Of a DNA stretch of 64,000 nt, positions 1 through 64,000 are shown in pieces. The first letter of the stretch is position 1. Each line of letters opens with the position of its first letter. The position numbers and the translations under genes are program-made. The stretch spans positions 37,200,001 to 37,264,000 of the forward strand of contig OX597815.1 in the NCBI GenBank assembly GCA_951406725.2. The letters run 5' to 3'. The DNA comes from Octopus vulgaris (taxonomy: Eukaryota). The notes beneath the pieces were generated by a model, which worked only from the letters and a program-made list of their open reading frames with translations, had not been told where the DNA came from and searched no databases.

Positions 1-287
1 TTTCCTTCTATAAATTTATCCTGGCTGACCACTAGCCAGTACACTCTCCCTCTCTTCATTTCTTTATTATCTCTCTCCCTGATTTTCTTTTTCTCTCTCT
101 TTTTTCTCTCTTCCTGTTTTTGATTTGACCTTACAATCACATTCCCAACTTTTAAGTCACTTCAAAATAACTCTCGATCCAATGACACCGTATACAAACT
201 CTATGCTTGGAATGAGAAATTTTAAATACTATTGGAACTTATACACAATGAACAGGAAACTTATATGAATACCATTCTGCTTAAATA

Positions 288-309
<22 letters not shown>

Positions 310-318
<9 letters not shown>

Positions 319-973
319 GTAAAGAGTGAAAAAACGACAGAAGGCTTAAATGTTAAAAAATATATATATTTGCGTCAATATGTCTGAAGAATATTAGAAA
401 ATTTTTTAAACAAATTTTTTTTCCTTTATAATGACATAATTTTTAAAGAAAGACCGGTTTCGCATTTAGCTTTTCAAATTTCTTGTGACGTTATGTTTAT
501 GTTTAATAGAGTTATCCTTGTGTTTAAGCTCCGGAGAGTTCTAAATAAGGGAAGGTAGTGGGTGATTTCTTCCGGTGTAAGGGAGATAATCGCTTAAAAA
601 TTTTTTTGCTTTCCCTTAATGTGAATTTCTCTGTATCAGTATGTTCGGATGGTTGAGTCTGGGCTTGTACTTTTCAATGAAGAATGTTTCCTTGTTTAGT
701 CTAATTTGTGTTGATGATCCGAAAGCAGATTGGTAAAATGGAAAGATTAAAAATTGTGGTAGTAGTTGCTTTGCGCATTTCTCAATGTGCTCACTAAAAG
801 GTATTATGTCATTATAAAGGAAAAAAAATTTGTTTAAAAAATTATCTAATATTCTTCAGACATATTGACGCAAATATATATATTTTTTAACATTTAAGCC
901 TTCTGTCGTTTTTTCACTCTTTACTATTTTTTATATATTCACCCACGTGCTTTCACAAACCAACTTTCTTATC
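310..973 (-). mobile_element. 5'-truncated Penelope-like element with inverted pseudo-LTR, inserted in (TA)n
   Basis: Minus strand ~640-802 translates PFSEHIEKCAKQLLPQFLIFPFYQ...RLNKETFFIEKYKPRLN, resembling a GIY-YIG C-terminus. 310-440 is the reverse complement of 803-937, followed by an unpaired tail at 938-973. TA repeats lie on both sides. Confidence 0.8.
446..484 (-). ncRNA. Minimal type-I hammerhead-like motif, U3-A8 core variant
   Basis: Minus strand reads aagaaa-t-TTGAAAA-GC taaat GC-GAA-ACCGGT-C-tttctt: stem I 6 bp, stem II 2 bp, palindromic stem III, one extra nt before the core. Confidence 0.55.
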
Positions 974-1339
974 TATATATATATATGCAAGAAAAAATGG
1001 AAAAAGAATGACAGGAACGAAAAAGTTGGTAGTTTTCGCTAGTAAGCCATTAATCTAATTAATTAATAAAGAAAAGTGGTAGTACATTTACGATCGTTTC
1101 TGTTTACCAGTTGTAGTGGCTTACCAATGTGAATTACACACAAATAGCCATATAAAATCCTATATAGGAACCACGAAAAACCAAATGATACTTAGGTACA
1201 ACACACACCAGTCTAGCTTCAGAAAAGAATTCCCAAGAAACTGGAATATACCACTTCGAAGAGGAATGGTTCAACCCAGTAGAAATTGTTAGCGACTCTC
1301 GAATAACATGGAAGATGGTTTCAAATAATTAAGATTATA

Positions 1340-1740
1340 GGCGCAGACATAGGTATAGCTGTTTTGTTAAGAGGAACATTTTACAACCATGTGTTTTCGG
1401 GTTCAATCCCACTGTACGGGACTTTGGGCAAGTTTCTTTTACTACACTTATGCTTTGTGAGACAATTTGACAGATAGACGAAGGCTGTGAGGAAGCCCTT
1501 TATCTATATAGGTGTATGTGTGTGTACGTTTATTTGTATTGAGTTTGTTTCCCTATCGCTTCACAACCGATGCTGGTCTGTTTACGTCCTCGTAACTTAA
1601 CAGTTCAGCAGAATGAAAGAGATTGATAAAGTAAGTACCAAACTTTTAAAAAAATATTACTGGGGTCGATTTGTTCGAGGCAGTATGTGCCCCAGTATGA
1701 CTGCAGCCCAATGACTGACACAAGTAAAACAACAAAACAA
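1340..1740 (+). mobile_element. Degenerate tRNA-derived SINE (family of 23704-24097)
   Basis: B-box-like GGGTTCAATCCC, TTGGGCAAG central motif, and a 3' part (caaccgatgctgg...ggggtcgatttgttcga) shared with the 23704-24097 copy. Confidence 0.7.
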
Positions 1741-2605
1741 CAAACTTTCTTTTCACTTCTTAAGTGCACTAGTATATTTTTTATCTTAGAAGTTTTCACT
1801 TTTTAGTTCTGGCTTTTGTTACATTTCTGTTATAAAGCAAATTCGAAGCTGTCCTTGTAGAGTTAATATCTCCGATAGTTTAAATCTATCTTCTCTCAAC
1901 AAAGCTGAAGACTATTTTAATATTCTTAACTAATTTTGTTGATTGTCAATGAAACATTTACCTAAACCATCATCGTTGTCATGAAATATTGAAAGAAGCA
2001 AACAAACATATTCGTTTACTGTAAGTATCCAACTCGCAATATGATACTGGTGTTTAATATTTCAAAAATATCTCATGATCAATGAAACACACAGTATTCG
2101 CTATACTTCTGTGCTTTAATTTATTTATAAGGATGATTTATCAACTTCGCTAATGTCAAATTTTACTTCATTGATATTGAGAATAAGATAAGAATAAGTA
2201 ACTACTAGTAAGTGAACAAAAGCTGCTAGTAAGTAGATTGGAAAACTTTACCTTCTATTTTTCTGGATTAAGAAGGAAAATTAAGAAGACAGAGCAGTGG
2301 ATTAGTGGAAACGTTAGAGCGATGGTCAGGATACCTTACAGTAGTAGTAGTTCTAGAGATTTACGTTCGGAAAAGCAATGCGTGTGGTGACACTGGTGCC
2401 AAGCTATATCGGTCATGAAGTGTCAGTTTTTCCCTTGGAAAACATTAGTGTCAAATGCAGAAAAGATATGCATGCATGGACAACCGACAGAGATGTCCAT
2501 GCATGAAAAAAATTATTTTCTCAGCCTACAAATAAGCGTGGAAATATATAGCCAACCCTAATCGAAGAATACTCACAATATAACATGAAAACTGTTTATT
2601 CGCTG

Positions 2606-2698
<93 letters not shown>

Positions 2699-3033
2699 AA
2701 ACACATACACACAAAATATATTCATATTATATTTATTCTTTAAATTGGTTTCAGTCATTGGGCTGCAGCTGCGCCGAGTCACTACTTTCAAAAGTGTTAC
2801 TTGAATATATCGACTGAAATTTTAGAATGAATTTTAGTTAGGTATTTATTTTATTGGCTTCGTTATGATAAAGTCAGAGTCAATATGAGTGTAAAGAGAC
2901 GTAACGAAGAACAAGGTAAATTACAAAGTACTTTTGTAGAATTTCTCTCTCTCTCTCTCTCTGTCTACACACAAGCGCGCGCACACACATCTGAATATAT
3001 ATATATATGTATGCATGCATGCATGTATGTATG

Positions 3034-3102
<69 letters not shown>

Positions 3103-3152
3103 TCTTCTTTCAATGAGTCGTGAGTGGAAGAATGAATATACAAATACCTAAA

Positions 3153-3530
3153 TCTATATATATAAAGCTTAAGTTGTCTGTGTATGGCAGGTTTGGTAGC
3201 CTTCAGCTAATATTATCTCCTCCGAGACCCTGCGGCGCAAGTTGACCAAAATTGAGAGTATGTTAGAAGAAGGCTTGCTCCTCCTTCCGTTGAAGAGACA
3301 ATTCAAATCGGACCATGTTAACACCAAAAATTATTTACATCAAAAAAGGTGCTTTTTTTTCTACGAAAATCCTTATTGTTTACGATTTTTTGACTGCTGT
3401 GTCGCTATTTTTCAACCAGAAAAATGTTCACTTAATGAGAATAACAAGCTACATAATGGAATTTACTTTTCAAAAATTCCAATTCTGAAGGGTCGAAACA
3501 AACCTGAGCAACGCCGGACGATACTGCTAG
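3153..3530 (+). mobile_element. Non-autonomous Helitron
   Basis: Starts TC(TATATATA), ends with GC-rich hairpin cctgagcaacgccggacg followed by atactgCTAG, and sits between A and T. Confidence 0.75.
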
Positions 3531-3784
3531 TTATAATGATAACTAAGAAAAAAAAATGTGTATATTTTAAACGTCTTTTTTATTTTCCTTTAAATCTCAC
3601 CTACTGAAGAGTACAAATTCGACTTTTATCATGTTCTCTTTATGGAAGTCAGGGTCCTTTTGTCAGAATCAATTGTCTGGCAATATGAAATAAAAGGATA
3701 ATTCATTTTATCATCCAATCTGCTTCATTTCATTTCTTTGACGAAATTTATTGAAATTTGTTTAATAAATTAAGTCTTATATTG

Positions 3785-3828
<44 letters not shown>

Positions 3829-3862
3829 TATATATAAACAGATACAGACACAGACACACACA

Positions 3863-3936
<74 letters not shown>

Positions 3937-3940
<4 letters not shown>

Positions 3941-4236
3941 ATTTACAAGATAAGGGCAAAACAAAAATTCTAATGCCAAATATGCCGAAAAAAAGACAAA
4001 AATTGTAAATAACCATTATAATTTATGCGTTTCGAAACAAACCGATAGAAATTTCTAAAAAATCCGTTATTACCGTATTGGTCCCAATTTGTCTTTTTTT
4101 CGGCATATTTGGCGTTAGAAATTTTCTTTTGCCCCTATCTTGTAAATTATTTATAAATTTAACCTTTAAGGGTATTTTTTGATATGCTGGCCATTGATAA
4201 AATTTTTTTCCCGAAAAAATTTTATCCTACATTAGT
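3937..4236. mobile_element. Foldback insert in (TA)n, PLE-type end structure
   Basis: 3937-4007 is the reverse complement of 4085-4150, with a one-sided tail to ~4236 and TA repeats at both ends. Confidence 0.6.
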
Positions 4237-4478
4237 TATATATATATATATATATATTACTGTTTGTATTTCTGTTCAGTTATAACAAAAACAATCGTAT
4301 ATTAATCTGGAGTATTGCTCCATACTGTTGTAGAGTACAGATTTAGTATTCTTTTACAAGAAACAGTAACTTCGAATTTTCAGCCGGCTAAGCCATCATC
4401 AGTCCGTTGATGCCCAGCGATTCTGAAACTGGAAGGACCATAATTATGAAACCTACTGCTTAACTACAGAGCAATATC

Positions 4479-4650
4479 TACATTATTTATATTTGACGGA
4501 TACGTGACCTCATCTTATTTGTTGTTTACACAACGTTTTGGCTGATACACTCCAGCCTTCATCAGGTGTCTTGGGGAAATTTCGATCCTGGGTTCTCATT
4601 CCTACGGTATTTTTCGATGTTGTTGTTATTATTATTATTATTATTATTGA

Positions 4651-4681
<31 letters not shown>

Positions 4682-4683
4682 GA

Positions 4684-4775
<92 letters not shown>

Positions 4776-4926
4776 CCACTGCTTGGAATCGAACTCGGAA
4801 TCTTGAAGTTAGTAGGCGGCGCTCTTAACCACTATGCCATACGCACGTGGGCCACGGGGCTACGGCATAGTGGTTAAGAGTGCGGGCTACTAACCTCAAG
4901 ATTCCGAGTTCGATTCCAAGCAGTGA

Positions 4927-5013
<87 letters not shown>

Positions 5014-5183
5014 CAACAACATCGAAAAATACCTTACGAATGAGAATACAGGTTCGAAATTTTCCCAAGACACCTGATGAATGCTAGAGGGTATATCAAC
5101 CGAAACGTTATTTTAACAGCAAACAAGATGAAGACAAGTACCTGTCAAATGTAAATAATTCCTCATTTCTTAAATGTAGAACT
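4479..5183. mobile_element. Head-to-head palindrome of a tRNA-headed, hammerhead-tailed SINE-like unit
   Basis: Axis at ~4851 (cgtgg-g-ccacg). Each arm outward has a tRNA-like head (A box GGCATAGTGG, B box GAGTTCGATTCC), then (AAT)n/(AAC)n, a ~50-nt spacer, a hammerhead motif (4528-4569 minus; 5070-5113 plus) and a tail. Confidence 0.85.
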
Positions 5184-5199
5184 TTTCATAGTTTGGTTT

Positions 5200-5430
5200 A
5201 TTCTTTTATTGTTGCATTTGTTGCAGTCATTTGACTACAGCCATGCTAGTAGACCGTCTGTAGTCGAACAAATCGACCCAGGTACTTATTCTACTGGGCT
5301 CCTTTGACGAACCGCTAAGTTACGGAGACGTAAATACACCAACATCGGTTGTCAAGCGATGGTAGGGGGATAAACACAGACACACAAACGTATACATGCA
5401 TATGTATGTATATATATATATACATACTTA

Positions 5431-5464
<34 letters not shown>

Positions 5465-6040
5465 ATAGAAATATGTTATAAAAAGAAAGGGGAAAGTAGG
5501 AAGAAAAATAAGCGAAAATGCACATTGGAAATCAAAAAAAGTAAAGGCTTTTTATGAAAAGCAACGATATATATATATACAATTAGATGAACTGAGGTAG
5601 GAATAAAAGTAATAAAAGTGATTATTGAGAATTGTTAAAGAGATTCAAAAGCATACCGTTTTCGTGAATTTACTAATCAATGCTTTGGTTAGTAAATTAA
5701 CTAATTAAAGCAATGATTAGTAAATTCACGAAACCGGTATGCATTTGAATCTCTGTAACAATTCACAATAATGACTTTTATTACTTTTATTACTACCTCA
5801 GTTCATATAATTGTATAAATCTATAGTTACATTTCATAAAAAGCCTTTACTTTTTTTTGATTTCCAATGTACATTTTCGCTTATTTTCCTTTTTACTTTC
5901 TCCTTATATATATATATATATATACAACGGGTTTCTTTCAGGTTCCGTCTACCAAATCTATTCCCAAGGCTTTGGTCGGCCCGAGGTTATAGAAAAAGAC
6001 AATTGCCCAAGGTGCCACGCAGTGGAACTGAACCCGGAAT
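5200..6040 (-). mobile_element. tRNA-derived SINE (23704 family) interrupted by a foldback insert
   Basis: 5200-5390 and 5925-6040 match the reverse complement of the 3' and 5' parts of 23704-24097. Its internal TA tract holds the 5464-5905 hairpin. Confidence 0.8.
5464..5905. mobile_element. Foldback (hairpin) element with paired hammerhead-like motifs
   Basis: ~5487-5690 is the reverse complement of ~5700-5905, with a tail at 5464-5486. Motif aaagca-ATGATTA-GT aaattc AC-GAA-ACCGGT-A-tgc lies at 5707-5745, mirrored at 5648-5686. Confidence 0.8.
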
Positions 6041-8869
6041 CATATTTCTTCATATTTATTTATACTTTTTATATTTTATTGCAGTTAGCGTTTATGCGTT
6101 TTATTGGAAAACCCAAGAGAAACACCTACTTAGAAGTCTCGGTTGGTATGTCAATCATCAAAACAAGCCAATGCTTTTATGCAATGAATTAAAAAGGAAA
6201 TGGCTGGAAATAAGTGGTGTGAATTTTTCATTGCTGCGAACAAATAGCACAAATTACTGGCAAGTATTATCAAGAACCTATAAATTATACAACTCAACTT
6301 AATCTCATGCGAAGCATAAACATTCTCATTGTTGGCTTTTCGTTTACTTGATTAAGATGGAGGTGCCTGCAAAGAATTAGCAATATTTTATACTGCAACA
6401 AAATTAAAACCTGAATCTACGTTTAACAGTTCAAAGTTTTATAGCGAATAAATTAACACTATACCCTCAGAAGATATTTCGCTAAAACTAGCTTTTATAG
6501 ATTTTCTAGCCTTCGTTACCAACAATACTAGTCCATTCATAGATTTTCATTGCAATATTTTCCTTAAAATGGAAGGAAAGCTGGAATTCTTCGTAATCTG
6601 CTTTGAACAATAACTGCCTTGATCTTATCATGCTGGGACTGCTTATAAAATACCACAGACGCTGTCCCTCCTTCCTTGACCATTTAATAAAATAAAAGAA
6701 AGCTTATGATATAGCATGTGATGTTGAAATTTCTTTCCAAGTCTTTGAATATCATCCCTATCTTAAATGTCATTTACGAAATCTTCAAAATTAAGAATGT
6801 CACACAAAGCAACATCCAATATATTCTTATCTGTGGACAGGGATAGTAAATAATCTGGTTTCTTTGGCTTTAGTGGAAAGTTGCAGATTTAACAGTCAAA
6901 AATTGTAATCGGATCATGTTTTATTTGGCGTAACGATTTTTTTGATTGCCACAACAATTTCTGCCACCAGACCTCTCTCCTCGAACAAATGGAGGCGGCC
7001 GTTAGTTAATATGTTTTCATGTGGAGATATATTGTACCGCCAATCTTGCATAGATTTCTCTATTCAAACACTAATGAGGATGTCTTTACGGAGTCACTCA
7101 AACAAATAGAAAATCAGCCAAATCTTAAAGTACACTTTATTATATTCAAAAATGAAGTGTACATTTGATAATATAGTCTTAGACAGATTATGTGAAAAAA
7201 GGTATTGTCACCGCATAAATGTTTTTAACTGCAGGTCTACTTCATGTTTGTACTCTTGGAACTTATAAAAATAACAACAAATGTCTTATTGCAATATTTA
7301 CGTAAACAATAAAGGCTAATATTTAGGGTACATTACAAAAGGTACAAATCTAAATACATTGAATTTATGTTTCGCGCAAAGCCTTTAACTCAGTTCAAAT
7401 TTTATCTGCAGCTTCCTTCTTACTACATGGAATCCACTCCAACTGTTAACCATGTCTAAAGTGTGTACCCATGATCTCTTCAAAAGTTTTTGTTATATCA
7501 TCATAGTTATTAGTATACCAGTATATTTGCTTAGGTGAACATAAAGATGTAAGATCTCGTAAACAACATTTTAAACTGCTAAATACTGTTAACCTATAAG
7601 AAAAATATGTTTTTCTTGTAAGGCGGCAAGTCTTGTGAATTTTGCATACACATAATACAATATTATTATATTATTATATTATGATGATGTTTTAACACAT
7701 TACATAGTACATTGATAGCCAAATCTATTAGAACTCCAAATTCGGCACTGAGTAGATAAAAACAGACGATTCAAAACTCTCAAGGTTTTCTTGGTAACAA
7801 TGCAACCCCAGAAGTTAGTACCTAGCTCTCAGAAACAAGGCTTTATGAATTTAAATAGCTCTAGGGGAGTTGGCTTTACTCCTAAGAACAACATGAAGTA
7901 CAAATTGCATGCTGTTAGGCAACAAAACTCTTAATACTAAAGTTCAAAATATGCAGGAGACGTTTACCTGAGAAATGCATCTATCATTTGGTTTATAAGG
8001 CATTATGGAACATAAAAACAAGAGTAGCATGAGTTAGGTTCAAAGAATGGTGAACATTTGCGATAGCAGAAAGTTTGTTCTGTGACTTAGACTCTGTTTC
8101 AGTAAATATGGATTCTATTGTTCGGTCATTAAAAGAAACTTAATTCTTTTGAAGTTAGATGCATACACAAACTTCTCGGCATCCTCTGGAATAACGTTGT
8201 ACCTAACAATCAAATCAGAGTGTAGTACGGATAACTTCAAATACGGGTAACTTCTCGTGACTGGTTTATTTTACATGTCTATCAATCCAATTGAACGCCG
8301 ACAAAAAAAAAAAACAAGTCTTTGAAAAGGTTAAGATGGATGACAAAGTCTAAGTAAGAAGAGTACAAGATACCTCACTCTGGAATATGTAACTTAAGGA
8401 ATGCATATTTATTAATAATTATCAAAATTCTGGCACTTTTAGTTTGTGGAATTAATCTAAAATTCACTAAGAATAAGAGGCGATTCGTAGAAGTAGATAA
8501 TAATGATGGAATAGTCTGATATTGTATGAAGCTCAGGTGTGAATTATTTCGCATCGCATTGATTGAATCGGAACAAGTTTTTTAAAAGTTTACTTCAAAA
8601 CTTTGAAAATTGGAAAATTTAGCTCCAAGCTACTCATTAAGAATATTTTGTTGAAGGAGAAGGAGGAAGAAGAGAAATGGAAAAGCATAGAAAATTAAAA
8701 TATAAAGAGAAAACAAGAAAATTGGGAAGAACATGCCAAAGAAGAAATTACGAACAAGAGTAGCAAAAGAACACAAGTACTAAAAGAAAGAAGAACATAG
8801 AAAAAGCAGTAATAGCTACTATATATGTTTTCATAATCTTCAATATTTATTGTTGTTACAATTATAAAG

Positions 8870-9500
8870 CGGCGAGCTGATCGATTCGTTATCAGGTTGG
8901 ACAAATCTCATCTCCTAGCAGCATTTCTTCAGATTCATTTCGTTCTGAGTCCAAATTTCGCCGAGGTGCGCATTGTTTTTCTTGGGCTTGATAAAATAAG
9001 TACCAGTCAAGTACTAGGATCAATGTACTCGACTTTCCCGCTCCACTCAAATTTGATGGACTTGTGTCAAAAATTAGTAAGAATTCTTGGGCGAACACGA
9101 GCAGTGGATTGGGAGAATTATTAACTAAAAAAATGTCACAGTATCTCTGGCTCTTTATGGTCTGAGTTCATATCTTCCCTTGGACAGCTTTGCTTTTCAT
9201 TCCTCCACAGTCGATAAAAGACGGTACCAGTGCAGTGCTTGGGTTGATGGCATTGGCTAACAGCTTCCCTTCAAAACCTCTGGATTTATGCCTAAATTAG
9301 AAACAGTTATTGAGAAGACAGCTGAGTAACAGGATTGTTCTGTGCGACTGCCTACAAGCGAATTTCAGAATCCAAGGACCTCCAAACAAAGTGTTTTGTG
9401 GCATTTAATTCAATCAATTTTTTACGTCCTGACTTCAAATCCCGCCAGGATCGATTTTTACCTCTTATCCCACCAGTGTCAGTAAAGCATCAAAGTCAAT
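8870..9500 (+). mobile_element. Cluster of degenerate SINE copies (family of 36263-36477)
   Basis: Repeated remnants of gttctgagttcaaat...ccgaggtcgactttgcctttcatcc...gtcgataaa...gtaccag. Confidence 0.6.
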
Positions 9501-12500
9501 TTGATTAACTTATCTTACTCTTAATATTTCCTTCGTCATTGTATTAGTCATTACAAAATTTTCTTAGACATTGTACTTTTCCCGATTCATTTCTCGTCTG
9601 TCTCTTCCTTCTTCTGATTTTTCTTTATTTCCATTTTCATTATTTCATACATTTCATTTTCATTCCTTTTCATTCTTCATTGTTATCAATTCAGTTTTCA
9701 AGATGCTCTCAAACTCAGAAACTCCATTTTTCTATTTTTATAGACATCAAAATACTTAGAAAATCTCTTTAGCTTATTTTTAATGGCATCTTTGGTTCCC
9801 ATAATCCAAAAGGAAAGCAATACTTAATCCAGTCGTTTGAGTTGATCTGTCAGTCTAAAATAAGACAATATATATTTAACTTCCGCTCGCCACTCTAACT
9901 ATCTGTCTGAATATAATTTTTATAGAAACAGACATTTTCTTTAGCAAAATACATGGTTATTGCATAATCGATGAATGGTTCAAACAACTAGAGATGCAAT
10001 GAATACAACGAATTATTTTCAGAAAACATTCAAATCAATTATGTTACCTCCATTTATCACATCGTTACAAAAACGAAATCATTCCGCTGATATTAAAACT
10101 AACCTATAAGTTGTATTCACTATTTAGATATGACAATAATACAGTTTATTTGGAATAAAAAATTTTATAACAGTAGAAGTTACTTGAGTCTTGTGTGTCG
10201 ATCGAGGAAAGCTCAGCATATATTAATTTGAAGAGTCGGTGGATAAACTCAATTTAAAATCAATATTTCTAAATCTAGAAGTATTTGACTACATTAACAT
10301 GATTATATTATTTCACTTTGAAGTGACATTGCCTTGTGGAATGATCATTGACAGATCGTAGGTCTATACAATCAAAGATAGCTTGGAGTTTAACAGTAAC
10401 AAAAACATCACATGAAAATCATACAACGTCACTAAGATATAGGTGTGGTGAAAGAAAATAGAACATAAAAATTAAAATTTATTGATGAAGGATTTATTGA
10501 AGATTTTTAGTAACTCTAAAATGTTATATCTCAATGGTATGAGGGCTGTAAGCATATTAACTGCTCTACAATGACAATGAAGACAATATTTACCACCATC
10601 ATCACCATCATAATCATCGTGTCTCTCAGTACTATTGCTGCAACTCAATTCCGGTGCTTTGTTCGTAGGAATATTCTTTATAGATCATTGAATTGTGAAA
10701 CTTCTGCCGAAGCACCAGGTCGTAAGGTCCTCGGCTTAATTGTTACACTATAAACATTACAGATTCCTACCTTTCAATTTGTATCTTTCTGTCTATTTGA
10801 CTCATTTCTCCATCCAAGTCGTATCTTCCTATACATTTATGAATTTTCTTCCTGCCTTTCTTCCGTCCATATGCTGTTGAGGAAATTAACTGAGATTAAA
10901 TCAAGTGTCGTGAACCACATTGTAATGTGCATAATGTTTATTTGCATCAACTCAGTATTTTAAATGCTGCCTCCACAACTTCCTGATACCCGTTGTGGCT
11001 TAAAGTGATGTGTAACTTTTACGGCAAGTTCCACAATCTTCTAATCAAGCTTTCAATTGACAAGTGATTGTGAATAGACTTTAATGGTATTCAGTAATAT
11101 TGTCGAATAGAATTAGTAATATCTTCTCAGTGCGGCTATATATTTCTCAATAAACTTATCAACACATTCATCAATATCCACACCAACCTCGCTATCACTA
11201 ACCGCTGATATCATTCTATCAACGCCATAAATAATTACCAGTTCTATCATGATTGGGTGGTGAATAATTATCTCAGGCATTACTACAGGATATTGCGACC
11301 GTAGCTGATACAAATCCCAGGTTTAGCTTACACTGGCTATCTCTACCTCGAACGGGCTCCTTTCGAGTATAAAGATCCTAGACCTCGACATTGAAACTCT
11401 GGAACGATATCCGGCATAGACGATCCCAGGCTCGTATAGTGAAAAACGGATCCCAATGCATATGACTAGTATCCTTGCCTTCAGTATTCTATAGGGAGCA
11501 GGAGTAACTATCACTTAGATAGTGAATATTGCAACAGCAAGATTGACAGCCAATGAGTGATGGCCGTTAGAAGAATAGAAATTCATTAATCGTTTAAACA
11601 CTGTAACAACAATAAAATAAAACGATAAATATTCGTTTAATGTAGTGCACTTAGAATTTTCAATTAAGTAACATTATATGGTTAAAGAAGAGGAACAAGG
11701 GCACAACCTGAAGATTTGAATTAAAAAAAAATAATATGCAGTACAGAGTGAGTCTGATATTTTGCAGTATAATGACAACTTTGTATGTTCTGGTCTTATC
11801 AAATTGCATCAACAATGCAGTCTTATCATCACTGAAAGATATTAAAATGGCTAGAAGCGATTATAGGTGTTTTAGGAAATGAACACTGATTGGGAAAAAT
11901 AGCTTAAAATAATGACAGATGGAAATTAGCCTAGGGTGTTTAATTTTTACTTGCTGCGACTGGAGAAGCAGTGTCTATCATGACAGCAGTCCTTCTTAAG
12001 CTGCTCATTTTGATGCCGCTAATATTTTGATTAAGTGGTTGTATGTCAGCACTTGCAAGAGAACGACATGAGTAGAGAGAAGATTCCTGATGAAGGAAAG
12101 CGGAAATTGCTTAGTGTGGGTGGTGGGTGGACAGAAGGCTTGATGTAACAGGGGCGAGGAAAGTGAAGCGATGGGTGTGTCAAGGATGCTTGATCGCTGG
12201 AGATATGAGGCCAGCCAGCTTCAAGGAACAGGCTATTATAGTTGTAAAGGAAAGATAGAGAATTATAACAGTACACATGAAGACCAGCAGATGGAACATA
12301 CCTCTCAATGACAATTGTAAAGTGGGCGCTAACTTCCTAAATTAAACGAGTCCCAAAATTTAATTAATGATAATTACAATCTTAGTAGGAGAAAAAAGAA
12401 ATATCCTCATGACAAATTCTTATTGCGAATAGCAAAAGGGACAAATTCAGAAAATAAATTGATCAAAAATTAGAATGCAGTGGGTATCGAGTTTGATCGT

Positions 12501-13019
12501 TGTCATAAGCTATGTGAATGTGTGTGTGCGTGTGCTTGTGTTTGTGTGTGTGTAACTTTAATCTTTAGCTGTAAATTGACGCTGGACATTAATTACTCTA
12601 AAATACATCTTAAGTTTAAATATGTTCAAACTGAGTAACTGACTTTGGTTTTAAACGTCTCTCTAGCTATGTATATACTGTGTTTACTGTTGTACAAAGC
12701 GATCTCTAACATAATGTGAATGTGACAACCACTTTTTTAAACATATTTTATCCTCTTACATAATGCAGTTTCCGAATACAACAAAGCGTCATTTAGGTCT
12801 ATCTTAATATCACTTCAAATTTTAGAACGCACAAAAACACACAGAACACAAACACAATCACTACAACTGGCATAGTTTCCGGTGTTTTGCTCAGTAACAT
12901 TTGCCTCAAAGCTATTGTGCAAAGGCTGTACTTTAGGTTAAAACAGGTCATTGTATACAAAACGATTTTTATCGTCTAAAAAACTATCCATGCCTGATTC
13001 AATAAATATACGCAGCCAT

Positions 13020-13310
13020 CTTCCTCGATTTAGCTTTTCTTTGCTTATAACTTTGTATGTTACAATATATTTATGTTGTCTCTTGTCTTGCATCCATTCA
13101 GCCAATTCTTTTCCCAATTCTGGATAGCAAGCCTTAGCTATTTTTCACTGCTTGCTATTTTCTGCGGTTGAATTTTGTTCTTTCTTTTTAGCCTAATGAT
13201 GCTCTCAACAACACCAATTTTTCTTGAGGCTGCATACTTGTTCTTTTTAGCAATTTCTGTGAATAGGCTTGAATTTTGTTCTTTAAGCAACAAGTTTCTG
13301 TCGCTTACTC
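13020..13310 (-). pseudogene. Decayed pogo/Tc2-type transposase N-terminal DNA-binding region
   Basis: Minus-strand fragments EIAKKNKYAASRKIGVVESIIR and ACYPELGKELAEWMQDKRQHKYIVT resemble CENP-B/Tc5-type HTH segments; frameshifted. Confidence 0.5.
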
Positions 13311-14030
13311 TTACATTTATTTCAGAAGTTTATATTGATGATGTTTCTTACGCTGCTAACAACGTTAGTAATTTAATATTCACGTTGTAAGCTATCTTAT
13401 TATAACATAATCACAATAATCTTTTTTAAACAATAGAGAACATAACTATAGCCGACCAGTGTGTTAAAAGAATTGCTTATTACCATTTGACACATTTACT
13501 ACACACAGCGTGTTTTATAGCTGCAGGTAATGAAGCGTATAAATTAGCTATTAAGTGTCTCAGAGTTACTGTCTTCAGCATCTTCGTATTCACATGTATT
13601 TTTACATTATAAAAAATGATAACGTGATAATTTGAAATTGAAGTTTATTTCGTATTATGCGCGAATAAACACAATTCTCTTTAAAAAAATGAATAAAACA
13701 AAGCAAAACACCAATTGAATTAAGACTATATTTTAACTATATCTATTGAATCAAAATATTGGAGTAAATTCCTTGCGGAAAATTGTTGTCGGTTTCAGCT
13801 ATTATTTGTGTTAGTCATGCCCACTTTCCAACCACTATCTAAAAAAAAATGTCAATGCTTTAACTTCGACTAAAAGAACTTTATACGTTGGTTAAAATAA
13901 TTTTCTTCTCGTTATTAATATATACGGCATCGTTCATTCACTTTATGTTGAGAAGTAAATTGAAACGCTTCATCTTAACATTTCAACGAACAAATGAATA
14001 AGTTAAGGCAAGATTTTTTATATGTATTCA

Positions 14031-14079
<49 letters not shown>

Positions 14080-14102
14080 TGATAATAATAATAATAATAA
14101 TG

Positions 14103-14148
<46 letters not shown>

Positions 14149-14168
14149 TGATAATAATAATAATAATG

Positions 14169-14217
<49 letters not shown>

Positions 14218-14360
14218 TAATAATAATAATAATAATAATGATAATAATAATAATAATAATGATGATAATAATAATAATAATAATAATGATAATAATAATA
14301 ATAATAATAATGATAATAATAATAATAATGATGATAATAATAATAATAATAATAATAATG

Positions 14361-14448
<88 letters not shown>

Positions 14449-14498
14449 TAATAATAATAATGATAATAATAATAATGATGATAATAATAATAATAATG

Positions 14499-14533
<35 letters not shown>
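14031..14533 (+). repeat. (AAT)n microsatellite with GAT variants
   Basis: About 500 bp of AAT/GAT triplets. Confidence 0.98.
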
Positions 14534-14534
<1 letters not shown>

Positions 14535-14700
14535 GACCAGATCCCTGGGAAAGCAATAATCTATAAAACTAAAAAAAAATTGTGTTGACATCAAGCGCCC
14601 ACATTCTCAGGAAGTTTCTCTCCATCTAATATATACGTGCCTTAGGTTTCCGGTTGTGACCCGGTCAGATGATGAAATAAAACGCAAATCAGTCGGAAGA
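14534..14700 (+). mobile_element. Extreme 3' end of an R4/Dong-type LINE in (TAA)n
   Basis: QIPGKAIIYK...IVLTSSAHILRKFLSI* matches the C-terminal motif in the 57720 fragments (TAHILRRTLS). Short 3' UTR then TAA/TGA repeats. Confidence 0.65.
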
Positions 14701-14804
14701 TAATAATGATGATGATAATAATAATAATGATGATGATGTTGATGATGATGATGATGATGATGATGATAATAATAATAATAATAATAATGATAATAATAAT
14801 AATC

Positions 14805-15317
14805 TTTTATACCAAGAGTGTTATCATGTACATTGGTTTGTCTTGGTATAAAAGATGGGCTACAGCAAATATCCTGCTCAATACCACAGATTTGCTTGTC
14901 AGTTGTTTGACCATAACCAGTTGAGCATGTCCCTTAGTGGCTGACGATATGAGCATCTCTGATCACGAGCAGAAGTAGTGGGGGAGCATCATAGCTTTGT
15001 GTTGAGAGGGATTCTTTGGGGTTTGAATAATTCACCTCTGGATACATGGTTGTTTCGTTCAACATCCTTAAACAACCCTTATTCAAGGTCTTTTTGAGCG
15101 GGATGGGTCACTTGACCAGAAGAAAATTCTAACTGGACCCCACCTGCAAGGTCATGTGCTGTTTATTTTGATATGAGATCACCATGTCGCGCACATATGG
15201 TTGTGATGCATGTGCCTAGTGTACCCTTATCAGACGGGTAGTCATGATGGGTATACTGGGCTTCGTATATTTTACCCCAGTGACAGTTTGTTGGCATGCA
15301 CTGCTCTCTCACTCAAT
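14805..15317 (+). mobile_element. Non-coding dispersed repeat associated with (TAA)n
   Basis: Reverse complement of 58499-59058, 59971-60530 and 61601-62160; ends ...ctctctcactcAAT. Confidence 0.8.
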
Positions 15318-15351
15318 CCTTTCTAGGCGCAGGAGTGGTTGTGTGGTAAGA

Positions 15352-17035
15352 ATGTGAGATCATATCGTACGCCTTATGATAGTCGATCCATGACATGGCT
15401 AAGTTACTTTTTTTCCCCTTGCAGTCTCTATGTATAGTTTTAGCACAGAATGTTGAAAAAGTATGGCGAATTATAGGACGGACCTGACAGCTTACGGAAG
15501 AAGTTTAGAGACAGTAGAAGTTAGGAGGGGCAGCTTTCAAAGGGACCGTCTGTCCTCACTGATACCACTAACACTGATTGTGAGGAAAGTAAAAGCTGGG
15601 TATGTACTCAAAACCCGCCAACAAAAACTCAACCATTTTTTATTCATGGATGATCTCAGACTTTATAGTAAAGATGAAGCCCAAGTCAGTTCCTTCGTTG
15701 ATACGGTGTATACCTTCAGTGCTGATATCCGAATGGAGTTCGGACTGAGAAAGTGTGGTGTGTTAGTCTTGAAGAGAGGCAAAATCAAATGTATGGACGG
15801 GCAAATAGAAGAGACGGGTAAGTACTTGGGGTTTTGGGAAATGGATAAGTTGATGGAGAAAGAAATGACAGAAAAAATTAGGTGGAGTACTTGTGCAGAC
15901 TGAGACTGATCCTTAAGTCGAAATTAAATAGACGGAATAAGATCAAAGCTATCAACACCTGGGCGGTTTCACTCACTCCTTAGAAATGGAGCAGGAATAA
16001 TCGCATGGACAGCAGACAAACTAAACAGCTTAGACAGAAAGACAAGAAAGTTTTTAACTAGATATGGGCCACTCCACCCAAAAAGTGACACAGACAGACT
16101 GTATGTACTAAGAAAAATAGGGGGAAGAGGACTCATTGGATGCGAACACAGCATTAGAACAGAAGAAAACAACATAGCATGGCATGTAAAAATGTTACAG
16201 AGCCGCTATTATTAGAAGTAAAAATGTCAGGATTGTTTAGGATGAAAGATTGCAAAGATAAAGCCCTATACAAGAAATTGTAAACGAATGAAACTGAAAA
16301 TAGGTGGGTAAAGAAAAGAATGCATAGTCATTTTCTTATAGAGTTTGAAGATAAGACAGATAGAGAAAAAAAGATGGATGTGGATAACTAAATGTGATTT
16401 AAAACTGGAAACGGAGGCTCTAATCTGTACTACCCAAAAGCAAGAGCTAAGAACAAACTACATAGAATAGAGAATAGACAACGCAACAGAAAGTGGTAAG
16501 TGCAGAATCTGTGGACAAAACGGCGAAACCATATGGTATATTACCAGCCGATGTACGTCACTAGCTCAGAAGGAATATGAGAGATGCCACGACAATATAG
16601 CCAAGCTTGTCCATTGGACACTTTGCAACAAATATGGACTTGGCAGAGCAAAAAATCGGTACACCCACAAACCAGAAAGCATCGTCGAAAATAGAAATGC
16701 AAAGAACCTATGGAATTTTATGATTCAGTGCGACCACGAGACAGGGAATAGGAAGCCGGACATAGTCTTAGTTGAGAAAGAAAACAAACTATGCTGGATT
16801 ATAGACATAGCATGCCCAGCTGACAACAAAGTATGCGATAAGGAAGAAAGAAAATCTGGAGAAGTACGTGGAACAAATATGGGCTACAATAAGGGTGGAG
16901 CACTTGCAGAAAGCAGCACTGCTTGGAACCGCTCGAAAAATCCGGAAGGTGCTGGAAAAATGAGACGTATTACCTTAGTTCACTGGTAGTGAACTGCTGA
17001 TACTGTAGAACATCTCCAGCGTTAGAAGCTAATGT
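15352..17035 (+). mobile_element. 5'-truncated R4/Dong-clade non-LTR retrotransposon (RT, CCHC, restriction-like endonuclease), pseudogenised
   Basis: LNHFLFMDDLRLY, MEFGLRKC and KYLG RT motifs; CRICGQNGETIWYITSRC; RKPDIVLVEKENKLCWIIDIACP (PD..D RLE). Many stops and frameshifts. Confidence 0.9.
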
Positions 17036-17117
17036 CTTTTCAACTACCATAAAAATGTCTGAAACAATAACACACTTTTTTATGTAGGTAAAAAGAAAAC
17101 TGATAATTAACTAATTA

Positions 17118-17151
<34 letters not shown>

Positions 17152-17154
<3 letters not shown>

Positions 17155-18183
17155 CTTGGAGGGCTGGCCGTGATCTAGTACTCTCAAGATTAATCAGCCG
17201 AAATTACTACGATGATCCGGTTCTTCACTGAAGACTGAGGGTTTCGAATGTCCTGTCCGTGTTTATTGTATCGTCTTCTAAGAGTTATACGTTCTTGTCC
17301 ATGTTGTATTTTTCTACATACCTTAACATATATTCCAGGCGCCACGTACCCTCTTAACATTAATGTGAGCACATATTCTTAATAACTGGTACGACTCTTT
17401 GTTTGTCTCTCTCTCTCTATCTCTTTTACTTGATCTGTCCCCTTCTCTCTCTACTCATCCTCTTTTTCTCTTCTCTTTCCTCTGATTCTTTGGTCTAATC
17501 TTCCACTACCCTCCTAATTCTTTGTCTCGCTCTGCACTCACAGGTCAATCTTCGACACCCATCCCTTCTCCTCTCTGATTCCTTCTTTCTCTCTCTTCTC
17601 TCTCTTTGTTGCGTTTGTCCCTCCTCTCTCTCTCTCTCTCTCTCTCTCTTCCGCTGCTTCTCTTTCTTTTCTTTTCTCTCTCCTCTGTCACGTGACTGCT
17701 GGCCGAAATCTGCCTTTCAGCTTCTGACCAGCGTTGTGTTAACATCGTTGTTTTTCGTCCGCCGCTATAGGCATCGCCGATAAGGCTCCTTTCCTTGCGC
17801 CAGAGAAAAAATTTGTTTGCTTGTTATCAGTCGTAAGACACTTGTTGTTGTTTTCACCGTTAATGCTTCTGTATTTCATGTTTCTGTATTCCATTATTTT
17901 TTTGTTTTTTTATATTCGTCCCTTTTGCTGTCCTGGTGTCCGTATGCATTCGATCCTTCTTCCAGGAAATCTACGCTCCCAGCTTAGTTTTTCTAATGCT
18001 CGTTACTTAGTTTTTCTTGGAGGGTTGGCCGTGATCTAGTAATCTCAAGATTAATCAGCCGAAATTACTACGATGATCCGGTTCTTGACTGAAGACTGAG
18101 GGTTTCGAATGTCCTGTCCGTGTTTACTGTATCGTCTTCTAAGAGTTATACGTTCTTGTCCATGTTGTATCTTTCTACATACC

Positions 18184-18187
<4 letters not shown>
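17152..18187. mobile_element. Non-coding element with ~175-bp direct terminal repeats in (TA)n
   Basis: 17152-17326 is nearly identical to 18013-18187. CT-rich interior, TA tracts outside both ends, no TG...CA LTR termini. Confidence 0.75.
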
Positions 18188-18230
<43 letters not shown>

Positions 18231-18232
<2 letters not shown>

Positions 18233-18620
18233 TAAAGCGAGTAGCCACATCAAAGTGCAGGTGAAAGTTAATACTAGTTTAACCCTAGGCGGATTCTCCG
18301 ACAGCTGGTTTTCGGTGCAAGTTCTGCTCACTTTATATACAATATATGACTAGCAAGGGGAGCAAACGCCTACTAGCTTCCAGTAGCTGACAGAATCGCG
18401 AGACCAGCCAGTTTCGAGCCATTTGGCTCATATCAACCGTGCGCACCTGCGCAGTGGGAGTGATGGCTAAGATCCGCTTCTGCCAGCGATATATTGTAAA
18501 CAAAGTGATCATCGGTCACTGATTTGCAACACCAAAATATCTAGATATAAAATCTCAAGTGATAGAGTAGTAACGTACACTAAACAGTAAAGCGGAGACT
18601 TCGCCTGGGGTTAAACTAGT
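18231..18620. mobile_element. Small element with 28-bp inverted repeats and a degenerate hammerhead-like motif
   Basis: 18273-18300 pairs with 18593-18620. Minus strand 18397-18441 reads cacgg-TTGATAT-GAGCC aaat GGCTC-GAA-ACTGGCTGGT-C-tcgcg. Confidence 0.45.
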
Positions 18621-19071
18621 GATTGAACAGACTGGTCACAATGTGCTTTTGCACCCTGTTAGCTTTCGAATGATGCTGCCCCACTGGCTAGGCGAGTAGG
18701 TCAACATTCTTCCTTGACTGGAAGGCTAGTCCGTCACAGTGTTACCCATTTACAGCAGACTTCTTTCATTTTCTGTCGGATCGAGACCAAAAGACATTTG
18801 GCCAAGGTACCACATAGTGTAACTAAACCTGGAACCAACCTTCTCACCGCGCAGCCACCCTGTGCCTATACATGCGTCCACCCTGTATTGTCTTGTTTGC
18901 TCGAGTCCTAACTCTCTGCAAATCTTGCGGGTGCCGCCGCTATACGGAGTTCTCAGTCTTATCGTTAAAGGCATGAAACTGGGTACTAGTATTTTTCTGT
19001 CGATAACTGATGAAGATTTACGGTCCTTCAGTGTCTGTCCTACGTGTAAGTTTTATAGTATTTAATGTATT

Positions 19072-19139
<68 letters not shown>

Positions 19140-19144
<5 letters not shown>

Positions 19145-19591
19145 AAAATACGCTAAGCAGTGTTTACATATTATCACAATTTAGGCAAGTTGAAATACGT
19201 TTGTCACATATTTCAACTGCTAAACACAAATGCACTGTAGTTACCGTGGAGAAAAAATTCTCTCTTATGGTAAAAAAAAAGATGTGAAAACACCCCCTTC
19301 GTTCAGTGTCACTCTCTCTCGGGATTCTGAGACATCGATGTTTCGATTTTGATGACTCTTGTCGATCAGATGTACCTGAGACGGGCAACCCTTTCAAGTA
19401 TATCTGATCGACAAGAGTCAACAAACTCGAAATATCGATGTTTCAGGTTCCCGAGAGAGAGCGACACTGAACGAACGGGGTGCTTTCACACCTTTTTCAC
19501 ACCTAAGAAAGAATATTTTCTCCGCAACTGTAATGCATTTGCCTTTAGCAGTTGAAATATGTGACAAACATATTTCAACTAACCTCAATTG

Positions 19592-19597
<6 letters not shown>
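19140..19597. mobile_element. Foldback (hairpin) element with paired hammerhead-like motifs in (TA)n
   Basis: ~19172-19380 is the reverse complement of ~19395-19597, with a tail at 19140-19171. Motif tctga-TCGACAA-GAGT caacaa ACTC-GAA-ATATCGATGT-T-tcagg lies at 19403-19447, mirrored at 19326-19370. Confidence 0.85.
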
Positions 19598-19632
<35 letters not shown>

Positions 19633-20023
19633 GTGATTGTTTCTTATAAGGAGCAAAATGGTTAACAGGACTGCTATAGAAGTGCTCAAGTAAATGAGAT
19701 GAGTATAACACACTTTGGTTGTAGAACAAACAACAAATCTAAGGTCATCCACCTAACATATCACGTCTCGAACATTTAATCACATAATGCTTTTTCTTAT
19801 ACATAGAATACTGATGCATAAAATCACAGAAGATGAAACAATAATTCATTTAGACAAGCATATAAGAAAAATGTGTGAGTACAGTCTATTGCAATTAAAA
19901 TTAAACACTTTAGCGGCTAAAAAATTTTTCTAACATTATAACATTTAATAAAAAATATTAAAATATATAAATATATAAAGATATAAAAATACATATATAT
20001 AGGAAACATATAAATATATAATA

Positions 20024-20808
20024 CTAGCAGTATCGCCCGGCGTTGCTCGGGTTTGTAAGGGAAATAACTATATAAGCATTTTTAGAGAGTTATAGCAAAA
20101 AAATAGCAAAAAAATGCATTAAAAATGGAAAAGAAATGATAGTAAATTTTTTTTTAAATCGTTGACTCATCGTAGACATTTTTAGAGATTTACTTCCCTT
20201 GTCGAAAATAATGCATTAAAATGGAAAAAATGATGGTAAATTATTTTTAAAATTGTAGACTCATCGTAGACGCGCGCTAATACCCAGAAGGGCTCGATAT
20301 GAATCACGACTATAAGATACCCGGTTTTGGTTACACTGCACCGCAAAATGTGGGAGTAGTTAGGAATCTAAATCGTAGGAGACAGACACACAACTTCTCT
20401 TTTATATATAACTAGCAGTAACGCCCGGCGTTGCTCGGGTTTGTAAGGGAAATAACTATATAAGCATTTTTAGAGATGTAAAGTATAATAGCCATCTCAA
20501 TATGGCTAACCACAAAGAAGGGTGTTACTGTAGCTTTTTACGTTCTGAGATTTAATAATGCATTTTTAGAGAGTTACTTCCCTTATATAATAGCAAAAAA
20601 TGCATTAAAAAATGGGAAAAAATGATGGTAAATTTTTTTTTAATCGTAGTCTCATCGTAGACGCGCGCTAATACCCAGAAGGGCTCGATATGAATCACGA
20701 CTATAAGATACCCGCTTTTGGTTACACTGCACCGCAAAATGTGGGAGTAGTTAGGAATCTAAATCGTAGGAGACAGACAAACAACTTCACTTTTATATAT
20801 AAAGAAGA
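20024..20808 (-). mobile_element. Two tandem non-autonomous Helitron units
   Basis: Two related ~390-bp units (20024-20410, 20412-20808). Each ends on the minus strand in hairpin cccgagcaacgccggg plus tactgCTAG; the 5' end is TC...TATATA. Confidence 0.8.
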
Positions 20809-20929
20809 TATAAGGTAAGATAAAAGTTCATCGATTAGGAATTATTTCGATTTTAAATTACTTTTTAAGATAAGGGTAAAACCTGTAATGAAAAGCCAGT
20901 GTTCAAGCAAAAATGAAGCCATATTTACA

Positions 20930-21011
20930 TTCCCTATGGTCATTTCAGGGTTTCATCACCGTATTTAATGCACGAGGATAAATTACGATAATTACTCCTT
21001 CGTCAGGGGAA
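20930..21011 (-). ncRNA. Canonical type-I hammerhead motif in the PLE 3' region
   Basis: Minus strand reads ttccc-CTGACGA-AGG(long loop)CCT-GAA-ATGACCAT-A-gggaa. Confidence 0.8.
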
Positions 21012-23210
21012 AATATTAAAAAAAACCATCACATACCAAGGCGATAGTTCTTTAAAAAAATCCGATGCAACATTGCATGGTTTCTTATTTTAGAGGTCAT
21101 GCTCAGACCAGCACAAATATTCAAAGATTAAAGAAAGGAAAAAAGCTTATTAATGATATAAATGGATGTATTAAAGTAAATTCAGCCTCGTCGGTTTCAA
21201 ATCCCTGTAAAGATTAAATGATTTAATTACTTCGACTTTTTATTCCTATACACTTTTAAGAAGGTAGACGAAAATTTATGAATGGAAAAAGGAATCACAT
21301 TAGTAAATTTATTCAAAGTGTATGGTCCAAAACATTTAAAGATGGTAAAGGATTCCCTTATACACAGCTTACATTTGCTAATATTTCCTTTGAAGTTAGG
21401 GGTTCTAGAAACGATGGACCGTTCTAGATAATAATTCTTGTTATTCTTCTTCAAATCATGTATATGGGATGCAAGTGTGGTTGAATTACTGTATTTATCA
21501 TTAGAAACCGAGCTCATATGTGATTTATATCTAGCTTTAAAATCTACCGTAGTACCTATATAAAATTCATTTAATTTATCCTCGTACTTAACTACACATT
21601 TATATACGACGTTAGTGACTAGACAGGAATCACCCAAGGAACATAATTCTGGGTTTCTACAATTACATTTCTTCCCGGGGCCTTTCCTAGTTTTATTTTT
21701 ATTTTTATTTTACCTTTACTTTTTGCATCATCAGTTCTAGACATGTTTCCTTCTTTCATTCCGTCAGATCTTCCCTTATTACTCGGGTTCGATAAACCCG
21801 GTGAAAGCAAACTGTTTGTACCATTGGCATTTGGCGTTACAGAATTATTATTCACAGGTCCGGGGTTATCCTCAAAGGAACATTCCCAACTACATCGCCC
21901 AGCAAGTTTGCTTCTATTAATAGATGCAATAATCGAGGCGAAATTAGGCATTACAGAGTAAGAGAACTTGATAGTTGACTTGTCACAAATACTATAGTAT
22001 TTATGATTCTTTGAGAAGTTCTCTTTCAAAATTCTAAAAAACATTTTTGGTAAGTTCCTTTCTCTAAGGGAAAAGGGCAGGGAGCGAACCAAATAACTTC
22101 CCTAATTCTAGACCGTGAACCTCCTGTTTTGTTTATCTCCTTGCTAACACTATTACTTTTCTTATACCTGTACCTATTATCAACATTCCTAAACGCGTTA
22201 CTACTCCAAGGGCTCTTATTATTACAGTCAGGTGGTACTCTGCGTTTATTCAGAGCATTCGTGACGTGTTTAAGTGGCAAACCAACCATTTTGTTTTTGA
22301 TTCTAGTATTAGGGATATATGATATTTTAGCCTTGAATCCGCTTAACTTTAGAGCATTGTTATATACCGGTGCATGCTGTTCAAAACTTTCTTCATTCGC
22401 AGATAAATTAGATATTCTAGTCGATATCGCCGTAATAATGCTGTCTATTGTAGATTTTGGGTGATTAGATGATACATTAATATATGATATCGATTTATTG
22501 GGCTTACGAAAGGGATAATAAAGGCCGGTATTTAAACACAAGGTAACATCCAAAAAATTCCCCACTCTAGAATTAATATCAAAGATGATGTTAAGATTAA
22601 AAAAATACATGTAGGTCAGGAGATGACTTCATAGACGATATCTTCTGAGATAGCAGCTTCTAAAGGGATTCGTGTATTTTGAAAATTTCAAAGCTTAATT
22701 AATTTCATGTCCTGTTCAAACTTAGCAAGAGCTGGGTTGGACGAAGAATTTCTATAGGTTTTAATGTTATAATTATTTTTCTCGTCGGTAAGGTCAAATT
22801 CATTGAAACTGTTGTCACTCTTCTTATTTTTCAAGTCAACGAAATAGGCCCGCCATCTTAGCCTGTTAATGAATTCCGTGGTTCCATGGATTAATGATTC
22901 CACGTATGCATTATTCGAGGGTATGGGTATATTGTTTGAGGAAAAGCCTAGACATTGTTTATTCATTATGCAGCCTATATGAAGTGCTCAAATGAGCAGA
23001 AATTTCAATAATAATAGTGATTGTTTCTCATCAGGAACAAAATAGTTAATAGGGTTGCTATAGAAGTACTCAGGTAAATGAGACGAGTATAAAAAAACTT
23101 TGGTTTTAGAACAAACATCAAATCTAAGGTCATTCACCTAACATATCACATCTTGAACATTAGAACCATTTAATCACATAATGCTTTTTCTTATACATAG
23201 AATACAGATG

Positions 23211-23317
<107 letters not shown>

Positions 23318-23663
23318 TATATGTATATATATATATATGTATTAAAATATATATTTTATATTATATTATACATTATATTAAAATAATAATTAGTATATTT
23401 AAAAAAATTACGATTTAATGAAAATAATATCTAATTATAATAAGAAATAAAGTCTAACCATTATAAATTCTCAAATTAAATGATATGTAAAACGTAAAAT
23501 CTTTTATAACAATTAAACATCGGACGTAAAAAATACAGTCAAGAAACTATATATAAATAAAAATATTACATCAAACAAAAAATAATATCTATTATATGTA
23601 ATTTTCTAGGTGTAATTTAATTATTTATTTTGAATTGATAAAAGGTGTTTTTTTTCTAATATT

Positions 23664-23703
<40 letters not shown>

Positions 23704-24097
23704 GCGCAAGAGTGGCTGTGTGGTAAGTAGCTTGCTTACCAACCACATAGTTCCGGGTTCAGTCCCACTGCGTGGCACCTTGGGCAAGCGTCTTCTACTG
23801 TAGCCTCGGGCCGACCAAAGCCTGGTGAGTGGATTTGGTAGACGGAAACTGAAAGAAGCCCGTCGTATATATGTATATATATGTGTGTGTGTTTGTGTGT
23901 CTGTGTTTGTCCCCCAACATCGCTTGACAACCGATGCTGGTGTGTTTACGTCCCCGTAACTTAGCAGTTCGGCAAAAGAGACCGATAGAATAAGTACTAG
24001 GCTTACAAAGAATAAGTCCTGGGGGTCGATTTCTTCGACTAAAGGCGGTGCTACAGCATGGCCGCAGCCAAATAACTGAAACAAGTAAAAGAGTAAA
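23704..24097 (+). mobile_element. Full-length tRNA-derived SINE with CORE-like central motif
   Basis: A box GTGGCTGTGTGG, B box GGGTTCAGTCCC, ACCTTGGGCAAG motif, internal TA/TG tract, tail ending gtaaaagagtaaagag. Multiple copies in the window. Confidence 0.85.
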
Positions 24098-24099
24098 GA

Positions 24100-24146
<47 letters not shown>

Positions 24147-25504
24147 GATACATATACATATATATATACACACATATATATGTGTGTATGTGTATCACAT
24201 ACATATATAATACATACACAAACACACACACATACACACATATATATGTGTATATATGTAAATATTATGTCCACACGATTAATGATGTGCCTTTGTATGA
24301 GTAAAATTCAACGGTCGCATCTCTTGAATCATAGAGATTACGGTTATAAATACTGTCCCTTGCCCCATTACCGTTTAATATTCGTGAAGTCATATGTGCG
24401 GAGAGAAATCATGGTCAACTACTGTTACGGGTGATGGTCGCTGCAACTGTCTTTAGTAGCCGTTATATGTCTTTCAGTTTATGTCAGCTAGCGATAGCTT
24501 TCAAGTGCTTCCTAATCAGAATAGTTTTTTTTTATCTGAATCAAAGAAACTGTCTTTGCCTGATGCGCATCAAAGAAACATAACCTACGTAATACATCTT
24601 ACATCTTTCATGTATCTCCGTCTGTATATAAGCAGATTATACGCGTCTCTCTCATAATTACCAACACAATTACCACGAAATATATATGCATAAATTCCTG
24701 TTTGTAAACGCGTATATTGTTGCCTATGCATGAATGTGTTGGTACATGAATAACTGGTAACATTTTAGATACAAATACGCGAAAGTAGAATGCCTGCTCA
24801 GTCATAAATGTGAGTGAACGTGTGTGTTTGTGTGTATGTGTGTGTGCGTGCGTGTGTGTGTGTATTGTGTAAAAACATCAGCATGGGATTACAGTTCAGG
24901 ACATACACGAAAAGTTAAATACTACTTCATTATCAATTTTAGTCAGAATTAATTATCTTCTTTCAAAGAACTCTCACTAATTTAAAAACAGCTAATGATA
25001 AATTATGCGTAGCACTTCTAGAGGAGATATATGTAATGAATGTAAGCATTTATCTGGCGCTCAAATTAACATTATATCCACCAATAAGTTCACTAGGGGG
25101 AAATGCTTTCCGAGTTAGTTACATAAGTAGTTAGCAACAGGTATAATTAATAGTTGGTCCAAAGGAAGTTACTTCATCAAGGAACCAAATAACCTAAGAA
25201 TCTGAACTAACCTAGGTAAATAATACAGATGTAGCAGAAAAATAGTGAGCAATGAGCAAAGGCATTACCGCAAGGGCGAAATGATATTTAACATGAGACT
25301 AGAATCCTCACGTCAGCTATCACTTCGACATTTTGTATGTATAGATATAAAAGTTAAATTAAGATTATTATTTTATTGATAGATTCGGTATAATAACGGA
25401 ACATTTACTGCTATGATGATTTGCTGGTGGGAATTTCATTTTAAAGTTTAATTTAATGGAGGATTCAAAGCTTTAAGTCCCAGTCAATTTGTATATTTAT
25501 ACGT

Positions 25505-27560
<2,056 letters not shown>

Positions 27561-27792
27561 ACATTGATTGTATTGTAGCGCATTGTTGTGTCATTCAAAA
27601 TATTCTATTCTTTACAAACAATGCACAGTGCTTCAAGCGAACTACATTACTCTCCTATGTATATGTATGTATGTATACATGTATGTATGTATGTATGTAT
27701 GTATGTATGTATGTACGTACGTATGTATGTATGTATATATACACACATATATTTATATCTGTATTTATATCCATAATACATACGTGCGTGTC

Positions 27793-27893
<101 letters not shown>

Positions 27894-28702
27894 TAGTGTG
27901 TGTGCGCGCGTGTATATGTATTTATGCATGTATATGTCTCTCATATTATTCTTTATTGCTGTCGTTATCTGATTCTGAAGCGTAATAACACAGTGAAAGC
28001 GAGAATCTTTTCAAATAACTGTTTTTTCTTTGTAGTGAATTTGCAATGAGATCAGGCAGATCAAGGAAACGGCGAAGCAGGAATTAAACGTCTATCGACT
28101 AAACGTGCTCCCGTGAGATCCATATTATATCATCTCAAAACTGACAATAGTAATTATAAGGAAGCAATAAACAATCTTGATGCCACACAACAGCTTTAAA
28201 CATTTTATAGGATTTTCGATACGAATTTTCATTAGGTGATGTAGAAGGTATTATATCTCCAAAAGTATTTACAGTGTGATTTCAGTGCTAATCAATATAC
28301 AACAAGTCTTCGGACATCTAATCACAATTTTTATGTTTCGCTTAATGGTTATATATGCCTTTTATCACTGAAGCAATTTTATCTGCGAAGTTTGAACTAA
28401 ATTCCACTTGATTAGTTTTTAAGATCACATTTCACCTGCACAGGCTTTCATTCATCACATTCATAGTCAATTGATTGAGTTCTTATATTGGTCAGTCGAT
28501 ATTTCTTTACAATTACTTCTTTGAATCATATTATTGTATCAAAATAAATGATAAAATAGAATGAAAAATTGCTTTACGCTGAACGCTTACATTTTATGTT
28601 TCACAAACTGCAATCTCATTTTTTCAAGTGCATGTAAAATATATAAAAGTAGAAACAATGTATTTACAATACGGCAGTATGTCACAATTTTTATGAGAAT
28701 AT

Positions 28703-28801
<99 letters not shown>

Positions 28802-28980
28802 CCTACCTACCTATCTGTCTGTCTGTCTCTCTGCCTGCCTACCTGTCTGTCTGTCTGTTTGTCTATCGACTTAATTTTGGCACATACATATGTGCTTATA
28901 CACACACACACTCTTATATATGTATATATGTATGCATGTGCATATATATGTATGTATATATATGCATATATATATATATT

Positions 28981-29052
<72 letters not shown>

Positions 29053-29710
29053 TATAAATATATATATATATATGTATGTATGTACGTACGTACGTAAGCA
29101 CGTATGTATGTATTTATGGAGGGAAAATCTGTGAAAAATGTCGACGATTATTTTTGTTTAGAGTGCATTCGTTAATTGCCACATTAACCAGCTATGCTGT
29201 TTTTTCTGATTTTGACTTATGCAGTTTTAATAATGCCCTCGTTCGAGCTATATTTATTTTCTTTAAATTATCTCCGCTCAAGCATTCCAATTATATACAG
29301 GGTATTTTTCATCAATTATCTACTTTTCAAATCGCACAATAAACAATTTTTTTTACGAAATGCATACGTGAAAAATATAAGATTTTGCCATTGGTTTCAC
29401 ATTGCCATAATACCAAGTATACATATAGTAGAATCTCACATGTGCAATAGAGTGAGTTGAATTTTTTCGTTAAACTGAACAGATAGATGATACTTAGAAT
29501 GTTTTGGTAAAAACTTACTGTCATGAAATTTTAAATCTGAAACCAAAAATAAGGGACTAAGTCTAATGGAAAAATAAAGGCAATGTGTGGGTTTTGACTT
29601 TAAAGCTAACTGGTAAAAGTAAGGGAATTTTTCCGGTTTTATTTGATCTTTCCAGCGAAATGTATTCAGGTCACCTGGTTCTGTTTTTATACTTAAAGAT
29701 GATCACTATA

Positions 29711-29945
29711 CAGGTTTGGCCAAAAGTCACCCGACAGTAAATGAACATTCCATAATTACTTAATATTCAATTTTAATCATTCATTCCAGTTATGAATGTT
29801 TAATAACTGAATGCTGTGAGTTAAAATAATTTTCTTTTCAACATTTGTCTGTTTATTAGCGAAGTCTCATATAAAATATTTTTTTGTTTTAATCTTGGAA
29901 TTAAATGGTTTTGATTTACTGTCAGGTAACATTTGGTCAACCCTG
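29711..29945. mobile_element. Tc1/mariner-type MITE
   Basis: ~32-bp imperfect TIRs caggtttggccaaaagtcacccgacagtaaat / atttactgtcaggtaacatttggtcaaccctg, with TA on the left. Confidence 0.7.
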
Positions 29946-31111
29946 GATGTGAAAAGACAGAGAAAAGTGGTGACCTCTCTACTTAGTTGGTTCCTCTTTG
30001 TCAAAAGTTAACTTCACAATTCAATGAATAAACGCTGATGAAATAATCGCCAGACTGAAATGTGTATGAGTGACCAGCACCTTTCAAAAATGTGGTATTT
30101 CAAGATGACCGCGGTCTAATGATTAAAATCATTAACATAATAAGATTACACTCACATACGCCTGCCGGCACACATGTACGCGCACATATTGTTATAATGA
30201 TTCCAAATTTAGGCATAAAACCAGCAATTTGGAGGAAGAATAAATCATTGCATTGAGTCCCAGGTCTCAAATGGTACTTATTTTTACGACCTCGAAAAGA
30301 TTAAATGCAAAGTTAACTTTAGCAACATTTGAACTCTGAACGTAAAGAACCGAAGAAATGCTTTTGAGCAGTTTTGTCAGACGCACAAATGAATTTGTGT
30401 GGAAGAGGAAGGAGATAATCGCACGATAGCTTCTCAAATCGCTTCATCAAATACTGGACAAACAGGCGTCAACAACATTTGTTCGACTACAAAAGGAATA
30501 ACACCCCCTTTACACTTCATCAAGTGGTGCTCTTAAGTTAAACCTAGCTTTCGCCATACTTGGCGAAACTAAAGTTTAGATATGTTAAAACCCAAACACA
30601 TACATACAAGCACGTCTGCGCGTACACAGACACACACACGCATGCACGCAGAAATATATATATGTGTACGTGTGTGTATATATATATATATGCATATATA
30701 CTCACATACACACACACACATATATGAGGATCAAGATCCCTCCCGAGTTATAGGCTAGTAAGGCCGGTTTCCTGGATTGTGTGGTGAATACATTCCCCAC
30801 TAGATGGGACGAGTAATCCGCCGCAAAGTTACTTATTTTTGCCAGCTGAGTGGTCTGGAGCAGCCTGAAATAAATTGTTTTCCCCAAGAGCGCAACTCAC
30901 TCCTAGATCAAGGAATCGAAATTGCGATTATGATCATTAGTACAACATTGTAACATCTTTTACTGTATCTTTTTTACTTTTGATTTGTCTATACGTACAT
31001 ACTTGCATACATACATACATACATACATACATACATACATACATACATACATACGGAAACATACATACACACACATACACACACACACACACTCACACAC
31101 ATATATATATA

Positions 31112-31410
31112 TCATGTGACCGACCAGGCTATCAGGTGTTGCTACACATCGCTGGTCACAATGCGCTTCGCATTGTTTTAGCCTTCAAATGACGCCACCT
31201 CGCTGGCTAAACGACCAGGCCAACAGAAGAAAGACTAAGAGAAAGTTGCGGCGAAAGAGTGCAGCAGGGATCGCCACCACCCACTGCCGGAGCCTCATGG
31301 AGCTTTAGGTGTTCTCGCTCAATAAACACTCACAACGCCCGGTCTGGGAGTCGAAGCCGCGAACCTACGACCGCGAGTCCGCTGCCCTAACCAGTGGCCA
31401 TTGCACCTCC
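31112..31410 (-). mobile_element. tRNA-derived SINE
   Basis: Minus-strand head tggccactggttagggcagcggactcgcggtc...ggcttcgactccc. The tail is related to 18630-18705. Confidence 0.7.
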
Positions 31411-31422
31411 ACACACACAGAA

Positions 31423-31461
<39 letters not shown>

Positions 31462-31694
31462 CATATATTTGCCATTCAACAAGTTGTTTTTATAGTCTTT
31501 TTTCATTTTCCCTTATATCATTCTGTTGAATGCCGAAGGCTCGAAGCGTAAAAGACTTTCACTCTTTTCCGAGTGTCAAACTAATACACCTGCTTTCTGT
31601 TCATACAAATGTCTTGGTCTTTTGCTTTTCTGTAGATTTCAACTATATATGTGCGTGCGTGTGTGTGGATATATTATATCTGTAACTATGTATG

Positions 31695-31842
<148 letters not shown>

Positions 31843-31934
31843 TATATCAATGTTTATATTTATATGTATATATACATACATATATATGGACGAATACTAG
31901 CCATCTTTTTCTTAAGTCCTGGTAATGAGGTGCA

Positions 31935-32211
31935 GGTGTGTGTATGTGGTAAGAAGAGAAGTGCTTCCAAAAACCACATAGCTCCGGGTTCAATCCCATT
32001 GCGTGGCGCCTTTAGGAGTGCCTTCGACGGCAACCTCGGTGCAATCAAGAAACTGAAAGAAACCTTTCGCATATTAATATATATGTATGTGTGTATATAT
32101 GTATATATATATATATATAGATAAGAAAGTTGGTTTGTGAAAGCACGTGGTTGAATATATAGAAAATAGTAAAAATACATATCTTGCAAACACACACATA
32201 ATATATATATA

Positions 32212-32263
<52 letters not shown>

Positions 32264-32500
32264 TATATATATACATGTATGTGTGCTTGTGTTTGTCCCC
32301 ATCACCGCTTGTCAACCGGTGTTGGTGTTTTTACATCCCGTAAACTAATAGTTCGCCAAAAGAGAACAATAGCATAAGTACCAGGCTTAAAAAGAAAAAA
32401 ATGAGTGCGGGGGGAGATTCGTCCGACTAAAATTCCTCATGGTGGTGCCCCAGTATGACCTCAAACTAATGACTGAAACAAGTAAACGCTGAAAGATAAA
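31935..32500 (+). mobile_element. tRNA-derived SINE (23704 family) holding a short PLE terminal fragment
   Basis: SINE head and tail as in 23704-24097. 32119-32175 is the reverse complement of 921-973 and sits in the SINE's TA tract. Confidence 0.75.
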
Positions 32501-32702
32501 ATAACTCCTGCTGCTATTTCAAGACCATGCAAGAGGCTCTTTCACTTATTGCGAGCAACTGCATTTCTCTCCATTCCTGACAGTCTAAGAGCTGTCACTG
32601 TTTTCAATACAGATTGCGCTTGAAAAACCTACAGCAAACCTCAACTAGAAAAAGCAAGACCTACTAAACATTCCGTTGTGTATGTGTGTATGTTTTTATG
32701 TA

Positions 32703-33208
32703 CCGTAAATCCTCGGGTATAATCCGCATTTTCCGCCCAAATTTTAAAGGTCAAAATCCCTAGTGTGTACTATATACGAGGTTAAAAATGAAAAATAATT
32801 TCTAAGCAATGTCCGAGTCTCTATTTGCTGTCTGGCTATGTTTATTCAGACGCATTTTGTGATGTCGGGTGCGAAAATACCTTAAGCTAAGCCCGAAAGC
32901 AATGAAGTCATAAAAGAATCATCCATAACTTGCAGTAAGCAATGTTTATTAAACGTTGTTACAGTTATTACTGTTATTTCTTTATTTTCTGCAAACAAAA
33001 TTCACAAAAAAGTTACACGTTTGCATTATGTTATATATATACAATATTAATAAAGGGTGTTACCGTATACAGTTTTACAAACCAAGGACGTTATATAGAC
33101 CTCCTTGACTCAAGTTAGAGAAGGGGTGTGTATTATACACAAGCTTTAGGTCTTTCAGAGGTACAGCCAACTAAAAATCCTCTGCGGACTATACTCGAAG
33201 ATTTACGA
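32703..33208. mobile_element. Tc2/pogo-type MITE
   Basis: TIRs ccgtaaatcctcgggtataatccgc / gcggactatactcgaagatttacga, with TA at the left end. Confidence 0.75.
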
Positions 33209-33339
33209 TCTGTCTGTCTGTATGTATGTATGTATTTATGTATGTACGTATGGACGTATGTATGTATATATGCAGGTATGTGTATATGTGTATGAGTGTG
33301 TGCCTGTGTGTGTATATGTGTCTGTATGTATGTATATAG

Positions 33340-33722
<383 letters not shown>

Positions 33723-33781
33723 AATGGAAGTTATGAGAGGTAATGGTGTCATACGGCAGTATGTCACAATTTTTATGCGAA

Positions 33782-33853
<72 letters not shown>

Positions 33854-33866
33854 AATCTCTCTCTCC

Positions 33867-33897
<31 letters not shown>

Positions 33898-33921
<24 letters not shown>

Positions 33922-34418
33922 AAACTCAACTTATGTGTCTGTGTGTGTATCTGTGTGTGTGTCTGTGTGTTTAACTTCCCGGCACACATCCTCCTAGCCA
34001 ACAAATCGCAGAACCACCGAAAATGGGTCACTTAAAGTATAGGCGAATGAAAATTGAACTGCGCTATTTCTGTTCCGAAATTCATCTCGCAAGTGCAAAA
34101 ATCGGTAATGTGTTTGTTTAGGCCTTATCCCATGCATTGAATAGTGAACTTTACTCAGTCAGCTGTTTGACGTGAACTGTGTTCATCACGCGTGCAAGCA
34201 TGCGTAAATTACGTGGAAAATAAAAAATCAAGATATAAAAACGAATCGCCGTAAGCATTGTAGAAATTCGGCAAAGAAATGAATTTTCGGGATGTAACCT
34301 GGAGGGTTTTTCCGTATTAATCGTTTGGACTTTGTGAACACATACCAATTGTTTTCATAACATTTTTAATGCTTTGAATTAAATGTGACCATTTTGCAAA
34401 GCCGGGCAATACTGCTAG
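33898..34418 (+). mobile_element. Non-autonomous Helitron
   Basis: TC-(TA)n-aaaa start; ends gcaaagccgggcaatactgCTAG followed by T, as in the 3153 and 20024 elements. Confidence 0.7.
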
Positions 34419-34919
34419 TATATATATATCTATATATGTATATGTGTGTATGTATGTATATTGACCATGATGTTACCCAACATATGGTATAGTTAAGTTT
34501 GGAAGTTTAATTTTGACACCATGCGTAATATCGTCGGATATGGCATATATGCAATAATTGTAAATGAAGATGTATCAAATTTGTTGGTTATATAAATCGA
34601 GAAAATCAATTATAATTTTCCGCATAAAATAATTATTTTCTCTAAAATTAAATTAAATTAAATTTAAACAAATTTCTCATTTGTATAGTTGCAGTAAATA
34701 TATATATTTTTCTAAATTTCATCAATACAATCGCAAGGTACACCGTTGAACGTCTATCTCTGTAAAATTTCTTCAAAAAAAATGTGGGGTTTTCTTTCAG
34801 AAAATTATAATTTAAAATAGGTTGTGTGGTACCAAAATAGACGTATGCCTGTTTCCCCTACCCTTCCTTTCCCTAGTGCTTTCTCTTTCCCTCCTTCTCT
34901 CTGCCTCTGTATTTGTGCG

Positions 34920-34979
<60 letters not shown>

Positions 34980-35073
34980 CGTATATAAATATTTGTATGC
35001 ATGTATGTACCAATCTATCTATTTATACGTGTGTACTATATATATATATATATGTATATATATATGTATATAT

Positions 35074-35141
<68 letters not shown>

Positions 35142-35964
35142 GAGTATGTATTTATGAAGACACATGAAGAAATGATTTGCAAATTGACAAGGCATTTCGT
35201 AATGTTAAAAATACATGAAAGGAACCCACTCCACTCCATCCATCTCCCCACAAAAGAGAAAGCAAGCAAACCAAACCGAATTGCGATGAAGAAATTCGAA
35301 CTGAATTGCTAATTTGTAATTATTTTTACATGAATCTTTCTTTTATATAACAAATGTCTTATTTTCTGGTGAAATGAAAACAAATCTACGAAAATGATGT
35401 TCAATAATCGACATTTATACATTTACTTATTCATTTCACTTACTCAGGAGAAAAAAAAAAGCACATTCCTGTCTTCCTTTTCTTTATGTTCAATACCGCA
35501 GTTGCATTTTCTTAAAACAATATATCACCGTATTTTTTTCTTAGTGAAAGTGAAAGTACGCATCTGTACACATGTTGTTTAAATCCTTGAAACTGTTAGA
35601 TCGTCACACACTCAATAACTGACATCTTTCGTTACGCGCATGCATTAATGTATTTTTTATTTATTTATCCACCATCCCATTCACTCCACCCATAACTACC
35701 CCGTCACTAATTCCTTATCCACCTGCTCCTCTGACTCTAGATTCCTTTCCTTCACACTGTGTAGCCTTCATTATTCATTGCTTCATACCAAGCTTTTTAT
35801 GCGCTCTAATCCTGCATCTTTTATATTAACCCCTTTTTCCTCTCGCTGTGTAAGATGTAAAACGTAAATTACCCCCCCCCTCCAAAAAAAAAGAACCCAA
35901 CCAACAAACGAATAAAAGAAATACGAGGAGTATATGCTGATTGACATATATCAGTAGGTATGAG

Positions 35965-36477
35965 AGCAGCGAGCTGGCACCAGTTACGCACTGGGGTCGA
36001 TGTAATCGACTTAATACCTATGTCTGTCCTTGTTTGTCCTCTCTGTGTTTAGCCCCTTGTGGGTAATAAAGAAATAGGTATTTCGTCTGTCGTTACGTTC
36101 TGAGTTCAAATTCCGTCGAGGTCGACTTTGCCTTTCATTCTTTCGGGGTCGATAAATAAAGTACAGATTTCGCACTGGGGTCGATATAATCGACTTAAAC
36201 CGTTTGTCTGTCATTGTTTGTCCCCTCTGTGTTTAGCCCCTTGTGGGTAATAAAGAAATAAGAAACGTTAGCGCGCCGGGCGAAATGCTTAGCGGTATTT
36301 CGTCTGTTGTTACGTTCTGAGTTCAAATTTCGCCGAGGTCGACTTTGCCTTTCATCCTTCCGGGGTCGATAAATAAAGTACCAGTTTCGCACTGGGGTAG
36401 ATGTAATCGACTTAATCCCTTTGTCTGTTCTTGTTTGTCCTCTCTATGTTTAGCCACTTGTGGGTAGTAAAGAAATA
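35965..36477 (+). mobile_element. Tandem partial and full copies of a SINE with Nin/Deu-like central motif
   Basis: Three copies of the tail cgcactgggg...taatcgactt...cccttgtgggtaataaagaaata and two of gttctgagttcaaat...tcggggtcgataaa. Confidence 0.75.
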
Positions 36478-36704
36478 TACATCAGTAGGTATGTACAATG
36501 ACTGCTCAGATCGGTTTACCACAAAAACTCCGGCTGGAAGTTCAAATGGAAATGAGGTACTGAAATTGCCTATCCAAGGCGGCTAGAAGCGGTATCCGAT
36601 TCGGGTGTAAATAGATGAAATATGGAAGACGGGCAAGCAGAGAAATCGGTGTTGCTCGAGGATATTTACTTCATAATAAAGAGTACAAGTCCGTATTTCA
36701 CTAA

Positions 36705-36788
<84 letters not shown>

Positions 36789-38127
36789 ATATATAACAAG
36801 CAACTTAGCTAGTTAGGAACATCTCTATAAGAGCTCAAAGCTGTATTTATGCTGTGAAGAGTGTTTGACAATATCTAAATACGGGCGTTCCCTAGGAACC
36901 GATGATACTGCTATTTGAACCAAAAGAGTGCACCTCCTTCATCTGGTTATTCAGTGCACTCTGCCATCGATATATATTGCAAGCGAGGAGAGAGTTCCCT
37001 ACTATTTTAAGACTGAGATATTGAGACCGTAGAGTTTCGACGTCTTTATGGTAATCCTCGGTGATGGATACTCGTTCGCTAGTTGGCGTTAAACACTACT
37101 ACTAAAGATATATATAAATATAAAGAGAGAGAGAGAAAGAAAGAGAGAGAAATGAGAGAGTTTGGGTTAGCTCAAGGCTAGAGTAACGACACTCCCGATG
37201 CCCAAGATAACGCGAATGGATCAAACCGGCGCTTTCATGATTGTGAAGCGAATTCCATATTATTTAGTCATTCAAAAGCTAAAGGAACTTACTCTGTGAA
37301 CACACACACAAATACAATTACATACATGCATACATGCATACATACATACATACATACATACATACATACATACATACATACATACATACATGCATACATA
37401 CATGCATACATTCATGATGGCCGTCCACTCGTGACCGAGGAAGACCATTGCTGACCTTCAGGAACATTGTGCCCTCTAGGACTAATATTTTGTATTTACC
37501 GCTCCGTTTGAGGCTAATGAGCCCTGCTCTTGACAAACATACATACCGCAAAAATTGCAAACCAAACATTCTCCATTCACCACACCAACAGTATGCTTTC
37601 ATACACACACATACATACATACATACATACATACATACATACATACATACATACATGGACTTACATACACATACCTGCCACCCAACGCACACATATATAA
37701 TCTGATTGCTGAAGATGAAACTTCATATTTCGTAACTCCGTGTTTCTATGCTTTGATGACAAAATTTGAAAAATGAAACAATCGTTTATTAATCCGAATA
37801 CGAAGAGTGATGAGAGAAGAGACATCTGGAAGTTAAGAAAAACTATTCAGAGTAATTTCAAATTGTTTGGTCCATTCTTGCTTCGGCGCCTGGTTACAAA
37901 CGTGAGAATACCAAAAATAAACTCTATTTGCTTCTTCGTGTAAATGCAAAAAGTACCAGCATTAATTCGTGTTAAAATGTGTTTGAATACAAGATTGCAC
38001 CTACTTTGTACCTGTTTCCATAGGATAGAATTTTTATATTTTTCTATAAATCGACAGACACGCCATAACATTTTGAGAAAGTTAATCCAACGATATTTGC
38101 TATTCTTTCTTTCTTTCTTTCTTTCCT

Positions 38128-38186
<59 letters not shown>

Positions 38187-40578
38187 CATTTATTTAATCT
38201 CATTCTATCACTTTCTCGTCTTTGTTTTCTCTTACTCTTTTCTCTTTTTGACCCCATTGCTTCCTTCCTTTCATTTTCTTTTTCGTTATAACCTGTAGCG
38301 CGTGCATTCTGAACTGTAGATTTTATCCACCAATGCATGAATAGCAACAATATTTTAAGAAGCCTAAAAGTTCCCGATATTCTAAATCTTTTATTTATTT
38401 CACATTTTCTTATTTACTTATTTTTAAATATTTTCTTTCTTTCGCTCTTCCAATATTTATAGCTTTATGATATATTATTTGAACATGCTCAGTGTTTTCA
38501 GTGAATGCCTTTCACCTTCCATCAGTACACCACCATTAACCATGACCCGTTCAATTCGATCGCATTGTATCCTTACTATTTCAATTTTAGCCAATCCCTG
38601 TTTCTTTTTTTTTATATTTTGTTTTAGTTCTTTACAGTGAACATTCTTAGTATCGGCATTCTACTTTATTTTTCAATTTTTTTCCTCCCGAAACCAGAAG
38701 AGTGAAATTCGGAGTTACGAATTATGAAATTTTAGATTCGAGTAATATATTATTATACTATTTCCAGCATCGACTATTCTCCTTTTTGTTTATACTTATC
38801 TTTTTGTATACACATTTAGTCTTCTTCTCAGAATAGTGCACCATAGTACACGGATATATACAACTGAAGATAGAACAGCATCTGTTAATTTTTATCACCA
38901 AGACTATGTTAACCATTTTCATGTAATAGAACCTAAAAGATTTAATTGAGAAAACTGAAAGGTTATTAAAAAAGGATGAATGCAAGCATACATCTTTAAC
39001 TGTGGAATACATAGGGCGAATATTAATAATTGATACAAAATCCAATCAAATCTCTGGAAAATACGTGAATATATTCAAAAAGTATCTGTTTAATTTCATA
39101 AGTATGTCATATTCCGGAAATTAAAGAACAGTTTCCAAATAATTTCCTAAATTCCTTAGCTAATTCAGAAATAGACATTTTGCTTCGGAAAACATTTATA
39201 TCTCTCTCAGTAGATAAACTGATCATAACTGCTTATTATCTCACAGCATCTTTACCATCTACAACAATCCGATGAAAATAGATATAACGCAATTTATTTA
39301 GAAGATAAAGATATTTCCATTGCACTTAAGTAGATGATCAAGTAGATTTCTTAGACACTCGTTCATTTTATAATATGCTTAAAGGTTATTTGTAGTTTTG
39401 CATGCCACGCTAAATATAGTCGAATCGAATGTATCAAAATAGATTTAAGTGTCGTCCTAGACTCTTACAATAATAACTTTACAAAGTTGTAGACTCCATC
39501 TCTGTTACATTTTGCTTGAAGTAGAATGTTTTTGAAATACCCATGGGGAATAAAACTTAAAGTTTACTCTGTTTCATAATGTGTATTTTTCATCTCCCCT
39601 TCACTAAGTCACTCAGTTTAGAATATATGACCTTGGATCACACAATCTTCACTCATCACTCAGACACTAACGTTATTTTGCGTGAAAGGAAATTAATTTT
39701 CCTTTTCAAAAATGCTATCTAGATAGAAAAAATGGTAAGAATTTGTTCGATGCGGTTACGGAAACCTTTCATAGGGTTAAAGCTTGTGAAATTATTGTTC
39801 GAAATAGTTTAGATAGATTTTTAGGCTGATCAAAGATTGCATAGGGATTTAGATTTAAAAATTGCAGCCGGTAACAATCTTTCAACCGTTTAGTCTTTTA
39901 TACCGCCTTAAAACCGAGCACTAGTAAATTTTTTCCCTTTACAATATGACTTACAAAATGTTGTATCATAAGTGTTTTAACCTTCTTCAAAATATATTTT
40001 CGAATCATAGCAACCATATTTTTTTGATATTTCTACAAATAAGTGAATATTAATATCGGAGACAATACACATACAAAATTTTAGCTTCAAAAGAACTAGA
40101 AAAAATATATAATATAATTCACTCTTAAGTCTGACTATTAGAATATATGGAGCCAAGGAATTCTTTGAGTTAGTCGCAATTCATTTTATTGGAACACAAA
40201 AAAGTAACAAAGACTGAAAACATTCTGTAAAAATATTGTTCTGTCGAAAAATATTTCCAGCTCTGACAACTCTATTAATGACAGCAACCTGAACTGAATA
40301 ATCGTATTAAAAAAAAAAATCTTACATTTGAGCGACAGCGAAGGAAGTTTAGATGGTATATTACTGACATAGATGGTGTTTGTAACCCAAATTAGAGATT
40401 TATGACAGTACATTCGAAAATATCAGAGAAACTAGTCATAATATTTTTAACTGTTCTTGGCAGACCAATACCTTGGTCTAGTTTTTGTTTCTTACCTGCT
40501 TATGAGCATGGTGAAAGTAGAGATAAATATATTATTCGAGGATGAAAAGAAAGAAAACTGCTGCGAAGAAAGATCTGT

Positions 40579-40952
40579 CTATCTTATTTGTTATTAACAC
40601 AACGTTTCGGTTGATATACCCTCCAGCCTACTTCAGGAGAAATTTCGAACCTGGGTTCTCATTCCTACGGTATTTTTAGTTGTTGTTGTTGTTGTTGTTG
40701 TTCGGGACACTGCTTGGAACCGAACTCGGAATCTTGGGGTTAGTAGCCCGCGCTCTTAACTACTGCGCCATATGCCCGTGGGCATCTGACGTAGTGGTTA
40801 AGGTTCGAAATTTCCACAAGACACCTGAAGAAGGCTGGAGGGTATATCAGCCGAAACGTTGTGTTAACAACAAACAAGATGAGGACAAATATCCGTCGAA
40901 TGTAAATAATGTAAATAATGTACATAATTTCTCATCTCTTAAATATAGAACT
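40579..40952. mobile_element. Second head-to-head palindrome of the tRNA-headed hammerhead SINE-like unit (right arm internally deleted)
   Basis: Left arm on the minus strand matches the 4479 unit. Axis atgccc-gt-gggcat at 40772-40785. The right arm jumps from gtggttaag to ggttcgaaattt, then has the hammerhead and the same tail (...ttaaatatagaact). Confidence 0.85.
40820..40865 (+). ncRNA. Intact minimal type-I hammerhead motif
   Basis: gacac-CTGAAGA-A-GGCTG gagggtatat CAGCC-GAA-ACGT-T-gtgtt. Confidence 0.8.
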
Positions 40953-41379
40953 GCAAGATCTGCCTGTGTTGTTCTTTGCACAGCATGACTTTTTACTCCG
41001 ATATTATAAATCAATTGAACCACCGTATCATGTTATCAAAGTTAAATTAAACGATATTTCCGATTACATTTTCGTTCACTACTAATTTCTTTAGATGTTT
41101 ACTTTTAATTTCCCACTTCCTGACAATGAGAGCAGTCGTTTTTATAACAAAAGAAGTTTTTCTGAGACGAAATATTACATCGAGTGACGTTCGACATTTG
41201 TACTTACAATGTAAATAATATAGACATCATTATTTTAATTTAATGTTGTTTCACGTGTTTATATTGAGTTAACTTCACCCTGCTTGCCTTCCGCACAAAT
41301 CAGTCGATTTCTATACTGGAACGAAAGTTTCGAAATAATTACTTCTGTACAAGCCGGGGTACCTAAACTTACAACAGTA

Positions 41380-41725
41380 AGACTTGCTGTTAAAGCAGTT
41401 ACTAAACAATTCAAGTGTGGACGTAATATATCTCAACTTAGCAAAAGCCTTTGATAAAATCGCCTATGGTATGATATGTCACAAACTGCCTGATCTCAGC
41501 ATAGTCGGAAAACTTGGAGAGTGGCAAGCCAACATTTTAAAAGATAGATGTCAGGCTGTGGCGGCCAATGGAGGCAACTCTGGGCAACACAGATAGTTAG
41601 TTGTGTTCTACAGGGCACTGTCTTGGGGCTATTGCTATTCATAGAGGCCATCTTAGATGTGCCCTCTACTGCTCAGCTACCCCTTCTTGCTAGCTATGCA
41701 GACGATACAAATGTCTCTCACAGGA
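41380..41725 (+). mobile_element. CR1-type LINE reverse transcriptase fragment
   Basis: VDVIYLNLAKAFDKI...LQGTVLGLLLF...ASYADDT, with a frameshift. Confidence 0.85.
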
Positions 41726-42576
41726 ATAGAACTATGGAGATGTTGCGCCGGTGGGGTTGGAATCACACAAAAGGCCATTGCGGTCACCTTTTATTTTTGC
41801 ACATTTCTGTACTATCCATAAAGTAATATTTGTTTAATCTTGTATATATGTGTGCATGTATGATACAGAACAAGGAATTTAGCACTTTTTTTATAGTTTT
41901 ATAAACTATAAATATGGCACTAAATATAAAATAAAAGAAAAAATAAAAGAAAAAAGTATATCGATTCATATCAGTACAACTACAAAGAAAATTGTGTCAA
42001 AGATCCCAATATCACCATTAAGATGCAGGTGGAGATATTACAACAGCTTGGCTTTCAAGGACTCACAAAAGCAAGTAAGATCTACATAGGGTGAATGCAA
42101 GTATCTTCAAAACATAACTGGATCTCCTCCTGTCAAGAGTTCCGGGTGGACCTATTTGGCGGCAGGAAACGCAGGTGAGGGCAGTGACATTAAACTCTCT
42201 CGATCACCAAATTTTACATATCAAGTTGTGAAAGGGAAACAAAACTAACAGTGGTACCCCAGCATGGCCGCAACTCTCAAGCAGTAACTGGTAAACGAAA
42301 TAAAAGAAAGAAATACATAGAAAAGAAATTGTTAAGGATAAGTAATATCTCATTCCTCCGGCTACGAAGAAAATAATTTTCAAATCACTATTTAAATATA
42401 ACACAAACTATAACTTAACCGAAATGATTTATGCTAATTGGTTGGTGGCTGGATTAGATATTATAAATATTTGCTCACAGCGGCGCGTTAGAAATACACC
42501 CTTGGGAGGGACATTACACTAATAATAATAATACACACACGCACTGTCTACCACTAAATTGCATGTCAATCGGTTA

Positions 42577-42785
42577 AATATCTAATCAACTAACTAAACG
42601 ATCATTTGTTTAATATGTTGGTTAAACAATTAATCGGTTGTTTGTTTGTCAAAGTCCTTACGTCGCTATTAGTGACTTCATCAATATCTAATCGACTAAC
42701 TAAACGATTCTTTGTTTAATGTGTTGGTTAAACAGTTAGCTAGTTGTTTGTTAAAATCTTTTCGTCGCTACTAATGATCTCATCA
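42577..42785 (+). repeat. Diverged ~105-bp tandem duplication
   Basis: aatatctaatc(a/g)actaactaaacgat...cgtcgcta...catc occurs twice in tandem. Confidence 0.8.
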
Positions 42786-43335
42786 AAGTCAACCTTTGAG
42801 CTTGCTTGTATGTGCGTATGCAGATGTGTGATGGCTTATAAGAAATTGGAATGATGAGAGTAAACGAACAGTATGTGTGTGTGCTTGTGTGTGTACACTC
42901 GCGTGCCTGCTTGTAGGGGTGTTTGTGTGTATCTGTACTTGTGTGTCTGTGTGTTTGTGACTGTATGTGCGTTGTCCACCTATGATCTCTTTAAGGGATC
43001 GGCCTTTTGTTCAAGATCACTTCTGTCTCCGATTTGCTGGGATTTACTTGTCATCCCGTAAAGATTATGGGTGCTGTTCCTTATGTGAGGAGGGGGAGAG
43101 GAACAGAGGGTGTGTATGTGTGTACGTGTGTATGTGCACATGCGCGTATGTATGTGTGAGTGTGCGCGCACGTGAATGTGTGGTCTAGTGTGTGTGCTTT
43201 TGTGATTGAATCGGTTTTTGAGCAAATGTATACGTTCGTATGTGTGTGTATGTGTATTTACTTATGCGTATGCGTTCAAGCGTTTGCGCGCGCGGTATAG
43301 CCGGTTTCTTTGAATAGTCAAGTGTCTATGTGTAT

Positions 43336-44727
43336 TAGGGTGGAGCGTGGAGCGAAAAGTGCAACTTTCGAAATTACTAACCAAGAATCAATATTTTGTT
43401 GCAAATTAAAGTTATAAGAAAGGTATATAAAGAACTTTGCGGTTATTGTTTTCAGCCTCTACAACGCAATTGAAAAAAAATCGCTAGTTGTGGTCGAATT
43501 TTGGGTTTAATAGATTATAAGTCGTAACAGATACATATTTCTACAAAGCAGAATGCAAAACAGTAAATATAGTATTCTTAAGAGGTTGCATATCAAGTTT
43601 CAATCAATTAGCTAATATCTTGAGATTCCGCATTCACAATAAAGAGAACGGGAATGTGAACCTCTCTCCGGTGCCGCTGCAACGGTCGTTGCGTGTGGGC
43701 GTACGTCGTACGTGTGTGAATTTTTCTGCTTTGTACTTTGACTTTAGGCCATTCTATTAAGATTAATGATCGTGTAAAATTTAGGGATGATTCATAAGCC
43801 AATAACGCGTCATGATATTGAATGCCCAGTATTTGGTACTCCATGTGATCTTAGCGAGCGAGTTTTGCCAACTTAAAAGGACGTACTAAAATGTGTTCTA
43901 TTTGAACGAGAAAAAGAAAAAAATGTAGTTAAGAAAGACCCTTCAATTAAACAAATTTTCAAGATTGTAGTAGAAAAGATAATTCTTCTTTGGCAAAAGG
44001 CATCCATCCCTTGTGTTACGATTGAGTCAGTTAAACCGAAAATCTTAAACTGTTATCTAAAGTACCAAGCATTACTAAAATCTGCGAAAAATAGAAAAAC
44101 TGTGCCATCGTTTCGAACAGAGTGTGATGTGTTTTAAAAGAATGCATCAAAATATTTATTTGACATTTCAGTTGCAAGTGCAATTCCTTTAAAAACTACA
44201 GTTGTATTAGAGACAAAAAAAAAATTACCACAGAGAGAACATTTTTTACAGGATCAACGGACAAATAGAAGAATGATCATTGGTACGGAATAGATTAAAC
44301 AGTATCTAACCAGAACGTTCAGCGGTTGATTAGAAGCCATCGGCCAGATCCCAGTAAAGGATTCTGAATTGATAACGTTTTCATCAAGCAGTGAATCACA
44401 CAATTTCGAAATTTCATGTGCATTGCGAAGCCTAAAGATATAAATATCAGTTTGAGATTTTGCGACACTTATTTTGAAAGCATGACGCAAAAGAAAATTA
44501 ATTCGTAATAATGAATGTAAAAAATAAAATGAGGAACGGCAGACGTGTAATAAATTGATTTTTCGTTCATTATTCAAAATTTCAAGTGGGCTTTAGAGTC
44601 TGAAGATGTAAATTAAAGAACTTCAGATTTTACTACTTTTGTTTTTAGAGAATTTTGCAATAGAAAAAATATTCTTAAAACCATATTTGAAAATCTGTGT
44701 AAAAAGTACCTTTTTCGCTCCACCCTA
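43336..44727 (+). mobile_element. Deleted hATm-like DNA transposon
   Basis: Termini TAGGGTGGAGCG...CGCTCCACCCTA; degenerate 8-bp TSD atgtgtat/ttgcgtat; transposase N-terminal remnants LWQKASIP, LFDI, FLQDQRTNRRMIIG. Confidence 0.75.
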
Positions 44728-45177
44728 TTGCGTATGTCCGTGTATGTGCAGCGTTAATGTGTGCGTGTATGTGTTTCCGCTTACACGTGTGTGTGCGAAT
44801 GTGTGCAGATGTATGCGGACGTGTGCTCCTGAGTCTTTGCCCGTGTATGTGTGTGTGCGTATGGTTGTGCATAGATATGTATGTGGTTGTGTGTTCTTAT
44901 GTTCGAGTGTATGTGTTTAGGCGTGTGGTCTGTGCATACATGCACGTCTGCGCGCAGGCATGGATGTGTATGGTTGTGTATTGGAATTGTTCATAGTGAT
45001 GTGTATTTATTTGTATGGGTTTTCTTGCATCCTGCTGTCATTCAAGTAATAAAGCGGTATTGGACCAGTGCGTATGTTTATTATCATTGGGTTGACGATC
45101 CACCCTCCCAAGACACGTCAAGACTTGTTTCAACACATAAATTCAGATCAAGAAGCTAGCAAACCAAGTACAAAAAC

Positions 45178-45214
<37 letters not shown>

Positions 45215-45221
45215 GCGCGCG

Positions 45222-45254
<33 letters not shown>

Positions 45255-45280
45255 GTATGTGTGCGTGTGTGTACGTATGT

Positions 45281-45330
<50 letters not shown>

Positions 45331-46229
45331 GAACATATCTCTCTGTCCCTCTCTGTATATATATATGCATATATATGTGCGTATGTGTGTATACACACAC
45401 ATACACATATAGATGGATAGATGTACATATGTATATTAAAGTGTGTATGACGTCCGGTCACCTCGTGCCTAGATAATTCATCGCCAGGTTAACACGACGC
45501 CTGCATTCAAGTCCAATAGCCATTATATTATTGAATGGTGCTAAAATATTGAATATTGAAGTGACGTTAAGAAATAAAATAATGCTTCCTCTTTCTCTTG
45601 ATATTGAAATGTAGAAAATAAAGTAAATTGGAATTTAATATCAAAATGAAAACAAAACAGTGAAAATGTGAAGACATCTTTACTTTCATAAAATTTCTTT
45701 CCGTGTTTATATTTATTTTTCATTTTAGCAAGAAAGAAATGGATAGAAAATGACATGTATTGAATATTGACGGTTATATAAATACTAAACTAAAACAGAT
45801 TTATTCAAAATTTTAGAACATAAGAAACTGACAACTGAAAATACTAATTAATAATCGAAAGTAAATTTCAAATTATGATCAACTGCTTTCAAGAAATTAA
45901 TTTTTTCTTCAATACATAATTGTTTCTTAGATTTCTTATGTGCTTTTTGATATATCAGCATTACTTCTTTTGCTTTATTTCTTCTTATAGAAAAATGTTG
46001 GCATTGATAGTAATATTCTTTGCAACAACATTAAATGTTCTTTTTTTTAATATTCATATATGCGCTATACTCATTTTTATCTCTTCTGTATCTCCGGAAT
46101 TAATATGCGTTCTCGCAGCAAAGATACAAGTCCTATTTGCCACTCCACACTCCTGGATTAAGAAATAATAGCCATGTTCCATGTATGCAATTTGACTGAA
46201 ATCAAGACAAACATTACAAGCGGAAACCA

Positions 46230-46570
46230 GAATATCCGAACGAAATAACCTGTAACGTTGTGTCTGTCTGTGTAAATCTAAAGAGAGGTTTAAGGACAGC
46301 GTATGGACAACCATGTGGTCACTTTGCATGGATCCAAAGGACATAGAAACCCTTGCTTCGGGTCAAGTTAGATGGCGAACAAAAGTGTGGAGTGGAGTGA
46401 AAGCTTTTGAGGAGGCCAGGATGACACATGCAAGACTCAAGTGAGATTCAAAGAAGAACGTTGCGATCGAGAGGGTGAGTCTCAGTGACATTTTTCTGTG
46501 CACATGTCTGTGACAAACCATGCCTTTCTTTGATGGGCTCAAATCTCACTTGTGGGCCCATGAAAAACGA
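46230..46570 (+). mobile_element. RTE-type LINE ORF C-terminal fragment
   Basis: ERFKDSV...DIETLASGQVRWRTKVWSGVKAFEEAR...CAHVCDKPCLS resembles the end of an RTE ORF. Confidence 0.65.
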
Positions 46571-46599
46571 ACATCCACCAACTACTCTGCTTATATATA

Positions 46600-46831
46600 T
46601 ATTTCTTTACTACCCACAAGGAGTTAAACACAGAGGAGACAAACAAGGACAGACAAAGGGATTAAGTCGATTACATCGACCCCAGTGCGTAACTGGTACT
46701 TAATTTATCGACCCCGGAAGGATGAAAGGCAAAGTCGACCTCGGCGGAATTTGAACTCGGAACGTAACGGCAGACGAAATACGGCAGCGCATTTCGCCCG
46801 GCGTGCTAACGTTTCTGCCGGCTCGCCGCCT
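46600..46831 (-). mobile_element. SINE (36263 family)
   Basis: Reverse complement of 36263-36477, with 5' end ggcggcgagc. Confidence 0.8.
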
Positions 46832-47941
46832 TCATTACATATACTCTGCTTATATATCTGTGCACACCTTTCAATGCCATGTATGCTATAAAGTCTGCGA
46901 ATCTAACGAGGCCTCAACAGATATTTTAAGATCCACCAAAATCAGAACTTAACTGCAGTCCTTAGTAGTTCAAATCAGATACGCAATCTATGTGCTTGTC
47001 TTTTCAATACATTCTCTGGTTTAAAAAGCCACATCAGACGCCATGATAAATCTAAGGTGTAAGTAAAAGAAGTGGTCAGACTGCATAAGGAGTAGACAAC
47101 CTCTATGTATGTATGTATGTATGTATGTATGTATGTATGTATGTATGTATGTATGTATGCATATATGTATGTATGTATATGTACGTACGTGTAAGTAAAA
47201 GAAGTGGTCAGAATGCATAAGGAGTAGACAACCACTATGTATGTATGTATGTATGTATGTATGTATGTATGTATGTATGTATGCATGCATGCATGCATGT
47301 ATGTATGTATGTATTATGTATGCATGTATGTATGTATATTTGCATGTATGCATGTATGTAGCATGTAGGTAGCGTTGTGGTTTGAGTGTTGAGCTCACGA
47401 TCATAAGAATGTGAGTTCGATCTCGAAACAAGGTGGTGTATTGCGTTCTTGAGCAACGCAGCTCGGTTTACGTTGCTACAGTCTACCCATTTGAATATTT
47501 CTCTCTCTCCCTCCGGCCGATGTATTCTTGATGTTTCACTTAGTAAAGGATGGGAGAGTATCTATGTCTGCTTGCAACTACATCGTCATATAAAACAATT
47601 AGCGGAAGCATGGTACATGCTTCGATATCATACTCGCTTGTGAGTAACGGTTATGGTTATTTATGTATGTATGCTTGTATGTATTTGAGTATGTATGTGT
47701 GTGTGAATGTGTGTATCCATGTATCAATATATTAATATATGCATTCATGTATGCCTCTTTGTATGTGCATGCATCTTTGTGTTTGCATGCGTGTATATTT
47801 TCCGAATTATATTCTTCGACTTTCTCGCCAATGGCGAAATAGGCAGGTTCTAGTCTAGAAATTAGGCTCTTTTCGAATTCAGACAACATAAGCAAGGTTG
47901 TTTTATGTATGGATACATGTACACATATATGTGTGATGTAA

Positions 47942-47992
<51 letters not shown>

Positions 47993-48019
47993 CATAATTG
48001 CATATTTGCATATAGTATG

Positions 48020-48087
<68 letters not shown>

Positions 48088-48088
<1 letters not shown>

Positions 48089-49965
48089 ATTGCAGTGTGG
48101 AAGGTGTTTATAAGCCATTTAAGAAAAACACAAAAACCGTTACATTCACTTCAACATTTAATTTGCCAAAATATTTTCGGTTTTTTTATTACCTATTAAC
48201 AGGCGTTTCTTTCTCATTCTTTTTCACAACACATTCTCGACCGTTTTTCCTCTCTTTTATTCTCATTCTTTTTTCACAGCACATTCTCGAAAAAATTCAC
48301 AAATTCACATTTTTTTTCCTACCAAAATGTTTACTCTAAATTTATTAACTCTCTCTTGAACTTTTCCAGTCTTATAAAGTCCATAACCGGCGGCCTTCCA
48401 TTATAGTACACAGGCCCATCCACTCCTGCCATAAACTCTCTATAATGCCTCCACAGTTCGTTGCTCGCTGACTCACTCACTATCACACACCTTTCCTCCT
48501 CTCCAAACCTCTCCTTAGGCAGTTTCACTCTCACCAAAATTTTTCCACTTTGATATTTTCTTCTCTGATATAAAAACAGAGTGGTTGATAGCAGCCATCA
48601 TAAAGACCACCGAAGATAGGCCAGATCCCACAGAGTTTGGAAAAATAGACATGCTCAAATGGTGGGGAAGCGGAGTTGAGATGTGGCTCTGTGTCACATT
48701 TGAATATATGGAGAGGCTTCCTTACCAAATAGAGATTGAAGGGGAAAATTTCCTGAATGTAATAGTAGAGGTTTGCAGACCCAATTGTTACATTTGCAGT
48801 GAAAGGGGACATATCAAATTGAAGTGCCCGCAATATAAAAATAAACAGAACGAGCCGATACAGATTGAGAAAGAGGTGACAGAGGGAGAAATGGAGACGC
48901 AAGGAAGGATAGAGAGAGAAACAGAAAAAGATAATAAATAAGAACTGTGAGCGAGAGAAGGAAGAGATAGAGAAAGAAACAAAAGCGACAAAAGAGGGGA
49001 GCGATGGAATCGTCAGCCAAAAAAGAAGAAAGAAGGCAAAATCAAGGGAAGTGTTACAGAAAGCGACAGCAGAACCAGAGAAGACGGACATAAAGGATAT
49101 AGAGCTGCCTGAAACACGAGAAGAAGAGAAAAGACCAGAAGGGTCAAAGAACAATGAGTTTAAAAATAAGCATAAAGGGGCCCTGATTTTTTTTTACAAG
49201 AAATGAATAGAGGTAAAGAAAATATCAAAGTGGAAAAATTTTGGTGAGAGTGAAACTGCCTAAAGAGAGGTTCGGAGAGGAGGAAAGGTGTTTGATAGTG
49301 AGTGAGTCAGCGAGCAACAAACTGTTGAGACGTTACAGAGAGTTTATGGCAAGAATATATGGGCCTATGTACTATAATCGAAGGCCGCCGGTTATGGACT
49401 ATACAAGGCTGGAAAATTTCAAGAGAGAGGTAATAAATTTGGAATAAACATTTTGGTGGGAAAAAAATGTGAACTATTTCCGTTAAGAAGAAAATTGTGA
49501 ATTTTTTTCGAGAATGTGTTGTTAAAAAAGAATGAGAAAAAAAGAAGAGAAAAAAAAACGGTCGAGAATGTGTTGTGAAAAAGAATGAGAAAAAAAGAAG
49601 AGAAAAAACTGTCTAAATGTAACCACTCGACGTCAGGAATCGAGTGGGCTTCCACCTCATTGTATCATCTTTTTCATAATTCATTCGTTTGTTTTGGTTT
49701 TACTTCTTCTCAAATGACTATTTCTATTTTTAGTTCTCCGATTTTATGTTGTGTATCATTGTGTATTGTCTGTACGTGTTGCATTTGTCTTAAAGATTTC
49801 GATGTACGCCTGTTAAAAGGTAATAAAAAAAACGAAAATATTTTGGCAAATTAAATTTAAATGTTGAAGTGACTCTAACGGTTTTTGTATGCACCTTCCA
49901 CGCTGCAATTGTTTTCGTTCCAGCACACCATTTCAGATCAGGTCACTTGCTATGCAAGTACATCT

Positions 49966-49968
<3 letters not shown>
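48088..49968 (+). mobile_element. Foldback element carrying a gag/ORF1-like zinc-knuckle remnant
   Basis: 48088-48562 is an inverted, partly deleted copy of 49216-49910, with a tail at 49911-49968 and TA tracts outside. The centre encodes CYICSERGHIKLKC (CX2CX4HX4C) plus a charged region. Confidence 0.8.
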
Positions 49969-50010
<42 letters not shown>

Positions 50011-50990
50011 TTTATATATGCATGTATATATGCCTATATGTTTATGTAGGCATATATACATGCATATACATCTATGTATATACGTATGGATGCTTATAGA
50101 AGAATATATGTATAAAAGTATGTATATATGCATGCATGCTTTAACCCCTTTATGCACGTACACATATGTATATACATATCTGCGTAAGCACACCTGGAGC
50201 AGGAATGAATGTCTTATTACATGCTAAACTTCTAGAATGTTTTACATATTTTAATATAATCGTTTGATAACTTTTAGCTCTTATCTTTTGATTGAGTTTT
50301 CTGGTTTTGTGAACCTAACATCTACGTTGGTATTGAGTCGTAACCTCAAGTTATTATCTAAATGGAGTAATTACAGATTTCTTCTCGTAAACGTTTTCTT
50401 TTTCACTAACATTTAACATTATTATTATCTGGTAGACAACTGTGCATAATTTATTTCGTCTGTCCCGCTATGTATAGGAAAATTAGTATTTTAATGTACT
50501 ATATTAAATTAAGGAATATTCTACATCAAATTTCGTTATGTTCGTCGTAAAATATATTATATACACCTTTATATTGAGATCATCTTTAATTTTTCGTTTT
50601 ATTCTTCTTTCATTTTATTATTCTCAGGAAGGAATTTAGTACAAATTTAAATTAGACGATGTTGTACTATTAGTCCTCACTTAACGTTATTGCTTCTATG
50701 TTTAAAGTAAAATGACAGACAAATCTAATTCAACAATGCGCTCGAAGAAAGAAGTGTGAGTTATGGGCCTACGGTATATTTCAAGTCACATAATCATCGC
50801 TAAACTTCTAAATAAAGCCTCAGTACTCTTCTAATATTGTATCTTGAATACTTGTGTATTATTTACACGTTTAAGAAAATTCGTAAAACCCAAAATCCTA
50901 GTTATCTATTCAAAAAACATCCCCAAGGATTGTCGTCGTGCATTTTCTTCTGTGTGTATATTGTTTGGCAGCATTTGTATTCACCCATTA

Positions 50991-52971
50991 CACTGGTCAA
51001 ACAAAAGGAAAATTTTGAAATGCTGTCGAGACACCAAACATCTATTTTTTTTAGCTAACTTGAAGGCGCTGAATCTGAAAACGACCTTACCTTTTCTTGG
51101 TTAGCTACTATTTTTACTGTACAGAAATGCTTCATTGTTTAAAAAAAAAAAAGCATTTTTGTCATTTGTTTTCTGTATATTTGATATTGATCGATAACAA
51201 TATTTCCCAAAGTAAAATTGTAGAAACCTCTCAATTCGTATTTAAAACTACAAATATTGGTCTACTTATTGAGAAATACTATTGTGCATTGACAATCAGA
51301 CCCTAAGTCTTTAAAAATAACGCAATTGAATATACCAAGACCAACAAGTATTTTCATCAAATCATTAAATAAACTAACAACGGAAATAAAACTTTTGTGA
51401 ACATAAGAACTATGGTAAAAATTTTCTCTTTCTTGATTGTCTGTCATGTTCAATGTTGTTTAAGTCCCTTTTGATACTCCAGCAGTAGTCAGCCATCATT
51501 CGTTTGTTCCACCATCCCTGGTAGCACTCTTACATTGTTTTGATATCCTGATGGAATTGTTCTCCTTGCTTATCACCCACATCGCCGCAATTATCTAGAA
51601 ATTTATCTAGATGGCTATGTAAAAAATGAACCTTAATACTCATATTAGAACTATCAATGAACAACATCCATTCATCAGGATCGCATTTGTGGACGCCAAG
51701 TCGAAGAAGAACGCTCTCAACGCCATTGCAATGAACAAAATCCGTGTTCTCATTAAAGAATGGTACAAATTCAGCATCCCTATTTCGATAGAATGTAACC
51801 TTTGTGCCTTTTGCTATCAGGTGTTTTACATTGAGCCTAGAGGCCAAAATTTCTGCTGATTCTTTGCTTAGATTTAAGTCTCAAATCAAATCATTCAGCT
51901 CATTTTGGTTAAACGGCTTTGGCACGGTTTCGGGAACATAGTCAGGATCGTTTTCGCTGTGTCCCTCATTTACATCAGTATCAAACTCGTCACTTTGTCT
52001 CGCAAACAATGTGAGGGGCCCGTGATTTGTCTGGATCACCAAACTCGACATGAAAGTAAGCACGATAGGCTTTCTTGTAAAAGTCAGATATCAGTTTCCT
52101 GTTGGCTTTCGGTGTGAACTCGCTGCATGTAGAGCAAAATAAGTTGGGATCATTTTTGCATCCTCTCATTGAAGTCATGCCATTTGATATCTATCTCTAT
52201 GATTAAAAAGGGACATAAGTTGGTCGAGCATTTGCATTGCACTTTGTGTGTTCACATTTAGGTCATTTGATCTTTCCTAAAGTTCTACGGAAAGACTTGT
52301 AAAACTGTCAATAACAAAAGACGGAAAGAGTCGTTACGCTGATTCTACTTCGTACCTTCGTTATCTCGCGTGGAGGGCAGACGTTGTGGTGAAACCATTT
52401 TCATGATATCCATCATGTACAATGGAATTCAATTGGGATGTCTTTAGTTGGAGTTTTTTTCCAACTGTGAAAACAACAGCTCTTTATGTGCTTGGTATCC
52501 TTCCGTATTGAAAGGATAAAAGTGATGGGATAAATTTGTGAATATCAAACAGATTTTAGGGTTTCATTTTGTTTAATCTCACCTTAATTATCAGGTTTAC
52601 TAAAGTGTATTATTGATAAAGTTTATCAGTTAATTTGAATTTTCGCAATAAATTGGAAAAATTCGGTTCCTCTATTTTAAACGTTTTGACTCAAAAACAC
52701 TTTTTTCCTATAAGTATAGTTTATTTCGGGTGGCCGACACAAAGTACTCAGCCTACGTGAACATTCATGGGTTTCTGCTACTTCTACTACCATTTTTTAC
52801 CTTTTTAACTATATTTTGCGATCAGCCAAGATCGTACATTGATCTTCTTTCCAAAAATGAGCAATTTCAGTACAGCAAAACGGTAGCTAAGGTCATTTTC
52901 GGAATCTACACCATCAAATTAGCTAAAAAACATGTTCTGTATCTTGGCAGCAAAAATTGTGTTGACCAGTG
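50991..52971 (-). mobile_element. Internally deleted Chapaev3-like (CMC) DNA transposon
   Basis: TIRs CACTGGTCAA/TTGACCAGTG with TTA TSD. Transposase remnants CKNDPNLFCSTC...GDPDKSRAPHIVC, FIDSS, KVHFLHSHLD...QGEQFHQDI, MADYCW. Confidence 0.85.
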
Positions 52972-54130
52972 TTATTATTATCCAGTTTTACTTCTGACCA
53001 TTTCTCTCTATTTAATAAAAATGGATCTATTTTAGTAAAAAGTGGCAACAATCTATCTAAAATGCCTATAACTTTATCTACAAGGCATTAAACAAATCTT
53101 TAGTTATCAAAATTCCTAGTAGTTCCGCATTCTTTGTCTTCTTCAGCAGCACGGGTTTCCCACATCACGCAATGTAACTGAGTAGTTCGAGACCATCTCT
53201 ATTTATTGCATTAAATCCAACCTGTTGTACCAGGCAATAGGTTGAATGTTTTGTATTGCTTCCTCAATATACAGGAAGCTTGCAATGTAGTCTGTGTAGG
53301 TATTTAGCCCGACACGATTCATTGTGGTTGCTCTACATTCTCATCAACACTCTTTCAAAATTTCACTAGCTGTCATAAATTCACAATGTGGTTACAACGC
53401 TCAAAATTACTTTAAAAAAGACTTAATGGTACCAGCTAAAAGCCAAATCATTTACTTTAAGGCACACCGTATAAATTTTGCTTTGAACGTGCCAATAATT
53501 CTTTGCCTCATAGAGTAAATCAAGCTGGTTTTTTTTTGCTGGCGGAAAAGCTATTTGAACAACATTTGTTAGGTCATCCACGTTTGTTGAACTACTTGGA
53601 GAATTGTCTACAAGGAGAAACAGTATTTCAAGACACTTAACCGTACAACGTTATTTGCTGTTTTTGTATCCACTGACAGTGCACATTCCTCCATCATTGC
53701 AACGGGGTTAAATTAAGAAATAAATATTTACAAAGCCAAAATTGAAAAAAACAATTCTTTCTACATTTCAGAGTAAAATCAAACTAAAACTAAATTTGGT
53801 TAGTTTTAAATATCAACCGCTTTGTTTCAATCTATATACTTGCCTCTCTCTACATATCACGATTTATTTATTTGTTTTATATATTTGCGTTAATTTCTTA
53901 TATATTTGCGGCAATTTATTACGACTTTCATTTAATATCATTTTGAAAAAGCTAACAGAAAGCTAACTTGACTGATGAACTATTTTACCCTCAGCACATT
54001 GAAGAAAATTGTTACTTTGAAGTGGATTAAAAAAAAAACATTTTAAAAACTCAGTTTTAGAAGCGCATTAATTGGTGTCTGTTAAAAATGAAATTTCGTT
54101 TTTTACTTAACTATTGTTTATTCTGTATAG

Positions 54131-54622
54131 GCACGTGGCTTAGTGGTTAGGGTGTCAGCATGATGATCGTAAGATTATGATTTCGATTCCAGGACGGGGC
54201 GACGCGTTGTGTTCTTGAGCAAAACACTTCATTTCACGTTGCTCCAGTTCACTCAGCTGGCAAAAATGAGTAACGCTGCGATGGACTGGTGTCCCGTCCA
54301 GCTGGGGAACACATACACCATTGAAACCGGGAAACCATGAGCCTGGCTAGGCTTTAAAAGGGCGCATCTATTTGTGGAGGCGCGTGGCTTAGTGGTTAGA
54401 GTGTCAGCATCATGATCGTAAGATTGTGGTTTCGATTCCTGGACCGGGCGACGCGCTGTGTTCTTGAGCAAAACACTTCATTTCACGTTGCTCCAGTCCA
54501 CTCAGCTGGCAAAAATGAGTAACGCTGCGATGGACTGGCGTCCCGTCCAGCTGGGGAACACATGCGCCATTGAAACCGGAGAACCGATCCCATGAGCCTG
54601 GCTAGGCATTAAAAGGGCGCAT
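54131..54622 (+). mobile_element. Two tandem tRNA-derived SINE copies
   Basis: Two near-identical ~245-bp units: GTGGCTTAGTGG A box, TTTCGATTCC B box, gcgatggactggcgtcccgtccag central motif. Confidence 0.85.
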
Positions 54623-56032
54623 TTATTTTTTTATTGTTATTCTATATTTTTAGTTTTAAATAGCGGTAAATAAAAAAAAAGATGAGACTTTGGATGACGA
54701 TCATGAAATAAAACAAAATGAATTAATAATATGGTTATTCATCACTCTTTATTTTTTTTTTTTTTTCACTCAATTCAAATATGTAAAACCAAACAAAAAT
54801 ATGTTATGAAAGGCATGCCCTTTGTAGGTATTTACTATAAACATCATAGCAAGACAACGTTAAAGGAAACCAAGTTAATCAATTGGACGTTAAGCATTGA
54901 TAATTTATATATCTTAACATATCATGCGTAAATTGTCTATGTTGTAGAAGCTTTCTAATGCGCCCTGCAGTGCATAGTTATGCGTGTACGTATGTATATA
55001 GTTGCGACTGCCTCGAAAAATATACTTAGATGTTTGTGTGTATATATGCATTGATGCATAAGTATAAATGCAATTTTTTTGTATGTATGTGTGTGTGTGT
55101 GTTTGTGCGTGCGTGTTGATTATTATGAAGGAAGTCGGGTACGTATCCAATGAGGAGCATTTAACAAACTGCAAAACATTCCGTTAAAGAAGTTCTTCCA
55201 CTCTCTTTCAGACACATTGGAAGCCTAGAAGATTTGTATATTAACAGTTTTAGAAATTTCTATCGCAGCCCTAAAGCTTTTTTTTATATTTAAATTTAAT
55301 TCGGTTCTTCTGCTTCACGCTGGGTTGTGCATAAAATAATATATTATATAATTAATACAAATATGCAAATTACTCTATCCATTATTATAATAGCTTAAAT
55401 CCTGTTTGCTTTATATAGCAGTTGAATATTCTCTGCTACCGACTGGGAAAGTTAATCTGGTATTTTTCTACTGGGGAGGAGTGAACAAATACGAAACTCA
55501 TTCATACGTTTACATGCTTTTTCACTTCTTTTTAGAAGGAATGCGTTTATATTCTTATAACTTCCTATCACAGATGTAAGACATTGTAATAGATAATTTA
55601 TCAATATATTTGAATCTTTCAGATTTACGCCGTATTGTACATAAGTGTATTCAAATACATATGCATACATGTGTGTCGATACATATATACATATACCTAC
55701 ATGGTGTGTGACTACATGAAGCCCAGTGGTTAGTGTGTTGCGCTCGCGGTTGTAAGGTCGTGATTTCGAATCCCGAACACATCATTTCACGTTGCACTGT
55801 GATCAGTTCGACATCTGACGTGTGGCATACCGAGCACTTGTACAGGCAAGTCGATTTAAGGGAGGGTGTGGGCTAATATATAGCACAAGCATATGTATGG
55901 ATGAATGTGGATATATATCTAATGTGTGTGCGTATTCATAGTGTGTGTATATATTTTTGGATGCATGCAAACCGAGTGTTCGTGCAGCCGTCTATAACTC
56001 CATCGCAGGTATTCAGTTGCATCAACAGTGAG

Positions 56033-56378
56033 GAGGCCGAAGGTTTGTGTTTTCGCGAGCTCAGAGGCCGAAGGTTTGTGTTTTCGAGAGCTCAGAGGCC
56101 GAAGGTTTGTGTTTTCGAGAGCTCAGAGGCCGAAGGTTTGTGTTTTCGCGAGCTCAGAGGCCGAAGGTTTGTGTTTTCGCGAGCTCAGAGGCCGAAGGTT
56201 TGTGTTTTTGCGAGCTCAGAGGCCGAAGGTTTGTGTTTTCGAGAGCTCAGAGGCCGAAGGTTTGTGTTTTCGCGAGCTCAGAGGCCGAAGGTTTGTATTT
56301 TCGCGAGCTCAGAGGCCGAAGGTTTGTGTTTTCGCGAGCTCAGGGGTCGAAGGTTTGTGTTTCCGCGAGCTCAGGGGC
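56033..56378 (+). repeat. 31-bp GC-rich minisatellite, about 11 copies
   Basis: Unit gaggccgaaggtttgtgttttcgcgagctca repeated head-to-tail with no spacers. Confidence 0.95.
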
Positions 56379-56859
56379 TCTTCAATAAATTTGCTAATGC
56401 ATGATGCATATTACCAGGTAATAATCGATTCTGAGTGACGGCTTGCGGCTGTATAATTTATGCATATGTGTGCGAGTGCATGTGTGTTGGGGCATGCGCG
56501 CATGTATATAATTGTATGAGTGCTTATACACGTGGTGTAGATACATATATACGTAAGTATTGATGTTGATGCATATCAGTATCTATTTGTGCGTGTGATT
56601 TTACAATCCGCGTCCCTTCATTATCATAATATATTTTTATAAAGCATACCCGTCTCGTCTTGTCAGAGGCGACGTCCATAAGCAGAATATTTCACATACA
56701 CTCTGTGTTTCATTGTACAACCTCTGTGTTATAGTGATGAAAGGAATCTCATTACTATAATAAATATTTGCTCACTACTCCGGTGTTAAGTAATTTTATT
56801 CTTGTTTGTCTATTCAAACCTACCTCAGACTCGCGCGTGCGTAGACATCTATGTCTGTA

Positions 56860-56890
<31 letters not shown>

Positions 56891-57559
56891 TTAACTATTT
56901 CTATCTGTATCTCTATGTTTTTATGCACATATACACATCTCTAATAATGTATAAATGAATATGTGTATGGATATGTCAGAAAATATATGTGTGTATATAA
57001 ATATGTGTGTTTGTGTGTGAGTGTGTGCATAAAGTTTCTCTATGTATAATTTCGCTTTGGGCCTTAGAGAAGCATCAACTCTTGTATAGTACTTGTATTT
57101 TACTTATCGATTCAGGAAGGACGAAGGGTGAAGTTGATCTTGATGGGATTTCACATCAGAAAGCAGAGAGTTGCTACGGTTACTACTGTAAGCCGATCTA
57201 TCTGACGCTCTATCAACCCTGTCAAATGGCCATCTTTGAACATAGGAATTTACGCTCACATTAATGTATATATTCACACATATATACATTTATTCTGTTA
57301 TTCATACACACATAGACATGCTTGTGCGTGTGTGTAAAAGTGTTGTAGTTTGCTTTAAGCATTGCGGGATATTTAGAAAAAAAAAACAGAAGGTCATTGC
57401 AATGCAAATGGAATATTAAATATAAGAAATAGCATTAACGAATATATTTAAATGTAACATAGAAGTATTCAATTAGTCGTGATATTTCCAGTGAAAATTC
57501 CATTCAAAAAGCTGTAAAACTAGAGAATGTAAGAATGATCTGTAAATTATGTAAGCAAT

Positions 57560-62444
<4,885 letters not shown>

Positions 62445-62799
62445 TTTACTCTTTTGGCATGCTGAATTTTTAATATTTGAATCAATGTGTCTAATTGAAT
62501 TGAATTTCGTAGAAACTTATTTCACTAGATACTGTTGTTTCGCGGTATAAATGCTACAGCAGAGTGACGTGTGGAATGATGTATTAAGCAAAGCGTTGCG
62601 AATCACAGTAATCTTATGCAATTCAATCCAAGCTGGCTGACTTGTATCGTGAACAAATATTGTGAACAAATTCTGTTACTTATGTAGAATCCGTTGAATT
62701 GCGTGCAATGGATTTAATGCGGGATATATTTATGTACATATCTGTATTGCGGATGAAGAAGCTGGCCAGCGTGCAAAGGCTTTGCCGTTGGAAACGGCT

Positions 62800-63219
62800 T
62801 CTTCGCTTAGATATTTCCACATGGAAGGTCATGAGTGGGTTAGCTGTATAACGAACACCTTCTTTCGAACTGCCTTGCAGAAAGCAGCAGATTATTGTCC
62901 TTAAAGTGCATTAGATTCTGGAAACTCATTTTGGAGGAGTTACGTTCTTTGTTGGATTTTGAGTACTTGAAGGTTAGTGGAAACGGATGCTGGATATCTT
63001 TTTTAGACTTATGAGGTGTAGATTGTCTATTCTTCTTATTCTCTGCAAGTATGCTAGTACCCGGCCTTGCCTCTCTTAAGAAGATCTGGTCTGTACTCAA
63101 GGAACAAATCTTTGTGTGTGGCTTACTTGTAAAATCTGGTATTGATATCATTTCCTTGCGATTTGAGTAGGAAGGTCAACTTGAGGAGAAAGAGGGAGAG
63201 GGGAGAGGGAGGGGATTTT

Positions 63220-63253
<34 letters not shown>

Positions 63254-63760
63254 GGGACATGGGAAACAAAGAGAGAAGGAGGGGGAGACAGAGAAAGAGA
63301 GAGAGAGAGACAAATCCTGTATCATGTAAGTGTTCATTGCTGAACTTTAAGTGGCCATTCATGCTCTCAAATGGTTTCAGATGTTGAGTTAGCTCTTCAA
63401 AGTGAGAGGAGTAGGTGAGTATATCATCTACATATCAGGTGAAGAAGGCACAAAAGACGTAGATATCGAGTGTTCGGCGGTCAAATCTATTTATATAAGC
63501 GATGAGATGGTCAGTAAGCTCGACACTCTGTATCTTCAAGTAGGCTTGACAATCCTTTTGTACGTCCGGTTGATGAAATTGAAATAGGTATTGTCAAATG
63601 TGATACAAAGATGCTTATGGATGTCAAATTTAGTGCGGCTGAAAGTAAAGCTTTGAAGTGATGATGTATTCACTAGGGAGATTGACAGGTTGAAATAGCA
63701 ACTGAATATATGGAATACATCGAAAAGAATATACACAAGAAGCACATATAGAATACTAGA
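62800..63760 (-). pseudogene. Decayed Penelope-type reverse transcriptase
   Basis: Ordered minus-strand remnants FDV, NTYFNFINRTYK, YVDDIL (~63420-63437), MNGHLKFSNE, LTFL...INTRFYK*ATHKDLFLEY; interrupted by a GA/GATA tract. Confidence 0.7.
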
Positions 63761-63840
63761 ATATAACTGGGAAATGCATGAATTATGCATACATAACACA
63801 TGTAAAAACTAAAATGCAATGCTATATAAAAATGTACAGC

Positions 63841-63883
<43 letters not shown>

Positions 63884-64000
63884 TATAAATATATATATGT
63901 AATTTTTTTACCTATCTATCTATCTATAGTATATATACATAGTGTGTGTATAAACGTGTGTGTTTGTATGTGTACGTGTTTTTGTATGCATATATGTAAG

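Follow-up and report, generated by a model that had tools for sequence, protein, structure and literature searches.

Inverted pLTRs, tails, palindromes at the junction and target-site duplications (TSDs) are published features of Penelope-like elements (PLEs) (PMC3846280; PMC8557442; PMC11167929), and how their inverted repeats and tails are formed is stated as open in PMC8557442. In the green anole element Poseidon_Ac, the protein PAc is described as cutting and extending both strands, with reverse transcription (RT) starting at two internal sites in the start of the ORF (PMC11167929). Animal PLEs can also carry minimal hammerheads, and dual motifs on opposite strands, 100-700 bp apart, were noted in 2014 (Cervera and De la Pena, PMC4209133). 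As for small-RNA-derived Pol III promoters, they are reported from the terminal repeats of the TRIMp3 elements, whose autonomous partners must, it is argued, use Pol II (PMC10886601).

A head-to-head insertion is analyzed here in a stretch of 64,000 nucleotides of Octopus vulgaris DNA (contig OX597815.1, positions 37,200,001 to 37,264,000), referred to below as the window. In our reading (probability of roughly 0.85), the locus is a single Penelope/Poseidon-type pLTR insertion whose mirror shape likely arose when both ends of the cut target primed separate cDNAs that were then joined back to back.

Organization of the insertion locus

Reading of the window places the exact insert at 40580-40954, with two arms lying head to head around a single axis. 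The features of this locus, together with the other copy in the window, are as follows.

4472..5184, no strand assigned: the window's second locus of this kind, its two full heads meeting at ~4852, with the short end on the left and the long end on the right
40570..40579, + strand: left TSD copy; at its empty site, run X16 has this sequence once
40580..40677, - strand: left-arm body, with the PLE ORF start codon at 40662-40660 and a broken hammerhead, ending at the TSD
40679..40701, - strand: (AAC)n microsatellite between left-arm head and body
40702..40777, - strand: tRNA-like head of the left arm, A box 40770-40760, B box 40725-40717
40778..40779, no strand assigned: palindrome axis, a 2-nt spacer; the surrounding 5-bp hairpin belongs to the PLE's own sequence immediately 5' of the head
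40780..40802, + strand: inverted head remnant of 23 nt with the A box only, joining body position 31 via a 2-nt microhomology
40801..40954, + strand: right arm, a 5'-truncated body with PLE ORF codons 5-55 (frame open 40803-40952) and a long 3' end
40820..40865, + strand: minimal type I hammerhead with an intact core and a helix III of the dimer type
40924..40954, + strand: one-sided PLE tail of ~31 nt, extending past the short-end repeat
40955..40964, + strand: right TSD copy, pairing with 40570-40579

The original prediction, made from the letters of the window, described a second head-to-head copy with its axis just 5' of a tRNA head, and the 2-nt spacer between the arms lies at that very place. 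It also described a right arm devoid of B box and microsatellite, which is what is found, since only 23 nt of head precede body position 31; this remnant is probably a snap-back copy. In the left arm, A box and B box each show one mismatch relative to the family majority. The tail is one-sided as described: the right arm runs to the long end at 40953/4, while the left arm goes no further than body position ~110, which is ~35 nt short of the usual short end of the family and atypical.

Both a TSD and an empty site can be found at this insert. The TSD is 10-11 bp long, with one mismatch between its two copies. In run X16, a contig of 3,382 nt (~92% alike in the flank) passes from the left TSD copy directly into the right flank, the duplication being present once, and contigs of runs X15 and X17 (97% alike) enter the insert; run X18 has no contig on this flank. 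The flanks of the two copies in the window, said to differ in the original prediction, could not be aligned in any of four orientations (1-kb flanks, best local scores 25-28), so that 40580-40954 is not a segmental duplication of 4472-5184. Taken together, the TSD, the empty site and the unrelated flanks identify 40580-40954 as one insertion.

At 4472-5184, a TSD was sought and none was found, and inverted similarity outside that locus is not significant (P 0.07). Beside it, two further short inverted-repeat elements can be recognized by eye at 3960-4140 and 5560-5880. A decayed fragment at 41400-41740 resembles, by eye, a CR1-type reverse transcriptase. The inverted-repeat scan of the whole window was dominated by microsatellites, and long low-complexity arrays occupy 14000-15320 and 58500-62100, in opposite orientation, ~45 kb apart and 91-93% complementary.

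Identity of the repeat unit

That the repeat unit is the pLTR of a coding PLE with a published architecture was overlooked in the original prediction. The upstream sequence common to 5 of 30 head-pattern loci encodes the end of a PLE protein, and a search with it gave 5,690 candidates and led to near-full-length copies. On the same strand, the ORF stop is followed ~45 nt on by the head in 10/10 loci from the GIY-end search (one of them the query) and in 9/10 from the P0007 search. At the other side of the unit, the tail runs in frame into the ORF start in 21/30 loci, and three contain complete ORF-head-body-ORF tandems. Because the ORF end adjoins the head and the tail continues into the ORF start, the unit is the pLTR of a Penelope/Poseidon-type retrotransposon together with its first ~55 codons, and not a stand-alone SINE. 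Two traits of PLEs are present, namely an inverted 5'-truncated copy at the 5' end, in 44 of the 71 loci sampled, and a pLTR made by partial tandems containing the ORF start. The Penelope/Poseidon clade label is a presumptive one, drawn from motifs.

The consensus ORF has 838 codons from an ATG inside the unit and is 75% identical to P0007. A reverse transcriptase domain is indicated by Pfam matches to RVT_1 on P0007 and on the copy L242. The C-terminus matches the Pfam-positive GIY-YIG profile of another PLE in the genome (probability 90.6, E 1.3e-6); a direct Pfam search for GIY-YIG in this C-terminus and a PDB search with its profile gave no match. No intact full-length copy was found, all those seen being decayed, and the longest open frame is 569 aa.

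Searches of proteins and of the Atlas that started from the 50-aa frame did not disclose the partner. The Neptune-like PLE families recovered by a genome search for Pfam GIY-YIG were considered as partners and rejected: they are younger and unrelated to the unit, and 50 loci share nothing with it except one chance copy. The PLE ORF is only 23-35% identical to these Neptune-like ORFs. One young Neptune-like family (L061:1245-3587; L062:1164-3506) has a 781-aa frame and many near-identical copies, and a pattern search disclosed no canonical hammerhead near it.

Two Octopus gene models, P0002 and P0003, start with the frame of the repeat and exit at the same point, the GT of the short-end repeat; they are likely exonized copies that use this GT as splice donor. 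Internally deleted derivatives of ~500 bp (L253, L254, L255, L258; 1300-2250) consist of body, ~240 nt of ORF start, head and body. As L253 and L255 share a breakpoint, a non-autonomous deleted family is likely.

The hammerhead motif

The intact hammerhead claimed at 40820-40865 is confirmed by its core, its stems I and II and the palindromic ACGU. Stem I is formed by 40820-24/40861-65, the core occupies 40825-31 and is followed by one extra A, stem II pairs 40833-37 with 40848-52, and GAAA lies at 40853-56, the predicted cut falling after 40860. Stems I and II are recovered in the MFE fold (z -1.56). The left-arm hammerhead is broken by an 8-nt deletion and a core change, and in the family the full core is kept in 64/203 copies, as counted by regular expression. 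Rfam, at gathering thresholds or at E up to 10, detected neither hammerhead nor tRNA, and RNA read ends do not pile up at the predicted cut site in three RNA runs, of unspecified strandedness, of a related organism. Cutting would need a dimer or a protein, and the hammerhead need not act in insertion. Two other PLE families harbor minimal hammerheads of their own (L075:1289-1400; L078:1661-1720), and L075 is also head-to-head.

Copy number, age and arrangement

The genome searched comprises 2.8 Gb in 227 contigs. Sixty evenly spaced stretches of 10 kb yielded twelve loci at E 1e-3 (14 with a looser threshold), a density of ~1 locus per 50 kb, i.e., roughly 30,000-100,000 loci genome-wide; at the protein level, a first-look search listed 36,838 candidates. 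Copies diverge from the consensus by 4.8% at non-CpG sites in samples that favor well-kept copies, and at the rate used in PMC13282606 the family would have a rough age of ~13 My.

Inverted loci account for 8/12 of the random sample, 17/29 of the head-query sample and 19/30 of the head-pattern sample, hence 44/71 overall. Solo copies, which had been considered as a possible majority, are not the prevailing form in these samples. Among 59 head-anchored loci, 6 have coding sequence upstream and 17 lack a visible second arm. Head-to-tail tandem arrays, by which non-LTR retrozymes are marked, were found in none of the 12 random-sample loci, and short tandems occur in the deleted derivatives only. 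In two pairs of loci, L211 with L213 (0.7 Mb apart) and L225 with L226 (0.12 Mb apart), both members lie on one contig and share an unusual junction; these pairs represent either later duplications or re-mobilized palindromes.

The tRNA-like head

The family head is closest to genomic tRNA-Arg, with 50/77 columns identical (z 8), this being the best of 17 distinct tRNA sequences that represent 6 isotypes. Its A and B boxes were identified against the usual box consensus. Octopus SINEs OR1 and OR2 are reported to be of tRNA-Arg origin. ARAGORN makes no tRNA call by default and calls the left-arm head under relaxed settings (-ps85).

At its 5' side, the unit stops at most 7 nt upstream of the head in 25/30 loci, none stops at 8-43 nt, and 5 continue into the ORF; such a sharp stop points to an RNA 5' end at this place. 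The sense strand of the 2,672-nt consensus contains no TTTT; for the ORF alone, 3.1 would be expected from shuffling synonymous codons (P 0.025) and 4.4 from shuffling bases (P 0.008). By comparison, 5 TTTT can be found in 12.4 kb of six single copies, and 9 and 8 in two Neptune-like ORFs of equal T content. This absence is a modest hint of Pol III, to be read with the family being Phe-poor like its relatives and with a consensus that would be cleaner than single copies. RNA reads from three runs of the related organism show no pile-up of starts or ends at the head and no discrete RNA in these data of unspecified strandedness; the 4,586-6,351 reads per run, from ~6% of each run, are even on both strands and mostly run into other flanks.

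It can be speculated, tentatively, that the terminal repeat of a coding retrotransposon acquired a tRNA-Arg gene and that Pol III transcribes the retrotransposon itself, hence the lack of TTTT over 2.7 kb, and that internal RT starts near the RNA 5' end gave rise to tens of thousands of SINE-like copies. If this doubtful reading were true, it would provide a route to SINEs without a separate master gene, together with a natural record of PLE inversions from two-ended priming. Were the head to drive the coding element, this would run counter to the view that Pol II is required by autonomous retroelements (PMC10886601), and part of the large "unclassified SINE" share reported for octopus genomes (PMC13282606) would be PLE-derived. 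In L177, L190 and L097, (AAT)n in the pLTR after the head is followed by other retroelement-like sequence, which suggests that this microsatellite is a target for microsatellite-seeking elements.

Formation of the palindromes

The 3' ends of the copies form two groups, at body positions 140-158 and 180-183, and the same loose ends recur among the RNA reads and the contigs. Pairs chosen independently of the tail comprise 42 long/short, 4 short/short and 1 long/long, with 10 unscorable; long/short pairs thus represent 42/47 of those scorable, against 23.4 expected (P 1e-8). TSDs of at least 8 bp, mostly 11-15 bp with one mismatch allowed, flank 48 of the 52 two-armed long/short pairs tested, compared with 10% of shuffled ones, and insertions carry duplications of 9-16 bp. 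Private alleles common to both arms occur at 0.91% of sites versus 0.33% in shuffled pairs, above all 2000 shuffles, and the subfamily site is concordant between arms in 36/44. The suggestion that the palindrome is made at insertion is borne out by these alleles and duplications, by the TSD and empty site described above and by the inverted state of most sampled loci. A comparison of arm-versus-arm with between-locus divergence, also suggested at the outset, is less telling: the arms differ by 8.5%, nearly as much as unrelated copies (9.2%), so that the shared-allele signal is small and later homogenization must have been slight.

The axis itself was examined in 224 exact palindromes and in 30 loci picked by a pattern requiring 10 nt on each side, a choice that selects intact axes and is blind to axis deletions after insertion. 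At 29 of these 30 loci, one arm has a head remnant of at most 31 nt, the remnants clustering at 10-31 nt, and then jumps to body or flank. Microhomology of at least 2 nt marks 9 of 13 measurable body junctions, versus 11% of simulated ones; a cruder first count was weak (mean 1.2 versus 0.65). With its 23-nt remnant and 2-nt overlap, 40580-40954 belongs to this short snap-back type. Of 37 informative pairs, 18 bear the tail on the arm with the full head and 19 on the truncated one.

The order of events that we propose is deduced from the end products. The RNA would begin ~2-7 nt before the tRNA-like head, whose A and B boxes probably direct its synthesis, and the PLE protein would make a staggered cut in both strands of the target. 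One target end would prime at the distal internal start site, giving the tail, and the other at the proximal site; the extension of both strands by PAc from two internal sites agrees with this. Priming near the RNA 5' end would yield a short cDNA running off at the head, which could account for the SINE-like excess of short copies. Owing to the native 5-bp hairpin, the cDNA end would snap back over 10-30 nt and then pair, through a microhomology of 2-4 nt, with either the target or the second cDNA, which is often truncated, the TSD then being made by fill-in. The atypical left end at ~110 in 40580-40954 and the lack of a TSD at 4472-5184 speak against priming from both ends, and trimming of a longer first cDNA by the endonuclease after second-strand synthesis could produce the tail pattern without two primings.

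If the structure were due to fold-back or self-priming only, a single cDNA, or an antisense template as proposed in PMC3846280, would be copied back with template jumps and its ends trimmed by the endonuclease. The native hairpin, the exact axis palindromes and the alleles common to both arms all fit such a course, and self-priming is favored by Arkhipova et al. in the account cited (PMC3846280). Yet the second arm keeps its 3' end while losing its 5' part, many pairs are without any remnant, and in 19/37 pairs the tail is absent from the full arm. Since a copy cannot add a tail that its template lacks, plain fold-back fails, and the pattern probably reflects two cDNAs, barring a later trimming of the first. 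Of the fold-back synthesis evoked in the original prediction, the short form does occur, and an origin of the whole structure by fold-back is improbable. Its further suggestion, that the palindrome is itself the mobile unit, was not upheld, and the version in which one arm later decays by deletion seems very unlikely to us: full palindromes do exist, as at 4472-5184, and two full heads are present in 3/42 long/short pairs, but they are found in only 1/30 axis-selected loci, the junction points differ at every locus, the remnants cluster in length and the TSD lies directly at the short left end of 40580-40954. Nothing was found in favor of segmental duplication or assembly artefact, which can be regarded as already refuted by the unrelated flanks, the TSD with its empty site and the similar axis-to-body joints in independent contigs.

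A more serious competitor, although we hold it to be doubtful, is that the short unit is a tRNA-derived SINE in its own right: Pol III would transcribe it from solo copies, the PLE would mobilize it in trans, and it would form lineages of its own. About 90% of heads are without an upstream ORF (6/59 head-anchored loci have one) and the 5' end is sharp, as would be expected of such a SINE; moreover, a full arm in non-native spacer orientation, present at 9/27 orientable axis loci, requires a palindrome-derived template or complete fold-back. However, the head is part of a coding element, the sites tested show the same alleles in ORF-linked copies as in short ones (6/27 versus 36/118, P 0.48), and the 11 body-less heads among 132 include no separate family combining the head with a different tail. 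Priming of separate cDNAs by both target ends is retained as our preferred reading, and a family of such high copy number is of value in this regard, as counts of the long/short rule, of the tail on either arm, of TSDs and of snap-back remnants can separate the models.

Comparison with known systems

No paper describing a tRNA-like head within the pLTR of a PLE was retrieved by the literature search; the family may be recorded in sources outside its reach, namely Repbase, Dfam, bioRxiv supplements and the Zenodo library of PMC13282606. A tRNA-Arg-like A/B-box head in the pLTR of a coding PLE, with a sharp 5' stop at this head and a TTTT-free sense strand, was likewise not found in print.

Like the octopus PLE, the octopus SINEs OR1, OR2 and OK (Ohshima and Okada, 1994) have a tRNA-derived head, that of the PLE being also closest to tRNA-Arg. 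OR1 and OR2 differ in being cited as CORE-SINEs. The TRIMp3 elements Cassandra, Helenus and Ajax (Kojima, 2024; PMC10886601) similarly contain a Pol III promoter derived from a small RNA in the terminal repeat, but they are described as non-coding LTR elements, whereas the element bearing the octopus head is a coding PLE. Animal non-LTR retrozymes (Li, Clavereau and Pollet, 2026; bioRxiv 10.64898/2026.07.22.740005) are also short hammerhead elements from PLE pLTRs; they form tandem arrays and their main text mentions no tRNA, in contrast to the dispersed inverted pairs of the octopus. The PLE hammerheads surveyed in PMC4209133 have in common with the octopus motif, as predicted from its sequence, the extra base between 9 and 10.1, G10.1-C11.1, a short helix I and the palindromic 15.2-16.2, although cephalopods do not figure in the passages cited.

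In Poseidon_Ac (Frangieh et al., 2024; PMC11167929), as in the octopus family, the hammerhead lies within the ORF; the tail is delimited by two internal RT start sites, and both strands are cut and extended, as would also be the case in the octopus. Its ORF starts at stem II, whereas the octopus ATG lies ~40 nt before the core, and the account cited reports no tRNA head. A likeness in structure may also be drawn with Pen2, Pen2a and Pen3a of Adineta vaga (Arkhipova et al., 2013; PMC3846280), which display an ORF of 838-842 aa with its first codons in the pLTR, an adjacent head-to-head inverted pLTR, a one-sided tail of 31 bp, TSDs of 8-10 bp, a palindrome at the inverted junction and solo pLTRs. 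They differ in the TATA/Inr-like motifs of their pLTR, for which that account describes no tRNA-like head, and in their tiny copy numbers compared with the ~30,000-100,000 octopus loci. Architecture and recurrence are ordinary for PLEs, and it is the tRNA-like head of the pLTR that is the unusual part.
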